Shown: positions 1 to 64,000, counted from the first letter of the stretch. The stretch is DNA of 64,000 nucleotides from a virus (IMGVR_UViG_3300015214_000001:64001-128000); one strand, 5' to 3'. Notes: generated from the sequence alone by a model not told the origin. Made by a program: numbers and translations.

Positions 1-185
1 ATGAGCTTCAATGCTCTGGTCTGATCGTCATAGACATCTTCAATCAGACCTTTTAATTCGCTAAGATCATCCTGTGTGCTTTTAGGAGTTTCAGTTGGTG
101 GCACAATAGAAATTCCTTCTTCATAGGGGTAAGGCATCTCTGGGGCATCAAGTTCTTCTTCTGTGTTGTTTAAGTCGCTTGTCAT
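1..185 (-). CDS. acidic hypothetical protein, truncated by window edge
   Basis: ATG at 185 preceded by GGAG; open frame MTSDLNNTEEELDAPEMPY... runs off the window start. Confidence 0.6.
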   Translation of the reverse strand, partial: MTSDLNNTEEELDAPEMPYPYEEGISIVPPTETPKSTQDDLSELKGLIEDVYDDQTRALKL

Positions 186-279
186 CGCGCTATTCTCCAT
201 TTTACAATACAAGAACGGCTAGAACAAAGATTCTAACCGTCGAAAGTGTAACACAAGTTTTATTTAATGTCAAAACAAC

Positions 280-612
280 CTATCTACGCAAATATTCCCT
301 GCCAACTTCGGTAATCCGACACCCTTCAAAATGGGTGTCGGGCTGATGGTTACGCATTCTGTGTGATACATCTCTAAATAAGCTCTTTGACATTTCATTA
401 AAGAACCATATCTCATGCTTTAAATAACCCATTGCTACCAATCGAGGCAACAACCCATATTCCTCAGCGCTCATAGAGTGTTGTTGCTGATTATATGGGA
501 TAAAAAATAAACTACCACCACTCTGATTGCTTACTTTACGTAAAAAACTGATTTCTCTGTCTGACAACATAATCATTTTCTCTCTAATTTGTGATAAATT
601 TTTATTCGCCAA
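280..612 (-). CDS. hypothetical protein, possible winged helix
   Basis: 110 aa ORF overlapping the upstream gene; ends with ITEVGREYL, typical of winged-helix C-termini. Confidence 0.55.
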   Translation of the reverse strand: MANKNLSQIREKMIMLSDREISFLRKVSNQSGGSLFFIPYNQQQHSMSAEEYGLLPRLVAMGYLKHEIWFFNEMSKSLFRDVSHRMRNHQPDTHFEGCRITEVGREYLRR

Positions 613-1606
613 TAACTCTACATTTAACAGTTGATATATCTATGTCTACTAAAGCATCACTGTGGTTAAATAAGTAACTCACTCCCCCGCTAATATCAAA
701 ACCTTCAATATCGCCACCAGTCATAACAAGCGCTTCATACGTGTTAGCGAAACTTTCACTCAAGGTCTTTGGCCATTTCATGCTCTCGGGTATCTCAAAA
801 GCGTGTTTAAAATGACCGCACTCATGAGCCATAACAGTTTTAAACACCTCGAGTGTCATTGGCATATATGACTGTTGTGCTACATCACTATATGCAATGC
901 TAAATTCCTTTGATGGAACAACATATATTGTTATCAGTGGATTATTTTGATTTTCGTATGTAGCAAATGTTCCTTGTGGGCTGCTCTTTGGTTTTTTCTG
1001 TAGTTGAACTGTCACAGGATCGGTGACACCTTGAGCATGAAGGCGTGCAATTTCTTCCAAGATAATCACTTTATATTCTGCAAAATTATCCAATGCGGTT
1101 GGTGACACAGGCAAATATCCTTCACGCACTTCAATCACACACTCATATTCTTCACTGGCCAACGCATAGCACGATAAGTTATGAATGATATTGTAATCAT
1201 CTGGCTTTTCGTCACTAGGTTCACCAACGGTTTTATATATATAGCTTCTAGTGGCTAGTCGCCATTCTTGTTGCTCATTGTCATTTACTTCTTTGTCGTA
1301 AAAACCCATCAAATGAAAAATTAAACTTGAATATAGACGAGCAACTTGCACGACAAAATCAACATCGGTTATAGCAGTGTCAATGTAAATTGTTGCTGTA
1401 AAGTTATTGCCAACCTTTTTAATACATTGATCCGCTTTTCCCCTAATCATATTAAACGTGATCGTCAGCGATGAGCCATCTGGCAAATCATCTTCCTCTA
1501 AGATCAAACTGTAAATTTCATCCATTACTTCGCGCCGATACCCACTATGTTGATAGTGGGATGATACATTCAATTTTCCAACTTTATATATTTCTCTGAA
1601 TTCCAT
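602..1606 (-). CDS. zincin metallopeptidase-domain protein (ImmA/IrrE-like)
   Basis: VMAHECGH (HExxH) followed by ESFANTY (ExxAN). Confidence 0.55.
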   Translation of the reverse strand: MEFREIYKVGKLNVSSHYQHSGYRREVMDEIYSLILEEDDLPDGSSLTITFNMIRGKADQCIKKVGNNFTATIYIDTAITDVDFVVQVARLYSSLIFHLMGFYDKEVNDNEQQEWRLATRSYIYKTVGEPSDEKPDDYNIIHNLSCYALASEEYECVIEVREGYLPVSPTALDNFAEYKVIILEEIARLHAQGVTDPVTVQLQKKPKSSPQGTFATYENQNNPLITIYVVPSKEFSIAYSDVAQQSYMPMTLEVFKTVMAHECGHFKHAFEIPESMKWPKTLSESFANTYEALVMTGGDIEGFDISGGVSYLFNHSDALVDIDISTVKCRVIGE

Positions 1607-1767
1607 ATCTTTGTCTTTTCTTAATTAGATATTTTGTCAGATGATACAGACTGAGGTAATAAGTGTCAATAGCGACTTTCAAAGTAGGTTTAAAAGGGTG
1701 GTAAAATGATATACATCACTTAGAGCATATATGCTCACTATTTTATCCATATGGAGTTACATAAATC

Positions 1768-2205
1768 ATGGAATTTGACTTAAGTGTTGTTTTAGGGCAA
1801 GTTATTTTATATTTAGGTGCTATTGGTGGTTTAGCGGCCGCAGTCACACTGGCAGTTGAACATATCAAGGCATTGGGATTCCAGACACTGAAAGAACAAT
1901 CAAGTGACACTACCTATTTATGGGTTATTTATGCCACACGATTTGTCTTGACGCTGTTTGGTTATTTCTATATTTGGGGTGGCATTGCAACAATTAGAGA
2001 ATTGTTGCCGATCTTCGCACCAGTTCCAGATCACGGATTAACAATCATCACTATTTTGCTTATCGTTGCTGGCGAGGAAGTTATCCATAATCTATATGAT
2101 CGTATGGTGCTTGCTAAAGAAGCCTATAGTAGCGCTGTTAACGAATTGGAAAATGCAGGCAATACAAGCTATAATACCAGAGATGACATTGACGCATTAG
2201 GTTAA
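1768..2205 (+). CDS. membrane protein, possibly holin-like
   Basis: About 3 hydrophobic segments, GGAG RBS, downstream hairpin terminator. Confidence 0.55.
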   Translation: MEFDLSVVLGQVILYLGAIGGLAAAVTLAVEHIKALGFQTLKEQSSDTTYLWVIYATRFVLTLFGYFYIWGGIATIRELLPIFAPVPDHGLTIITILLIVAGEEVIHNLYDRMVLAKEAYSSAVNELENAGNTSYNTRDDIDALG

Positions 2206-2303
2206 TGTCATCTCTGCCCAGAATAAGTTTTGCTATATCATAAGCCTCTTTTATTAGGGGCTTTTTATTCGCTTAATTTCCTCATCAACTACAGGAGTAT
2301 GCA

Positions 2304-4790
2304 ATGTCTTATAACCCCGATAACCGAACAAATTTACCACTTGGAAAAATTCCTCAAGACTTAGCCACATATACAGTATCTCTAACTGATAATAGCAGAA
2401 CTGTGATGGAAAAAAGATATGTAAGAAAAAACGAACATGGAGAATTATCTGAGACTATTCAAGATGTATTTTGGAGAGTGGCTAGTAATGTTGCTGTAGC
2501 CTACAACCAAGGGGATGCCGCTATCGCGTTGGCGCGAGAATATTTCAAGATGTTAGCTGATCTCGATTTCTTACCTAATACACCAACTTTCACTGGCGCA
2601 GGAACACCGTTAGGCAATTTATCAGCTTGTTTTGTTTTACCACTTGAAGATGACATGGGTAAGTCAGATGATGGTATTTTCCAAACCTTGCGAAATGCAG
2701 CATTAATCCAGCAAGCAGGTGGTGGGAATGGGTTTTCATTTAGTAGACTACGAGCAAAAGGTGCATTAGTAAAGTCATCAAATGGAGTTTCTACTGGGCC
2801 GATTGGATTTTTGCAGGCTTTTGATAAAGCGTTTGATGTGATTAATCAAGGTGGCGTTAGACGCTGTGCGAATATGGGCGTTTTAAGTGTTCATCACCCT
2901 GATATTAAAGAATTTATCACATGCAAAGCCGACGAGACTTCTATCACTAATTTTAATATCTCCGTTGCAATCACTGATGATTTCATGGATGCGGTTGTCA
3001 ATGATACTGATTATGATTTAATTGAGCCTTCCACTGGTGAAACAGTTAAACAATTACGCGCACACGATATTTTAGATTTGATTGCAGAATACGCGCACCG
3101 CAATGGAGAGCCTGGCGTGCTATTTATGGATCAAGCTAATCGAGGAAACCCAATTCCTCACATCGGCAGATATGAAGCAACAAACCCATGTGGTGAACAG
3201 AATCTTTTAGGCTATGAAAGTTGCAATCTCGGGTCGATCAATCTTGCTAACCATGTCAAAGATGGCGCAGTAGATTGGGATAAACTGCAACGAACAATTG
3301 AAATGGCAACTCAATTCCTTGATAATGTCATTGAAGTCAATAAGTATGTAGAAGCCGTTCCGCAATTACGTGAAGCGGCTTTGCGATCACGTCGCATTGG
3401 ACTTGGTTTTATGGGACTAGCCGACATGATGATCCATCTCGGTCTGCGCTATGGTAGCGTCGAAGGGCAAGAGTTTGCTGGTCAAATTACCGAGTTTATT
3501 CGCTATCACTGCATGAAAACAAGCGTAGAACTAGCTAAGAAGTTTGGGTCATTCCTAGCGATAGAAGGAAGTATTTATGATCCCAATAATTTGACTTGGA
3601 TTCCTCCATCGCCATTAACCCCATATCAGCACTTAGAGCGATGGAATCGTCCTGTTTTTAATTGGACAGAAATAACAGAAGGAATTCTTAGATATGGCAT
3701 CCGCAATGCTGCTCAAACTACAATCGCGCCTACAGGAACAATTGCCACTATTGCTGGTTGTGAAGGTTATGGTTGCGAGCCTATCTTTGCATTAGCTTAT
3801 GTCCGCCATGTTCTTGATGGTGAGACACGCTTCACGCTAAATTATGGTAGTCCATTGTTACAGAGAGAATTAACTAATCACGGGTTATCAGAAGAAGATA
3901 TTGCAAAAATCGTAGAGCAAGTAAACCATAGTGGTAGTTGCCAAAATGTTTTACTTATTCCCGAAAAACGTCGTAACTATCTAGTCGTTAGCGCTGACAT
4001 TACACCTGATGAACACGTTTTAATGCAATCTAGCATTCAAGCCTTTATTGATAACAGCATCAGTAAGACTATTAACATGCCATCAAGTGCTACAATTCAA
4101 GATGTTAAAGATGCTTACGTTCAAGCATGGAAGCAAAAATGTAATGGTCTGACTGTTTATGTCGCAGGGAGTCGAGAAAAAGAGGTTTTACAAACAGAAG
4201 CCACGCAAGCTAAAACTCAAGCTACGCAAGAAACTTCAACGCCAGCTTTACCTAACTATGCCAATAGTGTGAAGTTAGCAAGACCTAAAACCCTAACAGG
4301 CTATACGCACCAACTCAAAACACCTGCTGGAACAATCTATTTAACTATCAATGAAATTGAAGATGGGGATGATAAACAACCATTTGAAGTGTTTATTAAC
4401 AGCGCTAAAGCAGGGTCTGAAATTGCTGCAATATCAGAGGCAATCGGGAGACTAATATCGTTGTTATTACGCCAACCTTCTAACATCCCTCCAATTGAGC
4501 GTGTTCAAGAAATCGTTGAGCAACTCAAAGATATTGGTGGTGGGAGATCATTAGGTTTTGGCCCTAGTCGCATCAGTAGCTTCCCTGATGGTGTAGCTCA
4601 TGTTCTACAACAATATGCTGATAGATACAATCACAAATTGTCAGAAACTGTATCACAGCCATTCGCAGTAAACAATCAGCAACAGTATAACATCCAACTT
4701 GGTGACATCTGTCCCAGTTGTGGAGAGACAACGCTTATTCGTAGAGAAGGATGTATATCTTGTCACTCATGTGGATATAGCGAATGTTAA
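2304..4790 (+). CDS. nrdJ: class II (adenosylcobalamin-dependent) ribonucleotide reductase
   Basis: PNTPT, SACFV, TNPCGEQ, CNLGSIN, TIAPTGT and ISKTINMP motifs; C-terminal TSCPD-like domain and CPSC..CHSC zinc ribbon. Confidence 0.95.
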   Translation: MSYNPDNRTNLPLGKIPQDLATYTVSLTDNSRTVMEKRYVRKNEHGELSETIQDVFWRVASNVAVAYNQGDAAIALAREYFKMLADLDFLPNTPTFTGAGTPLGNLSACFVLPLEDDMGKSDDGIFQTLRNAALIQQAGGGNGFSFSRLRAKGALVKSSNGVSTGPIGFLQAFDKAFDVINQGGVRRCANMGVLSVHHPDIKEFITCKADETSITNFNISVAITDDFMDAVVNDTDYDLIEPSTGETVKQLRAHDILDLIAEYAHRNGEPGVLFMDQANRGNPIPHIGRYEATNPCGEQNLLGYESCNLGSINLANHVKDGAVDWDKLQRTIEMATQFLDNVIEVNKYVEAVPQLREAALRSRRIGLGFMGLADMMIHLGLRYGSVEGQEFAGQITEFIRYHCMKTSVELAKKFGSFLAIEGSIYDPNNLTWIPPSPLTPYQHLERWNRPVFNWTEITEGILRYGIRNAAQTTIAPTGTIATIAGCEGYGCEPIFALAYVRHVLDGETRFTLNYGSPLLQRELTNHGLSEEDIAKIVEQVNHSGSCQNVLLIPEKRRNYLVVSADITPDEHVLMQSSIQAFIDNSISKTINMPSSATIQDVKDAYVQAWKQKCNGLTVYVAGSREKEVLQTEATQAKTQATQETSTPALPNYANSVKLARPKTLTGYTHQLKTPAGTIYLTINEIEDGDDKQPFEVFINSAKAGSEIAAISEAIGRLISLLLRQPSNIPPIERVQEIVEQLKDIGGGRSLGFGPSRISSFPDGVAHVLQQYADRYNHKLSETVSQPFAVNNQQQYNIQLGDICPSCGETTLIRREGCISCHSCGYSEC

Positions 4791-4837
4791 ACAAAAAGGG
4801 GGTGGAGAGCATTAGTTCTCCACCCCCCCTTTTTGTT
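4790..4837 (+). terminator. intrinsic (probably bidirectional) terminator
   Basis: aacaaaaagggggtggagag / ttctccaccccccctttttgtt hairpin between convergent genes. Confidence 0.8.
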
Positions 4838-4910
4838 CTATTTTACAATGAAGTTAAGCACCACCACATAATAATATAAAATACTGATTAGTAGTAGTTT
4901 TAATAAATTC

Positions 4911-5932
4911 TCAAATTGCTGATAGTTCATCTGTCGCATTAGTTTTCCCTCTCATACCAGATAGAGATTTGAATACTTCTTTCCCTATAGCATAAGCCAT
5001 ATTTACAGGAACTGCGTTGCCAATTTGCCGATACTGGCTACTCATGCTGCCTGCGAATTGCCAATCATCAGGGAATGTTTGAATCCGCGCATTTTCGCGC
5101 ACACTCATCGGTCTATCTTCTAAAGGATGACAACGCTCTGTAAATCGCTGGCTTGGCGCTGTTAACACTGTTAAACTAGGCTCATCCATGCTTAGTCGCC
5201 TTAAAACACCATAACTCCCGCCATGAGGAATAATCTTTTCAACATAATCTTGAACGATCTCAGGTGGGGCATGTCGCCAATGTCCACCTTGTGGGATATG
5301 GCTAAATAGGCGTTTCTTAACATCTGGGTACTTCGCGCATAAACTGTCTGGCACATTTTTAATAACATCACCCAATACTGGCCTATTTTGTAATGGGGGG
5401 GGTAATTGAAGTCAATATCAAGATCATATCTTGTGCCGATCAAAATTGCGCGTTCTCTTTTCTGCGGAACATTGTAATCCCACGCATTTAATACTTTCCA
5501 GACAACTCTATAGCCAATATCTTCAAAAATAGACAGAATTGTATTGATTGTTCTGCCTTTATCGTGCGTTGCTAAACCTTTGACATTCTCAAAAATAAAC
5601 ATCTTAGGTTTGAAGTGCTGCAAGAAACGAGCATACTCATAAAACATCGTTCCACGTACATCTTCAAACCCCATCTTTTTACCAGCATAAGAAAAACTTT
5701 GACATGGTGGCCCGCCAGACAAAACATCAATTTCACCATTATATACATCGCTAGGATCAACTATTGCGATGTCGTTGCATACCACGTTCCAATCAGGCCG
5801 ATTGATCTTGAGCGTATTTGATGAATGTTTATCGTTATCAATCGTTGCTACGGCATTAAAACCAGCCATTTCTAACCCCAACGCAAGGCCACCTGCACCA
5901 CAGAACAATTCCAACACAGTTGGACTACTCAT
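4911..5932 (-). CDS. C5 cytosine DNA methyltransferase, frameshifted at a C8 tract (5395-5402); Sau96I/Eco47II-like TRD
   Basis: LFCGAGG, GGPPCQ, ENV and QKRER in ORF 5201-5932; RRLSMDEPSLT..ERCHP and QIGNAVP in ORF 4911-5375; adding one C joins them (NYPPPLQNRPVLGDV). Confidence 0.9.
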
Positions 5933-6278
5933 TGATTCGCCTTTCTTCTAATTCTCTCCATTGTGTAAAATGGCCATGTACAACTTTAATAGCAATGTTG
6001 ATGTCATCTTCATTAGGTTTACTATCAAAAGGAAACGAAAATGCCATTAACTGAGGGTTAGCAGCATTATGATGTTGTTGGCCATCGTAAAAAGCGATCC
6101 TTACCATGATATATGCGTAAATGCTACCTTTTATATCGCTATGTAACATCGCTGAATTTTTTGCGATACCACGATAGACATGGTGAGTCTTATTCAACAA
6201 AGGATGTTGATAGTTCACCATGTCATCAATAAGAGATTGTATTTCAACTTCGTTAGATGTTAACGTTTCTGACTTCAT
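5925..6278 (-). CDS. hypothetical protein
   Basis: 117 aa ORF coupled by overlapping start/stop in a minus-strand operon. Confidence 0.65.
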   Translation of the reverse strand: MKSETLTSNEVEIQSLIDDMVNYQHPLLNKTHHVYRGIAKNSAMLHSDIKGSIYAYIMVRIAFYDGQQHHNAANPQLMAFSFPFDSKPNEDDINIAIKVVHGHFTQWRELEERRINE

Positions 6279-6427
6279 TTGCGTGGAGGATTAGCTTTAA
6301 TCGCCGTTTTTGTTCTGTTAACAAGGCTGGCATGATTAGTAGCCTTATTTGAAACGGCGCGAGACTTCATAGATGCTAATACTAAGAAAAATAGAACAAA
6401 GACAATAAAAATCAGTGATAAGAGCAT
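6275..6427 (-). CDS. small membrane protein (50 aa), not in ORF track
   Basis: MLLSLIFIVFVLFFLVLASMKS...; fills the gap with overlaps at both ends. Confidence 0.6.
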   Translation of the reverse strand: MLLSLIFIVFVLFFLVLASMKSRAVSNKATNHASLVNRTKTAIKANPPRK

Positions 6428-6705
6428 TACTCATTTACCCTTCTTAATCCTACTGGGGTGCAAGTGTCAAATTTCATCAACTGGCGTGTTACTGATTTGA
6501 TTTCCTCAGCTGTAATTGTTTCAGATGTCATGGTATCAATTACCACTCGTTCCACTTCTTGCCGAACGTCATCGTCATTAAGGCCGATCATGTGAATGAT
6601 TGAAGCCATGCCATCAACGTTTTCTTGGTTGTTTTGCGCCTCAATGTATGCTTGAGTATTGGCGGCTATCCACCATTCCCTCATAGGTGATCTAATCTGG
6701 CTCAT
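6427..6705 (-). CDS. hypothetical protein
   Basis: Probable start MSQIRSP within ORF 6427-6786; operon context. Confidence 0.55.
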   Translation of the reverse strand: MSQIRSPMREWWIAANTQAYIEAQNNQENVDGMASIIHMIGLNDDDVRQEVERVVIDTMTSETITAEEIKSVTRQLMKFDTCTPVGLRRVNE

Positions 6706-7045
6706 CACTTTTTCCCTCATTATTTCTTGTGGAAAATCCATGCAAGATAAGAACAACATGGATTGAAATAAACACAAAAATAGCATCTAGCCATGATATA
6801 GCTAAAAACATAAACACCATCGTTACTGCCCACATGAGGTATATCGTAGCTATATTCAGCATTTGCTTGTTAGGATTATCACCTTGAAGTGCATATCTCA
6901 GAACCTCAGACAATATAACCAAGATAATGAATGAACATAGACTTAGTGCAATATTGACACCAATTAAGCTCCTTACCCATGACATTAGAACAATGCTCAG
7001 GATAAGAAACCAAGAAAACATACTCTTAGGAATATTGTCGATCAC
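6692..7045 (-). CDS. membrane protein
   Basis: About 4 hydrophobic segments. Confidence 0.65.
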   Translation of the reverse strand: MIDNIPKSMFSWFLILSIVLMSWVRSLIGVNIALSLCSFIILVILSEVLRYALQGDNPNKQMLNIATIYLMWAVTMVFMFLAISWLDAIFVFISIHVVLILHGFSTRNNEGKSDEPD

Positions 7046-7224
7046 TTATCGCTCCTTGTTAATATGCCCCATGCTACAATAAATACCATTGGAATAATCA
7101 ACGTCATGCCAATGGTAAACCAAACTGCAAGAAATGGATCACCAGTTAAATGGTTCACTGTGACCATACTTGTCACATATAGCGCAATAGCTATCCAAAA
7201 GAATAACGGTGACGCTTTATCCAT
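7042..7224 (-). CDS. small two-TM membrane protein
   Basis: 60 aa with two hydrophobic segments; overlaps its neighbours. Confidence 0.6.
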   Translation of the reverse strand: MDKASPLFFWIAIALYVTSMVTVNHLTGDPFLAVWFTIGMTLIIPMVFIVAWGILTRSDK

Positions 7225-7571
7225 ATTGCCCCCTTTTTGAATTTTTTTCGTTGGATTATCTTATCTGAAATCTCGGTTGTTCCCCACTGACGACTATGGC
7301 ATAAGAAGCCGCTTCCGTCGTTATCTGGCGCAACAAATAAATCATTAATGATAATGATTGTGTTTTTTTCGCCACCAAATAACTCATCCAATTCGTACTG
7401 AACAAGTTGTCTTTGGTTTTCCCATACCCGATAAGCATCAACAAATCGCTTATTGAAATAGCTGTAACGAGTAGTTCGTGGCTTCTTAGCTAAGAATACC
7501 ATGTTGCTATGATATGATGCTAATCGACCAGCATCACTCACTAACTGATTTACATCAGAATAACTAACCAT
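7191..7571 (-). CDS. hypothetical protein
   Basis: 126 aa ORF with GGGAG RBS. Confidence 0.65.
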   Translation of the reverse strand: MVSYSDVNQLVSDAGRLASYHSNMVFLAKKPRTTRYSYFNKRFVDAYRVWENQRQLVQYELDELFGGEKNTIIIINDLFVAPDNDGSGFLCHSRQWGTTEISDKIIQRKKFKKGAIWIKRHRYSFG

Positions 7572-7643
7572 TTACTCCCTTTCTTTATTCAATCTTATTT
7601 TCACCAAGAATACAATACAACTGTTAGGCTTGTCAAACCTCAA

Positions 7644-8680
7644 TTATGAAATGTTGCTATGATCGTTTAAACTGTACATATCACTTGGTGATTTCTTAAT
7701 AATTGACAAAATATTATCAGCAATCCGCTTGATGACAGGAACAGCTACTGAGTTTCCAATTTGCTTATATAACTGAGTATCGGACATCTTATTAGGCAGT
7801 ACGTATGTTTCAGGGAATCCTTGTGCGCGAAAACACTCACGTGGGGTTAATTTTCTATATATGCCGTGCCTGATAATAATTGGCACATTGTGACCACCAC
7901 CGCCCATATTTGCAGTCAGCGTGGGAATTACACCTGATTTATTTTCACGGATATAGCGCCGCCGACATTGATATACTATCCCCTCTTTCATATCGTACCC
8001 AGTAAGTAAGTCATAAATACTACTAGAACTTGTATAGTGATATTTATCTGATACTTCATCATCTAGTAAGTCCGTAACAGTTTTCGACAATAAAATGGGT
8101 TCGGGGAATTTGAATTGCTCGTAATCACTATCATTGATAAATCCGACTATGTAAATACGCTCTCTATTCTGTGGCACATTGCCATAATCTTTTGCATTTA
8201 GCACTTGATATTTTATTTTATACCCCATGCTATTTAATGTTTTTTCTATAACTTGAAAGGTGTTACCTTTATCATGACTTACAAGGTGTTTAACATTTTC
8301 TAAAAACAGGACTCGTGGTTTGATTTCCATACCATTGATGATGCGAACCAACTCAAAAAAAGCATTTGACCTATCATCATTGAAACCCTCTCTTAAACCA
8401 GCGACGCTAAAAGGTTGGCACGGGAAACCAGCAACAACCACATCACAATTTGGAACTACATCACTGTTAATATTAGCAATATCATCTTCTATGTGATGGC
8501 AACGATATGTTGAAATACCCCCCCCGTAATGGGTTCGTTGCAGAGATTCGCTCGATATGTTGTCGAAGCATATTTATCTCTATCATTCCCAAACACAATC
8601 GTAGCGCCAGCTAATTCAAAGCCCAGTTCAATCCCACCGACACCAGAGAAAAAACCTGCTACTGTAGTTCTAGTATCCAT
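7644..8680 (-). CDS. C5 cytosine DNA methyltransferase, frameshifted at a G8 tract (8518-8525); Bsp6I/Fnu4HI-like TRD
   Basis: FFSGVGG in the upstream fragment; AGFPCQ, ENV, QNRER, PTLTANMGGGGHNVP and QIGNSV downstream; adding one G joins them (ITGGGISTYRCHHIEDDI). Confidence 0.9.
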
Positions 8681-8691
8681 AAAAAACCTTT

Positions 8692-8898
8692 CTAAACCCA
8701 TCTATCTTTATTGAAAACGCTATTTCTTGCATAAAAACCAACAACCCAATACTTATAGTATTCCACCTCTAATTCGACAAGTGTTTGCAATCCTAAAAAA
8801 TCTGGATGAGGCTTTGGTTTATACTTACCCAGTAAGCCTTGCCTATAGCCACGTTCAGTCGTTGTCTCCATCCTATCACCCCTTCTTAGCAATAACAA
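8692..8898 (-). CDS. hypothetical protein
   Basis: Short ORF between methyltransferase genes; likely start METTTER. Confidence 0.45.
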   Translation of the reverse strand: MLLLRRGDRMETTTERGYRQGLLGKYKPKPHPDFLGLQTLVELEVEYYKYWVVGFYARNSVFNKDRWV

Positions 8899-10102
8899 TA
8901 TACTCTTTATTCATTGTGGTTTGTTTTTCACCAATTACATTAGAAGGCGCATTCAAGATAGGCATCGCTTTTGCTGATAATAAGCGTTCTATAGTGATTT
9001 CATGACGCAGACCATTCAATTCTAATTGTTCAGCGATAAATTGATCTGTTGGCATAATTTCGCCACACACTCTGCGATTACCCACCACGTAAATAGCTGT
9101 CCCATTTTCGTTAACTCTATCGGAGACATCACTGATAGAGTGCGCCAAATCAGAGTAAAACGAATAAACAGCCTGTGATCGCTTTTCATCTCGCGGTTTT
9201 AGACTTAACATCAGACGATCTATCACCTCAGAATGAAATTGCCTGTGGTGGTTTATACCACCCATCATAAGTCGATCCATATTTCCAACGTCATTAAATC
9301 CTGCTAAATACTCGTTTGCAAACCGCGAGAATTCACCATACGCAACCGTTGTTTTACTGTCCCCATACGGTGGACTAGTAAGCACAACATCATATTTTTC
9401 GAGATTGTTAATTTCATCATTAATGCTAACCGTTATTTCTTTGGCATGTTGTAAATAATGTTGTTCATAAGATAAAATAATACTATCAAAGTGTTTTAAG
9501 AACAACTCAATCATATCAGGTTTAAACTTTGCGATTTGCTTTGGGGTCATTCGGTAGCGCTTAAACTCACCCTTGCGAACATAAGATGCTGACCGAATTG
9601 CATTTACGAACGCAAGATCAACTAGTTGTTTACTGCTTGAAATACCCCCCCCCGTAGCTTTAGCAATAATTTCACTTAACATATAAATATCGTCAAGAAC
9701 TTGTTGAGAGAACCAATAAGATTGGTTTTTAAATAGCTGACGACATTTACTGGGCGATGCTATTTGTTCTGTAGCGATTAGTTCCTTTATGGTTTGTTTC
9801 ATATGATTTATATCGTCTTGGTCAATCAATGTGAAACGAACAGTCGATATTAACCTAGCTAAAGGGTTAATGTCTGCTCCATAAAAACTTTTTACCCCGT
9901 TCTCTAATCCAGCAACAAATGACGATCCAGTTCCGCAATAGGGGTCTAACATAGAACTAGGTCGCAAATCTAAATCCTCAAATAACTTAATCCCTATCTG
10001 TGGCAACATAGTCGCAGGATAGGGATGTAACTTTGGATATTTATTATGATAACCCTCACTAATGAAGTCATAGTGAGGGTTATATTCTACTTTATAAGCC
10101 AT
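8876..10102 (-). CDS. N4-cytosine DNA methyltransferase (alpha class, MvaI-like)
   Basis: LHPYPA, DPYCGTG (motif I) preceding TSPPYGDSKTTVAYGEFSR (motif IV); in-frame G9 tract at 9645-9653. Confidence 0.85.
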   Translation of the reverse strand: MAYKVEYNPHYDFISEGYHNKYPKLHPYPATMLPQIGIKLFEDLDLRPSSMLDPYCGTGSSFVAGLENGVKSFYGADINPLARLISTVRFTLIDQDDINHMKQTIKELIATEQIASPSKCRQLFKNQSYWFSQQVLDDIYMLSEIIAKATGGGISSSKQLVDLAFVNAIRSASYVRKGEFKRYRMTPKQIAKFKPDMIELFLKHFDSIILSYEQHYLQHAKEITVSINDEINNLEKYDVVLTSPPYGDSKTTVAYGEFSRFANEYLAGFNDVGNMDRLMMGGINHHRQFHSEVIDRLMLSLKPRDEKRSQAVYSFYSDLAHSISDVSDRVNENGTAIYVVGNRRVCGEIMPTDQFIAEQLELNGLRHEITIERLLSAKAMPILNAPSNVIGEKQTTMNKEYIVIAKKG

Positions 10103-10158
10103 GCGCTCAACCTTTCATTTGTTGGGCATTTTAGCATTATTACAATGTATATACAAGA

Positions 10159-10671
10159 TCAATCTTTTCTGAGACTGACTAACCACCGTGTAACTCTATT
10201 TACCAAGTAAGTGGGAGCAAAAAAACCTTCTTCAATTGCGATGTTGTTCACGCTGTAATATTGAACTTGCGTCACATCAGGAGAATAGCCTGTGTTTGGT
10301 AAAAATACTTGTTCATGGCTTTTCTCAAGACTGCCACCTACAACAAGCTCTAATGTAGATGGGACAAAATTATCATGTAAATATTTCAATGTTGCAGATA
10401 AGCGCTTTCGCTTACTTCCTTCCGACCTACTATAAGGGTTTTTGATGATAAACTGCCGATCACCATATATAGGATCAGCTACACAATCAATTCGCCAACC
10501 CGTCTTTGGGCATATAAGCGCATCACCAATCAATAACGCATTTAAGCGTTGTTTCATGATGGCCTCGTTCATGGTAGAACGTGGCTTCTTTGTATCACTA
10601 CCTCTAAAGTTTTTGAAAAACATCATTGTCATCCTCATCTGTCCAAAGTTTGGTTTGCTCAGGCACACCAA
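10159..10671 (-). CDS. hypothetical protein
   Basis: 170 aa ORF; true start probably a downstream Met. Confidence 0.55.
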   Translation of the reverse strand: MVCLSKPNFGQMRMTMMFFKNFRGSDTKKPRSTMNEAIMKQRLNALLIGDALICPKTGWRIDCVADPIYGDRQFIIKNPYSRSEGSKRKRLSATLKYLHDNFVPSTLELVVGGSLEKSHEQVFLPNTGYSPDVTQVQYYSVNNIAIEEGFFAPTYLVNRVTRWLVSLRKD

Positions 10672-11584
10672 AACCGTTTTTAATGGCGGCTTGTTTAGAA
10701 AATATCTGAATATAATTAATATGTTCTGCTACTCGCCTCTGCTTAAAAAGCAAAGCATCTTGCAAGATTTTTTCCAACGTTTCAGCATGATGCTTATATA
10801 AAGCAAGATATAGCTGTTGGCTTGCCATTTTTTCTGATGATGAATGCTCGGAGTTAACTAACGTCCTAACTAAGCAAGCCAAACGATATGCTCCAAGTGT
10901 TTCATCTTGTAATTCGGGATAGTAGTTATCATATAAATATGCTAATTCCATCATCGCCGCCGAACGGCTCAAAACTTCTTTATTGCGTATCCCTAGTTGC
11001 AGAATGATGTCCCATAAGTGTTGAGCTAACAAACTTATTTCACCTAAATAGCAATAATGGCTTCTTTGTATTGTCCAATCTGTTTCTAATGCGACAATTT
11101 GCAAATATGTCAAACGATCCAGATTGCCTTGTGGTGTGCCAAATAGCGCACCACCTATATGTATTTTTTCTGGCAACTCAAAAAAAGGCGGCTTATCATT
11201 GCCTTGTTTAAGTATATTTTTTACAAAGATGATCTTCCCCGCTTTATCTACAGATCGCGCAATAAGTGTTCCATTAGGAAATCCTGGCTTGTCTAACTTT
11301 TTGCTTGACTTAAGAATTTCTTTCAACTTATTACATAGACTAAATGCCACGGAGTAAGGATATTTTCCTGGCTGGTATGTAAAAATAACGTTATTGCCAT
11401 CCACCTCAAAATAAAGCTCAAATGCAATCTCATCACGTTTATTTTGAGACATTTTATGTTGTGTCAAGACATCATCAATCCATCGTATTGCCTCAAATAT
11501 AGTAGAACAAGATGCAATGCTAGGATAATATATATCTTGATGTCTCGCGTGTATTCGTATATCTCGAATGTCATTTAATTTCAT
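10604..11584 (-). CDS. hypothetical protein
   Basis: 326 aa ORF with GAGG RBS. Confidence 0.7.
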   Translation of the reverse strand: MKLNDIRDIRIHARHQDIYYPSIASCSTIFEAIRWIDDVLTQHKMSQNKRDEIAFELYFEVDGNNVIFTYQPGKYPYSVAFSLCNKLKEILKSSKKLDKPGFPNGTLIARSVDKAGKIIFVKNILKQGNDKPPFFELPEKIHIGGALFGTPQGNLDRLTYLQIVALETDWTIQRSHYCYLGEISLLAQHLWDIILQLGIRNKEVLSRSAAMMELAYLYDNYYPELQDETLGAYRLACLVRTLVNSEHSSSEKMASQQLYLALYKHHAETLEKILQDALLFKQRRVAEHINYIQIFSKQAAIKNGFGVPEQTKLWTDEDDNDVFQKL

Positions 11585-11697
11585 AAATACCTCTATGATA
11601 TAAAAAAACGAGAGGCTACAATTTATCTATAGCCTCTCGTTAATTTTGCTCAGGCTATTTTTCAACATTCTAACATAGCCTGTTTGTAGAGTCAAAC

Positions 11698-13959
11698 TTA
11701 CGACTTTTTAGCCTTGAGTAGTGCGAACTCCTCTGGTGATATTAATGTCATGCGCTCTAAGTCGATTAATACTCTTGGAGCATCATCTTCTGTGCCAGTC
11801 TTTCCTTCACTATTTTTCAACACACCAATTGCTACCTCTCGGTAATATTTTTCTCTATGCTTTCCTGTGACAGGATCAAGCACAGAAATACTCATAATTT
11901 CTGGCAATGGGTTCACTGATAAAAACAGGTTCAGCACATCATCTCTAACATTTACGGCTGATGTGCTATCTAAAAACGTTGAACCATCATGGACACCACG
12001 AGTCGCTGATTTAGTAGACTGAGTAGCAACAAATGATAGCCAGCCATTTCTAAGACCTTCTTCTTTAATCATATCTAGCGTATCTTTCTCAGACCAGCGA
12101 TACGCCTCATCAGGTGGTTTAATCATTTGCAAATAGTCAATAATAACTACGTGAGGAGTATTGCCTCTTTCAGATAACCGTTCATGTGCTTCGCGCAACT
12201 GCGCCAACAAATCCGTAACAGTTGCAGAAAACGCCTTTAAAAAGATCACCTGCCCAGTCCACTGGGTGCGAATTTTGTTCAGTGCGTTAACGGCATATCC
12301 CATTTTTGCATCGGAAACGCCTTTGCCAAATATTCTTTTATCCTCAGCTGTAAGCTCTCCTGTTTCAATTAAATGTTGTTCATGGTAATGCCGCTGCAAT
12401 GATGTCATCTCGGGCATTCGCAAACCACCATGCGTTTGAACAATTCTATCGGCATGACGTTCAGGAGACCATTCAGGAGACCAAACCATTACATTATAGC
12501 CCTGTTTAGCCCACTCAGAGATCATATAGGTTAAAAATGTGGTCTTAAAACCGCCAGATACACCCATGACACCAGCCATGCAAGGACGCGCAAATGCGTT
12601 AGCATTACCATCTAAATGTCCAATAGCGCTACGTAATGGATTAGGAATTGGCGGATACTTAGGTAGTTGTTGTCCCGTGAGTCGCAATTCATAGTCATCA
12701 ATTGCGGCTGTCATATCCATCCATAGCTCATCATCAGACGCGCCAGCATATTGCATCCGACGATTAGCTACATGAACCATATGTTTGTTGCCTAAAACTT
12801 GCCCATTTGCTGCTTCTACTTTTGCTCTTTTGTCGGCAACAATTTGATTTTCAGACGTGTTATTACTTGGCAGTAAAGTTGACTCTCTTTTATCATTAAC
12901 ATAATCATTCCAAGAGATACCTAGTGCCTCCGAGACCTCTTTTGTCATATATGATTTGGCACATTTTTGACAATGCCCTACGCGGGTTTCCTTATTCCAA
13001 GAGAACGCTGGATTCGTGTTGTCATGAGCATGGTTTCCAAATGGGCAAACTGTTAGTTCAGAAAACCCTCTATTATTAAAGTTGCTAACCCCTAACTTAT
13101 CTATGATTAGATCATATAATTCTGGTTTGAAGTAATCATTTGTGCGTGCGTAATGGATTTGCTCAGGGGTAGCTAAAACCCATTTCTCCATCTTATTTAA
13201 CTCGTGCATATAAATGTTTTCATTGCACCCACAAGCAAGCCAGAAGTCATTATTATCTTTAATGACTTTTCCTTCCAGAAAGAAAGGAACTTTATAAGCG
13301 CTTGCCTGAATTTTAAACTTATGCAACAAGTCTAAAAACTTAGTTGTGACTTGGACACCAGCATTATCGTTATCAGGATAAAACCGCACAACTGTCACCT
13401 TCATATTAGCCAGTTGAACTGGAATATCAGCATCTAGCCGATTGCCAGCGGCAAATAAACCGACTGCATTCCAAATGCCAGCCGCATATGCCGTCATTGT
13501 GTCAATGTCACCTTCAAATACGTGCAAGACACCGCCATTGCGACTAACAGCTTGCGCTATTTTTTGGTAGTCTGGCATATAAGTAATCGGCATGACACCG
13601 CCTGGACGGAGTGATTCTGGTGAGTTATAGAACCGCGCCGCATTGGGATGTTTTTCACGCGAATGCGGTAAACGTCGCGCACGGTAGATGATCGGATAAT
13701 CCACTGCATTAACCATGCTGTTGGTATTATGATTGATAGATGGTGGATATGCACATGGATAAATCAGATACTGACCATCACGAGATGTTCTAAATCCTAT
13801 CGTTTCCCAAGTATCCTGAGGAATACCGCGCTGAATTAAAAAGTCAGCAGTAGTTTTATCCAGTGTTAATTCATCAGGCCTATCAAATAGCTCTAATAAG
13901 AACTTACTATCTTCAACTTCTTTCTCTTGCTTCGGAACAACTGGCATTGATGTAGACAT
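11698..13959 (-). CDS. DNA primase-helicase (TOPRIM, zinc finger, DnaB-like SF4 helicase)
   Basis: FEGDID and PDNDNAG TOPRIM motifs; CPFGNH..CQKC zinc finger; GVSGGFKT Walker A; IIDYLQ Walker B. Confidence 0.85.
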   Translation of the reverse strand: MSTSMPVVPKQEKEVEDSKFLLELFDRPDELTLDKTTADFLIQRGIPQDTWETIGFRTSRDGQYLIYPCAYPPSINHNTNSMVNAVDYPIIYRARRLPHSREKHPNAARFYNSPESLRPGGVMPITYMPDYQKIAQAVSRNGGVLHVFEGDIDTMTAYAAGIWNAVGLFAAGNRLDADIPVQLANMKVTVVRFYPDNDNAGVQVTTKFLDLLHKFKIQASAYKVPFFLEGKVIKDNNDFWLACGCNENIYMHELNKMEKWVLATPEQIHYARTNDYFKPELYDLIIDKLGVSNFNNRGFSELTVCPFGNHAHDNTNPAFSWNKETRVGHCQKCAKSYMTKEVSEALGISWNDYVNDKRESTLLPSNNTSENQIVADKRAKVEAANGQVLGNKHMVHVANRRMQYAGASDDELWMDMTAAIDDYELRLTGQQLPKYPPIPNPLRSAIGHLDGNANAFARPCMAGVMGVSGGFKTTFLTYMISEWAKQGYNVMVWSPEWSPERHADRIVQTHGGLRMPEMTSLQRHYHEQHLIETGELTAEDKRIFGKGVSDAKMGYAVNALNKIRTQWTGQVIFLKAFSATVTDLLAQLREAHERLSERGNTPHVVIIDYLQMIKPPDEAYRWSEKDTLDMIKEEGLRNGWLSFVATQSTKSATRGVHDGSTFLDSTSAVNVRDDVLNLFLSVNPLPEIMSISVLDPVTGKHREKYYREVAIGVLKNSEGKTGTEDDAPRVLIDLERMTLISPEEFALLKAKKS

Positions 13960-14019
13960 AAATTTCTCCCTTGTGTTTAGGGGATAGGATTCAATAGTCC
14001 ATCCCCCTTTTTTGATTGA

Positions 14020-14886
14020 TTAACGGTACATCATTGAAACGCTAAAGTAACGTTCAGTCTCAGGCAATGCTACACGAAAGAACTTCTCATGGATAACTTC
14101 TGCGTAGGCTCTAATTTCATACTGAGCATCTTTAGCTAAACGTAAGCGCAAGAAGTTCATTAGGTTATGAGCATCTGTCTTAACAACCCACGTATAGTAC
14201 ACACCAAAAGCAGGCAAGAACAATCTAGCTTGTTCGCGTGCCACACCTGCATCCAATAAGCGTTGATAAACATCATATCCAGCGTCAATATATCTCTCTA
14301 GCATATCTCGCACAGGCGTAACTGAGTGTTCACCGTATTCGCTGATGTCATCTGACAAAATATTATCAAATAACCCATGTGCATTATCTTTTGTTTTTTG
14401 GTCTCTTAGTAACAACCGCAACAGCCTGATCTGCTGAGACACACTTAGTTCCTCTGTGCCACTCCCTTGCTTATTGTCTTTCGATTGTTTACGCCAAACA
14501 GCAGGTATATAAAAATCATTTTCATCGAAAGCCGTGTATCTGCCAGACTGAGCATTAAAATTCCATGTGCGATGTCTGGCCCACTGCCACCAAACAATAA
14601 GTGGTGCATTAACTCGAAACTTAAACTCGACCATTTCAAATGGTGATGTGTGTTTATGTCGCATAAGATAAGAAAGCAGACCAGCATCACTGTCCTTCCC
14701 CTTGCTTTCACCCAAGAAGCTGACGCGAGCCGCGTTAACAATTGCCAAGTCACCACTCACGCCACTGGCTGGATGTGGCATAAAGTCTACAAGTTCTACC
14801 CAACTATTAGGATCATCTGGGTACACCTGAACCCTACTATCTTCTCCAAACGTTAAATTAGGCGCTGTCCATTTATCAGTAGTCAT
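14020..14886 (-). CDS. thyX: flavin-dependent thymidylate synthase
   Basis: AARVS, HTSPFE, RHR..N..SGRY, AREQAR and LRL...AQYEIR motifs. Confidence 0.95.
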   Translation of the reverse strand: MTTDKWTAPNLTFGEDSRVQVYPDDPNSWVELVDFMPHPASGVSGDLAIVNAARVSFLGESKGKDSDAGLLSYLMRHKHTSPFEMVEFKFRVNAPLIVWWQWARHRTWNFNAQSGRYTAFDENDFYIPAVWRKQSKDNKQGSGTEELSVSQQIRLLRLLLRDQKTKDNAHGLFDNILSDDISEYGEHSVTPVRDMLERYIDAGYDVYQRLLDAGVAREQARLFLPAFGVYYTWVVKTDAHNLMNFLRLRLAKDAQYEIRAYAEVIHEKFFRVALPETERYFSVSMMYR

Positions 14887-14889
14887 GAT

Positions 14890-15168
14890 CTATCCTTTTG
14901 TGCTATATAAAAATGTATTCAACTTTGCAGTTCTAGCGATGGTGTAATAAACCTCACCGCCATGATGTTTTTTGCCCTCTACATATCGTACAGCCTCATC
15001 ATAGTCGCCTAAAAAACATTCGACATTAGGAAGCCATGATGCACAGGCACTTGTGTATAGAGTGCGTAATTCCCATCGTTGAATGATGAACTCAGGAAGA
15101 TCACTCAAAATAACATCATCTGGTGTCATAGCTGTGATAAATTTACCCATGTCCGAACTCTTTCTCAA
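14890..15168 (-). CDS. hypothetical protein
   Basis: Short ORF in an operon; likely start MGKFIT. Confidence 0.55.
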   Translation of the reverse strand: MRKSSDMGKFITAMTPDDVILSDLPEFIIQRWELRTLYTSACASWLPNVECFLGDYDEAVRYVEGKKHHGGEVYYTIARTAKLNTFLYSTKG

Positions 15169-16714
15169 TATCGCTTAGTTCGCCATTTACATCTCGCAAT
15201 TCTTTCCTCATCTGCGTAGCAAGAATCTTTTGTTGTATTTCCTCATCTTCCCGTGCCAACACCAGTTCTCTTTCAAAGAGTCTTTTGATAACTTGGCGAA
15301 TATTTTTCATTTCAATAACTTCTAAACCTTTTGGTTTTTTAATGCCCTTACTTAGTGGTGGCGTGATGACTGTAGTCACTCCTTGTCGCCAACAAGCGTT
15401 TAGGCGTTCTTCCATCTGCTGACCGCTTCGCAACTCACCAGTGAGATTTAACTCACCCATACTTACCATGCCAACAGGCAATGGTTTTTCCCAATAACTA
15501 CTGACAATCGCCAGAATCAATGGTAAGTCCAAAGTAGAATCGCGTAAAGTAATTCCACCCGCGATTGTAGCATGAATGTCAAACTCCGCTAGGTTTGTCT
15601 CTTGAACGTTTTTAGATAATACCGCGATGTTTTGGATCATGCGATCCCTTTTAAGCCCAATAGCAGAACGCAATGCAGAGCTACTACTGCTTCTAGTTGT
15701 CAATGCTTGTATCTCAGCCATGATAGGTCTTGTTCCTTCCATAGCCATCGTCATTGCTGCGCCAAATATTTCTTCGTCACGATTTTGAAGAAATATACCA
15801 GTAGGATCAGATATTTCTTTCAATCCATCACTTCGCATTTCAAAAACACCCATCTCAGCAGTTGAGCCAAAGCGGTTTTTCGCTGAACGCAAGAAACGGT
15901 ATGAGCTGGCATCATCTCCATCGAGATATATTACAGTATCAACCATGTGAGCCAACTTATTTGATCCACTTATATCGCCTTCCTTCGTAACCTGCCCAAT
16001 AATAAAACAAGTCATACCAGTGGCTTTTACATATTGCCTTATTTGAACATCAACGTGTTTCATCTGGCGCTCTGAACCAGGAATGCCATCAATTACATCT
16101 GACACAATTGTGTTGATGCTATCAACAATCAACAAGCCTGGTTTAACTTTTTTGATATGATGCTCCATGATATTTTCTAGTGAAGTGTCATACACAATAT
16201 ATAGATGTGGATTGTTGATAGCTAAACGGTTTGCTCGAATTTTCGTTTGACTTTCAGCTTCCTCACCACTAACATACAACACGGGTGACTCTTTAGTTGC
16301 CATATTGTTCGCCATTTCCAATAGCAATGTGGACTTACCAGTTCCTGGTGCGCCACCGATTATGGCATAATGTCCATCAATTAGGCCGCCACCTAGAACT
16401 CGATCAAGCTCAGGTATCCCAGTTGAACGCCGTTCGATGTCAGATGATTCAACTTCCGTAATTGGCGTTGGATTATTAAGTCCGAACGTCAACCTACGAT
16501 TAGTCGGGTTCTTTGGCGTTGAAACAGCGTCAAGGTACACGGATTGCACTGTATTGACACCATTACACTTAGGACAGACAGCCCTATACTTCCCGATTTC
16601 CTCGTTGCAATCTTTACAAAAAAATCTCAACTTGCTTTGTGCGTTTGCCACCATTTCTTTGTTCCTTCTTATCTTTCTTACATGCTGGACATCATGCCAC
16701 AGCATATAACGCAA
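15143..16714 (-). CDS. radA: DNA repair protein RadA/Sms
   Basis: C4 zinc finger, GAPGTGKST, SGEE, DSI, KNRFG and a Lon-like C-terminal domain. Confidence 0.92.
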   Translation of the reverse strand: MRYMLWHDVQHVRKIRRNKEMVANAQSKLRFFCKDCNEEIGKYRAVCPKCNGVNTVQSVYLDAVSTPKNPTNRRLTFGLNNPTPITEVESSDIERRSTGIPELDRVLGGGLIDGHYAIIGGAPGTGKSTLLLEMANNMATKESPVLYVSGEEAESQTKIRANRLAINNPHLYIVYDTSLENIMEHHIKKVKPGLLIVDSINTIVSDVIDGIPGSERQMKHVDVQIRQYVKATGMTCFIIGQVTKEGDISGSNKLAHMVDTVIYLDGDDASSYRFLRSAKNRFGSTAEMGVFEMRSDGLKEISDPTGIFLQNRDEEIFGAAMTMAMEGTRPIMAEIQALTTRSSSSSALRSAIGLKRDRMIQNIAVLSKNVQETNLAEFDIHATIAGGITLRDSTLDLPLILAIVSSYWEKPLPVGMVSMGELNLTGELRSGQQMEERLNACWRQGVTTVITPPLSKGIKKPKGLEVIEMKNIRQVIKRLFERELVLAREDEEIQQKILATQMRKELRDVNGELSDIEKEFGHG

Positions 16715-16743
16715 TGCAACCCCAAATAACCATTTGTTCCATT

Positions 16744-18336
16744 TTAGTTGTTGCGTCTCATCATTTGCGCCATGATGGATTTAATATCTTCTGCTTCGCT
16801 ATCCGAGATTGCTTGGATTGATTGAGCATCACTTTGTGGCAATACTTGTTTTTTCACCGTCTTTTTGAACAATGAGCTTGGGCTACCAAGATACAAAGCG
16901 AGCCATTTATTCATTGTTTCAGCTGTGCAAGTAGCATCCTGTGATAGTTTAGCGCCTTGCGGTGAAAACATCCACCCGTCACGGCGACCATTCTTCCCAA
17001 ATAAACTATCTAATAGCATTTTAGGATTTGGCTCAACAAATGGTTTTTTGCGATCATAACTAATGATTTCTCCCATATCAGGAGTGCCGATATAATTGCC
17101 ATCAGCTGATAATAAGTCATTCGTAGCAAAACTACGTGCAGTCTCACGCATTTTTGTCGCTACGCCAGATTCGCGTGCATACATCCGCAAAATTTCGTAT
17201 GAGCTTAAATGGGATAACTCTGGCTCTTTACCAGTGATTTTTTCAACAATCGTCCGAACCCATAGCTCTGTATTCTTTTCAAGCTCAGACTTATCTTTAT
17301 TGACGATAACGACCCCATCAGGTTGCGATTGGATATTTCCCTTTGTCCCTACTGATGGTCGTGGAGTGCGAACTGGTGGCTCACCTTGCTTTGTGCGGCT
17401 TGGCGTAGACGGCAAGGATGGGATACTAGATGCGCGTCTTTGTGAATTTTGTAAATTCGGCGGCGCGGAATTGGCTTCTTTTTCTTTTTGTAACAATTCA
17501 AAATCGCTACCTAACAAGTATTCCAGACTCAACTCAAATTCTTCGCCTTCGATGCCGTCAGGCAATAAAGATACTTTAGTATCTTTATCAATTAATTCTA
17601 GTTCTTTTATTCTGATTCTTTCCCCCCAAAATTCTTGGGGGGGGCCCCCCAAAGAATTTATACCCCCCTCCCCTAAAATTTTTGAGGGGGGTATTTCTGC
17701 TGTATAAGATAATTGACCTTCTTCTGAGGCAAGCCACTCTTTCATTTCTTCAAATCGAAAACGCATATACCAATTCGGTTGATATTTCATCCAGAATTGA
17801 TGCCACCACTGACATTGGTATATTAATCCAGCAAACAAATATTCATCTGTTTCTGACTTACTATAATCTCCTCTACGACAAGTCAAAGCGCCCTTTTCTA
17901 TCAATTGGTTCTTGATATTTGTAATGCTTTGCTCGTTCTTATAATTAAGCAAGTGCATTAATGTTCGAGTGCTAGGTTTTGCAGCGCCTTGAGCTGTATC
18001 AAATCTGAACATCATCACTCGCTCAATGAAAGCCATTTCGTTGATAGTTATTGGGTCTGCTTGACCGTGTTTCGGTGCAGGGAAAAATGTTACTTTATCA
18101 ATGCGTCCATTATCTCGATAATCAAGGCGATAGTCGTACTGTGAACGTTCGTAGTATTGGATATTTAGTAATACATATCCTGGCACATGCAGATAGTACC
18201 GATCTTTAAAATCTTGTTCAAAGTCCCCCCAACGCGATACAAATGGCGTGGATTGGTTCTTACTAGACATAACTTTTTGCTCCTTGTTGCAAACAATAAA
18301 AATAATACTGAAAAACAATTGTTCTGTATTTGCCAA
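16744..18336 (-). CDS. putative replication initiator (HTH N-terminus, internal iteron-like repeats)
   Basis: AKPSTRTLMHLLN..SITNIKNQLIEKGAL winged-HTH-like segment; GC-rich repeats at 17620-17695; likely start 18270 (MSSKNQ). Confidence 0.55.
   Translation of the reverse strand: MANTEQLFFSIIFIVCNKEQKVMSSKNQSTPFVSRWGDFEQDFKDRYYLHVPGYVLLNIQYYERSQYDYRLDYRDNGRIDKVTFFPAPKHGQADPITINEMAFIERVMMFRFDTAQGAAKPSTRTLMHLLNYKNEQSITNIKNQLIEKGALTCRRGDYSKSETDEYLFAGLIYQCQWWHQFWMKYQPNWYMRFRFEEMKEWLASEEGQLSYTAEIPPSKILGEGGINSLGGPPQEFWGERIRIKELELIDKDTKVSLLPDGIEGEEFELSLEYLLGSDFELLQKEKEANSAPPNLQNSQRRASSIPSLPSTPSRTKQGEPPVRTPRPSVGTKGNIQSQPDGVVIVNKDKSELEKNTELWVRTIVEKITGKEPELSHLSSYEILRMYARESGVATKMRETARSFATNDLLSADGNYIGTPDMGEIISYDRKKPFVEPNPKMLLDSLFGKNGRRDGWMFSPQGAKLSQDATCTAETMNKWLALYLGSPSSLFKKTVKKQVLPQSDAQSIQAISDSEAEDIKSIMAQMMRRNN
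17620..17696. repeat. iteron-like C-tract/AT-core/G-tract repeats
   Basis: CCCCCCAAAATTCTTGGGGGGGG, CCCCCCAAAGAATTTATA and CCCCTAAAATTTTTGAGGGGGG in tandem. Confidence 0.6.
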
Positions 18337-18390
18337 TGATATTGGGTTAATATATATCTAACGCAATGTAGAGTCAAGCTGGAAAATAGC

Positions 18391-19308
18391 TTAACGCTTT
18401 CTGGTTGGCAATATTGGCGGTGTCCTCTTTTCACGCTCTTTGCAAGGTGGCAATGGCGGTATTTTTTTATCAGTCGTTTTACTCTGTGATATTACATCAG
18501 GAACTGTAGGTATAGCGCTTTTAGTTTGACGCTTTGGCGGTGATGGTGGCTTTATGGGCGGCGCTAAAGAGCTTGGAGACTGTGCGTTTGTTTCACGCGC
18601 TTTTTCCCGAAATGATTTATGAGGCTTGTCATCACCCTTTATCGCAGTGCCGTTTAATGGGATCATGTAATCATTGCTAGAGACACGTGGAAACCATTCT
18701 GCAAGTACACCATCACCGCGTATATCATCTGATGACCCGCTATTGATGTCCTTGCGATTCGGCATCTTAAGGCTAACAGTCTTAGAAAAACTAGATGGTC
18801 TCAAAGCCATCTCTCGTTTTTCTAGTTGTTCTTTAGTGACATTAGGATCAATTCTTTCCCACACAAACCGAGCTACATCTCTGATCGCATAGAATTCTTC
18901 TTCATCGTGAATAACACTATATGATGCAGAAATTGTATCATCCATCGTCTCAGATAAAGCCCATGTTTTGATGATCTCAATAAAGCGTGGGTCATCGGGC
19001 GCAGAAACTTCAATTGCCGTGAATGCTTTAATGCGAGCAAAAAAATCACCAGCTTTAGCAACATCAATAAGGCGATCAAGCCAATCATGAGGGATAATGA
19101 TGCCGTTTTTCTTACGGTAGTTATCTGAATCAATCCCACCAGTTGCAATGAGATTTGCGACATAAGTAGATAATGGCTTGCCGTTATAATAATAACAATG
19201 GCGTTCAAGTTGTTTGTTGTCATAATAAGCTGGCCTATATGTCCAACTATGTATCCACTCAGGTATTTTCTGTTCCATATTCGCTCCTTGAAAAAGAGGA
19301 TGAAACAT
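18391..19308 (-). CDS. hypothetical protein with Pro-rich C-terminus
   Basis: 305 aa ORF; likely start MEQKIPEW after AAGGAG. Confidence 0.7.
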   Translation of the reverse strand: MFHPLFQGANMEQKIPEWIHSWTYRPAYYDNKQLERHCYYYNGKPLSTYVANLIATGGIDSDNYRKKNGIIIPHDWLDRLIDVAKAGDFFARIKAFTAIEVSAPDDPRFIEIIKTWALSETMDDTISASYSVIHDEEEFYAIRDVARFVWERIDPNVTKEQLEKREMALRPSSFSKTVSLKMPNRKDINSGSSDDIRGDGVLAEWFPRVSSNDYMIPLNGTAIKGDDKPHKSFREKARETNAQSPSSLAPPIKPPSPPKRQTKSAIPTVPDVISQSKTTDKKIPPLPPCKEREKRTPPILPTRKR

Positions 19309-19331
19309 AGTTTTGTTTCATCCTCTTTGCT

Positions 19332-19796
19332 TTAGTCGTTATGTGTTCCAGTGCTACCAAACCCATCATTGCCGCGATCAGACGATGATAGATCAGCTTG
19401 TGATACAAAACAAATATCTGGTGTGATATATGGGATAATAACTAACTGAGCAATCTTTTGTCCAGCCTCGATGATTTGTGTTTCATTGCTAATGTTTTGA
19501 ATACACACGATGATTTCACCACGATAAGATGGGTCAATCAGCCCGCTACGTAATGCTAAACCGCCAAGTAACTTATCATTGCCAGAACTCACTGATGACT
19601 TCTCAACAAGAAATCCTGCATACCCGATTGGCAATTCAATGTGAACGCCAGTTCGTATCTTTGCCACAGGCTTTGTTGATTGTGAATAAGGTTCTAATGC
19701 AACTGTTTCAAGCGCGGTGATGTCATATCCAACATCGCCGCTTCGAGGTGCTTGTAAACCATTACGTGAAGCGGAATATACTTTGAGTTGTTTCAT
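19332..19796 (-). CDS. dut: trimeric dUTPase
   Basis: GYDI, KSS, GLIDPSYRGEI, IAQLVI and RGNDGFGSTG motifs. Confidence 0.95.
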   Translation of the reverse strand: MKQLKVYSASRNGLQAPRSGDVGYDITALETVALEPYSQSTKPVAKIRTGVHIELPIGYAGFLVEKSSVSSGNDKLLGGLALRSGLIDPSYRGEIIVCIQNISNETQIIEAGQKIAQLVIIPYITPDICFVSQADLSSSDRGNDGFGSTGTHND

Positions 19797-19860
19797 AACA
19801 GACCTTCCATATTGAAGATTTTAACCAAATAAAATATGTTGTACCAAATCCACTTATGTT

Positions 19861-20274
19861 TGTTTCAAACTCACTGTAAAATAATACCGACATGACTTTG
19901 AAACAAGGTATAAAATGAAATGGAACAACGCCTTTTAAAAAATAACATTTAGTCTATTTTGTAGAAACGATAACTATGTTTCATGCTGGTATTTGACTGT
20001 TTCATGGTCGTTTTTACTGCAATCGACACTTATTTGATAATTTATGGCAACGACTTTGGAACAAATACAAACCCATTTTGAAACAGGTGTGAAGTAGAAC
20101 CCAGTGCGTTGCCGCTTACTTGATGTAGTGATGTATCTCTAAAATCAAAATCACACCATATTTTAAACATTGTGATGCTCAGTCAAAAAGCTAACGCGAA
20201 AATGATACAAATAAAAAGTGAATTTGAAACACCACAGTGATAAATGGTGTTTCAAGGTTTCAAGCATCGAAACA
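19861..20274. repeat. non-coding region with clustered TGAAACA heptamers
   Basis: 7 exact copies in both orientations plus 4 one-mismatch copies within about 415 bp. Confidence 0.7.
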
Positions 20275-20276
20275 AG

Positions 20277-21392
20277 TCACGCTAAAAATGTGTATCTAAT
20301 GTCTTTCAATCCTGTTTCACGAGACAGCGCTTCATGAAATGTTGTTTCATCAATGTTGATAATTAAACATTCACCACCATTTGAAACACTCATTTGGCAC
20401 AAAAGGGGCGCAGCATCATTTAATGTTGAACCAAGCCAAGAGTTTTCAATTTTAATGCTACTTGTGTCCACATAATATCCATTTTGGTTCACCGACATAA
20501 AAAATATTTGTTGGTGATTTTGATCGCCAATGTTTGTTTGAATTGTAGATTCTCGCAACAAAAAGAACTCGGCTTGCAAATGTAGGCGAGCATAGGATTG
20601 AGCGTAAGTCATGACACGATAAGGCAAATGTATCCAGTCATTAATAGGAACAGGATGTGATCCGCCACCATCGCCATAGCCGATATTGTAATACCCATGT
20701 AGATCATTCAATGAGTGCAATTTGTCTTGAGGAACTAAATAATAGTTACCTTGTTTATTTTGCTGAGTTACTTCTTCACCTTGCATCCATCCATCAAATT
20801 GCAACTCATCTGGATTTGAACCTGACACAAGCGCGTAAATATTAGCTTGTTTTATCGTATCGCTCGGAATTGTCATCGCTTGGCCAAACCGCATATTATG
20901 AACAACGGTAAAAAAACTATCCTCAATGCCATTTTCAGATGTTATAACACGAGCTTTTATTTCAGATGGAAGCTCTAAATAGCCAAGCATATCTGCCATA
21001 AAGCGATATGCGTTTTTTTGCATAACATCTTTATCAAGTGATTTGCTATCCGATGCGCTATATGTTGATCTACGAGCATCTTCGGTGGTCAACCAAATAG
21101 AACCAGTGTCTTTCAGAATGAAGGGCAGGGTAGATAATACTTGTGCTACAGATGACACATGATTAGCTAATTGTCGTGCGGTTAATGGCGCATCAAAATC
21201 GACTTGAACTTCAAATTTCGGCACATTAAAAATAACACTGTCGAATTTTTTGCGTTGCGAACTCAAATCCAATATAGATGAGCCAATCATAGCTAATTTA
21301 TCATGTGGGTTTACATGACCCCGACTGTGATTAGTTGGGGCTTTTCCTTGTTTCGATGTCTGTTTGTTAGGTGGTAATGGCGGGCTTGCCAT
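20277..21392 (-). CDS. degenerate DNA methyltransferase-fold protein with an inserted domain
   Basis: LKDTGSIWL, LPYRV and HQQIFFMS..YYVD resemble beta-class MTase segments; catalytic motifs are absent. Confidence 0.4.
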   Translation of the reverse strand: MASPPLPPNKQTSKQGKAPTNHSRGHVNPHDKLAMIGSSILDLSSQRKKFDSVIFNVPKFEVQVDFDAPLTARQLANHVSSVAQVLSTLPFILKDTGSIWLTTEDARRSTYSASDSKSLDKDVMQKNAYRFMADMLGYLELPSEIKARVITSENGIEDSFFTVVHNMRFGQAMTIPSDTIKQANIYALVSGSNPDELQFDGWMQGEEVTQQNKQGNYYLVPQDKLHSLNDLHGYYNIGYGDGGGSHPVPINDWIHLPYRVMTYAQSYARLHLQAEFFLLRESTIQTNIGDQNHQQIFFMSVNQNGYYVDTSSIKIENSWLGSTLNDAAPLLCQMSVSNGGECLIINIDETTFHEALSRETGLKDIRYTFLA

Positions 21393-21406
21393 GTTATTCC
21401 TTTCTG

Positions 21407-21910
21407 TTAGTCTTTGGCGCGTTCGTATTTATAGACAGGATTTCCAGAACGTCCACGGATGTACGTCCAGAAATATTTACCTTTACTATCAGCATCTTTC
21501 ATGCCATTGAAAACACTCACAGGCACGTCAAAGTAGATATAAGTTACTCCACCTTTAACGAATTTTACAGTCAGGGTTTTAATCTTTGGTGAATAAGCGA
21601 CACTTTCCACCATCGAACTGTTCCTGACATCAAACGACATAACCTGTGTCTCTGATCGTTTTGGCAAACGGTTGCGGAAAAAATCTCGCAACTTGGTTAT
21701 GATTGACTCTAAACCAGGTATGCCCATACTCTTTACGCTTTTGTTTGCGCCAACAACAAGGTCATACACATCAGTAACCCTATAGTTAGCTGTTGGCTCA
21801 AAGTCATTGAACTGAGGCTCTTTTGACTTTGCCTTTAATTCTACATCTTTTTTGACATCACTCAAACTATTTACTCCTGCTAATTCTAAAGTCTTTTGTG
21901 TTAGCTTCAT
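21407..21910 (-). CDS. KTSC domain protein
   Basis: NSSMVESVAYS..TLTVKF..G.TYIYFDVP....M..ADSKGKYF..YIRG. Confidence 0.85.
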   Translation of the reverse strand: MKLTQKTLELAGVNSLSDVKKDVELKAKSKEPQFNDFEPTANYRVTDVYDLVVGANKSVKSMGIPGLESIITKLRDFFRNRLPKRSETQVMSFDVRNSSMVESVAYSPKIKTLTVKFVKGGVTYIYFDVPVSVFNGMKDADSKGKYFWTYIRGRSGNPVYKYERAKD

Positions 21911-22150
21911 TGCTTTTACCTCTATCGTAGTATCAAATAGTTAAATAGACAATGGGCAATTATAAAGAATTACCCAATTATCAACTTATTGTATCACTTC
22001 AATTGGTCTATTTTTCTCTTAAAAACGTGGAAGTCGTCGTTTTTGAGAGAGGGTAATTTATTATGTAACAATACTCGAACTTGTTTTTAATTTGTTGATG
22101 TGGCAGAATTGCTGGAAAAATAAATATCATACAGATAGGAAAGGGTAGAT

Positions 22151-23257
22151 ATGGATTTAGAAAGTTTAAAGATTTTACAAACGCTTACAGATAATGAGCG
22201 TTTAAATGCGCGTGAAGCTGCGGCTCGCGTGATTGTTCGGATGGCAGGTGAACCACCAACGCGCGACAAATTTACGAATGCTCAATCCGCGTATCCAGCG
22301 TGGTTTAGTAAGTTCGTTGTTGTGTTGATGGCGGTTGTTTTTGTTGCATCAGCGATGCCTAGTCTTTTTCGTGTCTTTACAGCAGGGCGTGACCATTTTC
22401 AAGATAGCATTACAACATATAGAATAGATGAAGCCACATTGAACCTGCTTGATGAAACGTTAATTTCACAAAGTGACCAACAACAAGCTACCCCAAGCCA
22501 TATCGCTTTGCAAGGAGCAATTGTTGGCATCAGCACATTTTTACTATCTGAGTTCTTGATTATCTTATCTGTGATCGTAGCGAATGTCTACTTCACTGGT
22601 AAGTTCAGGCTTGTGTTTATTATTCCTGTATCAATGGGTTTAGCTATCGCATATGTGGGAAACTGGACGGTAACGCGACCAAATGATTTGTTTGGTTGGC
22701 TTGAAACCATCATACCGCCGACTGCGGTATTATTCTTAGGTTTTATTGGTGAACGTCTTGTGCTTGATAGTATTCAAACTCGCCACGCCAACGAAGTTGC
22801 ATATCAGGAAGCGTATCAAGCATACCAAGCAATCGCCACAGAGCCTGAAAAATCGCCAGAGTGGTTGCCACGATATGCTAATGCTTTGAAAAATGCTCTA
22901 ATAGATGCAAATAAAAAAGGTCAGGGCGCGACAGCACGCATGAATTTGATGAATACGCTTACATCGAGAGAATGGAGCTATTTAGTTAAGAGAGAACTGG
23001 AAGAACTAAACTGGTATTCTACAATCCAAGTTGAATCTCCACCAACACAACAAGCACCAATGCCTGCTATTGAAGAAGAAAAATCATCGTCGCCCTTATT
23101 AGAAACTACACCAACGCCTATTGTTGATGTAGTTGTCGAAATGGAATCGCCGTTGCCATTTGATGCTAACGAAAAACAAGAATCTTCTAATGGTGTTTCT
23201 TTATTATCTGATGAGCAAAATATTCCCGAAGGTGATGATGCCATAAACCCTACGTAA
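22151..23257 (+). CDS. four-TM membrane protein; probable -1 frameshift extension to 23673
   Basis: Hydrophobic segments and an acidic Pro-rich tail; A_AAC_CCT heptamer just before the stop. Confidence 0.75.
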   Translation: MDLESLKILQTLTDNERLNAREAAARVIVRMAGEPPTRDKFTNAQSAYPAWFSKFVVVLMAVVFVASAMPSLFRVFTAGRDHFQDSITTYRIDEATLNLLDETLISQSDQQQATPSHIALQGAIVGISTFLLSEFLIILSVIVANVYFTGKFRLVFIIPVSMGLAIAYVGNWTVTRPNDLFGWLETIIPPTAVLFLGFIGERLVLDSIQTRHANEVAYQEAYQAYQAIATEPEKSPEWLPRYANALKNALIDANKKGQGATARMNLMNTLTSREWSYLVKRELEELNWYSTIQVESPPTQQAPMPAIEEEKSSSPLLETTPTPIVDVVVEMESPLPFDANEKQESSNGVSLLSDEQNIPEGDDAINPT

Positions 23258-23294
23258 GCGGCACGGGAGATCGCAACCCTGAACCCGTGTCCGC
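23245..23294 (+). other. programmed -1 ribosomal frameshift signal
   Basis: X_XXY_YYZ heptamer AAACCCT (23245-23251), 6 nt spacer, stem GCGGCACGGG / CCCGTGTCCGC. Confidence 0.7.
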
Positions 23295-23673
23295 TAATGT
23301 AGAAGGGCTAGACTTCGTAGATGAAGAAAGGAAAAAAGAAATGAAATGGGAAAAAGTATGGAATGATGGTTTGAATCTCAGGTCACGCGAATATTTAAAT
23401 TGGCTGATGAGCGATGGCGCAAATGATGAAGCAGGAGTTCCTTATATGAAGCGCCTAACATCAGAAAAAAGTGGTCTATCAATTAGAAAATTAGTGGAGA
23501 TTATGAAAAATAATAATGTGGATGCAACCGTATCCACCGTTAATCGCTTCTTAGGAATTTTGAATACAAGGGGCTATGATAGATATATTAAAATGCGTGC
23601 TGATGAAGAAGGTCGTGATTTATCAGAGTTATTTGATAACTACAGCCAAAGAAAACTTGACAACAAATGGTAA
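23287..23673 (+). CDS. HTH-like domain, likely the frameshifted C-terminus of the 22151 protein
   Basis: GLSIRKLVEIM..ATVSTVNRFL; frame open from 23239; no RBS before the GTG. Confidence 0.6.
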   Translation: MSANVEGLDFVDEERKKEMKWEKVWNDGLNLRSREYLNWLMSDGANDEAGVPYMKRLTSEKSGLSIRKLVEIMKNNNVDATVSTVNRFLGILNTRGYDRYIKMRADEEGRDLSELFDNYSQRKLDNKW

Positions 23674-23724
23674 GTAACATTTGAACTACAGCGCTTGTCA
23701 TGTATAATAGTTATGACAAGCGCA

Positions 23725-23833
23725 TGATTATTGCTAGGTCATCGGTTAGATGGCAGTCCTTTTCAGGATGAGTTCCTAGCACATGGTGTCTAATGGATGC
23801 AAAAAAAAGACTGCTTATAAACAGTCTTTTTTT
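23725..23833 (+). ncRNA. candidate small structured RNA
   Basis: Own TTGAAC-N16-TATAAT promoter, nested hairpins and a terminator; no ORF. Confidence 0.4.
23801..23833. terminator. bidirectional intrinsic terminator
   Basis: aaaaaaaagactg / cagtcttttttt hairpin. Confidence 0.75.
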
Positions 23834-23850
23834 GTCCTTGACGTTGGCTT

Positions 23851-24975
23851 TTATTGTCCTTCAATCCATTCCAGTCTGTCATAGTAAGGATGCCCTGAGT
23901 TTGCAATCTTCTTGATCCCCTTCAATAACATTTCTTTTGGTAAGGGTGTTTTGTATTCTGACAACTTAATGTCCATATTTGCCAGCGTATCAAGTAACTG
24001 TCTGTAACCATGTCTTGAGTCGTGGTAATACACAGTATCATGATCTTCTGTGATCTTAGTCCCATCTGGTGCTAAGGTGTATCCATATAAAGTTAGAACG
24101 GTATTGCTCAAATTCTTACGCAATGAAGCCGCATTAATCGGCATTGTAAATACCGTATTGGCGGGTAAATTACGCAAGTCTGAGAACAACTCACAATGCG
24201 TTGCTTTTGGCGTATTAGATTGCTTCACTGGTGTTTTAGGTTTTGCTGGTTTCGGCACTTCATTTGATGCAGGTGTATCGTTTTCTGTAATCTCTTTTTT
24301 AGCAGTTGTCTTTTTAGAAGCCGTCGCTTTCTTCCGCTGTGATGTGCGCTTGGCATGAGATGAAATGCCATATGTGCTTTTCCCATGTGGGTTCAAATTT
24401 ACGCCATTACTCATTGACATAGTGATATTGTCATAACAAGCAACCGCATATAATATGCGGATATATGCTTCACGCATATCAGTATAGTTTGTAACAGTCA
24501 GGCTATGGACTCTGCCTGCTTGATCGACAATATCACCGAACACAGTGACAACTGGCTCGCCTTGCTTAGATGGTAACTTCCATTCTGTTTGGCATACTGG
24601 GTCATCCTCCAACGGGATGGCAAACTCATCATCTTTAGTTTTCCAGTAATCTAAAAATAATTGCTCCCATTTCCAAATGGTCTCGTTGGCAACAGAAAAT
24701 AATAAAGCAGTATATAATTCAACTTCATTATCTTTGACTAGTGACCGTAGAACTGGGTGTGTTCTGACAATGTAAATGATATTAGTGATAACATCAAATT
24801 TATCATCACCAACTTCATGTTCACTATCATCAGCAAAAAAGCCTACATTTCTTTTTGTGGACATAATTTGCTCAGATGCCACATTAATGTTTTTTTCTTC
24901 CTCAGAGAGATTGTTATATCTCTCCCACAGTTCCTGTAAAAAATTTTTTAATTGATCTTCTGTATAACTCATCAC
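23851..24975 (-). CDS. hypothetical protein
   Basis: 374 aa ORF with a Lys-rich linker. Confidence 0.75.
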   Translation of the reverse strand: MMSYTEDQLKNFLQELWERYNNLSEEEKNINVASEQIMSTKRNVGFFADDSEHEVGDDKFDVITNIIYIVRTHPVLRSLVKDNEVELYTALLFSVANETIWKWEQLFLDYWKTKDDEFAIPLEDDPVCQTEWKLPSKQGEPVVTVFGDIVDQAGRVHSLTVTNYTDMREAYIRILYAVACYDNITMSMSNGVNLNPHGKSTYGISSHAKRTSQRKKATASKKTTAKKEITENDTPASNEVPKPAKPKTPVKQSNTPKATHCELFSDLRNLPANTVFTMPINAASLRKNLSNTVLTLYGYTLAPDGTKITEDHDTVYYHDSRHGYRQLLDTLANMDIKLSEYKTPLPKEMLLKGIKKIANSGHPYYDRLEWIEGQ

Positions 24976-25113
24976 TATTTCCTTGTGCTACTATTCTTTT
25001 AATCTCATTGTACACACAGACTTTTATTTGCCAACCGTTTTTCTGTGAAATATTGACATAATTTACAAATCTTAACAAAACATTTACAAAACATACTTGC
25101 GTTTCATATTCAA

Positions 25114-25818
25114 TTGATCTATAGTTTAAACATAAGCACACACAAGGAGATAAAACAAATGAATGTCCAAATTTCCCCAGTTATCGTAATTATCATTAGC
25201 TACATCGTTAGCTATTATTTGTCTCTCGCCGTTGCAATGGCGACCAGTTTTGAGTATAAAAAAAGCAACATTCTGTTGCACCTCATCTTGTTGCCACTTA
25301 CGATGACACTTCATTTTATGGTTGAACGTAATGGTCGGCAGAATGAGTGGGAAGTTTTCTTCTTCCCACTGTGGTTTCCCATTCTTGTGCTACGGGATTT
25401 ATTGCGTTTGGGATTAGCGTCAGTGGGGTTCACCCTCATGATCGCAAGTTATATTGTTCAATGGGTAGTTGCGGTTATCCATCCGCAGAATGATATGATT
25501 TCAAGTCTATTCTGGGCGCTTCGTCGCGCCAATATGGAAGTTATTAATGCAGAGGAATTCCTCGCGTTACAAGAAAAATATAATGATCTTGCTGCTCTAA
25601 ACATTGTTATGCAACAAGACATCGACCAGCAGAAGCGCTCTAATGCGTTCATGAAAAAAGTGGTAGAGGCAGCTAGTCAACAACAAGTGCCACTTGATAG
25701 CAAAGTGTTAGCGCTAATGGATGTCAACCCACCAGTAGACACTACACCTCGAGCAGTTGTGACTGGACAATTAAATAGGCTGCCACACCCAGACAAGCGG
25801 CCTACACTTAGAGGGTAA
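25114..25818 (+). CDS. membrane protein with coiled coil
   Basis: Hydrophobic N-terminal half; likely start 25159 after AAGGAG; terminator follows. Confidence 0.7.
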   Translation: MIYSLNISTHKEIKQMNVQISPVIVIIISYIVSYYLSLAVAMATSFEYKKSNILLHLILLPLTMTLHFMVERNGRQNEWEVFFFPLWFPILVLRDLLRLGLASVGFTLMIASYIVQWVVAVIHPQNDMISSLFWALRRANMEVINAEEFLALQEKYNDLAALNIVMQQDIDQQKRSNAFMKKVVEAASQQQVPLDSKVLALMDVNPPVDTTPRAVVTGQLNRLPHPDKRPTLRG

Positions 25819-25924
25819 TAATTATAAAAAGAGGTGATCTTATCACCTCTTTTTTGATTCTTGTTAAATAATCAGGTAGCGATGTATAATTGCTTTAACT
25901 TGTTAGAGTTAGGAGTGTAATAAA

Positions 25925-26938
25925 TTGACAACCCATTTAGCAGAGAGTGATAGCAATACCGTTGAGATCGTAGGCTTACATAAGCACTACGATGATTATT
26001 TAGCCACAGAAAATCTACATGAAGCTGTCATCAACGATATTAGTGAAACAATCCGTATTCGTCGGAATAACCATCGACATAATGTGGTGCTTAGTTTACG
26101 TGCAGGAAAGCTACTACTGGAAGTAATTAAACCGACTATTGAACATGGTCATTGGCAAAATTGGATTGTCGAAAACGCAACGCGAATTGGCTATGATTCT
26201 ATCGGCAATGACCCAGTTCGCCTTGCTCAAGGTGATATGCAATTATGGAAAACGTGGAAGGAACACATTCCACGCTTAATCGAGATTGGAGCAATAAGCC
26301 CTATGCTCGACAGCAGTAACCCTCAGTTAGAGGAACAACTTGTGCAATCTATGAATGATGAACACATCAATATCTCATTAGCTGCTATGCAGACATTTGT
26401 TTCTAAGAATGTGCCAGAGGTTGCCATTGACCGAGCAATCATTGAACTTGTTGAAACAAAGAAATTAACCTCAGAAGATGCTAAACGGATCGTAGCGGCA
26501 TCAACAGCAATTGAGAACCTACCTGATGATATGAAATCCATCGGACAAACCCTTTACGATAAAGGGTTGAGAAATGCCGATATTATCAAGCGTTTACCCG
26601 ATATGATTAGTGAGCATGAAGAAGTTGTAGAAGAAATGATCTTGTCAGGACACCTTCATGTGCCAGGAGTAGGTAATGGAGAAGGGCAACAAATACCCAT
26701 CAGAGATATATCAACAACTGATGTTGATATTGTAACAAATCGCGCTGATATTGAGCAAGAGTTAACAATTATACAGGAAACACGATCAAGTCTTGATGCT
26801 CAAAAAGACCGCAAGCAAAACTTCACATACTTGGAATCGTTTCAAGGAACAAAAGAACAGATTATTCATCAGCTTAATCAACTGATGGCAACTAATCCTG
26901 ATGCTATTTATGAGGTTTCTGCTTTTATTAAAAAGTAG
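25925..26938 (+). CDS. DUF3102-like domain protein
   Basis: AGKLLLEV..IEHGHWQNWIVEN resembles the HGEW..W motif; AGGAG RBS. Confidence 0.45.
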   Translation: MTTHLAESDSNTVEIVGLHKHYDDYLATENLHEAVINDISETIRIRRNNHRHNVVLSLRAGKLLLEVIKPTIEHGHWQNWIVENATRIGYDSIGNDPVRLAQGDMQLWKTWKEHIPRLIEIGAISPMLDSSNPQLEEQLVQSMNDEHINISLAAMQTFVSKNVPEVAIDRAIIELVETKKLTSEDAKRIVAASTAIENLPDDMKSIGQTLYDKGLRNADIIKRLPDMISEHEEVVEEMILSGHLHVPGVGNGEGQQIPIRDISTTDVDIVTNRADIEQELTIIQETRSSLDAQKDRKQNFTYLESFQGTKEQIIHQLNQLMATNPDAIYEVSAFIKK

Positions 26939-27025
26939 GCGCTTAAATCCGTTAGATAGATGCGAAAACCGCCCTCAGGGTGTGTTATAATTTGTCCATG
27001 ATAACTATCGCTTAGTGAGGTCAAT

Positions 27026-27619
27026 ATGAGTTATAAATACACATTCCCTAATTCACGAACAATCAAGGCGTTATTGTCCCGAGTATCTGAGTATGATGGG
27101 TTAAAACCACATTATTTAGAGTTTGGGAATACCTATGGGCGGCGTGAAGTTAGATCGCCCGAAGATTTTCTTGAAATTTGGTATGATTTTGTTTCACGTG
27201 TGGATGATGCTGATGGGCGTAAGTTATTAATCGCCAATGTTCACTCATATATCGGTTATCTGGTTAAGTCATATAACCCATTTTTCTACGCTCAGATAAT
27301 ATCTCTCTATGTAGAGCCTGATATTAATGTTTTGGTGACGAATGATGAGGCTCAAGTTGAGCTTGAATTGCCGACAGATGAACAGCCGATTGCCGATCCG
27401 TTAGACGACATTGAGAATGAAACAGAAGTTGATGTAGATAGTAGCAGTGAACAAAGCGATGAAAGTGTAAATGTTGATATATCGCTAGATGAAATTAACA
27501 ATGCGACAGTTAATAAGCTCAAAGAGATTGCCACTGAATATGGCATTGATTTAGAAGGAAAATCTAAAAAAGATGACATTAAATTATCAATCGTTGAGTT
27601 TTTCGGTTTTTCTTCATAA
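27026..27619 (+). CDS. protein with C-terminal Rho-N/HeH nucleic-acid-binding domain
   Basis: TVNKLKEIATEYGIDLEGKSKKDDI after an acidic linker. Confidence 0.65.
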   Translation: MSYKYTFPNSRTIKALLSRVSEYDGLKPHYLEFGNTYGRREVRSPEDFLEIWYDFVSRVDDADGRKLLIANVHSYIGYLVKSYNPFFYAQIISLYVEPDINVLVTNDEAQVELELPTDEQPIADPLDDIENETEVDVDSSSEQSDESVNVDISLDEINNATVNKLKEIATEYGIDLEGKSKKDDIKLSIVEFFGFSS

Positions 27620-27795
27620 TTAGGGGTTGCATTATAAAGCGCCTTGTGTATAATGTTAATTATGAAGTGTGATGATGTTCTACGCACGAGAGAGTAGATA
27701 GTTACACTTCATGAAAGCTAATGGGCTTACTTCTTTATCATGTTTAGTTGTTTTTTAAGTTGCACTATACCGTAACATACAGTGCAACTTAAAAA

Positions 27796-27867
27796 GTCCT
27801 TGTAGCTCAGTGGATAGAGCAGTAGTTTCCTAAACTATGAGCGCAGGTTCGAGTCCTGCCAAGGGCA
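27796..27867 (+). tRNA. tRNA-Arg(CCT)
   Basis: GTCCTTG/CAAGGGC acceptor stem, TAGCTCAGTGG D-arm, GTAGT-TTCCTAA-ACTAT anticodon arm, GGTTCGAGTCC T-arm; no encoded CCA. Confidence 0.93.
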
Positions 27868-27990
27868 TAGGGTTCATCCCCTAGAAAATGGAAACTTTTC
27901 ATTTTCTCCTTGTGTTGGGGTGGTTGGTTTTGATCTGGACAGTCTTTCGCCAGCCACCCCTTTTAAAACACAATTTTAACAAAACCATAC

Positions 27991-28063
27991 GGGCCTATAG
28001 CTTAATGGTCAAAGCCGCGACCTCATAAGTCGTTGAGTCTAGGTTCGAATCCTAGTGGGCCCA
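27991..28063 (+). tRNA. tRNA-Ile2/Met(CAT), probably Ile2
   Basis: GGGCCTA/TGGGCCC acceptor stem typical of Ile tRNAs; GCGAC-CTCATAA-GTCGT; GGTTCGAATCC. Confidence 0.9.
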
Positions 28064-28068
28064 CATAT

Positions 28069-28141
28069 ACCCTCATAGTTCAGCGGAAAGAACAATAGCC
28101 TTCTAAGCTATGTGTCGCAGGTTCGAGTCCTGCTGAGGGTA
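28069..28141 (+). tRNA. tRNA-Arg(TCT)
   Basis: ACCCTCA/TGAGGGT acceptor stem; ATAGC-CTTCTAA-GCTAT; GGTTCGAGTCC. Confidence 0.93.
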
Positions 28142-28144
28142 CTT

Positions 28145-28211
28145 AGAGAAGTGGTGGTCTTATTGCTAGTGGATACTAGTGGTAAAACGGTTCAACTCCG
28201 TTGCTTCTCTC
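28145..28211 (+). ncRNA. tRNA-like element lacking a D-stem and canonical anticodon loop
   Basis: AGAGAAGT/GCTTCTCT stem, AACGG-TTCAACT-CCGTT T-arm, 11 bp stem with a GGAT tetraloop. Confidence 0.6.
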
Positions 28212-28214
28212 AAT

Positions 28215-28546
28215 GGCGGATGTGCGAGGCATTTTCGTCAGTCCTGCGAATGGTGTATAGCAGGTACGTTTAGATGTGACTTGGGCAGGATTTACTGCAC
28301 CTAATAAAGCCATTCACACATCTGAATTAGCAAGAGAGAAATGGCGAGTCCTCCTAACACCAATAGGGGGCAAATATATGTTTTGGGGTTGTGACCAGAC
28401 ACACGTATTGCCTATCGTGGCATCAGGTAGCAATAACGTATAAATAGGTGCAAGTCTTAGCCTTTTGGAGCGCCAACTGTGCTGGCTGTGAAGAAGAAGG
28501 GCTTTTATAGGCGGGGCGCATCTGAATAGCACAGAGCGCCCTTTTT
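28215..28546 (+). ncRNA. candidate ~330 nt structured RNA
   Basis: GC-richer than its flanks, no credible ORF, several long-range complementary segments, U-tract at the end. Confidence 0.5.
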
Positions 28547-28579
28547 AAATTAAAATTCATGTTTATGAGGTAAAAATAG

Positions 28580-29344
28580 ATGGCTGTCAATTGGTCACAG
28601 ATGTTTATAGATGAAAATGGCAATATTGTAACGTTATCATATAACGACATATATAGTGTAGATGACGAGAAGTGGTTAGACAAAAAGACTATCCAAGATT
28701 TTCTGAATGATCTCGCGGGATACTATGAGCTAGTGCCATATACCGCGAAAAGCGTAGTGGGGGGGGTAGAATCTGAAAAGACAAGTGAGCCAACCCCTCT
28801 CAGTAATGGCGTTGCTGATTATGAATTTGAAGCAATTGCACGCTTAGAGGTGGCAGAGAAAGATGATGGTGTAGATACAGGTAATACTGTTCCTGCCATC
28901 GCCCTCTATCCTCCGATGAATAAAGAAGGTACGTTTGGTGTACACCCCAGTATGAAAATCTACCTTAACGAAGGCCTCAATGACCCTATTATTCCAGCGA
29001 TTGATAAGTGGTTAGCGCCTTATGGTTTGTCGTTTGCAAAATTGCCGATGCCAAACACAACAACGGTAAACCCACGCAAACCAGGTGTTAAGAATAACAC
29101 GCACGTCTACTTTGAAGATCACGCCAAGTCTGAAACGTTTAACAATCTGAAAGCGTGGGAAAAAAGACCAGCCTTGCGAGTCGGTTATTACTGGAAGAAA
29201 AATAAGGATGGGACTAAGAAATATGCCACACCTTATTTTAAATTGGATGAGGTTCATTTCTATACCTTAGACGAGATTAATAAGAAGCGCGAAAGTAGGT
29301 CTTTTCAGTACCCACCACGTCCGATTGACATCGTAGGTGATTAG
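28580..29344 (+). CDS. hypothetical protein
   Basis: 254 aa ORF with GAGG RBS and terminator; in-frame G8 tract at 28759-28766. Confidence 0.75.
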   Translation: MAVNWSQMFIDENGNIVTLSYNDIYSVDDEKWLDKKTIQDFLNDLAGYYELVPYTAKSVVGGVESEKTSEPTPLSNGVADYEFEAIARLEVAEKDDGVDTGNTVPAIALYPPMNKEGTFGVHPSMKIYLNEGLNDPIIPAIDKWLAPYGLSFAKLPMPNTTTVNPRKPGVKNNTHVYFEDHAKSETFNNLKAWEKRPALRVGYYWKKNKDGTKKYATPYFKLDEVHFYTLDEINKKRESRSFQYPPRPIDIVGD

Positions 29345-29387
29345 GTGAAAGAGGGGAAATTCCCCTCTTTTTGTTCCATTTTGAACC

Positions 29388-29891
29388 TTGCTATGCTATG
29401 AGTATTTGGTAATATTGCAAAATATGTTACACAAATATTCGGATAAGCAAAAGGGATTGAAAATGGAAAATAATTTAAATATCGCAGGGTATGAGTTGTC
29501 GAAAATTCTTACTTTTAATGATCTGGAAGTTCTGATCGGCAGAAAAGTGGCATGGTTTGGAACGCGGTTTATATATGATGGGCCACAAGAGACAAAAAAA
29601 GTAAGAGATTTTAATGGTCGCCAATATGCTATTGTGAATAACCCTACTGGTCGTTGGAACAATGTAGCAGAGCGCTTGTTTATTGGTGAATTGTCTCGAT
29701 TAGTTTATCGTGGCAAACAAAGTGTTAATGATGGTGTAAAGTACGGGTATGCTATGGTTGATGCGAGAGCGTACAAGTATGTAAAAAATGAGTGGTTAGC
29801 AGAAGATACAGACTATCGACAAGCCACGACAGCTATTACTCTTGATGATTTTCATGCACGTATGCCATACGTCGTCACATCTACTAGATAA
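29388..29891 (+). CDS. hypothetical protein
   Basis: Likely start MENNLN at 29463. Confidence 0.65.
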   Translation: MLCYEYLVILQNMLHKYSDKQKGLKMENNLNIAGYELSKILTFNDLEVLIGRKVAWFGTRFIYDGPQETKKVRDFNGRQYAIVNNPTGRWNNVAERLFIGELSRLVYRGKQSVNDGVKYGYAMVDARAYKYVKNEWLAEDTDYRQATTAITLDDFHARMPYVVTSTR

Positions 29892-29946
29892 ATAATGTGT
29901 AGTGCCTTGTATAATAGTCATATAGCGATTATCGGAGGCAAACTAC

Positions 29947-30822
29947 ATGAGCAATAAAGTCTGGTTAAATGGTCTAGGGCGATGGGATGAGCGTGTTAAC
30001 AAGCGTGAACAACCTAGCACATCGTCAATGATCGTGGGTACTGTAAATGGGGCTGGTGAACTAGCTATATATATAAGAAGTCAGCCCCATTCGGATGGAA
30101 TTTGGCACAATTTTCAAGGTCAAGATGGAAAATATTACTGGATTAGAAATGATGTGATTAGTATGGTGAACTTAAGTAGCAGTGATGCTATTAGCGTTAA
30201 GCCGATAACTTATCACTCACAGAATGACGCAAATAGCAATTTATCTCCAAATGATTGCGGGCCAGCTTGTTCAGTGATGATGCTCAGTCATGGTAAAATC
30301 ACTACAACCGTTAATGAATTTATGAGAGTTGCTGGCATCAACCATACAAACTATACGTCTTTTGCTGAAAACATGCGAGGGATTTCACGATATGGTTTGA
30401 CTTCAACAGTAAGGCAGGGCATCCATTTAAGCCACATATTAGAATATATCATCAATAACAAACATCCCGTCTTTTCTTTGATTTATATTAATCCTCTTAG
30501 ACCAAACGAGTATTATTCTCATTTTGTTGTCGTATCTGGTTATAAGTTAAGCGGGTGGAACTTACAAATAGAGATACAAGACCCAAACATTAGAGATGGG
30601 CATAATAAATTATATTCAGCAAATGCTTTTGCAGAAGCATTGGGGCAAAAAGGATCGAGCAGCAATTACCCGTGGCAGTCATTATTTATATTAGATTATC
30701 CAGAGAATAATGAGAATGACGGGAATTGCGATCCCGACATCATTAAAAAATCAATAGCTCGACTAGAAACTATCATTAATGAAGCCAAAGCGACGCAGGA
30801 TGAATTGCGACGCATATTATAG
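29947..30822 (+). CDS. SH3-like plus C39-like cysteine peptidase protein
   Basis: VNKREQPSTSS SH3b-like start; YHSQ..NDCGPAC, HFVVVSGY and IQDP catalytic motifs. Confidence 0.8.
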   Translation: MSNKVWLNGLGRWDERVNKREQPSTSSMIVGTVNGAGELAIYIRSQPHSDGIWHNFQGQDGKYYWIRNDVISMVNLSSSDAISVKPITYHSQNDANSNLSPNDCGPACSVMMLSHGKITTTVNEFMRVAGINHTNYTSFAENMRGISRYGLTSTVRQGIHLSHILEYIINNKHPVFSLIYINPLRPNEYYSHFVVVSGYKLSGWNLQIEIQDPNIRDGHNKLYSANAFAEALGQKGSSSNYPWQSLFILDYPENNENDGNCDPDIIKKSIARLETIINEAKATQDELRRIL

Positions 30823-31132
30823 AAAGATATATGACATGAAACAGCAAATTCTGTCTGATGACGCTCGTAATAAAATCCGCTTAATTATCAACGGACTTTC
30901 ACTCTTTGATGCAATTAAAGTCAATGGTAAAGAGTACGCTTTAGCCGAGTCAACTCAAGGCAAGGGGGTTATTATAGCTCAAGTTCTATATGTTTATAAA
31001 GACGGCGGCACAGACAAAGAGCCAATTTTAAGTGATGTAGACAATGGATTTTCCACATTGTTGATGTTAGCAAATACTATCACTGACTATGAGGTAGCAA
31101 TATTAGCCAACAATATTGGTTTGAATTCATAA
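30779..31132 (+). CDS. hypothetical protein
   Basis: Likely start MKQQIL at 30836. Confidence 0.6.
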   Translation: MKPKRRRMNCDAYYRKIYDMKQQILSDDARNKIRLIINGLSLFDAIKVNGKEYALAESTQGKGVIIAQVLYVYKDGGTDKEPILSDVDNGFSTLLMLANTITDYEVAILANNIGLNS

Positions 31133-31151
31133 TTCTAAATGGAGCAAAACT

Positions 31152-31868
31152 ATGACTTTATCAAATCTAATCAACGATAGAAACTATGTTGATGCCTTAA
31201 AGCAATATAGTGTTACTGACATTATTGGTTATATGCGTCAAGAGCTAGGGCGTGACGCGCAGTTATGGCATAGCCATGTGCTAGATGTTAAGTCTCAAAT
31301 TCAGGCGAATGAAGCAATTAAGCCGTTATGGGTTGGTATGCTTTCAGCCTTCACGCAAGTGGCTGAATATCATGTCATTGAATATGCAACTAAAGAAAGT
31401 CATCAAGCAATTGCTGAAAGTGATTATGGTACTGTCATAGCGGTAGCATTCGCTATTGATCGGTGTAAGTTCTTGCAACCTAAAGTAACCTATACGCAAT
31501 TTCTATGGTTGTTGCTTGATTTAATCCTTTCAGAAGCACGAAAGACTGGCGCGGATGCAGATTACCAAATGAAGTTAATTGCTGGCTTCTACGCTGAATT
31601 AGCAGGTGCTGATCTGAATGTTGCGAAAGACTTGCACCAAGCAGCGTTAGATGACAATAATTCTAGTGAAGTCGGGAAGTATGATTTGCAATGGCCTGGC
31701 TTCTCCACAATAGAAATTACCACTAAGCAAGAAGATTCAAGGCTAGTTACATCATTATCTGAATTTAAAGATAATGTATTGACTATTGTCGCTAACTTAA
31801 CTGAGCATTGGTTAAGTTTAACATCTGGTAAAGTTTCTTCTATTGAATTGAGTGAGGAGGAAGAATAG
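31152..31868 (+). CDS. hypothetical protein
   Basis: 238 aa ORF with GGAG RBS. Confidence 0.7.
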   Translation: MTLSNLINDRNYVDALKQYSVTDIIGYMRQELGRDAQLWHSHVLDVKSQIQANEAIKPLWVGMLSAFTQVAEYHVIEYATKESHQAIAESDYGTVIAVAFAIDRCKFLQPKVTYTQFLWLLLDLILSEARKTGADADYQMKLIAGFYAELAGADLNVAKDLHQAALDDNNSSEVGKYDLQWPGFSTIEITTKQEDSRLVTSLSEFKDNVLTIVANLTEHWLSLTSGKVSSIELSEEEE

Positions 31869-32140
31869 TGTTAAACATTGATAGTTTTGCAAGTCAAATG
31901 ATTGGAGAGTTGGTAAAGGGTGGTATTGCTTGTGATCCCCACCCTCATTGGAGTTTATCTAATACCGATGCACAATATTTATTGAGGTGTAGTGGTGATT
32001 ACTATGGGCATGAACAATGGTTACAAAATGAGATCAAACGAATCTTAGGTTCGCAAATCAATATTGTTGGGATAACCGATGTTCAAGTGACAGAAGAAAA
32101 TTCATCTACTTTAGAGATTTGGGTGTACTTCAATACATAA
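31868..32140 (+). CDS. hypothetical protein
   Basis: 90 aa ORF coupled to the upstream stop. Confidence 0.6.
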   Translation: MLNIDSFASQMIGELVKGGIACDPHPHWSLSNTDAQYLLRCSGDYYGHEQWLQNEIKRILGSQINIVGITDVQVTEENSSTLEIWVYFNT

Positions 32141-32254
32141 CCCATATTGGCTGTTGCAATCCCGTATTAGGGTTGCTATACTGATGATATAAAAATACTA
32201 AAACGACACCGCTATTTAATAGTGCTTGTCGTTTTTTCGTAGAAAGGAAAATTA

Positions 32255-35200
32255 ATGTGTAAATCATGTGGAAACCCTAGTCATATATCAGATGATGACT
32301 ATGTTCACTTGCATGTTCATTCTGGCTACTCACTATTAGATGGACATGCGGACTTTGATGTAATGATGAAACATATCAAAGATATTGGTCAAAGCGCAAT
32401 ATCTTTGACCGATCATGGTAGTATGTATGGAGTTATGGACTTCATTAAGGCAGCAAATAAATATAGTATAAAACCAATTATTGGAATGGAGGGGTATCTT
32501 GCATTAGCATCTGCTCAACGGCAGGATAAAGAGCTTGATAGAAAATCTTATCACCTGTTGATGTTGGCCCAGAACTATACAGGTTATCAAAACCTGATGA
32601 AACTAACAACAAAGGCATGGAATGAGGGGTTCTACCATCGGCCTCGCAATGATAAAGAACAACTTCTAACCCACAGCGATGGGTTAATTGTGTCATCTGG
32701 GTGCTTAGGTGCTGAGTTGCCTAGTATGATCTTGCGTGGTGCTACTGACCAAGAGTTATCTAATACGCTGAATTGGTGGAAAGAAGCCTTCCCTAACCGT
32801 TTTTATTTGGAGCTACAGAGGCGACTGACTAGCGTAGATCAACATCAAGTAAACAAGAAGATGGTTGAATTGAGCAAAATCCACAATGTGCCTCTCATTG
32901 CTACTACAGATGCACATTATGTTATGCAAGGTGATGCTGGAATTCATGACTTGAAACTCTGCATTCAAACTGGTGCATATCAGTCAGATGAGAAGCGAAT
33001 GAAGTTCGATGAGGATACCTATTATCTGACTGAAACAGCTTTGATGACAGAATATTTCAAAGAAGTGCCATCAGCTATTATCAATACGCGGATGATTGCC
33101 GATATGTGTAACGTTGAGATGCCACACGAAGGCTATCATTTGCCTATTTATCCTGTTCCAAATGGATATAACGCAGAGACTTTTTTAAGAATGCTGTGTA
33201 ACATCGGGGTTTCTTGGCGTTATGGTTCACAAGCTAACGAAGAAGAAGTTCAGAAGCGCTTAAACTACGAGTTAGACATCATCAATAGGATGAATTTTAA
33301 CGCATATTTCTTGCTTGTGTGGGATTTGTGTGAATACGCGCGGGATGCCGATATTTGGTGGAATGTGCGGGGCAGTGGTGCAGGTAGTTTGGTAGCTTAC
33401 GCTTTAGGCATCACGGGGATTGACCCATTGGCACACGGTCTTTATTTTGAACGTTTCTTAAACCCTGATCGTATTAGTATGCCTGACATTGATCTTGATT
33501 TTCCTGATAATCGGCGGGATGAGTTGGTCAAGTATCTTGTGCTAAAGTACGGGGATGATCGTGTCGCTGGTATTATTACTTTTGGAACGATGGGTGCGCG
33601 TGCAGCAGTTAAGGATGTTGGTCGTGCGCTTCATGCAAACAAGGGTATCGTAGACCGTTTCGCTGCCTTGATGCCTAAAAATGCAACTATCGCAGAAGCC
33701 TTGCAAGAGGATCGCATTATCGAATATATGAAACAACACCCTGAATTATATGATGTTGTCAACAATGCCAGTGAAATAGAAGGATCGCCAAGACATACGT
33801 CTGTTCACGCTGCGGGATTTGTGGTTACTCCTAAAGCTATGGATGAATATATACCGATGACAAAATTAACTAAAGGGCAGTTTGTATCTGCTGGTCTTAA
33901 GTTAGTTACTCAGTTCCCTATGGCATGGATAGATGAGATGCGGCTGTTAAAAATTGATCTGTTAGGCTTATCAACTTTATCAGCAATGAGTGAAGCATGT
34001 CGTGTAATTGCTGAACGACATGGAGAAGAACTCAACATCGACAATATCCCATATAAGCATACTGGTGACAAAGATGCAGATGCTCGGCTTGATGAGGCTT
34101 TCGCATTATTAGGTCGGGGTGAAACTGCTGGCGTTTTCCAAGTAGAAAATAGTGGATTAACCCAAATGATGAGGTTGTTAAAACCTAAATTATTTGACCA
34201 TATTGTTGCTATGATTAGTCTTTATCGACCTGGCCCAATGGGCGTAGATGCTCACAACACATATGTAAGGCGGCTACATGGTGAAGAAGAAACAAGTTAT
34301 TTGCATGAGAAGTTAGAACCTATCTTATCAGAAACTTATGGATTGATTGTTTATCAAGAACAGATCATGCGTATCGCAAGTGAGTTGTTTGGTTATACGC
34401 CTGGTGAGGCTGACCAAATCCGCAAGGCTGTTAGTAAAAAGAAACTTGCTGACATGGAGAAGCATGAGCAAACATTTTTAAAAAATGGCCCACTAAACGG
34501 AATACCAGAAGAAACAGCTAGGCTTATTTGGGCTGAAATCGCATACTTCGCCAATTACGGGTTTAATAAAGCACATGCGTCAGACTATGCTAAAATCTGT
34601 ATGCAAACTGCGTTTTTAAAAGCTCAATATCCTGTTGAATATATGTATGCCTTGATGACATCCTATTCTGATAAACCTGATAAGTTAGCAAAATTATCAG
34701 CATCTTGCCAAGAAATGGGATTAGTGGTCTTATCGCCATCAGTGAATGAATCTCATGACAACTTTACGATCATATCAACTGTTGATAGTGGCGGCAATAA
34801 AGTAGAGGGTGTTCAATTTGGATTTACCCAAGTTAAAGGGTGCGGTTCGAGCCAGTCAGCTATCATTTTAGAAGCACGAAATGAAAAAATATTCAACTCT
34901 TTTGCTGATTTCATGGAACGGGTGAATATTCGTAGCATTAACCGTAATTCAATGGAAGCATGGATTAAGGTTGGGGTTTTCGATGTTTTTGGCGATAGAG
35001 ATGAATTGCTTAACGCCTTAGATAAAATAAGAGACTATTCTGCTTCAACATGGAAGTCAATTGGGCATGTCAAGCAAACGGGACAGATGAGCTTATTTGG
35101 AGAGGAATCAGTTCAACCAATCTTGCTAAGTCAATTTGTTGATAAGCGCGTAGAGCGCTCAACTGATAGGGAACGATTAGAGTGGGAAAAAGAGTTATTA

Positions 35201-35584
35201 GGGATGTACATTACAGCACGCCCTACAGATCGTTATCGTCAACAGTTTGCAAGACGTGGTGCATTCGAGATCGCAGAGATCATAGGAGAAGAACAGGGCT
35301 ATAGCGAGTATGAAGGAACTAAAGTCACCATTGCAGGTGAAATAAAAAAACTGCGTGTAGTTACTGATAGAAAGGGAAGGAAGATGGCATTTCTATCAGT
35401 CGAAGATTTCCATAGCTCACAAAAGACTATAGATATAACTGTATTTAGCAGTTTATATGAAAAACTAGACAAATTAGTCACAGAAAACAGCATCATATTG
35501 ACATCAGGTAAGGTTGATTCATCTCGAGGATCAATTAATATACTAGCTGATAACATTATTTTAGCTGATGATTTAGAGAATTAA
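32255..35584 (+). CDS. dnaE: DNA polymerase III alpha subunit
   Basis: HLHVHSGYSLLDG PHP domain, RGSGAGS, FERFLNPDRISMPDIDLDF, FNKAHA, QMSLF clamp-binding motif, OB fold. Confidence 0.97.
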   Translation: MCKSCGNPSHISDDDYVHLHVHSGYSLLDGHADFDVMMKHIKDIGQSAISLTDHGSMYGVMDFIKAANKYSIKPIIGMEGYLALASAQRQDKELDRKSYHLLMLAQNYTGYQNLMKLTTKAWNEGFYHRPRNDKEQLLTHSDGLIVSSGCLGAELPSMILRGATDQELSNTLNWWKEAFPNRFYLELQRRLTSVDQHQVNKKMVELSKIHNVPLIATTDAHYVMQGDAGIHDLKLCIQTGAYQSDEKRMKFDEDTYYLTETALMTEYFKEVPSAIINTRMIADMCNVEMPHEGYHLPIYPVPNGYNAETFLRMLCNIGVSWRYGSQANEEEVQKRLNYELDIINRMNFNAYFLLVWDLCEYARDADIWWNVRGSGAGSLVAYALGITGIDPLAHGLYFERFLNPDRISMPDIDLDFPDNRRDELVKYLVLKYGDDRVAGIITFGTMGARAAVKDVGRALHANKGIVDRFAALMPKNATIAEALQEDRIIEYMKQHPELYDVVNNASEIEGSPRHTSVHAAGFVVTPKAMDEYIPMTKLTKGQFVSAGLKLVTQFPMAWIDEMRLLKIDLLGLSTLSAMSEACRVIAERHGEELNIDNIPYKHTGDKDADARLDEAFALLGRGETAGVFQVENSGLTQMMRLLKPKLFDHIVAMISLYRPGPMGVDAHNTYVRRLHGEEETSYLHEKLEPILSETYGLIVYQEQIMRIASELFGYTPGEADQIRKAVSKKKLADMEKHEQTFLKNGPLNGIPEETARLIWAEIAYFANYGFNKAHASDYAKICMQTAFLKAQYPVEYMYALMTSYSDKPDKLAKLSASCQEMGLVVLSPSVNESHDNFTIISTVDSGGNKVEGVQFGFTQVKGCGSSQSAIILEARNEKIFNSFADFMERVNIRSINRNSMEAWIKVGVFDVFGDRDELLNALDKIRDYSASTWKSIGHVKQTGQMSLFGEESVQPILLSQFVDKRVERSTDRERLEWEKELLGMYITARPTDRYRQQFARRGAFEIAEIIGEEQGYSEYEGTKVTIAGEIKKLRVVTDRKGRKMAFLSVEDFHSSQKTIDITVFSSLYEKLDKLVTENSIILTSGKVDSSRGSINILADNIILADDLEN

Positions 35585-35630
35585 TTGTCTAGGCTAAATT
35601 GAAATAATATTTACGGGAAGGTATAATGAA

Positions 35631-36575
35631 ATGACAAGCAAAACATTTGAGGTTTCTGCATCGGATGGCAGTGGTTCATATATTGTCGTGTATGGCCTCA
35701 ATCAGTATAATCAAGGCTCTGGACATAACAATGAATTAGATTGGAGTTGCACTTGCCAATCATGGAAAATGCGCCACAAGAAACATGGCGGTTACTGTAA
35801 ACATATTCAATCCATTATAGAGAGAGAAAATGCTATGCCTAATGATAATAACAATGCTAGACCAGAGATATTTTACCCAGTTCTTGGTGGTGACTGGACA
35901 CTTTTACGATTAGCAATGATGCAGATAGCTACATATGGCAAACACATTGATGCAATTGACCGTTCTTTAACAATTATGCGAAATATTATGAAACCAATAA
36001 ATCCTTATATTTTGCCAGATATTCCTATGGTGAAATATGAAGGGCATGATGTGATTGAAAATTATGGCGACATCGTGATTAAAGGGGTATATAAGCGAGA
36101 AACTACCCATCGTTCATCTGGCGCGTTATCTCCTGGCGAATACACTACATGGTTATACTACCAACGTATTCGAGATAGTGACACAGAGGAATTATGTAAT
36201 GATCTAGGCATTGATCCCAATGGTAACTTTTTATTGAGTGACGCATGGGCTAATCCTGAAATTTGTTGTAAAACTTGCGATCAACCTATGACGCTGTTAT
36301 ATAACATTCATAAAGAGGGCAATGCTTATGTCTGCACTAACAAAGATTGCTTGGATAGTGTCAATTATAGACAAATGCCTAAACCTCAACCTATTATTGA
36401 GGAAAATAGCATTTCTGAACCAGAAGAAACCCCGCGCTATGAAGAAAACATTGATGAGCCACCATATCATGCTGATGAAGAAGATTATATGCCACCATCG
36501 CCACCATCTATTCCGCAACAAAGTCAGCGGAGATCGCCTCCACCTCCACCTCTGAACAGAAAGCAGACACAATAA
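35631..36575 (+). CDS. SWIM zinc-finger protein
   Basis: WSCTC..W......YCKHI; a second CxxC..CxxxxC cluster; Pro-rich tail. Confidence 0.65.
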   Translation: MTSKTFEVSASDGSGSYIVVYGLNQYNQGSGHNNELDWSCTCQSWKMRHKKHGGYCKHIQSIIERENAMPNDNNNARPEIFYPVLGGDWTLLRLAMMQIATYGKHIDAIDRSLTIMRNIMKPINPYILPDIPMVKYEGHDVIENYGDIVIKGVYKRETTHRSSGALSPGEYTTWLYYQRIRDSDTEELCNDLGIDPNGNFLLSDAWANPEICCKTCDQPMTLLYNIHKEGNAYVCTNKDCLDSVNYRQMPKPQPIIEENSISEPEETPRYEENIDEPPYHADEEDYMPPSPPSIPQQSQRRSPPPPPLNRKQTQ

Positions 36576-36997
36576 TGAGTGAATATAAGACCGTGAAGCA
36601 AAGTGGCATTGATTATTTGATTGCCAAATTGAACAACAATCGCTATAAACTATATGTTCGTGTTGACCAGTCGGGTGCTGATCGAAATGCTGAGAGAGAC
36701 AAAGATAATAATTGGTCTTTCTCTGGTGGGATTAGAGAGTTTGTCGGCATTGATGGCGCATGGCGCTTATTTATTGTGACATATAAAAACACAGGCATTG
36801 CGAATTCATATGCTCAATGTCTAAGTGTGTTTGATGGGAATGAGCATATGAATAAGAGGGATGATGAAGAATGGCGTTTTATACATGAGCAACTGCAACT
36901 TGAACAAGATAGGGTTGTTCAAAAGCTAATCCAAAGCGCATATCCATCTATCGAGAATGTTAAAACAGATAATGGCATTGTCTATTATGTCTGTTGA
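36575..36997 (+). CDS. hypothetical protein
   Basis: 140 aa ORF coupled by a TAATG overlap. Confidence 0.65.
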   Translation: MSEYKTVKQSGIDYLIAKLNNNRYKLYVRVDQSGADRNAERDKDNNWSFSGGIREFVGIDGAWRLFIVTYKNTGIANSYAQCLSVFDGNEHMNKRDDEEWRFIHEQLQLEQDRVVQKLIQSAYPSIENVKTDNGIVYYVC

Positions 36998-37000
36998 TTA

Positions 37001-37022
37001 AAAACGTGGAGTTCCACGTTTT
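37001..37022. promoter_or_regulatory. palindromic operator-like site AAAACGTGGA-NN-TCCACGTTTT
   Basis: Perfect 10 bp inverted repeat; related copies at 22021, 46221, 62402 and 62886. Confidence 0.65.
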
Positions 37023-37098
37023 CGTGAACGCTTGTTCTGACGTGATAGTTGTGGTAATATGAAAAACATCACAGCTATCACGAACTAGGAACGCAGGA

Positions 37099-38454
37099 AT
37101 GAGTAAAAATAACATTAATAATATAGATATTGAAGAACTGAGTAGACTACACGTTAATCGCGGTGGGCAACTTACTTGGCATCAAATAGCCGAATACTAC
37201 CAATTGCTACCAGAGTGTAATGGCGAAATGTTAAGAAAGCGCGTTCAACGTTATGAGAAAAACCTTCAACCACATGGCGAAGATACTGACTATAGCTCAA
37301 AAAGGCGAATGAACTATCGTGGGATAGAGAGTGAAGATGTTATTATTGCCCGTGAAAACAATGATACCCAAGCATATTACTACCGCGAACCTGATGAACC
37401 CCCTTACAAAAAAAAGCAAAGCGTGACTTATGAGGGCGGTTTGCCATATACAGTCGATCAACCAGTGCATGATAATTCGCAATATTCCCCCGCAATTGAT
37501 ATTCCACGCGAAGCAGCTGCATATATCCAGTTACTTGAGCGTGAAAACTTAAGACTACGCAATAAAAAAGCCTATGATGAAGAAATGCTTTATGAGCCAT
37601 ATCCAGAACACCTTGATGATACGGATGTATGGGAAGCGTTTCAAGAACAAGCAACTAGCAAATCAGAATCATCATTTATGTTTTGGAGTGATCTGCACCT
37701 TCCTGATGAAGATGCACAGGCGATAGACTTAGCACTAAAATTGCTGACTATTACAAAGCCTGATGCGCTAATATTTGGCGGTGATGTTTTCGATTTCGAT
37801 TCGTTAGGCGCTTATGCTAAACAGCGTCGGCGTAAAACAAAAGACGCTTTAAAAGAAGTTAAAGATCGCTGGTGGCGATTACAAGATGCTATTGACCGTG
37901 CTAATCCTAATATTGCTAGGGTAATGTTTAGAGGCAATCATGAGGATCGGCTTGATCGTAATTCAGTAGCTATTAACAACCCTTTCCCAGATACGATGGA
38001 TGAAGCATTTGTTGAAATGGTGCGTGCTGATGATAGGGTTTGGTGGCTAGGAGATAAGCAAGAGACCCACTTCGGCAGGGTATTTATGCAACATGGGAAG
38101 CGCGTCGGCCCAAATGCTGCTGCAAATGCCAGTAAGGACTTCAATGGTAACGCCTCAGCGTTGATGCAAGGTCATAATCATCACTACGGCATGATTGTTA
38201 AACGATCTAATAGGGTAGATGATTTTTCAGATTATGAAATGCAGGCAAGCGTTTCAATCGGCGCTTTATGTAATATCCCTGCTCACTACATAAGAGATAC
38301 CAGAATGTCAACATGGACACAAGGTATTGGCTATGGACATAATGTTGATGGTAGAACCAATATTCAAAATATCTGTTTCCATCGTTCTGCTAAAAAGTTT
38401 TTGTGGACTGGATTTGGAAAAGATATTGTCAAAAGCTACACAAGACATATCTAA
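37099..38454 (+). CDS. calcineurin-like metallophosphoesterase with N-terminal HTH-like region
   Basis: SDLH, GGDVFD, GNHE, H and GHNH motifs. Confidence 0.85.
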   Translation: MSKNNINNIDIEELSRLHVNRGGQLTWHQIAEYYQLLPECNGEMLRKRVQRYEKNLQPHGEDTDYSSKRRMNYRGIESEDVIIARENNDTQAYYYREPDEPPYKKKQSVTYEGGLPYTVDQPVHDNSQYSPAIDIPREAAAYIQLLERENLRLRNKKAYDEEMLYEPYPEHLDDTDVWEAFQEQATSKSESSFMFWSDLHLPDEDAQAIDLALKLLTITKPDALIFGGDVFDFDSLGAYAKQRRRKTKDALKEVKDRWWRLQDAIDRANPNIARVMFRGNHEDRLDRNSVAINNPFPDTMDEAFVEMVRADDRVWWLGDKQETHFGRVFMQHGKRVGPNAAANASKDFNGNASALMQGHNHHYGMIVKRSNRVDDFSDYEMQASVSIGALCNIPAHYIRDTRMSTWTQGIGYGHNVDGRTNIQNICFHRSAKKFLWTGFGKDIVKSYTRHI

Positions 38455-38548
38455 TGCCTGAAAACCTTAATCATATCTTAACTTGTATTGTTGCGTGATA
38501 TGGAATATATTTAAATCATACTAACAACAATATATAAGGAGGAAAGAT

Positions 38549-38875
38549 ATGGCAACACAAGAACAAATTGAAGAATGGCGCGAAGAAAACAAAGACACCT
38601 TGCTTATCGTGGCGCTGAAATTCGCGTTTGGCGAAGCGCCCGACAATATTTTTGATGAGGAATTAACCGATGAAGAATTAGACGCGGCACTAGATGTCGT
38701 GTTTTCCCGCACTTCATCAATCCTTGATAACCCTCGCATGGACGAGGTAATTGCTCGTTTTGTTGATGAGCATCCAGAATTGGATAATGCCATCGGCGAA
38801 GGCATTGATGCGACTGCCCCAACAGATGATGATTGTGGATGGGAAGGGAGCAACGATGGCGAAGAAGTCCTCTAA
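38549..38875 (+). CDS. acidic hypothetical protein
   Basis: AAGGAGG RBS; strongly D/E-rich. Confidence 0.7.
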   Translation: MATQEQIEEWREENKDTLLIVALKFAFGEAPDNIFDEELTDEELDAALDVVFSRTSSILDNPRMDEVIARFVDEHPELDNAIGEGIDATAPTDDDCGWEGSNDGEEVL

Positions 38876-39018
38876 TCCTCAGCAAGACAAAAAGAAAAAA
38901 GAACAGATTGAGCGCATTATCCGTGCGCTTCAAGAAAAAGGCAAGTAGGGAAGGGGGCTAATAGCCCTCTTTTTATATGCTATAATGCCTTTATGAACTT
39001 AATTGAAGGTATTGCTCT

Positions 39019-40296
39019 ATGACAATAATTGGCAATCTAAAAATCCCCTCTCTATATGCTGCAAGAAATTACCAGCCATTTAAAACTGCGATTGACGTTA
39101 ATCATGACGCATCATCGTTACATAAAAACGTTGAGCGTTTAATAGATTCTCGAAATAAGTTCCTAAAAGAGTTAATTTCAAATAACTTAGAGCTGATAGA
39201 AGCAGGACAGTCTATAAATAGCGATTATGAATTCTCTATTTCCGTTGCATATGATTACTCTCTCTATGTGGGGAAATCAAGCATGGATGCTTCAATTGAG
39301 CCACTGTTAAGCATATTATCACCATCATTTGAAATTCATGTTAAAGTTACCATATCACCTAATGATAAAAAGATTGTTCCACAAGCATATCAACATTTAG
39401 TAGAAGAAGAATATGTATATAAGGGCGCTGAACACTTCCCATATATTTATGGTGTTGTGAAAAGCGGGGCTTCTACTGAAAATTCCGACTTGCAATTAGA
39501 ATTGCCCGACGATAATATTGCAAAAATTATTAATGATGTGATTTACTGCTTGCATGATCGCTATGATAATCGCTTGCAGTTGGAGCATTATATGATTCAA
39601 GGTAGATTACTTCATAACAGTGAAAATGTACCACCACCTACCCCTTTTATAGGCACGCTGGACTTAATTTCGCTTGAGGCTGTTCGGAACTATCATTATC
39701 GAAACTGGCATGAATTAAATGATATGTCTTTTGAAACACCACTTGAGCAGTCTGTATTAAACTTGTCATCAGCGATTGCTCGCATCCATAATGCCAATCT
39801 TGAAAATGGTGTCAAACATTATAGTTATCAATTTGCTATACGAGTGCCATATGATTACCGCCATTTCATTGGTAAAACGGCTCATGATTACACATATCAA
39901 CAGATTGATAATGCTGATGAGTACATAGAAGAATTACGCTTTACTGTTCATGTTAAAATCTATTCAGACCTATCAATAGATGAATATCTAGTTGCTGACA
40001 ATCAAAATGTTTACACCAACAGCATTAGTATTTGGGGTGATTTGTCGCCAGATGGATATTATCTATCATCAGCAATCTTGTTAGATTGCCTTATTTATGT
40101 CTTTAGTGATTATTATCGGCCAGATGTTGAATATGTCTATAACGCTTTACAACAGATAGACCAAGATGCCTTATCATATTATGGTTTACCATCGCCGCTT
40201 ACTGGCGAATCGAAAGAGGCTATATATTCCATTCCAAATAATTACGAAGGTGGTCTGAATAAATTGCGTTTAATATATAAGGAAGGGATAAAATGA
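39019..40296 (+). CDS. hypothetical protein with an internally duplicated domain
   Basis: IGNLKIPSLYAARNY / IGTLDLISLEAVRNY and YEFSISVAYDY / YQFAIRVPYDY repeats. Confidence 0.7.
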   Translation: MTIIGNLKIPSLYAARNYQPFKTAIDVNHDASSLHKNVERLIDSRNKFLKELISNNLELIEAGQSINSDYEFSISVAYDYSLYVGKSSMDASIEPLLSILSPSFEIHVKVTISPNDKKIVPQAYQHLVEEEYVYKGAEHFPYIYGVVKSGASTENSDLQLELPDDNIAKIINDVIYCLHDRYDNRLQLEHYMIQGRLLHNSENVPPPTPFIGTLDLISLEAVRNYHYRNWHELNDMSFETPLEQSVLNLSSAIARIHNANLENGVKHYSYQFAIRVPYDYRHFIGKTAHDYTYQQIDNADEYIEELRFTVHVKIYSDLSIDEYLVADNQNVYTNSISIWGDLSPDGYYLSSAILLDCLIYVFSDYYRPDVEYVYNALQQIDQDALSYYGLPSPLTGESKEAIYSIPNNYEGGLNKLRLIYKEGIK

Positions 40297-40544
40297 TTTT
40301 AGTTGTCTATGGAAACAATACTTGCCATCAGGTAGCATCAACCCGACGCATATTAGGAGCTTTAAAAGTTTCATATCAGTATGTTGATATAAATGATAGT
40401 GAGGAAGGCAAGAAAATAGTATCTCACATCAACAATGGTAATTTATCAGTGCCACTAATCCAGTTTCCAAGCGGCGATGTATTGGTTGAACCTACCCCTA
40501 CAGCACTAACTCGAAAATTACGTGACGAGCATTTGATTCGATAG
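40293..40544 (+). CDS. mycoredoxin/glutaredoxin-like protein with a single Cys
   Basis: VYG..TCHQV..., INNGNLSVP.I.FP.G..LVEP. Confidence 0.75.
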   Translation: MILVVYGNNTCHQVASTRRILGALKVSYQYVDINDSEEGKKIVSHINNGNLSVPLIQFPSGDVLVEPTPTALTRKLRDEHLIR

Positions 40545-40574
40545 GAAGTGTGTGATATAATCTTTAGATGTAAG

Positions 40575-40648
40575 GCTCTTTTAGCTCAGATGGATAGAGC
40601 GCCATCCTACGAAGTTGGAAGTCACAGGTTCGAGTCCTGTAAAGAGCT
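40575..40648 (+). tRNA. tRNA-Arg(ACG)
   Basis: GCTCTTT/AAAGAGC acceptor stem; TAGCTCAGATGGATAGAGC; CCATC-CTACGAA-GTTGG; GGTTCGAGTCC; upstream TATAAT. Confidence 0.9.
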
Positions 40649-40718
40649 ACTACTAAGGCAAGAATAAACCTTATCTGGTGAGTGCTTGCCTTTTTTGTTG
40701 GATTAGAAAAGGTTAGAT

Positions 40719-41057
40719 ATGGGAAATTTCAATCTGTGGGAATTAAGTCATATCCAAGTTTCAACTTATTATGATCGACCCGTTTTATACACGGCAAAAA
40801 ACAAAGGAATATATTACCTTTGCTTGCTGTGGAATGAAGATATTATTGAGGGAAAACGAGAAGATACCTTTCTTGTTGTGCCTATGAGCCAACTTCGCTT
40901 GTTTGATGTTCACGATAATAACATCTCCTTAAGGGATGCTATTTTAAAACCAGAAAAAGGGATATTATATCTTGTCACTGGCGATAAAGTTATTGAATGT
41001 ACACCATCAGAGTTAAATGACAACGATCTGCCAGATGCAGATCAATTCTTTATTTAA
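40719..41057 (+). CDS. hypothetical protein (DUF6575-like)
   Basis: YYDRPVLY..YLCL..FLVVPMS..RL..LP pattern. Confidence 0.5.
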   Translation: MGNFNLWELSHIQVSTYYDRPVLYTAKNKGIYYLCLLWNEDIIEGKREDTFLVVPMSQLRLFDVHDNNISLRDAILKPEKGILYLVTGDKVIECTPSELNDNDLPDADQFFI

Positions 41058-41133
41058 CTATAAAATTCCCCTTGCTATTTGTACATAACTGCTCTATGCT
41101 AATATTGCACCCAAAAATAGAAGTGGAGCAGCT

Positions 41134-42630
41134 ATGTACATCAAAACTTCAAACAATTTTGATAAGAAGATGAAAGAATTATTGCCAAGCTCAATATTTA
41201 GTTTGGCTAATGCGATTCGCCAAGATCATAAAGGTAGCTTGTTTGTGGTCGGCGGTGCAGTAAGAGACTTACTGTTTAATGAATTTCATGGAACACTTTA
41301 TATACCTAAAGATATAGACATTGAAGTGCATGGGATGAATGTCGATGATTTTATTCGGGTACTTATGAAATATGCTAATAAAGTTGAGATGGTAGGCAAC
41401 TCCTTCTCAATTATTCTGGCGCGTTTTGGAGACACATCAGTAGAGTTCTCTTTAGCAGACAAATCCTATAGCATTAAAGATGCCGCGTTACGTCGAGATT
41501 TTACGGTTAATGCCGTGTTATATAGCTTGCACTCACATGAGGCATTTGACCCTTTAGCATCTCAATCGGGCAACACTGGCGGTATAGCTGACATTAAGCG
41601 CAGAAAATTAACACTTACACATGAAATGGCGTTTAGTGATGACCCATTGCGTGTACTTCGTGCTTTCCAACTCATAGCGCGGTTCGATTTATTCTATGAT
41701 GAGCCTGTTTTGATAAAGGCCCATCAGGTTGTAGATCGTTACTGTGAATTGCTCTATGACCGCGTTCGTGAAGAATGGGTTAAATGGGCAACTAAAAGTG
41801 CCACGCCCTCACTTGGGTTGGAGTTTCTTTTAGATAGTGGATGGATTAAACACTATCCTGAGTTGCAAGCATTAGTTGGTGTGCCACAAGATAAAACATG
41901 GCATCCAGAGGGTGATGCTTGGAATCACACTATGTTAGTGGTAGACGGAATTAATATGCAATCCAAGAAAAATAATGCCAGCAATGAAGATTTGCTGAAA
42001 AGAAACTTTAGCGCATTATGTCATGATATGGGGAAAGCAATTGATACTTATATTAGAAGTCCATCGCACGATATTCAAAAGCATCATTTAGAAGTATCTA
42101 GTGATGATGTTATTGAGTTACTAGCAAACTCATGGCGTTGGCACTCAGCAGGTCATGAAACATCTGGTGTTATTCCTGCAAGAAATTTCATGGAGCGTCT
42201 ATTTAAACCTAATGGCATGAAGCATGAAGTACCCTTGGTAGAGCATGTGGTTCTTTTAACAAGATTACACATGAAACCACATCATTTGCAAAGCTCAATG
42301 CCTAAAGAAGCATTCGTGAGGCGACTTGCAAACGAGATTGATTTACGTGAATTAGGTTTCTTAGTCGATGCTGATGCCAACGGTAAAGGCAACGGCGAGT
42401 GGCAACCGTCAGTAGATATGAAAAACATCATGACTGTTGCTGATAAGGTACGAGTCGCAGATAGTAAGCCTGAGCCAATCTTGAAGGGGAAACATCTTAT
42501 TGATTTTGGTATGAAACCATGTAAACAATTCAGCGATATATTGGCTCAAGCGTTTGATGCTCAATTAGATGGATCATTTGACGATTTAGAGGCAGCTTTG
42601 ACTTGGTTAAAAACTAACTTTAAAATTTGA
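41134..42630 (+). CDS. cca: tRNA nucleotidyltransferase (CCA-adding enzyme) with HD domain
   Basis: VGGAVRD, DIDIE, RRDFTVNA, DDPLRVLRA, WHPEGD and HDMGK motifs. Confidence 0.9.
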   Translation: MYIKTSNNFDKKMKELLPSSIFSLANAIRQDHKGSLFVVGGAVRDLLFNEFHGTLYIPKDIDIEVHGMNVDDFIRVLMKYANKVEMVGNSFSIILARFGDTSVEFSLADKSYSIKDAALRRDFTVNAVLYSLHSHEAFDPLASQSGNTGGIADIKRRKLTLTHEMAFSDDPLRVLRAFQLIARFDLFYDEPVLIKAHQVVDRYCELLYDRVREEWVKWATKSATPSLGLEFLLDSGWIKHYPELQALVGVPQDKTWHPEGDAWNHTMLVVDGINMQSKKNNASNEDLLKRNFSALCHDMGKAIDTYIRSPSHDIQKHHLEVSSDDVIELLANSWRWHSAGHETSGVIPARNFMERLFKPNGMKHEVPLVEHVVLLTRLHMKPHHLQSSMPKEAFVRRLANEIDLRELGFLVDADANGKGNGEWQPSVDMKNIMTVADKVRVADSKPEPILKGKHLIDFGMKPCKQFSDILAQAFDAQLDGSFDDLEAALTWLKTNFKI

Positions 42631-42653
42631 TAAATGTAAATTAGGGGAAGAAA

Positions 42654-43301
42654 ATGAGCTTAATTACAATTGGTGGTGACAATATTCCTAAAAGAGATAA
42701 TGCAATTGATGAGTTTATGCGTTATGTTGCCAAAACTTATTTACACGTAGAAAACAATGCCTCGATTGCATTATATAATGTTTCTCCTCTGTTGGAACGT
42801 TATATCAAATCAGATAAAGTCAATGAACCCAAACAGTATATTATGGGAAGTGGGTTTATTGATGAAAATGAAGGGATATTTAGCGTCGTAGCATTATCTA
42901 TTGAGCGAATTAAGTTTGCTAAATTCCAACAATCACAGCACCCATACAATAATGTGTTAGATTCTGTAAACCCATATGCTCGTAAGATATATGTTATCCA
43001 GCATTTTTACTTTGAATGCCTTGTAGATGAAATCAGCAATGATATGTTCAAAATATTCTCTCTAAATCAGCATGAGATTAACCCTAAAGTGCTTGCTGTA
43101 ATGAATTGCAAAGGCAACGAATACGATGACTTAGATGCAGCAGGTGATGTGATCGACTTTTGCACGCACCCTATTTATAATGATGATAGCGTGGATGAAA
43201 TGGAGATAATTGATGAAGTTAGCAATGCGTCGGGGACTATGTACTTATATGAGACAATAGCATCGTCGTTATTCAATGGTCATGGTTGGTGGTCACATTG
43301 A
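42654..43301 (+). CDS. hypothetical protein
   Basis: 215 aa ORF. Confidence 0.65.
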   Translation: MSLITIGGDNIPKRDNAIDEFMRYVAKTYLHVENNASIALYNVSPLLERYIKSDKVNEPKQYIMGSGFIDENEGIFSVVALSIERIKFAKFQQSQHPYNNVLDSVNPYARKIYVIQHFYFECLVDEISNDMFKIFSLNQHEINPKVLAVMNCKGNEYDDLDAAGDVIDFCTHPIYNDDSVDEMEIIDEVSNASGTMYLYETIASSLFNGHGWWSH

Positions 43302-43343
43302 TTTATACACGCAGAGAAGATGAGCTTCTCTGCGTGTATTTTT

Positions 43344-44429
43344 TTAAGAAACTTCTGCGCCAGAATCCCGTAGTTGCTGAACAACTTGGTTCAATATGCC
43401 AATTAATCGTGTATGACAACTATCTGATGGGTTATATTTGACTGTAGCGCTTACTAATTCTGAGTTGCCACTGTTATTTTGTGATGTATATGTAAAGACA
43501 TCTGATCTAATCCACCCAAATAAATCATAATTTGTCTTATTGGGTTGACTGTTAATACGTATTGGATACCAAATTCCATCTGAGCGTTTCTCTTGACGAG
43601 CTACATTCAACAAACACTTAGTTTTATTCTGAATAATCCCAATTACAGCAGTTGATGTGCTAGGGTATCTTCTAATATTTGTGTGTGTGCCATTTGATGT
43701 TGCTATAGCTACTTGCCAATTGGGATCAGAAAATGGAACGTCTTTAGGGTAACTCACTGTAATATCTCCTATAGGTGGTAATTTCAACCATGGAATAACT
43801 TCTCGTCTTAAATCTTGTGATGATACCTTTTCACGCGCAATGAAGCTACGCCAATTATTCGGCTTCGTTGGATCATGCCAAGAGACTAGTCCATATCCCT
43901 TTGCGTAGAAATAACGCTCAAAGTTAACGCCTGGTTTATTGCCAGAGGGATCATGCAAATAACCCCACAATTCCAACACATCATTTAAAACGATGCCACT
44001 TTCAAAGCGATATTGTTTATGTATCGCTTTCACTTCAACCCAATGAGGAAATAAGTAAGGTGGTTTACCTTGAACGTTATTACCATTAGACTTATACCTA
44101 AAAGTGATCGTGGGGGAGGCAAGATGGCGAGTGCCTATCGAGGCGTATCTTGGTATCCAGCGCTGACCATACCGTCCTTCTTCACTGGATTGGTATAGCT
44201 GGCCTTGCTCGGGCGATATATCTGTGCCACGATAGATATATGTTTCATCATGCCATAGTTCTTCCCAGTTATATTGATGTGAATCGGGGCCACCTTTTAC
44301 ATGATAAAAACGCTTCCCTTCATGTTGCGTTTGCATACGCTCAGTGCCTTCACCTGGCCCACCATAAAATTTATAATTCACATCGTAAATTCGCCCATCA
44401 CCTTTTATATACTGTAGGAGATCAATCAT
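43344..44429 (-). CDS. protein with C-terminal SH3b-like domain, possible cell-envelope enzyme
   Basis: TNIRRYPSTSTAVIG..WYPI..GWIRSDV. Confidence 0.6.
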   Translation of the reverse strand: MIDLLQYIKGDGRIYDVNYKFYGGPGEGTERMQTQHEGKRFYHVKGGPDSHQYNWEELWHDETYIYRGTDISPEQGQLYQSSEEGRYGQRWIPRYASIGTRHLASPTITFRYKSNGNNVQGKPPYLFPHWVEVKAIHKQYRFESGIVLNDVLELWGYLHDPSGNKPGVNFERYFYAKGYGLVSWHDPTKPNNWRSFIAREKVSSQDLRREVIPWLKLPPIGDITVSYPKDVPFSDPNWQVAIATSNGTHTNIRRYPSTSTAVIGIIQNKTKCLLNVARQEKRSDGIWYPIRINSQPNKTNYDLFGWIRSDVFTYTSQNNSGNSELVSATVKYNPSDSCHTRLIGILNQVVQQLRDSGAEVS

Positions 44430-45318
44430 TGTTACCCTCTTTATTTGATATATCTTTTGGCTTTACTGGGTGATTTGTGATCGGATCAATGTCATCAATA
44501 TCATTAATTCTGAATTGATCTTCCATCGTCCTCGCAATGCGTGACAGTTCCTCTAAAGCATTATCAACGTTTTCTTGATAGTTTTTATCGTTAATTCTGT
44601 CTGGCTCTATGCGCTGTTTCTTCAATATGTCAGTTAATAGCTCAATTTCGTGTTTTCTGTCTAGTCCAGCACGTCTTAATGCACGAACTTCAAACTCTAA
44701 ATCTCTAATGCGTGCTTCGTGATATACTTTCTCACTTTGCAACTTTAATTTTTCCGCACCAACTTCGGTTAGTTGAAGTTGCAATCTTTCTACTTCTGAA
44801 CGAAGGTGTGCCACTTGAACATTGAGCCTAGATATTTCATCTTGCGATTCGGAGAGTGCTTTCCTAGCCCATACTGATGTCTCTTTGGCTTCTCTAACAT
44901 CACTTCTTAATCGTTGTATTTCTGCTTCTCGAAAGTCATCTCGCGCACGCAATGACCCTAACTCAATAAGTTGAGCATTATTTTGTTGCCGTATATTTTC
45001 TAGCTCTTGCTTAGTCACTTGAGCTTCTGCACGTAACGTTTCAATACTATTTTTTGCCAACTCACTAATAAATGCTTTTGCTTGTAGGCTCAAAGATTCT
45101 TCTTCTTTTTCTATGTTAGTTCTGTGTGAGTTCAGTTCAGCCCCTTTTTCCAATGAGCTTGAAATAAGTTTTATGACGGCAGGTGACACCGACTTTAGTA
45201 TCTTATATATTGCCCATCCGCAAGCTAAAAACAATGTTCCCCAACTCATCTCAGGTGGGATTTTTTCTAACAAAGAAACTAACTCTATTTGCAACAAAAC
45301 TCTATAATTAATTATCAT
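44422..45318 (-). CDS. membrane-anchored coiled-coil protein
   Basis: N-terminal hydrophobic helix and a long heptad-rich region; overlaps the downstream gene. Confidence 0.65.
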   Translation of the reverse strand: MIINYRVLLQIELVSLLEKIPPEMSWGTLFLACGWAIYKILKSVSPAVIKLISSSLEKGAELNSHRTNIEKEEESLSLQAKAFISELAKNSIETLRAEAQVTKQELENIRQQNNAQLIELGSLRARDDFREAEIQRLRSDVREAKETSVWARKALSESQDEISRLNVQVAHLRSEVERLQLQLTEVGAEKLKLQSEKVYHEARIRDLEFEVRALRRAGLDRKHEIELLTDILKKQRIEPDRINDKNYQENVDNALEELSRIARTMEDQFRINDIDDIDPITNHPVKPKDISNKEGNND

Positions 45319-45466
45319 TAGTTTGCTCTCTCATGTTCAACATCCGTAAAGTAATATGTTGGTGTTCACGAGCCGATAAAGGATCGAGTATTTTTTTATT
45401 ATTTAAGTTAATATAGTGCTATTTAACACCACTTAAGAGTATTTTATCAGACTTTATAGGGTGATT

Positions 45467-46174
45467 TTAGCGCTTTTTACTTCTTAGCCGTTGTTTAGAG
45501 CGCGATTTTGCTTTTGAAGCAGGTGTTTTTGTTCGCTTTAAATGTTCACGTTGGTTGCGTCGCGCTATTTTACTCTGTCTAGTTCTTGATAATCGACGTT
45601 TATATTGTGTTGGGTATATTTCCTCACCCGCTAAAATTCGTTTAATATCTCCCGCCTTACCAGCCTTTAAATGTTCGATATATTCCAGTGGCGATGTGGC
45701 ATACCCTTCTTTCCAATGTTTACTTAATGGACTATACCATGATGGACTCATGCGATGGCTATAAATGTAATTGGTTAATGGCTGGCGACGCGAGATCATC
45801 TCAGCAATCCACGCTTCCTCTAAGCGATTTGCGTCGCCCAGTGAAATGACATTCCATTGATCCAATATAATCAGGTCAGGCTTAAGATTAGCCCCTTTAA
45901 GCCGCAATATCCTTTTTATCTTATAAATATTTGAACCTGATTTCTTCTTTTGAACATTGTGGTCATAATCAACCTTAACGCCGAATAGCCGTTCAACTAA
46001 TGACGTGTTTTCTTCCTCAAACTTATTTGCCTCATTGATGTGTTGCGTTAGCCTGCTCTTAGGTCGAGATGAGCGTCCAACATAAAATACTTCTTTTGTC
46101 TGTGGATCAACTAGACCGTAAATGGTTACTTGTGTTGTTTTTAATCCTAGCTGACTAATATCTATCATATCCAT
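45467..46174 (-). CDS. GIY-YIG nuclease-family protein
   Basis: IYGLVDP..VFYVGRS..R..QH..E..WI..LTN; basic tail. Confidence 0.75.
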   Translation of the reverse strand: MDMIDISQLGLKTTQVTIYGLVDPQTKEVFYVGRSSRPKSRLTQHINEANKFEEENTSLVERLFGVKVDYDHNVQKKKSGSNIYKIKRILRLKGANLKPDLIILDQWNVISLGDANRLEEAWIAEMISRRQPLTNYIYSHRMSPSWYSPLSKHWKEGYATSPLEYIEHLKAGKAGDIKRILAGEEIYPTQYKRRLSRTRQSKIARRNQREHLKRTKTPASKAKSRSKQRLRSKKR

Positions 46175-46271
46175 GATTAATCTCCTATATATCTCAATTG
46201 TATCACGCTAGATACCACTAAAAACGTGGAGTTCCACGCTTTTATATTCTCATAATTCATCAATGTAATAA

Positions 46272-46646
46272 TTGAGCAATTCAGTCTATAATCTAGTGAT
46301 TAGAGGATATAAGGAGTTACGAGTGAGATACCTAAGATTTGATATGTATATTAATGATGTGGAACATCTACTTTATGAAGGGAAAAACTTTGAAGATGCT
46401 TTGTGGTCATCTGATTTGATTGATGACCGAATTGCTGATGATATTCGTAACGAAGGAGTATCAAACATCCCTCTTGAATATCGGTCATCAGAAGTCCTAG
46501 ATATATTGCGCGATTGGTCAGGATTTGATGTGGAAAGTAATATGACTGTCAATTTTTGCATGTGTATTTGGGACGATGATCCAGATGTTGATGATGCTCA
46601 TATCATGAGCGCAGCTACATTAAGCGATTGGCAAAGTCTCTCATAA
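46272..46646 (+). CDS. acidic hypothetical protein
   Basis: Likely GTG start at 46323 after AAGGAG. Confidence 0.6.
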   Translation: MSNSVYNLVIRGYKELRVRYLRFDMYINDVEHLLYEGKNFEDALWSSDLIDDRIADDIRNEGVSNIPLEYRSSEVLDILRDWSGFDVESNMTVNFCMCIWDDDPDVDDAHIMSAATLSDWQSLS

Positions 46647-46889
46647 TTCTTTAATGTAATAATTGAGAATTATAGCTTATACTTTAGTTATTAAACGAGG
46701 TAAAGGAGGTGATTATAGAAGAAGGAATGATCGAGAGAGATTTTGATCCAGTGGAGGTGATTGACTTCGGATATTAATTGCCTCCATCACATAAATAATA
46801 AATATATATTTTTTAAGCGCCTTTTTAGGGCGCTTTTTTGTTTTTATGTCAACCTATTACATATTGTAAGAGGTTGGTTTGACTGGTAA

Positions 46890-47996
46890 GTGGTTGGCGT
46901 GGTAAACTATCCATTATGTTGCTTAACAGGATTTCATTTAAACATGAATAGGATAGTACAAGCTGATATAGTTGTTGCATCAACCCCAACGAAAAATCAA
47001 ATAAAGCTATCTCCCCAAGATTTTTACAAAACATTGCCACTCAAAGATAATGTAAGTAAGCAGATCAAGACGCGCATTAACCGCTTTAATGCGTGGCTAG
47101 TAGATAGTGGAAAGAACCTTTTTAACATGACGCTTTCCGAATATCGAGATTCATTGATTGAAGAAGGGCTATCAAACAAGACGATTTTAGCATATCTATC
47201 TACTATTCGGAGTGAATATGAGCGCGTTATTGAGAACCGAGAAATGCTATACCGTTATGCTGATGCTAATTTGCCTGATGGCACAAGTATGGCAGACCGC
47301 AAGGCATTTGTTGATGAAGTTGTTCACCGTATTAATCGAGCATTGAACCCTAAAAATTCAAAAGTAGATATTATCCATGAGCAAGATATGGCTGATGATA
47401 AACACATCAGACTAACAGAAGATGAAATTTTTCATTTACTAATGAGTCCAGACGTTAATACGATAACTGGAATTCGTGATCGCGCTATTATGGCACTGGC
47501 ATTAGCTTCTGGCTGTCGAGTGTCGGAGCTAGTCTCTGCAACAATTGATGATGTATTTAGTAAATATGGAAACTCACCTGCATTTCGTGTTTTAAGAGGG
47601 AAGGGTAAAAAGCAAAGATTTATTCCCTATGGTGGGTTAGTTGAATTGATCGACTTTGTAGATCACTGGCTAAATGTAGCTAACATTCAATCAGGCGCGG
47701 TTTTTAGGCGTGTGTTTAAAAATGATAAAATAGGTTGCAATCCATTGACTACCTACTCAATAGAATTAATATTATCGAAATATACTTTTATGCGGGATGG
47801 GAATTTACTTAACCCCACACCACATGATTTAAGGCGCACTTATGCGTTGCACAATTACTTAAATGGAATGGCGATTACTGAGATACAACAAAATTTAGGT
47901 CATGCCGATCAAAAGACGACGCTAGAATATATCGGCATCCTTAGTGCCGAGTTGCGAGCGCCACAACATATGTATGGATTAAATAAGCCTGAATGA
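46890..47996 (+). CDS. tyrosine recombinase/integrase
   Basis: RDRA..GCRVSE, GKGKKQR, HDLRRT and LGH...TTLEY catalytic motifs. Confidence 0.92.
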   Translation: MVGVVNYPLCCLTGFHLNMNRIVQADIVVASTPTKNQIKLSPQDFYKTLPLKDNVSKQIKTRINRFNAWLVDSGKNLFNMTLSEYRDSLIEEGLSNKTILAYLSTIRSEYERVIENREMLYRYADANLPDGTSMADRKAFVDEVVHRINRALNPKNSKVDIIHEQDMADDKHIRLTEDEIFHLLMSPDVNTITGIRDRAIMALALASGCRVSELVSATIDDVFSKYGNSPAFRVLRGKGKKQRFIPYGGLVELIDFVDHWLNVANIQSGAVFRRVFKNDKIGCNPLTTYSIELILSKYTFMRDGNLLNPTPHDLRRTYALHNYLNGMAITEIQQNLGHADQKTTLEYIGILSAELRAPQHMYGLNKPE

Positions 47997-48052
47997 CAAA
48001 GGCATTATGAGGCAGACCATTTTAACGGTATTGTTAAAATGGTCTGATGGGA

Positions 48053-48640
48053 TTATCGTGGGTAGTAAATGAAGTTATACAACCCAAAGTGATCTTCACG
48101 CCATACAGTTGGCGGCAATGCTTCCTTTAGGCGATTACGGTAGTCGTTTAACTCTATATGAACTGCATTTGATAGTGAATAGGCAGCGTCAACCGCAGGT
48201 AATTCATCATGTAAAAGATACCCCACAAATACCAGTTTCTCAGATAGGCGAATATCCTCAATCGGGATTACCCAAATATCATTGTCGTTAACAAACTTCA
48301 TCGTAATGTCATCATATAGGCGTGATGAGTTTTCTACATAAATAGACCTATTGCAGAATGGACAATTATTAAATCCTTCAATGGACTGATACGCAATTGA
48401 AGATGTCTCTAGCGAACAGTTGGTAAGATCAAATATTGTGTCAGCTTGCGGGTTACTTGCACAGGCCCTAGTTCTAACTGTTGTATATAGAACCTTTTCT
48501 AATGTAGGAAAACCAACAATTGATAATGGGATTCCTAGTCGTGGCGAACCAGAAGGGCTAAGGTTAATAGTATTAAACTTTTGGCTATTATTTGTCATTG
48601 TTAATCCCCCACATTGTATTTTTAACATCATCAGAGACAT
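48053..48640 (-). CDS. hypothetical protein
   Basis: Likely start MTNNSQ; contains CPFC. Confidence 0.6.
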   Translation of the reverse strand: MSLMMLKIQCGGLTMTNNSQKFNTINLSPSGSPRLGIPLSIVGFPTLEKVLYTTVRTRACASNPQADTIFDLTNCSLETSSIAYQSIEGFNNCPFCNRSIYVENSSRLYDDITMKFVNDNDIWVIPIEDIRLSEKLVFVGYLLHDELPAVDAAYSLSNAVHIELNDYRNRLKEALPPTVWREDHFGLYNFIYYPR

Positions 48641-48926
48641 TTTGTAATAATAGCGCCATCTGTAAATTGGAGTGAAACCCCTCTACACGTCTTTTCGCTT
48701 CCTGATGTCTTAATTTGTCACCTTTGATCTTCATATCTGCGCGGACATCAAATTTCAGGTATGTGTAGTTTGGGATGAAGTTATCAGGCTTATTCTCTAT
48801 GAACTTAACCCAACATTTGTGAGTAAGTGCCATTGCTTTCAATTCCCCTAAAGCGCGTTCACGATTAATTGTCGGAATTGAGATTTCAAATAGAACGTGC
48901 GGGGGTGTAATTAGTTGTTTGCTCAT
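48588..48926 (-). CDS. hypothetical protein
   Basis: 112 aa ORF with AGGAG RBS. Confidence 0.65.
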   Translation of the reverse strand: MSKQLITPPHVLFEISIPTINRERALGELKAMALTHKCWVKFIENKPDNFIPNYTYLKFDVRADMKIKGDKLRHQEAKRRVEGFHSNLQMALLLQNVSDDVKNTMWGINNDK

Positions 48927-48938
48927 TATTAGCTCCTG

Positions 48939-49784
48939 TTAAATAGATAACCCGCGCCTAATACGCGATGTAGCAATTGCAATATCATAAGGGATGGATA
49001 AGGTTTCCTCATTCCAAATAGCGCTATTTGTAGCAAGCAATCCAGATCGAACCATGTCATTCATAGGCTCATCTAATTGACCGATAGCCCATAGTTGCGG
49101 GTCACTCAATTTAGAGTGATGTTTTCTGCCATCTATGATGTTATCATCTCTTACTTCCCAATCTAAATCTAGTGGGTCAGCATTAGCGCCAATGAATACA
49201 CTTTCTGTTGGGCCTATCCTTCTTCTATCCTTAATACCTGTTCTCATGCTATATACTGAACCGAGATTGTTATGTCTGATTAAAGATGGGATCGTATGCC
49301 AACAATGCAATTTGTTTAATTTAAGGTAAGTTTCTAAAGCCCCATCGTCATGAAAATATTCATGACGAATATTCCATGATGCCCATTGAACAAAGTCATC
49401 AATTTGCTTAACTGGTTGTATAAGCGCACAAGCATTATGCACTAGATCAGTAACCAACCAATGCTTATCATGCGTATGACTTTGAGACATGACAGGGAAA
49501 TTATCACATAGAGATGCGGTACTTCCTAAGGGTAAGTATGCTAAAATGCTCGGAATACTTGCTAAGAAATTGTGGCATGGAATAATGTCATCTTGTAAGA
49601 CCATATGATAGTCTGCCGATGGATCATATGATGACCATGCACGTAATGATGTTTCAAGTATTCCTTCTGAGCGCTTATCTTCAATGACCTGCATCGAAGA
49701 AGTTTCTTCACCTAACAGCTTCAATGTTTCTTCTAGGCGACTCTTTCGCAGTGGGTGAGTAAATAATGAGATTGATAGCTTCAA
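48939..49784 (-). CDS. GT-A fold glycosyltransferase-like protein (copy 2)
   Basis: THPLR, HMVLQDD, YFHDD and PSLIRH; paralog of 50790-51623. Confidence 0.7.
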   Translation of the reverse strand: MKLSISLFTHPLRKSRLEETLKLLGEETSSMQVIEDKRSEGILETSLRAWSSYDPSADYHMVLQDDIIPCHNFLASIPSILAYLPLGSTASLCDNFPVMSQSHTHDKHWLVTDLVHNACALIQPVKQIDDFVQWASWNIRHEYFHDDGALETYLKLNKLHCWHTIPSLIRHNNLGSVYSMRTGIKDRRRIGPTESVFIGANADPLDLDWEVRDDNIIDGRKHHSKLSDPQLWAIGQLDEPMNDMVRSGLLATNSAIWNEETLSIPYDIAIATSRIRRGLSI

Positions 49785-49826
49785 GTGATATACCTTATAT
49801 GTTTATTTACTATCAATCTCATTATA

Positions 49827-50788
49827 TCATGTGAGAGCCATTCTATACCATGTTACACTTTGTCTATAGCTTAGTATGGAGATGTTACTGCTGATTAAAT
49901 TATCCACACCAAAGTGAAAAATTGTATTTCCAGGGCTTGCTCTAAATGGGATACTTCCGCTTAGCGTCGCTATATATCCATTCTGCGAGTAATCACTCCC
50001 ATTGTAGCTATGTCCCATAATAGCCACATCATCAGTTGGATATGGTGTTATATTGCCGCCATCCCCCATGTCTTGAATTGTAAAAGTCAAACGTGCTGCG
50101 GCTGACTGTTGTCCTATTCCAGCACTGCCAAAATCTAAGAACACAGTAACATTAGCAATGCCGATGATGTTTGCACCTAATACAAGAACATTACTAGGTG
50201 TTCTTGGACATGCTTGCCAGAAATTATTATTAGCAGACACATAGTAATTTGTGATGTCGTCGTTGCCAGTTATTGTTGGGGTGGAATATACATCGAGTAG
50301 ACTAGGTATAGATAAAGCATGTCGCCAGTCCCCAGGTTCTTCATCTGGATCATATGGGTCTAATACAATCGGCGTATCATTATATGTGTGCATTGCTGTA
50401 ATTTGGTTGAATGAGTTGACTACATAGAGGTCATTGTTATAGACCAGTGTTTGACCTTCAATCGGAGGCTCTGATATACTAAAGCTGCCTATATCAGAAA
50501 TCCAAATATCCTCTAAGTCAGAACCTTTCAATTGCCGATTGTACCATGTCGTGCCATTATAAAGTAACGCATCGTTATACGACGGATTGCTGATTTCAAC
50601 ATCGGTTAAATCGGCTAAAGAGGAAGCGCCGCCACTACCCCCCCCGTAAGGGGAATTACTGAGCCGTCATCGAAAACAGCCCATACGCCTTTATTGCGAA
50701 TGAATATCCTCGCTTGCCCACTACTAGGGGTAGATGGTGTATTGCTAATGTTCGGATATTCAATATATGTATCAGTTAACTTTGCCAT
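49827..50788 (-). CDS. fibre-like virion protein (copy 3), frameshifted at G8 (50638-50645)
   Basis: N-terminus MAKLTDTYIEYPNIS..GQARIFIRN matches the 52660-53589 paralog; restoring the frame gives GSGGASSLADLTDV into ORF 49827-50531. Confidence 0.7.
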
Positions 50789-50789
50789 G

Positions 50790-51623
50790 CTACTGTTCTC
50801 CTCTAGGCTTTTTAATCATAGCTTCTTGGTATGAAATTCTTAAACTATCATCATTCCATATTAAACTGTTTATTGATTTTAACATAGTTTCTTGTTTAGA
50901 ATCGAGAACCACTTCGCCAATTGCCCATCTCTGACCTATATTTAGTTCTGTATAAGGTCTTGTGTAATGAACATTATAATTCGCAGTAGACCAATCAACT
51001 TGCGTAATATCTACGCCTTTACCGATCCAGTTAAACTCAGTAGGAAGGGCTGACCGTTTATCTTGTATCCCACTAACCATACTATGGACTGAACCTTGAT
51101 TGTCATGCCTAACTAACTGGGGAAGGGTATGCCAGCATGTTTTATCATGTTTCTTTAGATACATATCTAACCTTAAATCGTCATGAAAATACTCAGGCCT
51201 AACATGCCGATTATTCCACTCCACAAAATGCTTTATCTGGCTAACAGGCTGCAATAATGCACAAGCATTATGTACAGCACTAATAACAAGCCAATGTTTA
51301 TTTTTACGAACAACATCGTTCATAACTGGAAAATTATCACAGAAAGATACAGTTGCATCTGATGGTAAGCTGCCGATAACTGATGGGAGATGCTTTACAA
51401 AATTGTCACATAGCAATGCGTCATCTTGCAAGACTAAGTGATATTGTGCGCTAATATCAAAAGATAACCAAGCGCGAGATGCTGTTTCCCATATCCCATC
51501 GCAGTTTCTATCTACAACAATACTTACTTGCCCTATATCAATCTGCGAGGATAGATCATCAATTAAGGCAAGTAAGCGGCTGTGCCGACTAGGGTGCGTC
51601 ATAACTGCTATAGAGAATAACAT
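50790..51623 (-). CDS. GT-A fold glycosyltransferase-like protein (copy 1)
   Basis: THPSR, HLVLQDD, YFHDD and PQLVRH motifs. Confidence 0.7.
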   Translation of the reverse strand: MLFSIAVMTHPSRHSRLLALIDDLSSQIDIGQVSIVVDRNCDGIWETASRAWLSFDISAQYHLVLQDDALLCDNFVKHLPSVIGSLPSDATVSFCDNFPVMNDVVRKNKHWLVISAVHNACALLQPVSQIKHFVEWNNRHVRPEYFHDDLRLDMYLKKHDKTCWHTLPQLVRHDNQGSVHSMVSGIQDKRSALPTEFNWIGKGVDITQVDWSTANYNVHYTRPYTELNIGQRWAIGEVVLDSKQETMLKSINSLIWNDDSLRISYQEAMIKKPRGEQ

Positions 51624-51628
51624 ATATC

Positions 51629-52580
51629 TTATGGCGTACCTGGATTATAAACAGTGTCATCGCTATACCACATAATACTTGTTCTATAACCACTTATTTC
51701 GATGGTTTGGCTGCTTGAATAGTTGCTCAGTGAAAAATAAATAATTTCATTCGGGTCTCCACCAATAAATGGGACGCTGACAGATATGGGATATAGCTTT
51801 TGCTTTAAGGGTGATCCAGAGTAGCTATAATCACGCAACTCAAACACAGGCACTTCATTACTAAATGTAACAGGAGAAGGGGTATTCTGTGTATGAACAT
51901 TTAACGTTATATCATATATAGATTCATCCTCAGTCAAATCTATGAATAATAATATACTCAACACACCAGAGCGCATAGCTCGCTGATTATTGCTGCTTGA
52001 TTTAACCGATGTCAAAAACGCAGTAGATGATGCGCCGCTATTTAAAGGCTGTATGTTTGATCCATATGGAGAGCATGAATAAGAGCCATTGTTAGTATCT
52101 ATTGGTAAGAATACTCGCCACAGCGGGTTCATGCTATCTTCCATAGAAGGAACTATAATTGGCGAACCGCTATATATATAATTAGCAGATAATGTCCAGT
52201 AGTGCGGCATCCACACGCCACCACCTTGACTGCCATAGAACATCAACATTTTTCCAGAATAACTGTTACTTGTATTTGTTGTGTCAGTTAGTTCAGACAA
52301 GCTGGTCTGAAGGTAGAGGTTTCCAGATTTCCACTTTTCATCTGCTTCATCATATATCAACACCTGTCCATTATATGGTTCGGTTATTTCAACATCGGTT
52401 AAATCGGCTAAAGAGGAAGCGCCGCCACTACCCCCCCGTAAGGGAAATTACTGAGCCATCATCGAATATAGCATTAACGGTTTTATTGTTTCTGATATAA
52501 AGGCGGGCCTGCCCACTATCTGGGGTTGATGGGGCAGAACCAATGGTAGGGTATTCTGTATAATCGTTTGTCAATCGCAT
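51629..52580 (-). CDS. fibre-like virion protein (copy 2), frameshifted at G7 (52431-52437)
   Basis: MRLTNDYTEYPTIGSAPSTPDSGQARLYIRNN..; ACG GGG GGG TAG; restoring the frame gives GSGGASSLADLTDVEIT..LIYDE. Confidence 0.7.
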
Positions 52581-52659
52581 ATGTATTCTCTCTAAGTTAG
52601 TATATAGAACCAATATGCTAATTATAACATATCTATATTATATAACTTCATCGAGAAGT

Positions 52660-53589
52660 CTAAAAATAATCATTTCTACCTAAATACCAGTCTATATGAA
52701 CGCGGTATTTATTAATTTTCATTTGTGCGCCATTGAAATTACTAAATGAAAAGTACGCGATTGTATTATTACTATTAATTGCAAATGGAATTGTAGCATT
52801 AATAGGTATTATTGTTGGACTATGGGCGGGATTTCCACCTGCATTATAAGGAAAGCCTCCATGCACTCGTTGAGCATTGCTAAATGTGACAACGCCACCA
52901 TCACTGCTATCTTGTAGATGAAAATCTACACTAAACATCGGATTATTATTGCTGTCACTATCCACTTCCATGCTTAATGTAGCTATGCCGTAGCTCATTA
53001 TATTATCGCCACCCCTGACTGGCGAACACCAAAAAGCCATATTATTACCATCAATAAATTCATCATCGCCATCTGATGGCGAGTTAGTATAATAAAAATC
53101 ATTTGATGATAAATTGGTGTCAATTTGCAACTGAACGCGCCAATCTGTTTCCATGCTATCATAACTCGGGATTGATAGTGGGCTGCCCATATAGATATAT
53201 GATCCAAACAGAGACATCCTTTTCAATACATAAGCGCTTTCATTATCGCTGTAAATTAACGCTGAACCATGTGGTCTAGGAAACGACACTACATCATTTA
53301 AATCATCAATTCTTCGCGGAGTAGTTTGTGCTATCCATGTAGAATTGTTGTCATCATAAGTTAATACATCGTTTGTTGCAGGTGAAGATATGTTGACATC
53401 AGTCAAATCTGATAGTGCCGTTGCGCCACCACTCCCGCCACCAGATAAAACTATATTTGAACCATCATCAAATATAGCATTAACTGTTTTATTGTTTCTG
53501 ATATAAAGGCGTGCTTGTCCAGCATCTGGGGTTGATGGGGCAGAATCAATCGTAGGCAATTCAATTAGTTCATTTGTAAATTTAGCCAT
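52660..53589 (-). CDS. fibre-like virion protein (copy 1, intact)
   Basis: GGGSGG hinge, LSDLTDV / IDDLNDV fibre-type repeats, beta-rich C-terminal domain. Confidence 0.7.
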   Translation of the reverse strand: MAKFTNELIELPTIDSAPSTPDAGQARLYIRNNKTVNAIFDDGSNIVLSGGGSGGATALSDLTDVNISSPATNDVLTYDDNNSTWIAQTTPRRIDDLNDVVSFPRPHGSALIYSDNESAYVLKRMSLFGSYIYMGSPLSIPSYDSMETDWRVQLQIDTNLSSNDFYYTNSPSDGDDEFIDGNNMAFWCSPVRGGDNIMSYGIATLSMEVDSDSNNNPMFSVDFHLQDSSDGGVVTFSNAQRVHGGFPYNAGGNPAHSPTIIPINATIPFAINSNNTIAYFSFSNFNGAQMKINKYRVHIDWYLGRNDYF

Positions 53590-53667
53590 TCCTATAATAG
53601 CTCCATATTATCTTTTTAACGATATATGAAGCTATTATACCATCTATATTTATAAATAGTTTACAAG

Positions 53668-55233
53668 TTAGAAGCTATCCCAACTGGCTTTAAACGCATT
53701 TGAAACCATTGTACGCTCTTTATTATCGTCTCCGATAATTTTTATGCCTTCTTCTTCTGTATATGATGAACGCTTCATATAACCAGTAACGGCATCAATA
53801 TAAGCAGAAAACCCGCCATCTTTTGTTCTGAACAAATATTTAGGGATGTTGGCTTCTAAAATTTGCTTTTCATATTGTTCTGCAAGCACAGTATCAACGC
53901 TGATTGCAGGCATCTTTCCTTGATCTTTTAATTCATGGATAACGTCCAACCACCAATCATGATTTTTAGGCTCTACTTCATCTCCGCGACCAGTGTATTT
54001 ATATCCAAGCAGAGTAACCTTTAAATCACTTTCTTCTGCTTGGGTAAGTAACTCTGCAAATTCTTCACGAGTATGCAACCCCATAACGACATGAATGTTA
54101 ACAAATTGAGATGCTCTCCATCCCGCTGGTTTGATTTTTTCTTCCACTAGCTTAATGGCTTGTGGGGTATCGGCGCTATAAGCAAATGATCCGATTAAAT
54201 CAAGAATTGTTTCTCTTTTCTTGCTATCCTCTAACCACTTCAAATTGCGTGTGGTGAAGTTAGGAATAATCCCCTTACTACGAATGTATTTCAAGATCGG
54301 TATAAAACTAGGGTGGAGTGTCGGCTCACCACCTCCAATGGCAATCTCAAATACCTGATGTTCTGCCATCGCATCAACCAAACTATAAATATCACTTGCT
54401 AATGCGTGACTGCCTTTGCGAGTTGATCCCATGTAACAAAATGGGCAATCATATGGACAATAGTCAGTGATCTTCATATCAACCAGTTCAGGCGCAAATG
54501 CTTTATCTGGAACTAGAGCAGGGTAGTTATTACTATCATATTCTCTAGTGAAATGGTGCAGCAAGCTATCATCATCTTGGAATGAAAAGCTAATCTTTGA
54601 ACCATTGTAAGGGTTAAACAGCGTCCAGTAATTACTGACCTCATCATACCGAGCTATTACGCCATGTGATGGCTCTGATACTGGCATTCGGATATTAGGC
54701 TTACCATTTGTAACATAATCCATATCTCCACCATTATCGTTTCCGCCGATAATATGAACATCAGGACGTAGAACAAGATTTGTTAGCTCTTTGAAAAACT
54801 GCTCATGATAATGTGACGACTTAGACCCAATAGCTTTAGGTAAACTCACCACAGATTGATGGTCAATGTAAGCATCAATCTCGCCATGCTTGTCTCTATC
54901 CAACAACAAATTGAAGGTCTTTTTCATGATTTTATCTTGTTGCTTTTCTGGCAGATGCCTAATAGCTTGATACAAAATAATAGCAAGGTAGTGTTTCTTT
55001 TCTCTGCTATTATCTAAGATAAATTCATCCCAACCAAATTCACCTTCTACGCACTCACCATTCACAATGTCACGATCATATTCAGCGTGTGATCCATTGA
55101 AAATGAGACTATGGCTTGATGAGCTATTGGTCGCAAATCCTGACTGCCTGATATTGTGTATCAAGATATGTATATTTTCATTGACAACTTGTTTTGAAAT
55201 TTCTTGTTCGATGCTCACTCTGAAATGCTCCAT
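53668..55233 (-). CDS. radical SAM enzyme fused to an N-terminal GFxTNSSSSH domain
   Basis: CPYDCPFC, GGGEPTLHP and NFTT motifs; IRQSGFATNSSSSH near the probable true start. Confidence 0.85.
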   Translation of the reverse strand: MEHFRVSIEQEISKQVVNENIHILIHNIRQSGFATNSSSSHSLIFNGSHAEYDRDIVNGECVEGEFGWDEFILDNSREKKHYLAIILYQAIRHLPEKQQDKIMKKTFNLLLDRDKHGEIDAYIDHQSVVSLPKAIGSKSSHYHEQFFKELTNLVLRPDVHIIGGNDNGGDMDYVTNGKPNIRMPVSEPSHGVIARYDEVSNYWTLFNPYNGSKISFSFQDDDSLLHHFTREYDSNNYPALVPDKAFAPELVDMKITDYCPYDCPFCYMGSTRKGSHALASDIYSLVDAMAEHQVFEIAIGGGEPTLHPSFIPILKYIRSKGIIPNFTTRNLKWLEDSKKRETILDLIGSFAYSADTPQAIKLVEEKIKPAGWRASQFVNIHVVMGLHTREEFAELLTQAEESDLKVTLLGYKYTGRGDEVEPKNHDWWLDVIHELKDQGKMPAISVDTVLAEQYEKQILEANIPKYLFRTKDGGFSAYIDAVTGYMKRSSYTEEEGIKIIGDDNKERTMVSNAFKASWDSF

Positions 55234-55324
55234 TATTTTCGGATGATTAATTATAGCAAGAACAACTATTTAAAGATAGGTTAAATACGCTATAATAAGT
55301 TAAATCACTTCAACAGGAGATATT

Positions 55325-55843
55325 ATGTTTACTAATAAAACGCTAAAATATATAGGCTCAACATTGAGAACTAAAAACTACTCATCTTATACCCCTATCG
55401 GGGTTGCTGTTAAAGAGGCGGATCGGTTATACGCAGATTTAAAGTCTCGAACAGAACGGTTAATAAAAAAGCTCACATCAGACCTTTCATTAATAGAAGA
55501 TCATTATGATATGAATGAGTTATACAAAATGTATGGGGACTTAGATCGCACATTAAATCGCATTCGATATGTCGAATCGCCATTAACGATGTTTAACCCT
55601 ACTCGGCAATTTACACGTCTTTATGATGACCTAATTCAAGCTGTTGATTTGTATCAAGGAAACCCCAAACAGCGTGCTGAAAGTGTCCATGTCATGTTAC
55701 TGCGAGCAGCCGATCAGAACAGACCTGAGTTATTACTAGATACAGCATTGAAGCATAGCAACAATTCGCCCGTCAATATTGCACGCGAAATTAGTAAACG
55801 CTTGAAAGATTATGAAAAACAATATCAGCGGGAATACTTATAG
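55325..55843 (+). CDS. hypothetical protein (SPxxIA family)
   Basis: AGGAG RBS; starts MFTNKTLKYIG. Confidence 0.7.
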   Translation: MFTNKTLKYIGSTLRTKNYSSYTPIGVAVKEADRLYADLKSRTERLIKKLTSDLSLIEDHYDMNELYKMYGDLDRTLNRIRYVESPLTMFNPTRQFTRLYDDLIQAVDLYQGNPKQRAESVHVMLLRAADQNRPELLLDTALKHSNNSPVNIAREISKRLKDYEKQYQREYL

Positions 55844-56138
55844 CTATAGATAAACAGGGCAGGGTAAAGTTATCTGTGTGGTTTAGCGAAATCGCACTTA
55901 TTATTGTTTATAGCTTTTACCCTTATGGTTTGTTGATGATGAAACCCCGCATGAGAAGAAATGGCGATTTCAAATATAGCGAATTAAACCCCTATTTTGT
56001 AGTTACTTGGTATACTGCCAATTATACCAAGTAACTTTTATATGTAATATTGGAGCAGGGCAAGCAAAAATAAAAATAATCTCTTGAGTAACTGATATAA
56101 TTCATAATGATTGGCGGTCTCATATTATCGGAGATTAG

Positions 56139-56653
56139 AATGAGAATTACTAAACGAACAATGAAGTTAATAGGACGAAATGGAGATGGCAGTAAAAGCT
56201 ACTTTAAAGCGGTTGATATAACGCGGTTAATTGGAGAGATGGAACGCAACGTATCTACACAACGACAAGATATGAGAATCCTTGCATCCATTATATGGAA
56301 TACGCCTGAATACGCATATAATGGGAAGGCACGCATTCACATCAATGATGCGCTTAGTAGTATTAATGACATCTTGCAAAAAGTAAAAAAACTTACCCAC
56401 CCCAACGCATGGGCAAATTCTACGCAATCGACTAGACACACATCATAAAGTGTTATTGAGCCTGATTAGTCAATTCGATAGAACGCTGGTGCGTCAAGTT
56501 GATACAACAAGCAATGCAGTTATCAAAGCCCTAGATAGCAATAGTCGAACGGCCTTAAATGCAATATTATTAGAGAATAAATTAATGAGTCCTTACCAAA
56601 TAGCTTTCCATTGGTTAAGAGAATTAAAAGATTACGAACGCGAGACAAAATAG
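56139..56653 (+). CDS. hypothetical protein (SPxxIA family), apparently frameshifted at A7 (56385-56391)
   Basis: Starts MRITKRTMKLIG; removing one A joins ORFs 56107-56448 and 56450-56653. Confidence 0.6.
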
Positions 56654-56685
56654 TTTAAAATTATAAACAAGAGGTTTTTATAATT

Positions 56686-58239
56686 ATGAAAATCACAAGA
56701 AAAACACTTAAGTATGTTGGTAAAGCGTCTTTGTTGGCAAAAGAAGCAGCGCAGAACTGGGATAGGCTGGCCAACAATATTTTGTCGCAATCCGAGAACA
56801 TAGAGCGCAAGATAAACTCTGATCCAGCGTATCAACAGTCACGTCAGTTGGCTGGCGACATCCAAGCATTATATAGACCGTTGGTGCAAGAATTGAATAA
56901 GCTATCCAATCTTGAAAGACCACCCGTTATCAAAAAGCGTGGCTTTTCCCCGCGTGGTGGATCATTTATGGATATTCAACAACAATATAATTTCCTGCAA
57001 AGTTGGTCTTTAAAAATAGCTAGTCGGCTAAGTGGTTATGAAAAATCACTTATAACAAAATTGTCAAATCCATCTATTAGCCAGAGAGACATAGAAACTG
57101 TACTATATCAAGAAGGATCACCCTATTTCATAGCAACTCAATTTTTGCACCACTTAGAACACTACTGGAAACTGATAAAGAATGAAATGCACCTGTTACA
57201 AAATAGATCATCTCGTTCTATCAATAGCATAAAGAACCGACAAGGGTTTGATGATACCTTAAATGCCTTGTATAAAGTACAACAAAAAGGTGATGCGCTG
57301 GTTAATAGTATTAGACGAAAAGCAAATCCCGCATATATGCACTCTAGTGATTTTAAGCGAGATATGCAAGCATATATGAATATTTACAAGGAAGGTTTAC
57401 GTGCGATAGATAGTATGGTGCGTCATAAAACAGGTGATGATCGCATTGACCAAGCAGTGGCGCGATATTTCAATAATTTCAGCATAAATGAAATCACTCG
57501 ATACAGGGATGCTTGGTTACGCGATGCTAATTCTATTGATCCTGATGCTAAAGACAAAGATACCTGGAATATGATTGATAGAATTGTTAGAAACATGGAC
57601 AATCAAATAACATTTGATGCGGCGATACAAGAGATCATTGACTTAAGTAGTCATGTTCGTAATCGTCAACGGCGGGACTACTATCGTTCTCTTTCAAATG
57701 TTAAAAGAGGTCGCTATAGAAAGCGTAATGATAAGCGGATTAATGACCTAAAGGTCATGGTTAGTAACTTCAAGAAAACGCTAAATGATGTTACACGCAG
57801 AGTAAATAACATCAACACTAATGCTCAACGAGATAAATCATACTTGGCAGGCGAAAATCTTAGGCGAGATATATTTGATACGATAGGCGTTGCTCATGGT
57901 GGGTTGAATAACATACTGAATAACTCGAAGTTATATCACTTAGATGACAATAGCTATGGTAGAGATCACGTTGCACTAGATATTGACGACGCTATACGCT
58001 TTTACATGGAAGATACATCTAAGGGTAATGTAGATAGATTTATAGCTAAGACGCGAAATTCACACGATTCTGGGAAATTATCTATGCGTGATTTTAGCAA
58101 TGAACTATATGAATTGCTTTTTGATAGAATAGAATACATATATACAGCATTGCTTAGGTCTGAACAAGAAGTTAGAAATGAGGAAGCGGAAGCGCAAAAT
58201 TTATATGATAGGATGCACGGAAAAACTTCTGGAAGATGA
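56686..58239 (+). CDS. basic multi-domain hypothetical protein
   Basis: 517 aa; starts MKITRKTLKYVG; first domain paralogous to upstream genes. Confidence 0.75.
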   Translation: MKITRKTLKYVGKASLLAKEAAQNWDRLANNILSQSENIERKINSDPAYQQSRQLAGDIQALYRPLVQELNKLSNLERPPVIKKRGFSPRGGSFMDIQQQYNFLQSWSLKIASRLSGYEKSLITKLSNPSISQRDIETVLYQEGSPYFIATQFLHHLEHYWKLIKNEMHLLQNRSSRSINSIKNRQGFDDTLNALYKVQQKGDALVNSIRRKANPAYMHSSDFKRDMQAYMNIYKEGLRAIDSMVRHKTGDDRIDQAVARYFNNFSINEITRYRDAWLRDANSIDPDAKDKDTWNMIDRIVRNMDNQITFDAAIQEIIDLSSHVRNRQRRDYYRSLSNVKRGRYRKRNDKRINDLKVMVSNFKKTLNDVTRRVNNINTNAQRDKSYLAGENLRRDIFDTIGVAHGGLNNILNNSKLYHLDDNSYGRDHVALDIDDAIRFYMEDTSKGNVDRFIAKTRNSHDSGKLSMRDFSNELYELLFDRIEYIYTALLRSEQEVRNEEAEAQNLYDRMHGKTSGR

Positions 58240-58323
58240 TTTAATATACATCGTTTTTCATAGTTGACATAGCATCATATGACATGCTAAACTGCATGGT
58301 AAATAATAAGAAAGGTATTTACC

Positions 58324-58632
58324 ATGCAGAATTGTGTTAAAGTAATGAAATTGTCAGCAGGCACAACACGGCGAATTAGCGCATCAATCCACAACGATCA
58401 AGGTAATTGGTCTATTGTTTTCTCAAAGCTGACAACAGCTACAAATGGATCAGTCACCCATAATGTAACGCATCCACTGCCCCACCCGACTGGTGAAGGG
58501 CATTACCGTTTGTTAGGATGGGATGGACACATCCTCAAAGTAACTGAACATACATCTGATGGGAATGTATGTAATGAGATTTCAATGTCTCCTCAATTCA
58601 GCGAAGGAGATAAGCATGTCGAAATCAAATAA
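58324..58632 (+). CDS. hypothetical protein
   Basis: 102 aa ORF after a TTGACA promoter-like sequence. Confidence 0.6.
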   Translation: MQNCVKVMKLSAGTTRRISASIHNDQGNWSIVFSKLTTATNGSVTHNVTHPLPHPTGEGHYRLLGWDGHILKVTEHTSDGNVCNEISMSPQFSEGDKHVEIK

Positions 58633-59227
58633 ACCAGCGTCAACCATCGGAAACTCTCAAGATTTTATCGACAGCTTATTCGCGCAAGTGGATAAATCAA
58701 ATTCATCTATTAAGGGTGAACAAGCCGCGAAACGCAAAAAGAAACATACATATAGCGTTGAAGGCTTCCCTGTGCAAAAAGAACAAAATAAACGGCGCTC
58801 ACGGGAAATGTTAAATCAAGATTTGAACAACCTGCTTGATAGTGCTGTAACGTTCCCATGGGTGTGGCATGAGGTAACTCCACCTGAAGGGTATGTTGTA
58901 GGCATTGTGACTAAATTTCAGGCAGTGGCCGAGAACCACACTAAGCTGGTTCTTCAAAATAAATATAAGGAAGAATATGATATTGTGTCTGATTGGGATA
59001 AACTTCCGCGCCGAATTAGCATTGTGGAAACAATCACCTTCATTCCGTACCATAAAGCTCTAAACACACTGGAACTGATTGAGACAACAACCGTCATTGC
59101 GAAGCAACTTCGCAAAAGTTTTTCTTCTTTGCTTAAAGATGAGACAGGAAAAACTCAAACTTTCTCATCACAAGCTGAGGCTCGCCAAGCTGTAGAAACA
59201 GCCCTACGCACTTATTATCGCATTTAA
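58616..59227 (+). CDS. hypothetical protein
   Basis: Start MSKSNK after AAGGAG. Confidence 0.65.
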   Translation: MSKSNKPASTIGNSQDFIDSLFAQVDKSNSSIKGEQAAKRKKKHTYSVEGFPVQKEQNKRRSREMLNQDLNNLLDSAVTFPWVWHEVTPPEGYVVGIVTKFQAVAENHTKLVLQNKYKEEYDIVSDWDKLPRRISIVETITFIPYHKALNTLELIETTTVIAKQLRKSFSSLLKDETGKTQTFSSQAEARQAVETALRTYYRI

Positions 59228-59303
59228 CCACGTTGAAGCACGCTGTTTATCTCTTGTATTGAAGATCAATAGCGTGCTTTATTGTATATTCAGGAGCTTT
59301 ACG

Positions 59304-60747
59304 TTGACAAATAACCCTCAATATGAAGATTTTCTGCGTTCTAAGAAACGTTATACAATAGCAAGAGGCTTTGAGGTTGATCCAGCACGACTAAACCCGA
59401 TGTTAAAACCATTCCAGCGAGACATTGTTCAATGGGCTTTATTGTTGGGGAAATCGGCTATTTTTGCTGCGGTTGGTCTTGGTAAAACATTTATGCAACT
59501 TGATTGGTCACACCGCGTAGCAAGTCAATTCGGGGGGGGGTGTTTTAATACTAGCACCTCTAGGTGTAGCGCATCAGACGACAGAAGAAGGTAAGAAGTT
59601 TGGGTATCATATACCTTATGTCCAAGATCAAGATGAGTATGATAGGTGTGGTAGCTTAGTTGCTATTACGAATTATGATCGAGTTGATAACTTTTTGCCT
59701 CATAAGTTTATCGGTGTTGTGCTAGACGAATCCTCAATTCTTAAGAATTACTCAGGATCAACCAAGAACAAAATCATTGATATGTTTAAAGACTTACCTT
59801 ACAAGTTATGTTGCTCTGCCACCCCTGCACCAAATGACCACGTAGAATTAGGAAACCACGCTGAATTTTTAGATATTATGAGTAGTCAGAGCATGTTGGC
59901 TACATATTTCATCAATGACCGCAGTAAAACAGGTGTGTATCGGCTCAAAAACCACGCTAGAGATGCCTTTTGGGAATGGTTGACATCGTGGGCTGTTTGT
60001 ATTCGCAAGCCATCTGACTTAGGAGAAGGTTATAGCGATGAAGGTTACATATTGCCTGAATTGCGTTATGTAGATCACCATATCGGCTTTAATGATATGA
60101 CCATTCAGGAAGCATGGGCAGAAGGAAAATTACTTCCTGATACAGCTCCTAGTAGCTCAGAACTGGGACGAGTTAAGCGAAAAACAATTCAAGAGCGCGT
60201 GGATGTAACAAAGAGCATTGTTGAATCTTATGGCAATAAGCAGTCGATTATCATTTGGTGCTTATTGAATGACGAACAGGACGCACTAGAAAAAGCCCTA
60301 CCCCACGCCATATCGGTTCGTGGCAGTGATAAGCCACAAGAGAAGATTAGGAAGTTGCGCGAATTTAAGGATGGCAACTGTCCAATCATATCTAAGACAT
60401 CTATTGTTGGCGCAGGCATGAATTGGCAACACGCACCAATAACAATTTTTGTGAGTAGCAATTATAGTTTTGAAAGCCAACATCAGGCTATTGGTAGAAA
60501 TTACCGATATGGGCAAACCGAGAATGTAGATGTTCATATCATTTATTCAGAAGCAGAAGGTAATGTATTCACTGCATTAGCTCAAAAGCAAGAGCAATTT
60601 AATGCAATGCAAGAAGAAATGACAACAGCAATGCGTCGATATGGTTTGTTTAGAAGTTCTAAGACAGCACCTATTTATAATCCGCTTGGCGATCAAGAAA
60701 TGATAATTCCCTCTTGGTTGACATCACATATTGAATTTGCAGAATAA
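59304..60747 (+). CDS. SNF2-family helicase, frameshifted at G9 (59532-59540)
   Basis: LKPFQ and GLGKT upstream; removing one G gives VLILAPL..TNYD..LDESS..SATPAPND..QAIGRNYRYGQ. Confidence 0.88.
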
Positions 60748-60756
60748 GGAGATTGC

Positions 60757-61692
60757 ATGATGCCGTACACAGTTCTCAATCAAAAGCAAGGTAAAAACTG
60801 GACATTATTTTTAGGTGATAGTTGCGTTGTCACAAAGGGGATACCTGACAATTCGGTAGACATGAGCATATTTTCACCACCATTTGATAGCCTATTTGTA
60901 TTTTCCGATCTTATTGCTGATATGAGTAATTCATCGGGGGATGAATTTACTAAGCATTTTAGATTTTTGGTTAAAGAACTACTCAGGGTCACTGCGCCAG
61001 GTCGCTTATGTGTCGTTCACTGCATGGATTTGCCTATTTTTAAACATGCTTCGGGAAAGTCGGGATTACGTGATTTTCCAGGTGAAATTATTAGGGCATT
61101 TGTAGAAGAAGGATGGGCATATCATAGCAAGGTTACTATTTGGAAAAACCCAAAGACTGAAATGCACAGAACAAAATCACATGGCCTTCTGCACAAAACA
61201 TTTGAGGGCGATTCCGCGTCATGTCGTCAAGGCGTGCCTGATTACCTAGTTGTTTTCAAAAAACACCCCACAGAGGGACAAACCCGAGTTATTAAGGATT
61301 TAAAGGTTGGAGAATACATCGGCACAGATGCACCGCCAACCACCCTATCAAAGAGAGAACACTCTATTGCTGTGTGGGAGCGATACGCATCACCTGTTTG
61401 GTTTGACATAGACCAAGGCAGGGTATTAAATGTACTACAATCAAAAAGTAACCATGATGAAAAACACATTTCACCCTTACAGTTAGATGTTATTGGCAGA
61501 TGTATTCATTTGTGGTCTAATGAGGGTGATGTTATCTTTAGTCCATTTGCTGGAATTGGTAGCGAAGGCTATGAGGCTATCCGATTGGATAGGAAGTTTG
61601 TCGGCATTGAATTAAAAGAAGAATACTATAATGTCGCATGTCAATATTTAGAAAAGGCTGAATTGGAACGCAACACCCCTATGTTGCTGTAG
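60757..61692 (+). CDS. beta-class DNA methyltransferase (N4C/N6A)
   Basis: GDS, FSPPF, HISPLQLDVI, SPFAGIGSEG and GIELKEEY; typical partner of phage SNF2 helicases. Confidence 0.9.
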   Translation: MMPYTVLNQKQGKNWTLFLGDSCVVTKGIPDNSVDMSIFSPPFDSLFVFSDLIADMSNSSGDEFTKHFRFLVKELLRVTAPGRLCVVHCMDLPIFKHASGKSGLRDFPGEIIRAFVEEGWAYHSKVTIWKNPKTEMHRTKSHGLLHKTFEGDSASCRQGVPDYLVVFKKHPTEGQTRVIKDLKVGEYIGTDAPPTTLSKREHSIAVWERYASPVWFDIDQGRVLNVLQSKSNHDEKHISPLQLDVIGRCIHLWSNEGDVIFSPFAGIGSEGYEAIRLDRKFVGIELKEEYYNVACQYLEKAELERNTPMLL

Positions 61693-61716
61693 GGGTGTTA
61701 TATTGGAGGCAAGAAT

Positions 61717-62016
61717 GTGAAAAACTGGATGAAAGAAGCGTTCATAGAAGGAATTTATAGATTGGTTAATCCGTTTCGCCAATCGAGTTTTGATCTCTAT
61801 GATATAGAAGAATTTGATATAATGACCGAAGAAGAAATAGAGAGACTAGTCTGGTCTGATACCATAGATAACTTATATGGGACAATTTCAGAATATGAAC
61901 GAGGAAGAAAAGACAACACATCCCAATGTGTATATTGCGGGAAAACAATATATATTGGCGAGGAAACTTGCAGTTGTTGTGAAGAAGAACTTTCATTAGG
62001 AGAAAGAGATGAGTAA
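61717..62016 (+). CDS. hypothetical protein with zinc ribbon
   Basis: CVYC..CSCC; GGAGG RBS. Confidence 0.6.
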   Translation: MKNWMKEAFIEGIYRLVNPFRQSSFDLYDIEEFDIMTEEEIERLVWSDTIDNLYGTISEYERGRKDNTSQCVYCGKTIYIGEETCSCCEEELSLGERDE

Positions 62017-62396
62017 TGGTTGACATAAAAACGCTATTGCAAGACTTATCACCTGATGAGCGACAAATTGTGACAGATTATAGCAATCACAAGAACTTTG
62101 AACTCCTTCTTGATGTCCTAGATATATATCCGCTAATTGATGTCAACAAAATGATAGATACTGCGCGTGCTTTCCGTTGGAAGCAACGTCATGATAATGT
62201 AGAGCTTGAGTTTTCCATCAACCATGATGGGTGCTATATTCATATCGGCGTTAGTGGTCTTGATGGCAATCATGAAACTTTTCTATTTGATGGGAAAATG
62301 TGGATGTGGAGGCACGCCCCGTTATCTTCGTTTAATCCAATTGCACAAGGTCAAATGCTAGTGAAAATGATTTTAGCAATTCGAGACGCAAGCTAA
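62016..62396 (+). CDS. hypothetical protein
   Basis: Coupled by a TAATG overlap. Confidence 0.65.
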   Translation: MVDIKTLLQDLSPDERQIVTDYSNHKNFELLLDVLDIYPLIDVNKMIDTARAFRWKQRHDNVELEFSINHDGCYIHIGVSGLDGNHETFLFDGKMWMWRHAPLSSFNPIAQGQMLVKMILAIRDAS

Positions 62397-62501
62397 TTTG
62401 AAAAACGTAGAGTTACATGCTTGAGTAATGCCAGCTATTGTCTATATCTCATAAATTGATACAATGGCTGGTATTACTGGATTTATATAAGGAGAAAGCA
62501 A

Positions 62502-62870
62502 TTGTATCAATTTGAATGGGGAGAAGTTGTAAATAAATGGAGTGATAGTCATGTTATAGGATTGGTTGAATTACGCAATACTATAGCAAAAACGCCATAT
62601 AAGAGGTTAGCTCGTTTTGAAGCGACAAGAATAGGTAAGCGCAAGACAATTGATTTAGCAATAGAAATTCACGAAAAACATTTTGCAATAGGTGACGTGG
62701 AGATTCGCTATTGCTTTAAACCTAACCCCATTTATGTTGAAAAGTTGAGGATTGACATCAATGATAAGAAATCAATCGAAGCAGTTGTTATAAAAGAACT
62801 TGATCGCATCTATGCAGCTTTAAGGGAAGCAAGTTTAATCCTTATCAAAGATGTAGATCAAGAGAAATAA
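62502..62870 (+). CDS. hypothetical protein (paralog A)
   Basis: Shares RKTIDL and YVEKLRIDINDKKSIE with the next gene. Confidence 0.7.
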   Translation: MYQFEWGEVVNKWSDSHVIGLVELRNTIAKTPYKRLARFEATRIGKRKTIDLAIEIHEKHFAIGDVEIRYCFKPNPIYVEKLRIDINDKKSIEAVVIKELDRIYAALREASLILIKDVDQEK

Positions 62871-62985
62871 CTATATTGCATCTAAAAAACGTGGAACTCC
62901 ACGTTTTTAGTAATATTGACTATTGTCTATATCTCAGGAGTTGATACAATAGTCAATATTGTTGAATTTATAGAAAGAAAAGCTA

Positions 62986-63360
62986 ATGTATAAAATTGAA
63001 TGGAAATATGAAACACCTTTAAAGCGAGATTTTGGCGAGCAATTGAACGCGGGTTACGTGTCATTTAGTAACCCACATGCGAAGATTACTGGACACCTTG
63101 CGTATTTTCGCGTGGATAAATTTAGTAATCGAAAGACGATTGATCTGTTTATTAACTATTACCCAATACGCTTTCAGAACGATGGCATAAAGGGAGAAGT
63201 TCGTTGTGATCCTTTAGCCTTCTATGTTGAAAAGTTGAGGATTGACATCAATGACAAGAAGTCAATCGAAACAGCAATCGCTAAAGAAATGAAACGCATC
63301 CAAGCGTTTTTAATAAAAATGAGTTCATTTGTCATCGAAGCATTAGACGAAAAGGAGTAA
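62986..63360 (+). CDS. hypothetical protein (paralog B)
   Basis: Paralog of 62502-62870. Confidence 0.7.
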   Translation: MYKIEWKYETPLKRDFGEQLNAGYVSFSNPHAKITGHLAYFRVDKFSNRKTIDLFINYYPIRFQNDGIKGEVRCDPLAFYVEKLRIDINDKKSIETAIAKEMKRIQAFLIKMSSFVIEALDEKE

Positions 63361-63366
63361 AACATC

Positions 63367-63744
63367 ATGCCAAAAACACAAAGTACAACCCGAGAAGGGT
63401 TCATCGTCACCGTTTCGCATTTTGGCGACGAACTGCGATCTGTTGGAATTTCACACCCTAACAGACCAGCATTATTATTGGCGAATGCGGTTATCACAGA
63501 AATTAGGGCAACTGAGCTTGAAGCATACATCAATTGCGGTATTTGGATTAGTGAAAAGATTGCAAGTGATAAAGCCTTATCTGTCACAGTTGATACTGAA
63601 CATAACTTAGACATTATCCCTTATTCAGCAAGTGAAACAGAATTAATTGCTGAATACCTTGTTCCATTTGCAAAACAAAATTTTGCAGAATTTAAAAGAG
63701 AATGGGATAAAATGGTTGATATTGTTAATTCTCTCAATATTTAA
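63367..63744 (+). CDS. hypothetical protein
   Basis: AAGGAG RBS; 125 aa. Confidence 0.65.
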   Translation: MPKTQSTTREGFIVTVSHFGDELRSVGISHPNRPALLLANAVITEIRATELEAYINCGIWISEKIASDKALSVTVDTEHNLDIIPYSASETELIAEYLVPFAKQNFAEFKREWDKMVDIVNSLNI

Positions 63745-63841
63745 CCCCCCCCACTAATTAGGGGTATCGTTAGTCAAACTCATATTGACGTGCTATCATT
63801 CTATTCATCAATATGAGTTTTTAATTACAGGAGATTAAACT

Positions 63842-64000
63842 ATGATCGCAGGACAACAAGCAACAAAAACATATATCAAAGACGCAGTGGTATATGCGCG
63901 ACCTACAAAAAACTTTCGTTTTTCATATGGGGGGGGTAAACCTTTACATTTGAAGCGTGGGTATGAACTCGCGCACACACCTGATTTTCAAGGCGCATGG
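63842..64000 (+). CDS. hypothetical protein, truncated by window edge
   Basis: AGGAG RBS; MIAGQQATKTYIKDAVVYARP.. open to the end; G8 tract at 63929-63936. Confidence 0.6.
   Translation, partial: MIAGQQATKTYIKDAVVYARPTKNFRFSYGGGKPLHLKRGYELAHTPDFQGAW

Follow-up and report, generated by a model that had tools for sequence, protein, structure and literature searches.

The question raised by this locus is whether the gene at positions 22,151 to 23,257 (forward strand) gives one protein or two. Its reading frame, ORF1, encodes a product of 368 residues, and the 3' end of the frame reads GCC ATA AAC CCT ACG TAA, in which a candidate slippery heptamer stands just before the stop codon; a second frame, displaced by -1, continues past that stop to position 23,673. 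The window, i.e., the whole stretch of DNA that was analysed (64,000 nucleotides), corresponds to bases 64001-128000 of a virus record that is complete (208,458 bp, with direct terminal repeats) and has a GC content of 39.5%. On the comparison with related loci described below, we consider it likely, and well supported, that programmed -1 frameshifting in this phage gives both the 368-residue protein and a 507-residue protein that carries an additional C-terminal domain.

ORF1 and its genomic surroundings

ORF1 was delineated from the ORF list, its homologs, an AlphaFold model, and a hydropathy analysis. Four hydrophobic segments (residues about 46-78, 118-150, 151-172, and 187-205) are present in both the hydropathy profile and the model, which bears out the preliminary description of this product as a four-TM membrane protein. 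In the AlphaFold model (mean pLDDT of 75), an N-terminal cytoplasmic helix is followed by four transmembrane helices and by a helical cytoplasmic domain (about residues 238-285), which is confidently modelled. Residues 290-368 are predicted to form a disordered tail, as expected of a linker. The distribution of Lys and Arg residues, with a K/R-rich N-terminus and an acidic first loop, suggests an N-in/C-in topology, in which both ends of the protein are probably cytoplasmic.

A total of 56 homologs of ORF1 were found, including its own entry; the 55 others are metagenomic, with E-values of 1e-46 to 1e-93, identities of 36-55%, and lengths of 248-395 residues. The family alignment (A1) contains 26 invariant columns and the conserved motifs PSLFRLFTAGRDYF, STFLLAEFLIILS, and GNW..P.D.F.WLE. 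By its significant full-length similarity and these motifs, ORF1 belongs to an unnamed four-TM family. Searches of Pfam and PHROG with ORF1 returned no family, and its model matched no PDB entry at an E-value of 0.001 or better; blastn and tblastn searches against GenBank phages and PLSDB plasmids gave no match, and a pattern scan of IMG/VR found no relatives. The product is best read as a four-helix protein of the inner membrane, and its family occurs in phages and in elements that carry an integrase.

The surroundings of ORF1 consist of replication and nucleotide-metabolism genes, i.e., those for RNR, ThyX, a Toprim/DnaB-like primase-helicase, a RadA/KaiC-like ATPase, and Pol III alpha, together with a CCA-adding-enzyme-like gene. 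ORF1 is flanked by a KTSC-domain gene and by replication genes (RadA/KaiC-like, primase-helicase, ThyX, and Pol III alpha), and a tyrosine integrase gene is located farther along. In the relatives, the ORF1-family gene adjoins primase or helicase genes and very often has a tyrosine integrase gene directly downstream (L002, L005, L006, L007, L016, L019, and L022). Four of the relatives' loci derive from Chloroflexota MAGs.

The candidate frameshift signal in the window

The slippery heptamer A_AAC_CCT (23245-23251, forward strand) covers Asn366 and Pro367, and its AAC and CCT are 0-frame codons, which is the correct phase for an X_XXY_YYZ motif. Up to position 23238 the -1 frame is blocked by TGA TGA; from 23239 to 23673 it is open, with 140 codons past the shift. 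The 0-frame stop codon TAA (23255-23257) lies within a 6-nt spacer, after which a stem-loop with a 16-nt loop (23258-23294), the candidate stimulator, begins. In the stem, GCGGCACGGG (23258-23267) pairs with CCCGTGTCCGC, i.e., CCCGTG(U)CCGC (23284-23294), to form a GC-rich helix of 10 bp with one bulged U, and folding with RNAfold shows that the hairpin can be extended by an outer helix to 23250-23302. The preliminary description had reported the phased heptamer, the GC-rich stem at this spacing, and the extent of the -1 frame, and each of these was found again as described.

The stability of this region was compared with that of shuffled, local, and genomic controls. The 106 nt from 23240 to 23345 fold at -32.6 kcal/mol, compared with -19.9 +/- 3.2 kcal/mol for shuffled sequences (z = -4.0), and none of 200 shuffles equalled this value. 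None of 533 local controls is as stable as the 45-nt segment that starts 6 nt past the heptamer, and 0.15% of 45-nt segments genome-wide reach the same stability. A further element, absent from the preliminary description, is the internal SD-like sequence AAGGTGAT (23229-23236, forward strand), which is located 8 nt upstream of the heptamer and is a candidate upstream stimulator of frameshifting. Its duplex with the 3' end of the 16S rRNA has an energy of -10.0 kcal/mol, a value within the best 0.9% of the ORF1 control positions. The window accordingly carries a full dnaX-like three-part signal, consisting of an SD-like element, a heptamer, and a stem-loop.

Recoding structures usually start 5-8 nt downstream of the slippery site, and SD-like elements stimulate bacterial -1 shifting (PMC4066793). 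CCN A-site codons are on average poorer shifters in E. coli than AAN or UUN codons, and the all-pyrimidine CCU is among the better CCN codons (PMC4066793); the weakness of CCN A-site codons is a point against the proposed shift, but it fits a need for stimulators. Strict in-frame heptamers account for 0.5% of the codons in the long ORFs of the genome (317 in 62,577), which corresponds to a chance of about 2.5% for a heptamer in the 5-codon overlap, and the window's heptamer, given the residues that it encodes, is expected from codon usage at about 3%. Only 2 of the 317 heptamers in the 208-kb genome are accompanied both by such a structure and by a -1 frame that extends at least 40 codons past the stop. 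One is the ORF1 site; the other is located at genome position 144,682-144,688, and PHROG annotation of this second site gave no match.

Heptamers, stimulators, and tails of the relatives

DNA was obtained for 23 homolog loci, comprising 20 loci with a separate tail and 3 with an in-frame tail. The 20 separate-tail loci represent 16 clusters below 70% identity, and in every one of them the -1 frame has no stop over the 3' end of the gene and a strict 0-frame X_XXY_YYZ heptamer is found inside the -1 overlap, usually 0-3 codons past the opening of the -1 frame. The remaining 6,342 codons of the same ORFs contain only 11 heptamers, a background of 0.17% per codon. Combined naively over the loci, the probability of the heptamers is 10^-12.7, a value that is not a true p-value because of the shared ancestry of the loci. 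Seven types of heptamer occur (C_CCT_TTT, A_AAC_CCT, A_AAC_CCC, A_AAT_TTT, C_CCA_AAA, C_CCT_TTA, and T_TTT_TTA). C_CCT_TTT is found in seven loci and additionally in L021, where it overlaps two others; A_AAC_CCT is shared by the window and six loci (L006, L007, L010, L018, L019, and L021), and the heptamer of L015 is AAACCCC, located at the opening of the -1 frame.

The probability of the heptamer given the encoded residues, as calculated from codon usage, is 0.1-12% per locus, so that the conservation of the heptamer sits at synonymous sites. The tail regions of the three homologs with in-frame tails (L013, L026, and L027) contain no heptamer, and numerous stops interrupt their -1 frame, as would be expected of a heptamer whose sole role is to give access to the tail. 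The preliminary description had made its reading depend on conservation of the signal in homologs; the signal is kept in all 20 loci, and A_AAC_CCT, the 6-nt spacer, and the stem-loop recur together in the closest relatives. The signal, its phase, and its conservation are thus shown by comparison. The heptamer of the window follows an "NG" motif, whereas in L009, L010, and L018 the heptamer precedes "NG"; the positional homology of the cassette therefore rests on shared nucleotides and not on the protein alignment.

Two kinds of stimulator are distributed among the heptamer subgroups. In the AAACCCY/AAATTTT subgroup (the window, L006, L007, L009, L010, L015, and L018), a stem-loop is located 5-6 nt past the heptamer, and each of these stem-loops is among the top 0-4% most stable segments of its own locus. 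The stem sequences differ between loci and the spacing is kept, as seen in the window (GCGGCACGGG/CCCGTG.CCGC), L010 (GCGGAACTG/CAG.TTCCGC), L015 (GCGCTC.../GAGCGC), and L019 (GCCCTG/CGGGGC). The stem base AGCGG...CCGCTA is common to the window and L009/L010/L018, and from this common base their cassettes look homologous. In most of the relatives, the stem lies within codons of the 0 frame, so that it cannot act as a terminator there. Per-locus folding of the CCCTTTT subgroup showed no such downstream structure, and these loci often have an SD-like GAGGTG 11-13 nt upstream instead. Over all 20 loci, the anti-SD pairing upstream of the heptamer is in the top 10% of control positions in 11, where 2 would be expected. 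Alignment of eight cassettes with MAFFT and RNAalifold gave no consensus structure, as the loop lengths differ and the 3' arms are unaligned; the structural argument is built on per-sequence folds and locus-internal controls, and not on a formal count of covariation.

The tails encoded in the -1 frame (alignment A2) have an invariant W, P, GR.R, and R, with the consensus PFW.YSP..GRPR.H.D....QRAYRQR.R; the basic tail type can be written W..P..GRPR..RQRAYR. These tails mostly lack a start codon, and an ATG is absent from those of the GRPR type. As only three codons separate the opening of the -1 frame from the conserved PFW in L001 and L005, the shift in these two loci can be placed at the heptamer. 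In L009, L010, L016, L017, L018, and L019, the tail motif is located beyond the 0-frame stop and is thus not a shadow of 0-frame coding. The differences between L009 and L010 within the tail motif are mostly synonymous. By these patterns, which comparison brings out across the loci, the -1 frame of the relatives' tails is coding. The 0-frame "PFG" and "NGNG" were also considered as selected motifs and were rejected, since the -1 motifs persist past the end of the 0 frame; judging from the alignments, "PFG" and "NGNG" are shadows of the -1-frame PFW and RQRQR.

Other tails are of different types. A treble-clef-like zinc ribbon is encoded in the -1 frame of L006, L007, L015, L021, and L023, and in L006, L007, and L015 it is also preceded by an SD sequence and an ATG. 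The proteins of the three homologs with in-frame modules, whose DNA lacks the heptamer in the tail, are P0053 and P0042, which have a zinc ribbon, and P0055, which has an HTH (weak GntR/ParB-HTH/HTH_11 matches).

ORF2, rival readings, and known systems

In the window, the -1-frame linker YVSGTGDRNPEPVSANVEGLDFVDEERKKE (23251-23340, forward strand) lies in an open frame that would be translated only after a shift, and its opening residues, KPY.SGT, agree with those that follow the shift in L010, L018, and L009. The linker leads to the ORF2 domain (23341-23673, forward strand; LSIRKLVEIMKNNNVDATVSTVNRFL), which has 110 residues counted from its ATG and is predicted to be all-helical and HTH-like by its pattern and a low-confidence model. 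The predicted trans-frame product consists of 507 residues, with the junction ..AINPYVSGTGDR and the ORF2 domain as its C-terminal module. The single-sequence AF2 model of ORF2 (pLDDT of 52, low confidence) contains six helices at positions consistent with an HTH; compared with 48,161 chains, it gave a best Z-score of 4.2, which is non-specific, and no fold match.

An exhaustive HMMER search of 1.8 billion representatives yielded, besides ORF2 itself, no more than two LysM repeat proteins, both judged spurious. Pfam and PHROG searches with ORF2 gave no match even at E-values up to 5, the sole sequence likeness was a sub-threshold one to a TALE repeat, and the ESM Atlas feature search (score of 0.78) was uninformative. 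A kinship of ORF2 with the in-frame HTH tail of P0055 was considered, and no relation was shown (BLASTP, E = 0.4). With 23 Lys and Arg residues versus 25 Asp and Glu residues, ORF2 is not basic overall, unlike the tails of the relatives. Judged by its sequence, ORF2 is an orphan that is unrelated to those tails.

The preliminary description had stated that no ribosome-binding site precedes the GTG of the -1 frame. This holds, as the GTG at 23287 has no SD sequence, but the ATG at 23341 has the SD-like AAGGA 8 nt upstream (23328-23343 including the ATG, forward strand), a possible independent start of ORF2. Such a motif precedes 8% of random ATGs versus 59% of the first ATGs of long ORFs. Since ORF2 has its own SD and ATG, the fusion is not needed for its expression. 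A free ORF2 may be made from this ATG as well, a duality also suggested by the sequences of L006, L007, and L015.

It could accordingly be proposed that the two frames are ordinary genes, with ORF2 made only from the ATG at 23341, and that the cassette is an inherited relic that works negligibly or not at all. The frequency of SD-like motifs before true starts given above, the start signals before the zinc ribbons of L006, L007, and L015, and the occurrence of at least 34 open codons upstream of the ATG in about 10% of genes agree with this proposal, as does the lack of relationship between ORF2 and the relatives' tails, by which the original tail would have been replaced. In a relic, however, a GC-rich stem of 10 bp, which stands in a genome of 39.5% GC and is free of the constraint of 0-frame coding, would not persist exactly 6 nt from a heptamer that is still intact, nor would the SD-like element upstream have been preserved as well. 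The -1 frame also runs through the junction without a stop, in the phase that a shift requires. In addition, independent initiation and frameshifting are not mutually exclusive. We consider the proposal unlikely.

Far less probable is that the hairpin has no part in recoding and serves between the genes as a terminator, as a site for RNase III or other processing, or as a stability element, and that the heptamer is coincidental. The stem-loop does lie just past a stop codon, which is a common place for terminators and processing hairpins, but no T-run follows the stem (the sequence there is TAATGTAGAAGGGC), the terminator scan made no call, and a scan for sites between ORF1 and ORF2 found nothing promoter-like or terminator-like. 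Furthermore, the stem-loops of L006, L007, L009, L010, L015, and L018 are inside 0-frame coding sequence at the same 5-6 nt spacing, and the low chance frequency of a heptamer in the overlap also speaks against coincidence. Hardly any weight can be given to the idea that a single in-frame gene was split by one wrong base in sequencing or assembly, or by an indel of recent origin: although in-frame fusions exist in the family (P0053, P0042, and P0055), the runs at the site are only 3 nt and not error-prone, 20 independent assemblies have the same -1 arrangement with seven different heptamers, and the record is a complete genome with terminal repeats. Two other mechanisms were dropped, i.e., transcriptional slippage, as the runs are only 3-4 nt, and a +1 shift at the CCC codon, as the frame relation is -1 in all loci.

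Under programmed -1 frameshifting, the preferred reading, most ribosomes would terminate at the TAA and release the 368-residue protein, and a fraction would be held up by the hairpin while tRNA-Asn and tRNA-Pro occupy AAC and CCT. These tRNAs would slip back to AAA and CCC, and the shifted ribosomes would cross the 30-residue acidic linker into ORF2 to give the 507-residue protein with an added helical C-terminal domain. We infer both the occurrence of the shift in this phage and its rate. In the resulting protein, a membrane anchor whose ends are cytoplasmic would be joined by a disordered linker to a sub-stoichiometric tail that resembles a nucleic-acid binder. We further infer that the appended module binds nucleic acid, by analogy, because the relatives have basic GRPR tails, zinc ribbons, and an HTH. 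A fixed minority of the membrane subunits could then, in replication or integration, serve to tether DNA or RNA to the membrane or to sense it there. Bacillus phage phi29 p16.7 is a membrane-anchored DNA-binding protein that organises phage DNA replication, with one TM helix and no frameshift. It shares with the tailed ORF1 a phage membrane anchor and a putative cytoplasmic DNA-binding C-terminal domain near replication genes, and on such background comparison it is possibly the nearest functional analogue of the tailed ORF1.

More tentatively, the whole family might be a modular recoding system, in which a membrane anchor gains interchangeable nucleic-acid-binding tails (basic GRPR/RQRAYR, zinc ribbon, or HTH-like) almost always by -1 frameshifting. 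As stimulator, an SD-like element upstream and a hairpin downstream would replace each other, and the ratio of tailed to untailed subunits would be fixed in a membrane complex that tethers or senses the DNA of the element during replication, integration, or the lysis-lysogeny choice. If true, such a family would be a previously unrecognised class of phage membrane-DNA anchors with stoichiometry set by recoding. A membrane anchor with a putative sub-stoichiometric nucleic-acid-binding arm would offer a handle on the function of an otherwise opaque family.

The mechanism itself is canonical; what is new is the gene family and its modular, swappable tails. The arrangement resembles that of E. coli dnaX (tau/gamma), in which an X_XXY_YYZ heptamer is preceded at about 8-10 nt by an internal SD-like element and followed after 5-6 nt by a stem-loop. 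The two differ in outcome, as the shift in dnaX leads to early termination and a shorter product, whereas that in ORF1 would bypass the stop and add 140 residues; the heptamers (A_AAA_AAG in dnaX and A_AAC_CCT in ORF1) also differ, and the protein families are unrelated. As in the tail assembly chaperone G/GT of phage lambda, infrequent -1 shifting close to the 3' end of the upstream ORF would give a C-terminal extension in a fixed ratio. The G/GT analogues are conserved over very divergent phages while the heptamer varies (PMC5009743), and the ORF1 family likewise has its seven types. The known phage frameshift cases are tail assembly chaperones and some structural genes (PMC5009743). On the other hand, ORF1 is a 368-residue four-TM protein in a replication and integration neighbourhood and not a small soluble chaperone between tail and tape-measure genes, and the modules appended in its family look like nucleic-acid binders.

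The OrfA-OrfAB transposase of IS3/IS911 is similar in that -1 frameshifting, stimulated by an SD-like element and a structure downstream, fuses a DNA-binding module with a second domain in a mobile element (PMC4066793). In that system the order is the reverse, with the HTH first; ORF1-ORF2 has no transposase domain, and its upstream partner is a membrane protein. The comparative evidence presented here is similar in strength to that for textbook phage frameshifts and concerns an uncharacterised membrane family of the replication/integration module. With seven heptamers, two kinds of stimulator, swappable tails, and in-frame fusions that lack the signal, the family is a natural experiment on the evolution of frameshift signals. 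At the level of annotation, the -1 tails are currently missed by gene callers or wrongly called as separate genes.

C-terminal ends of the ORF1 family

For the family of ORF1, the four-TM membrane protein, both the gene predictions and the protein-database entries give the 0-frame ends ..PFG....NGNGxx as the C-termini, as seen in the tail regions of the relatives' loci L001-L005, L011, L014, and L022. These ends of approximately 35 residues are mostly an out-of-frame shadow of the conserved basic tail in the -1 frame, and the C-terminus of the ORF1-family database entries is therefore probably mis-annotated.

In the closest relatives, the invariant Trp codon of the -1 frame is overlapped by an ATG in the +1 frame, from which ORFs extend at L009:3890-4040, L010:2137-2290, and L018:1606-1752. 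This frame, MAT(T)ERQRKAFKRW..., continues without a stop codon into the gene that follows, and across approximately 12 codons its changes look synonymous; the frame may represent an overlapping gene or mere chance. In another relative, L015, in which the -1-frame tail is a zinc ribbon, a second, similar zinc-ribbon ORF (MSKTKTKQLFTGKGNPNRTKKCEHCSNSFRTRNPNKKYCSRDC..) is located 3' of the first in another frame (L015:3553-3800), and the tail module is thus duplicated in tandem.

ORF2 and the flanks of the ORF1-ORF2 unit

Residues 41 to 74 of the HTH-like ORF2 (window 23461-23562), SGLSIRKLVEIMKNNNVDATVSTVNRFLGIL, resemble one TALE repeat (..GLTPEQVVAIASNNGGKQALETVQRLLPVL). Only the summing over repeats brings the E value for the whole protein to 0.006, and the single matches are each far from significant.

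A perfect 11-bp inverted repeat, GCGCTTGTCAT / ATGACAAGCGC (window 23691-23723), begins 18 nt past the ORF2 stop codon and could be a terminator of the ORF1-ORF2 unit. Its loop contains TATAAT, and a promoter-like match, TTGAAC-N16-TATAAT (window 23681-23708), overlaps the repeat. On the other side, ORF1 is adjacent to a divergently oriented gene on the minus strand (window 21407-21910) that encodes a KTSC domain (PF13619, E = 4e-16).

A second frameshift-style site in the same phage

Outside the window, the same phage carries another site of the ORF1-like style on the minus strand (L025:1383-1389, corresponding to bases 144682-144688 of the whole genome), where the heptamer C_CCA_AAC lies immediately 5' of a TAG stop codon and is followed by a strong stem-loop (-25.6 kcal/mol over 70 nt). 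A PHROG search with the ORF that carries this heptamer gave no match. The ORF is approximately 140 amino acids long, and 145 further codons are open in the -1 frame; these sizes suggest a tail-chaperone G/GT pair.
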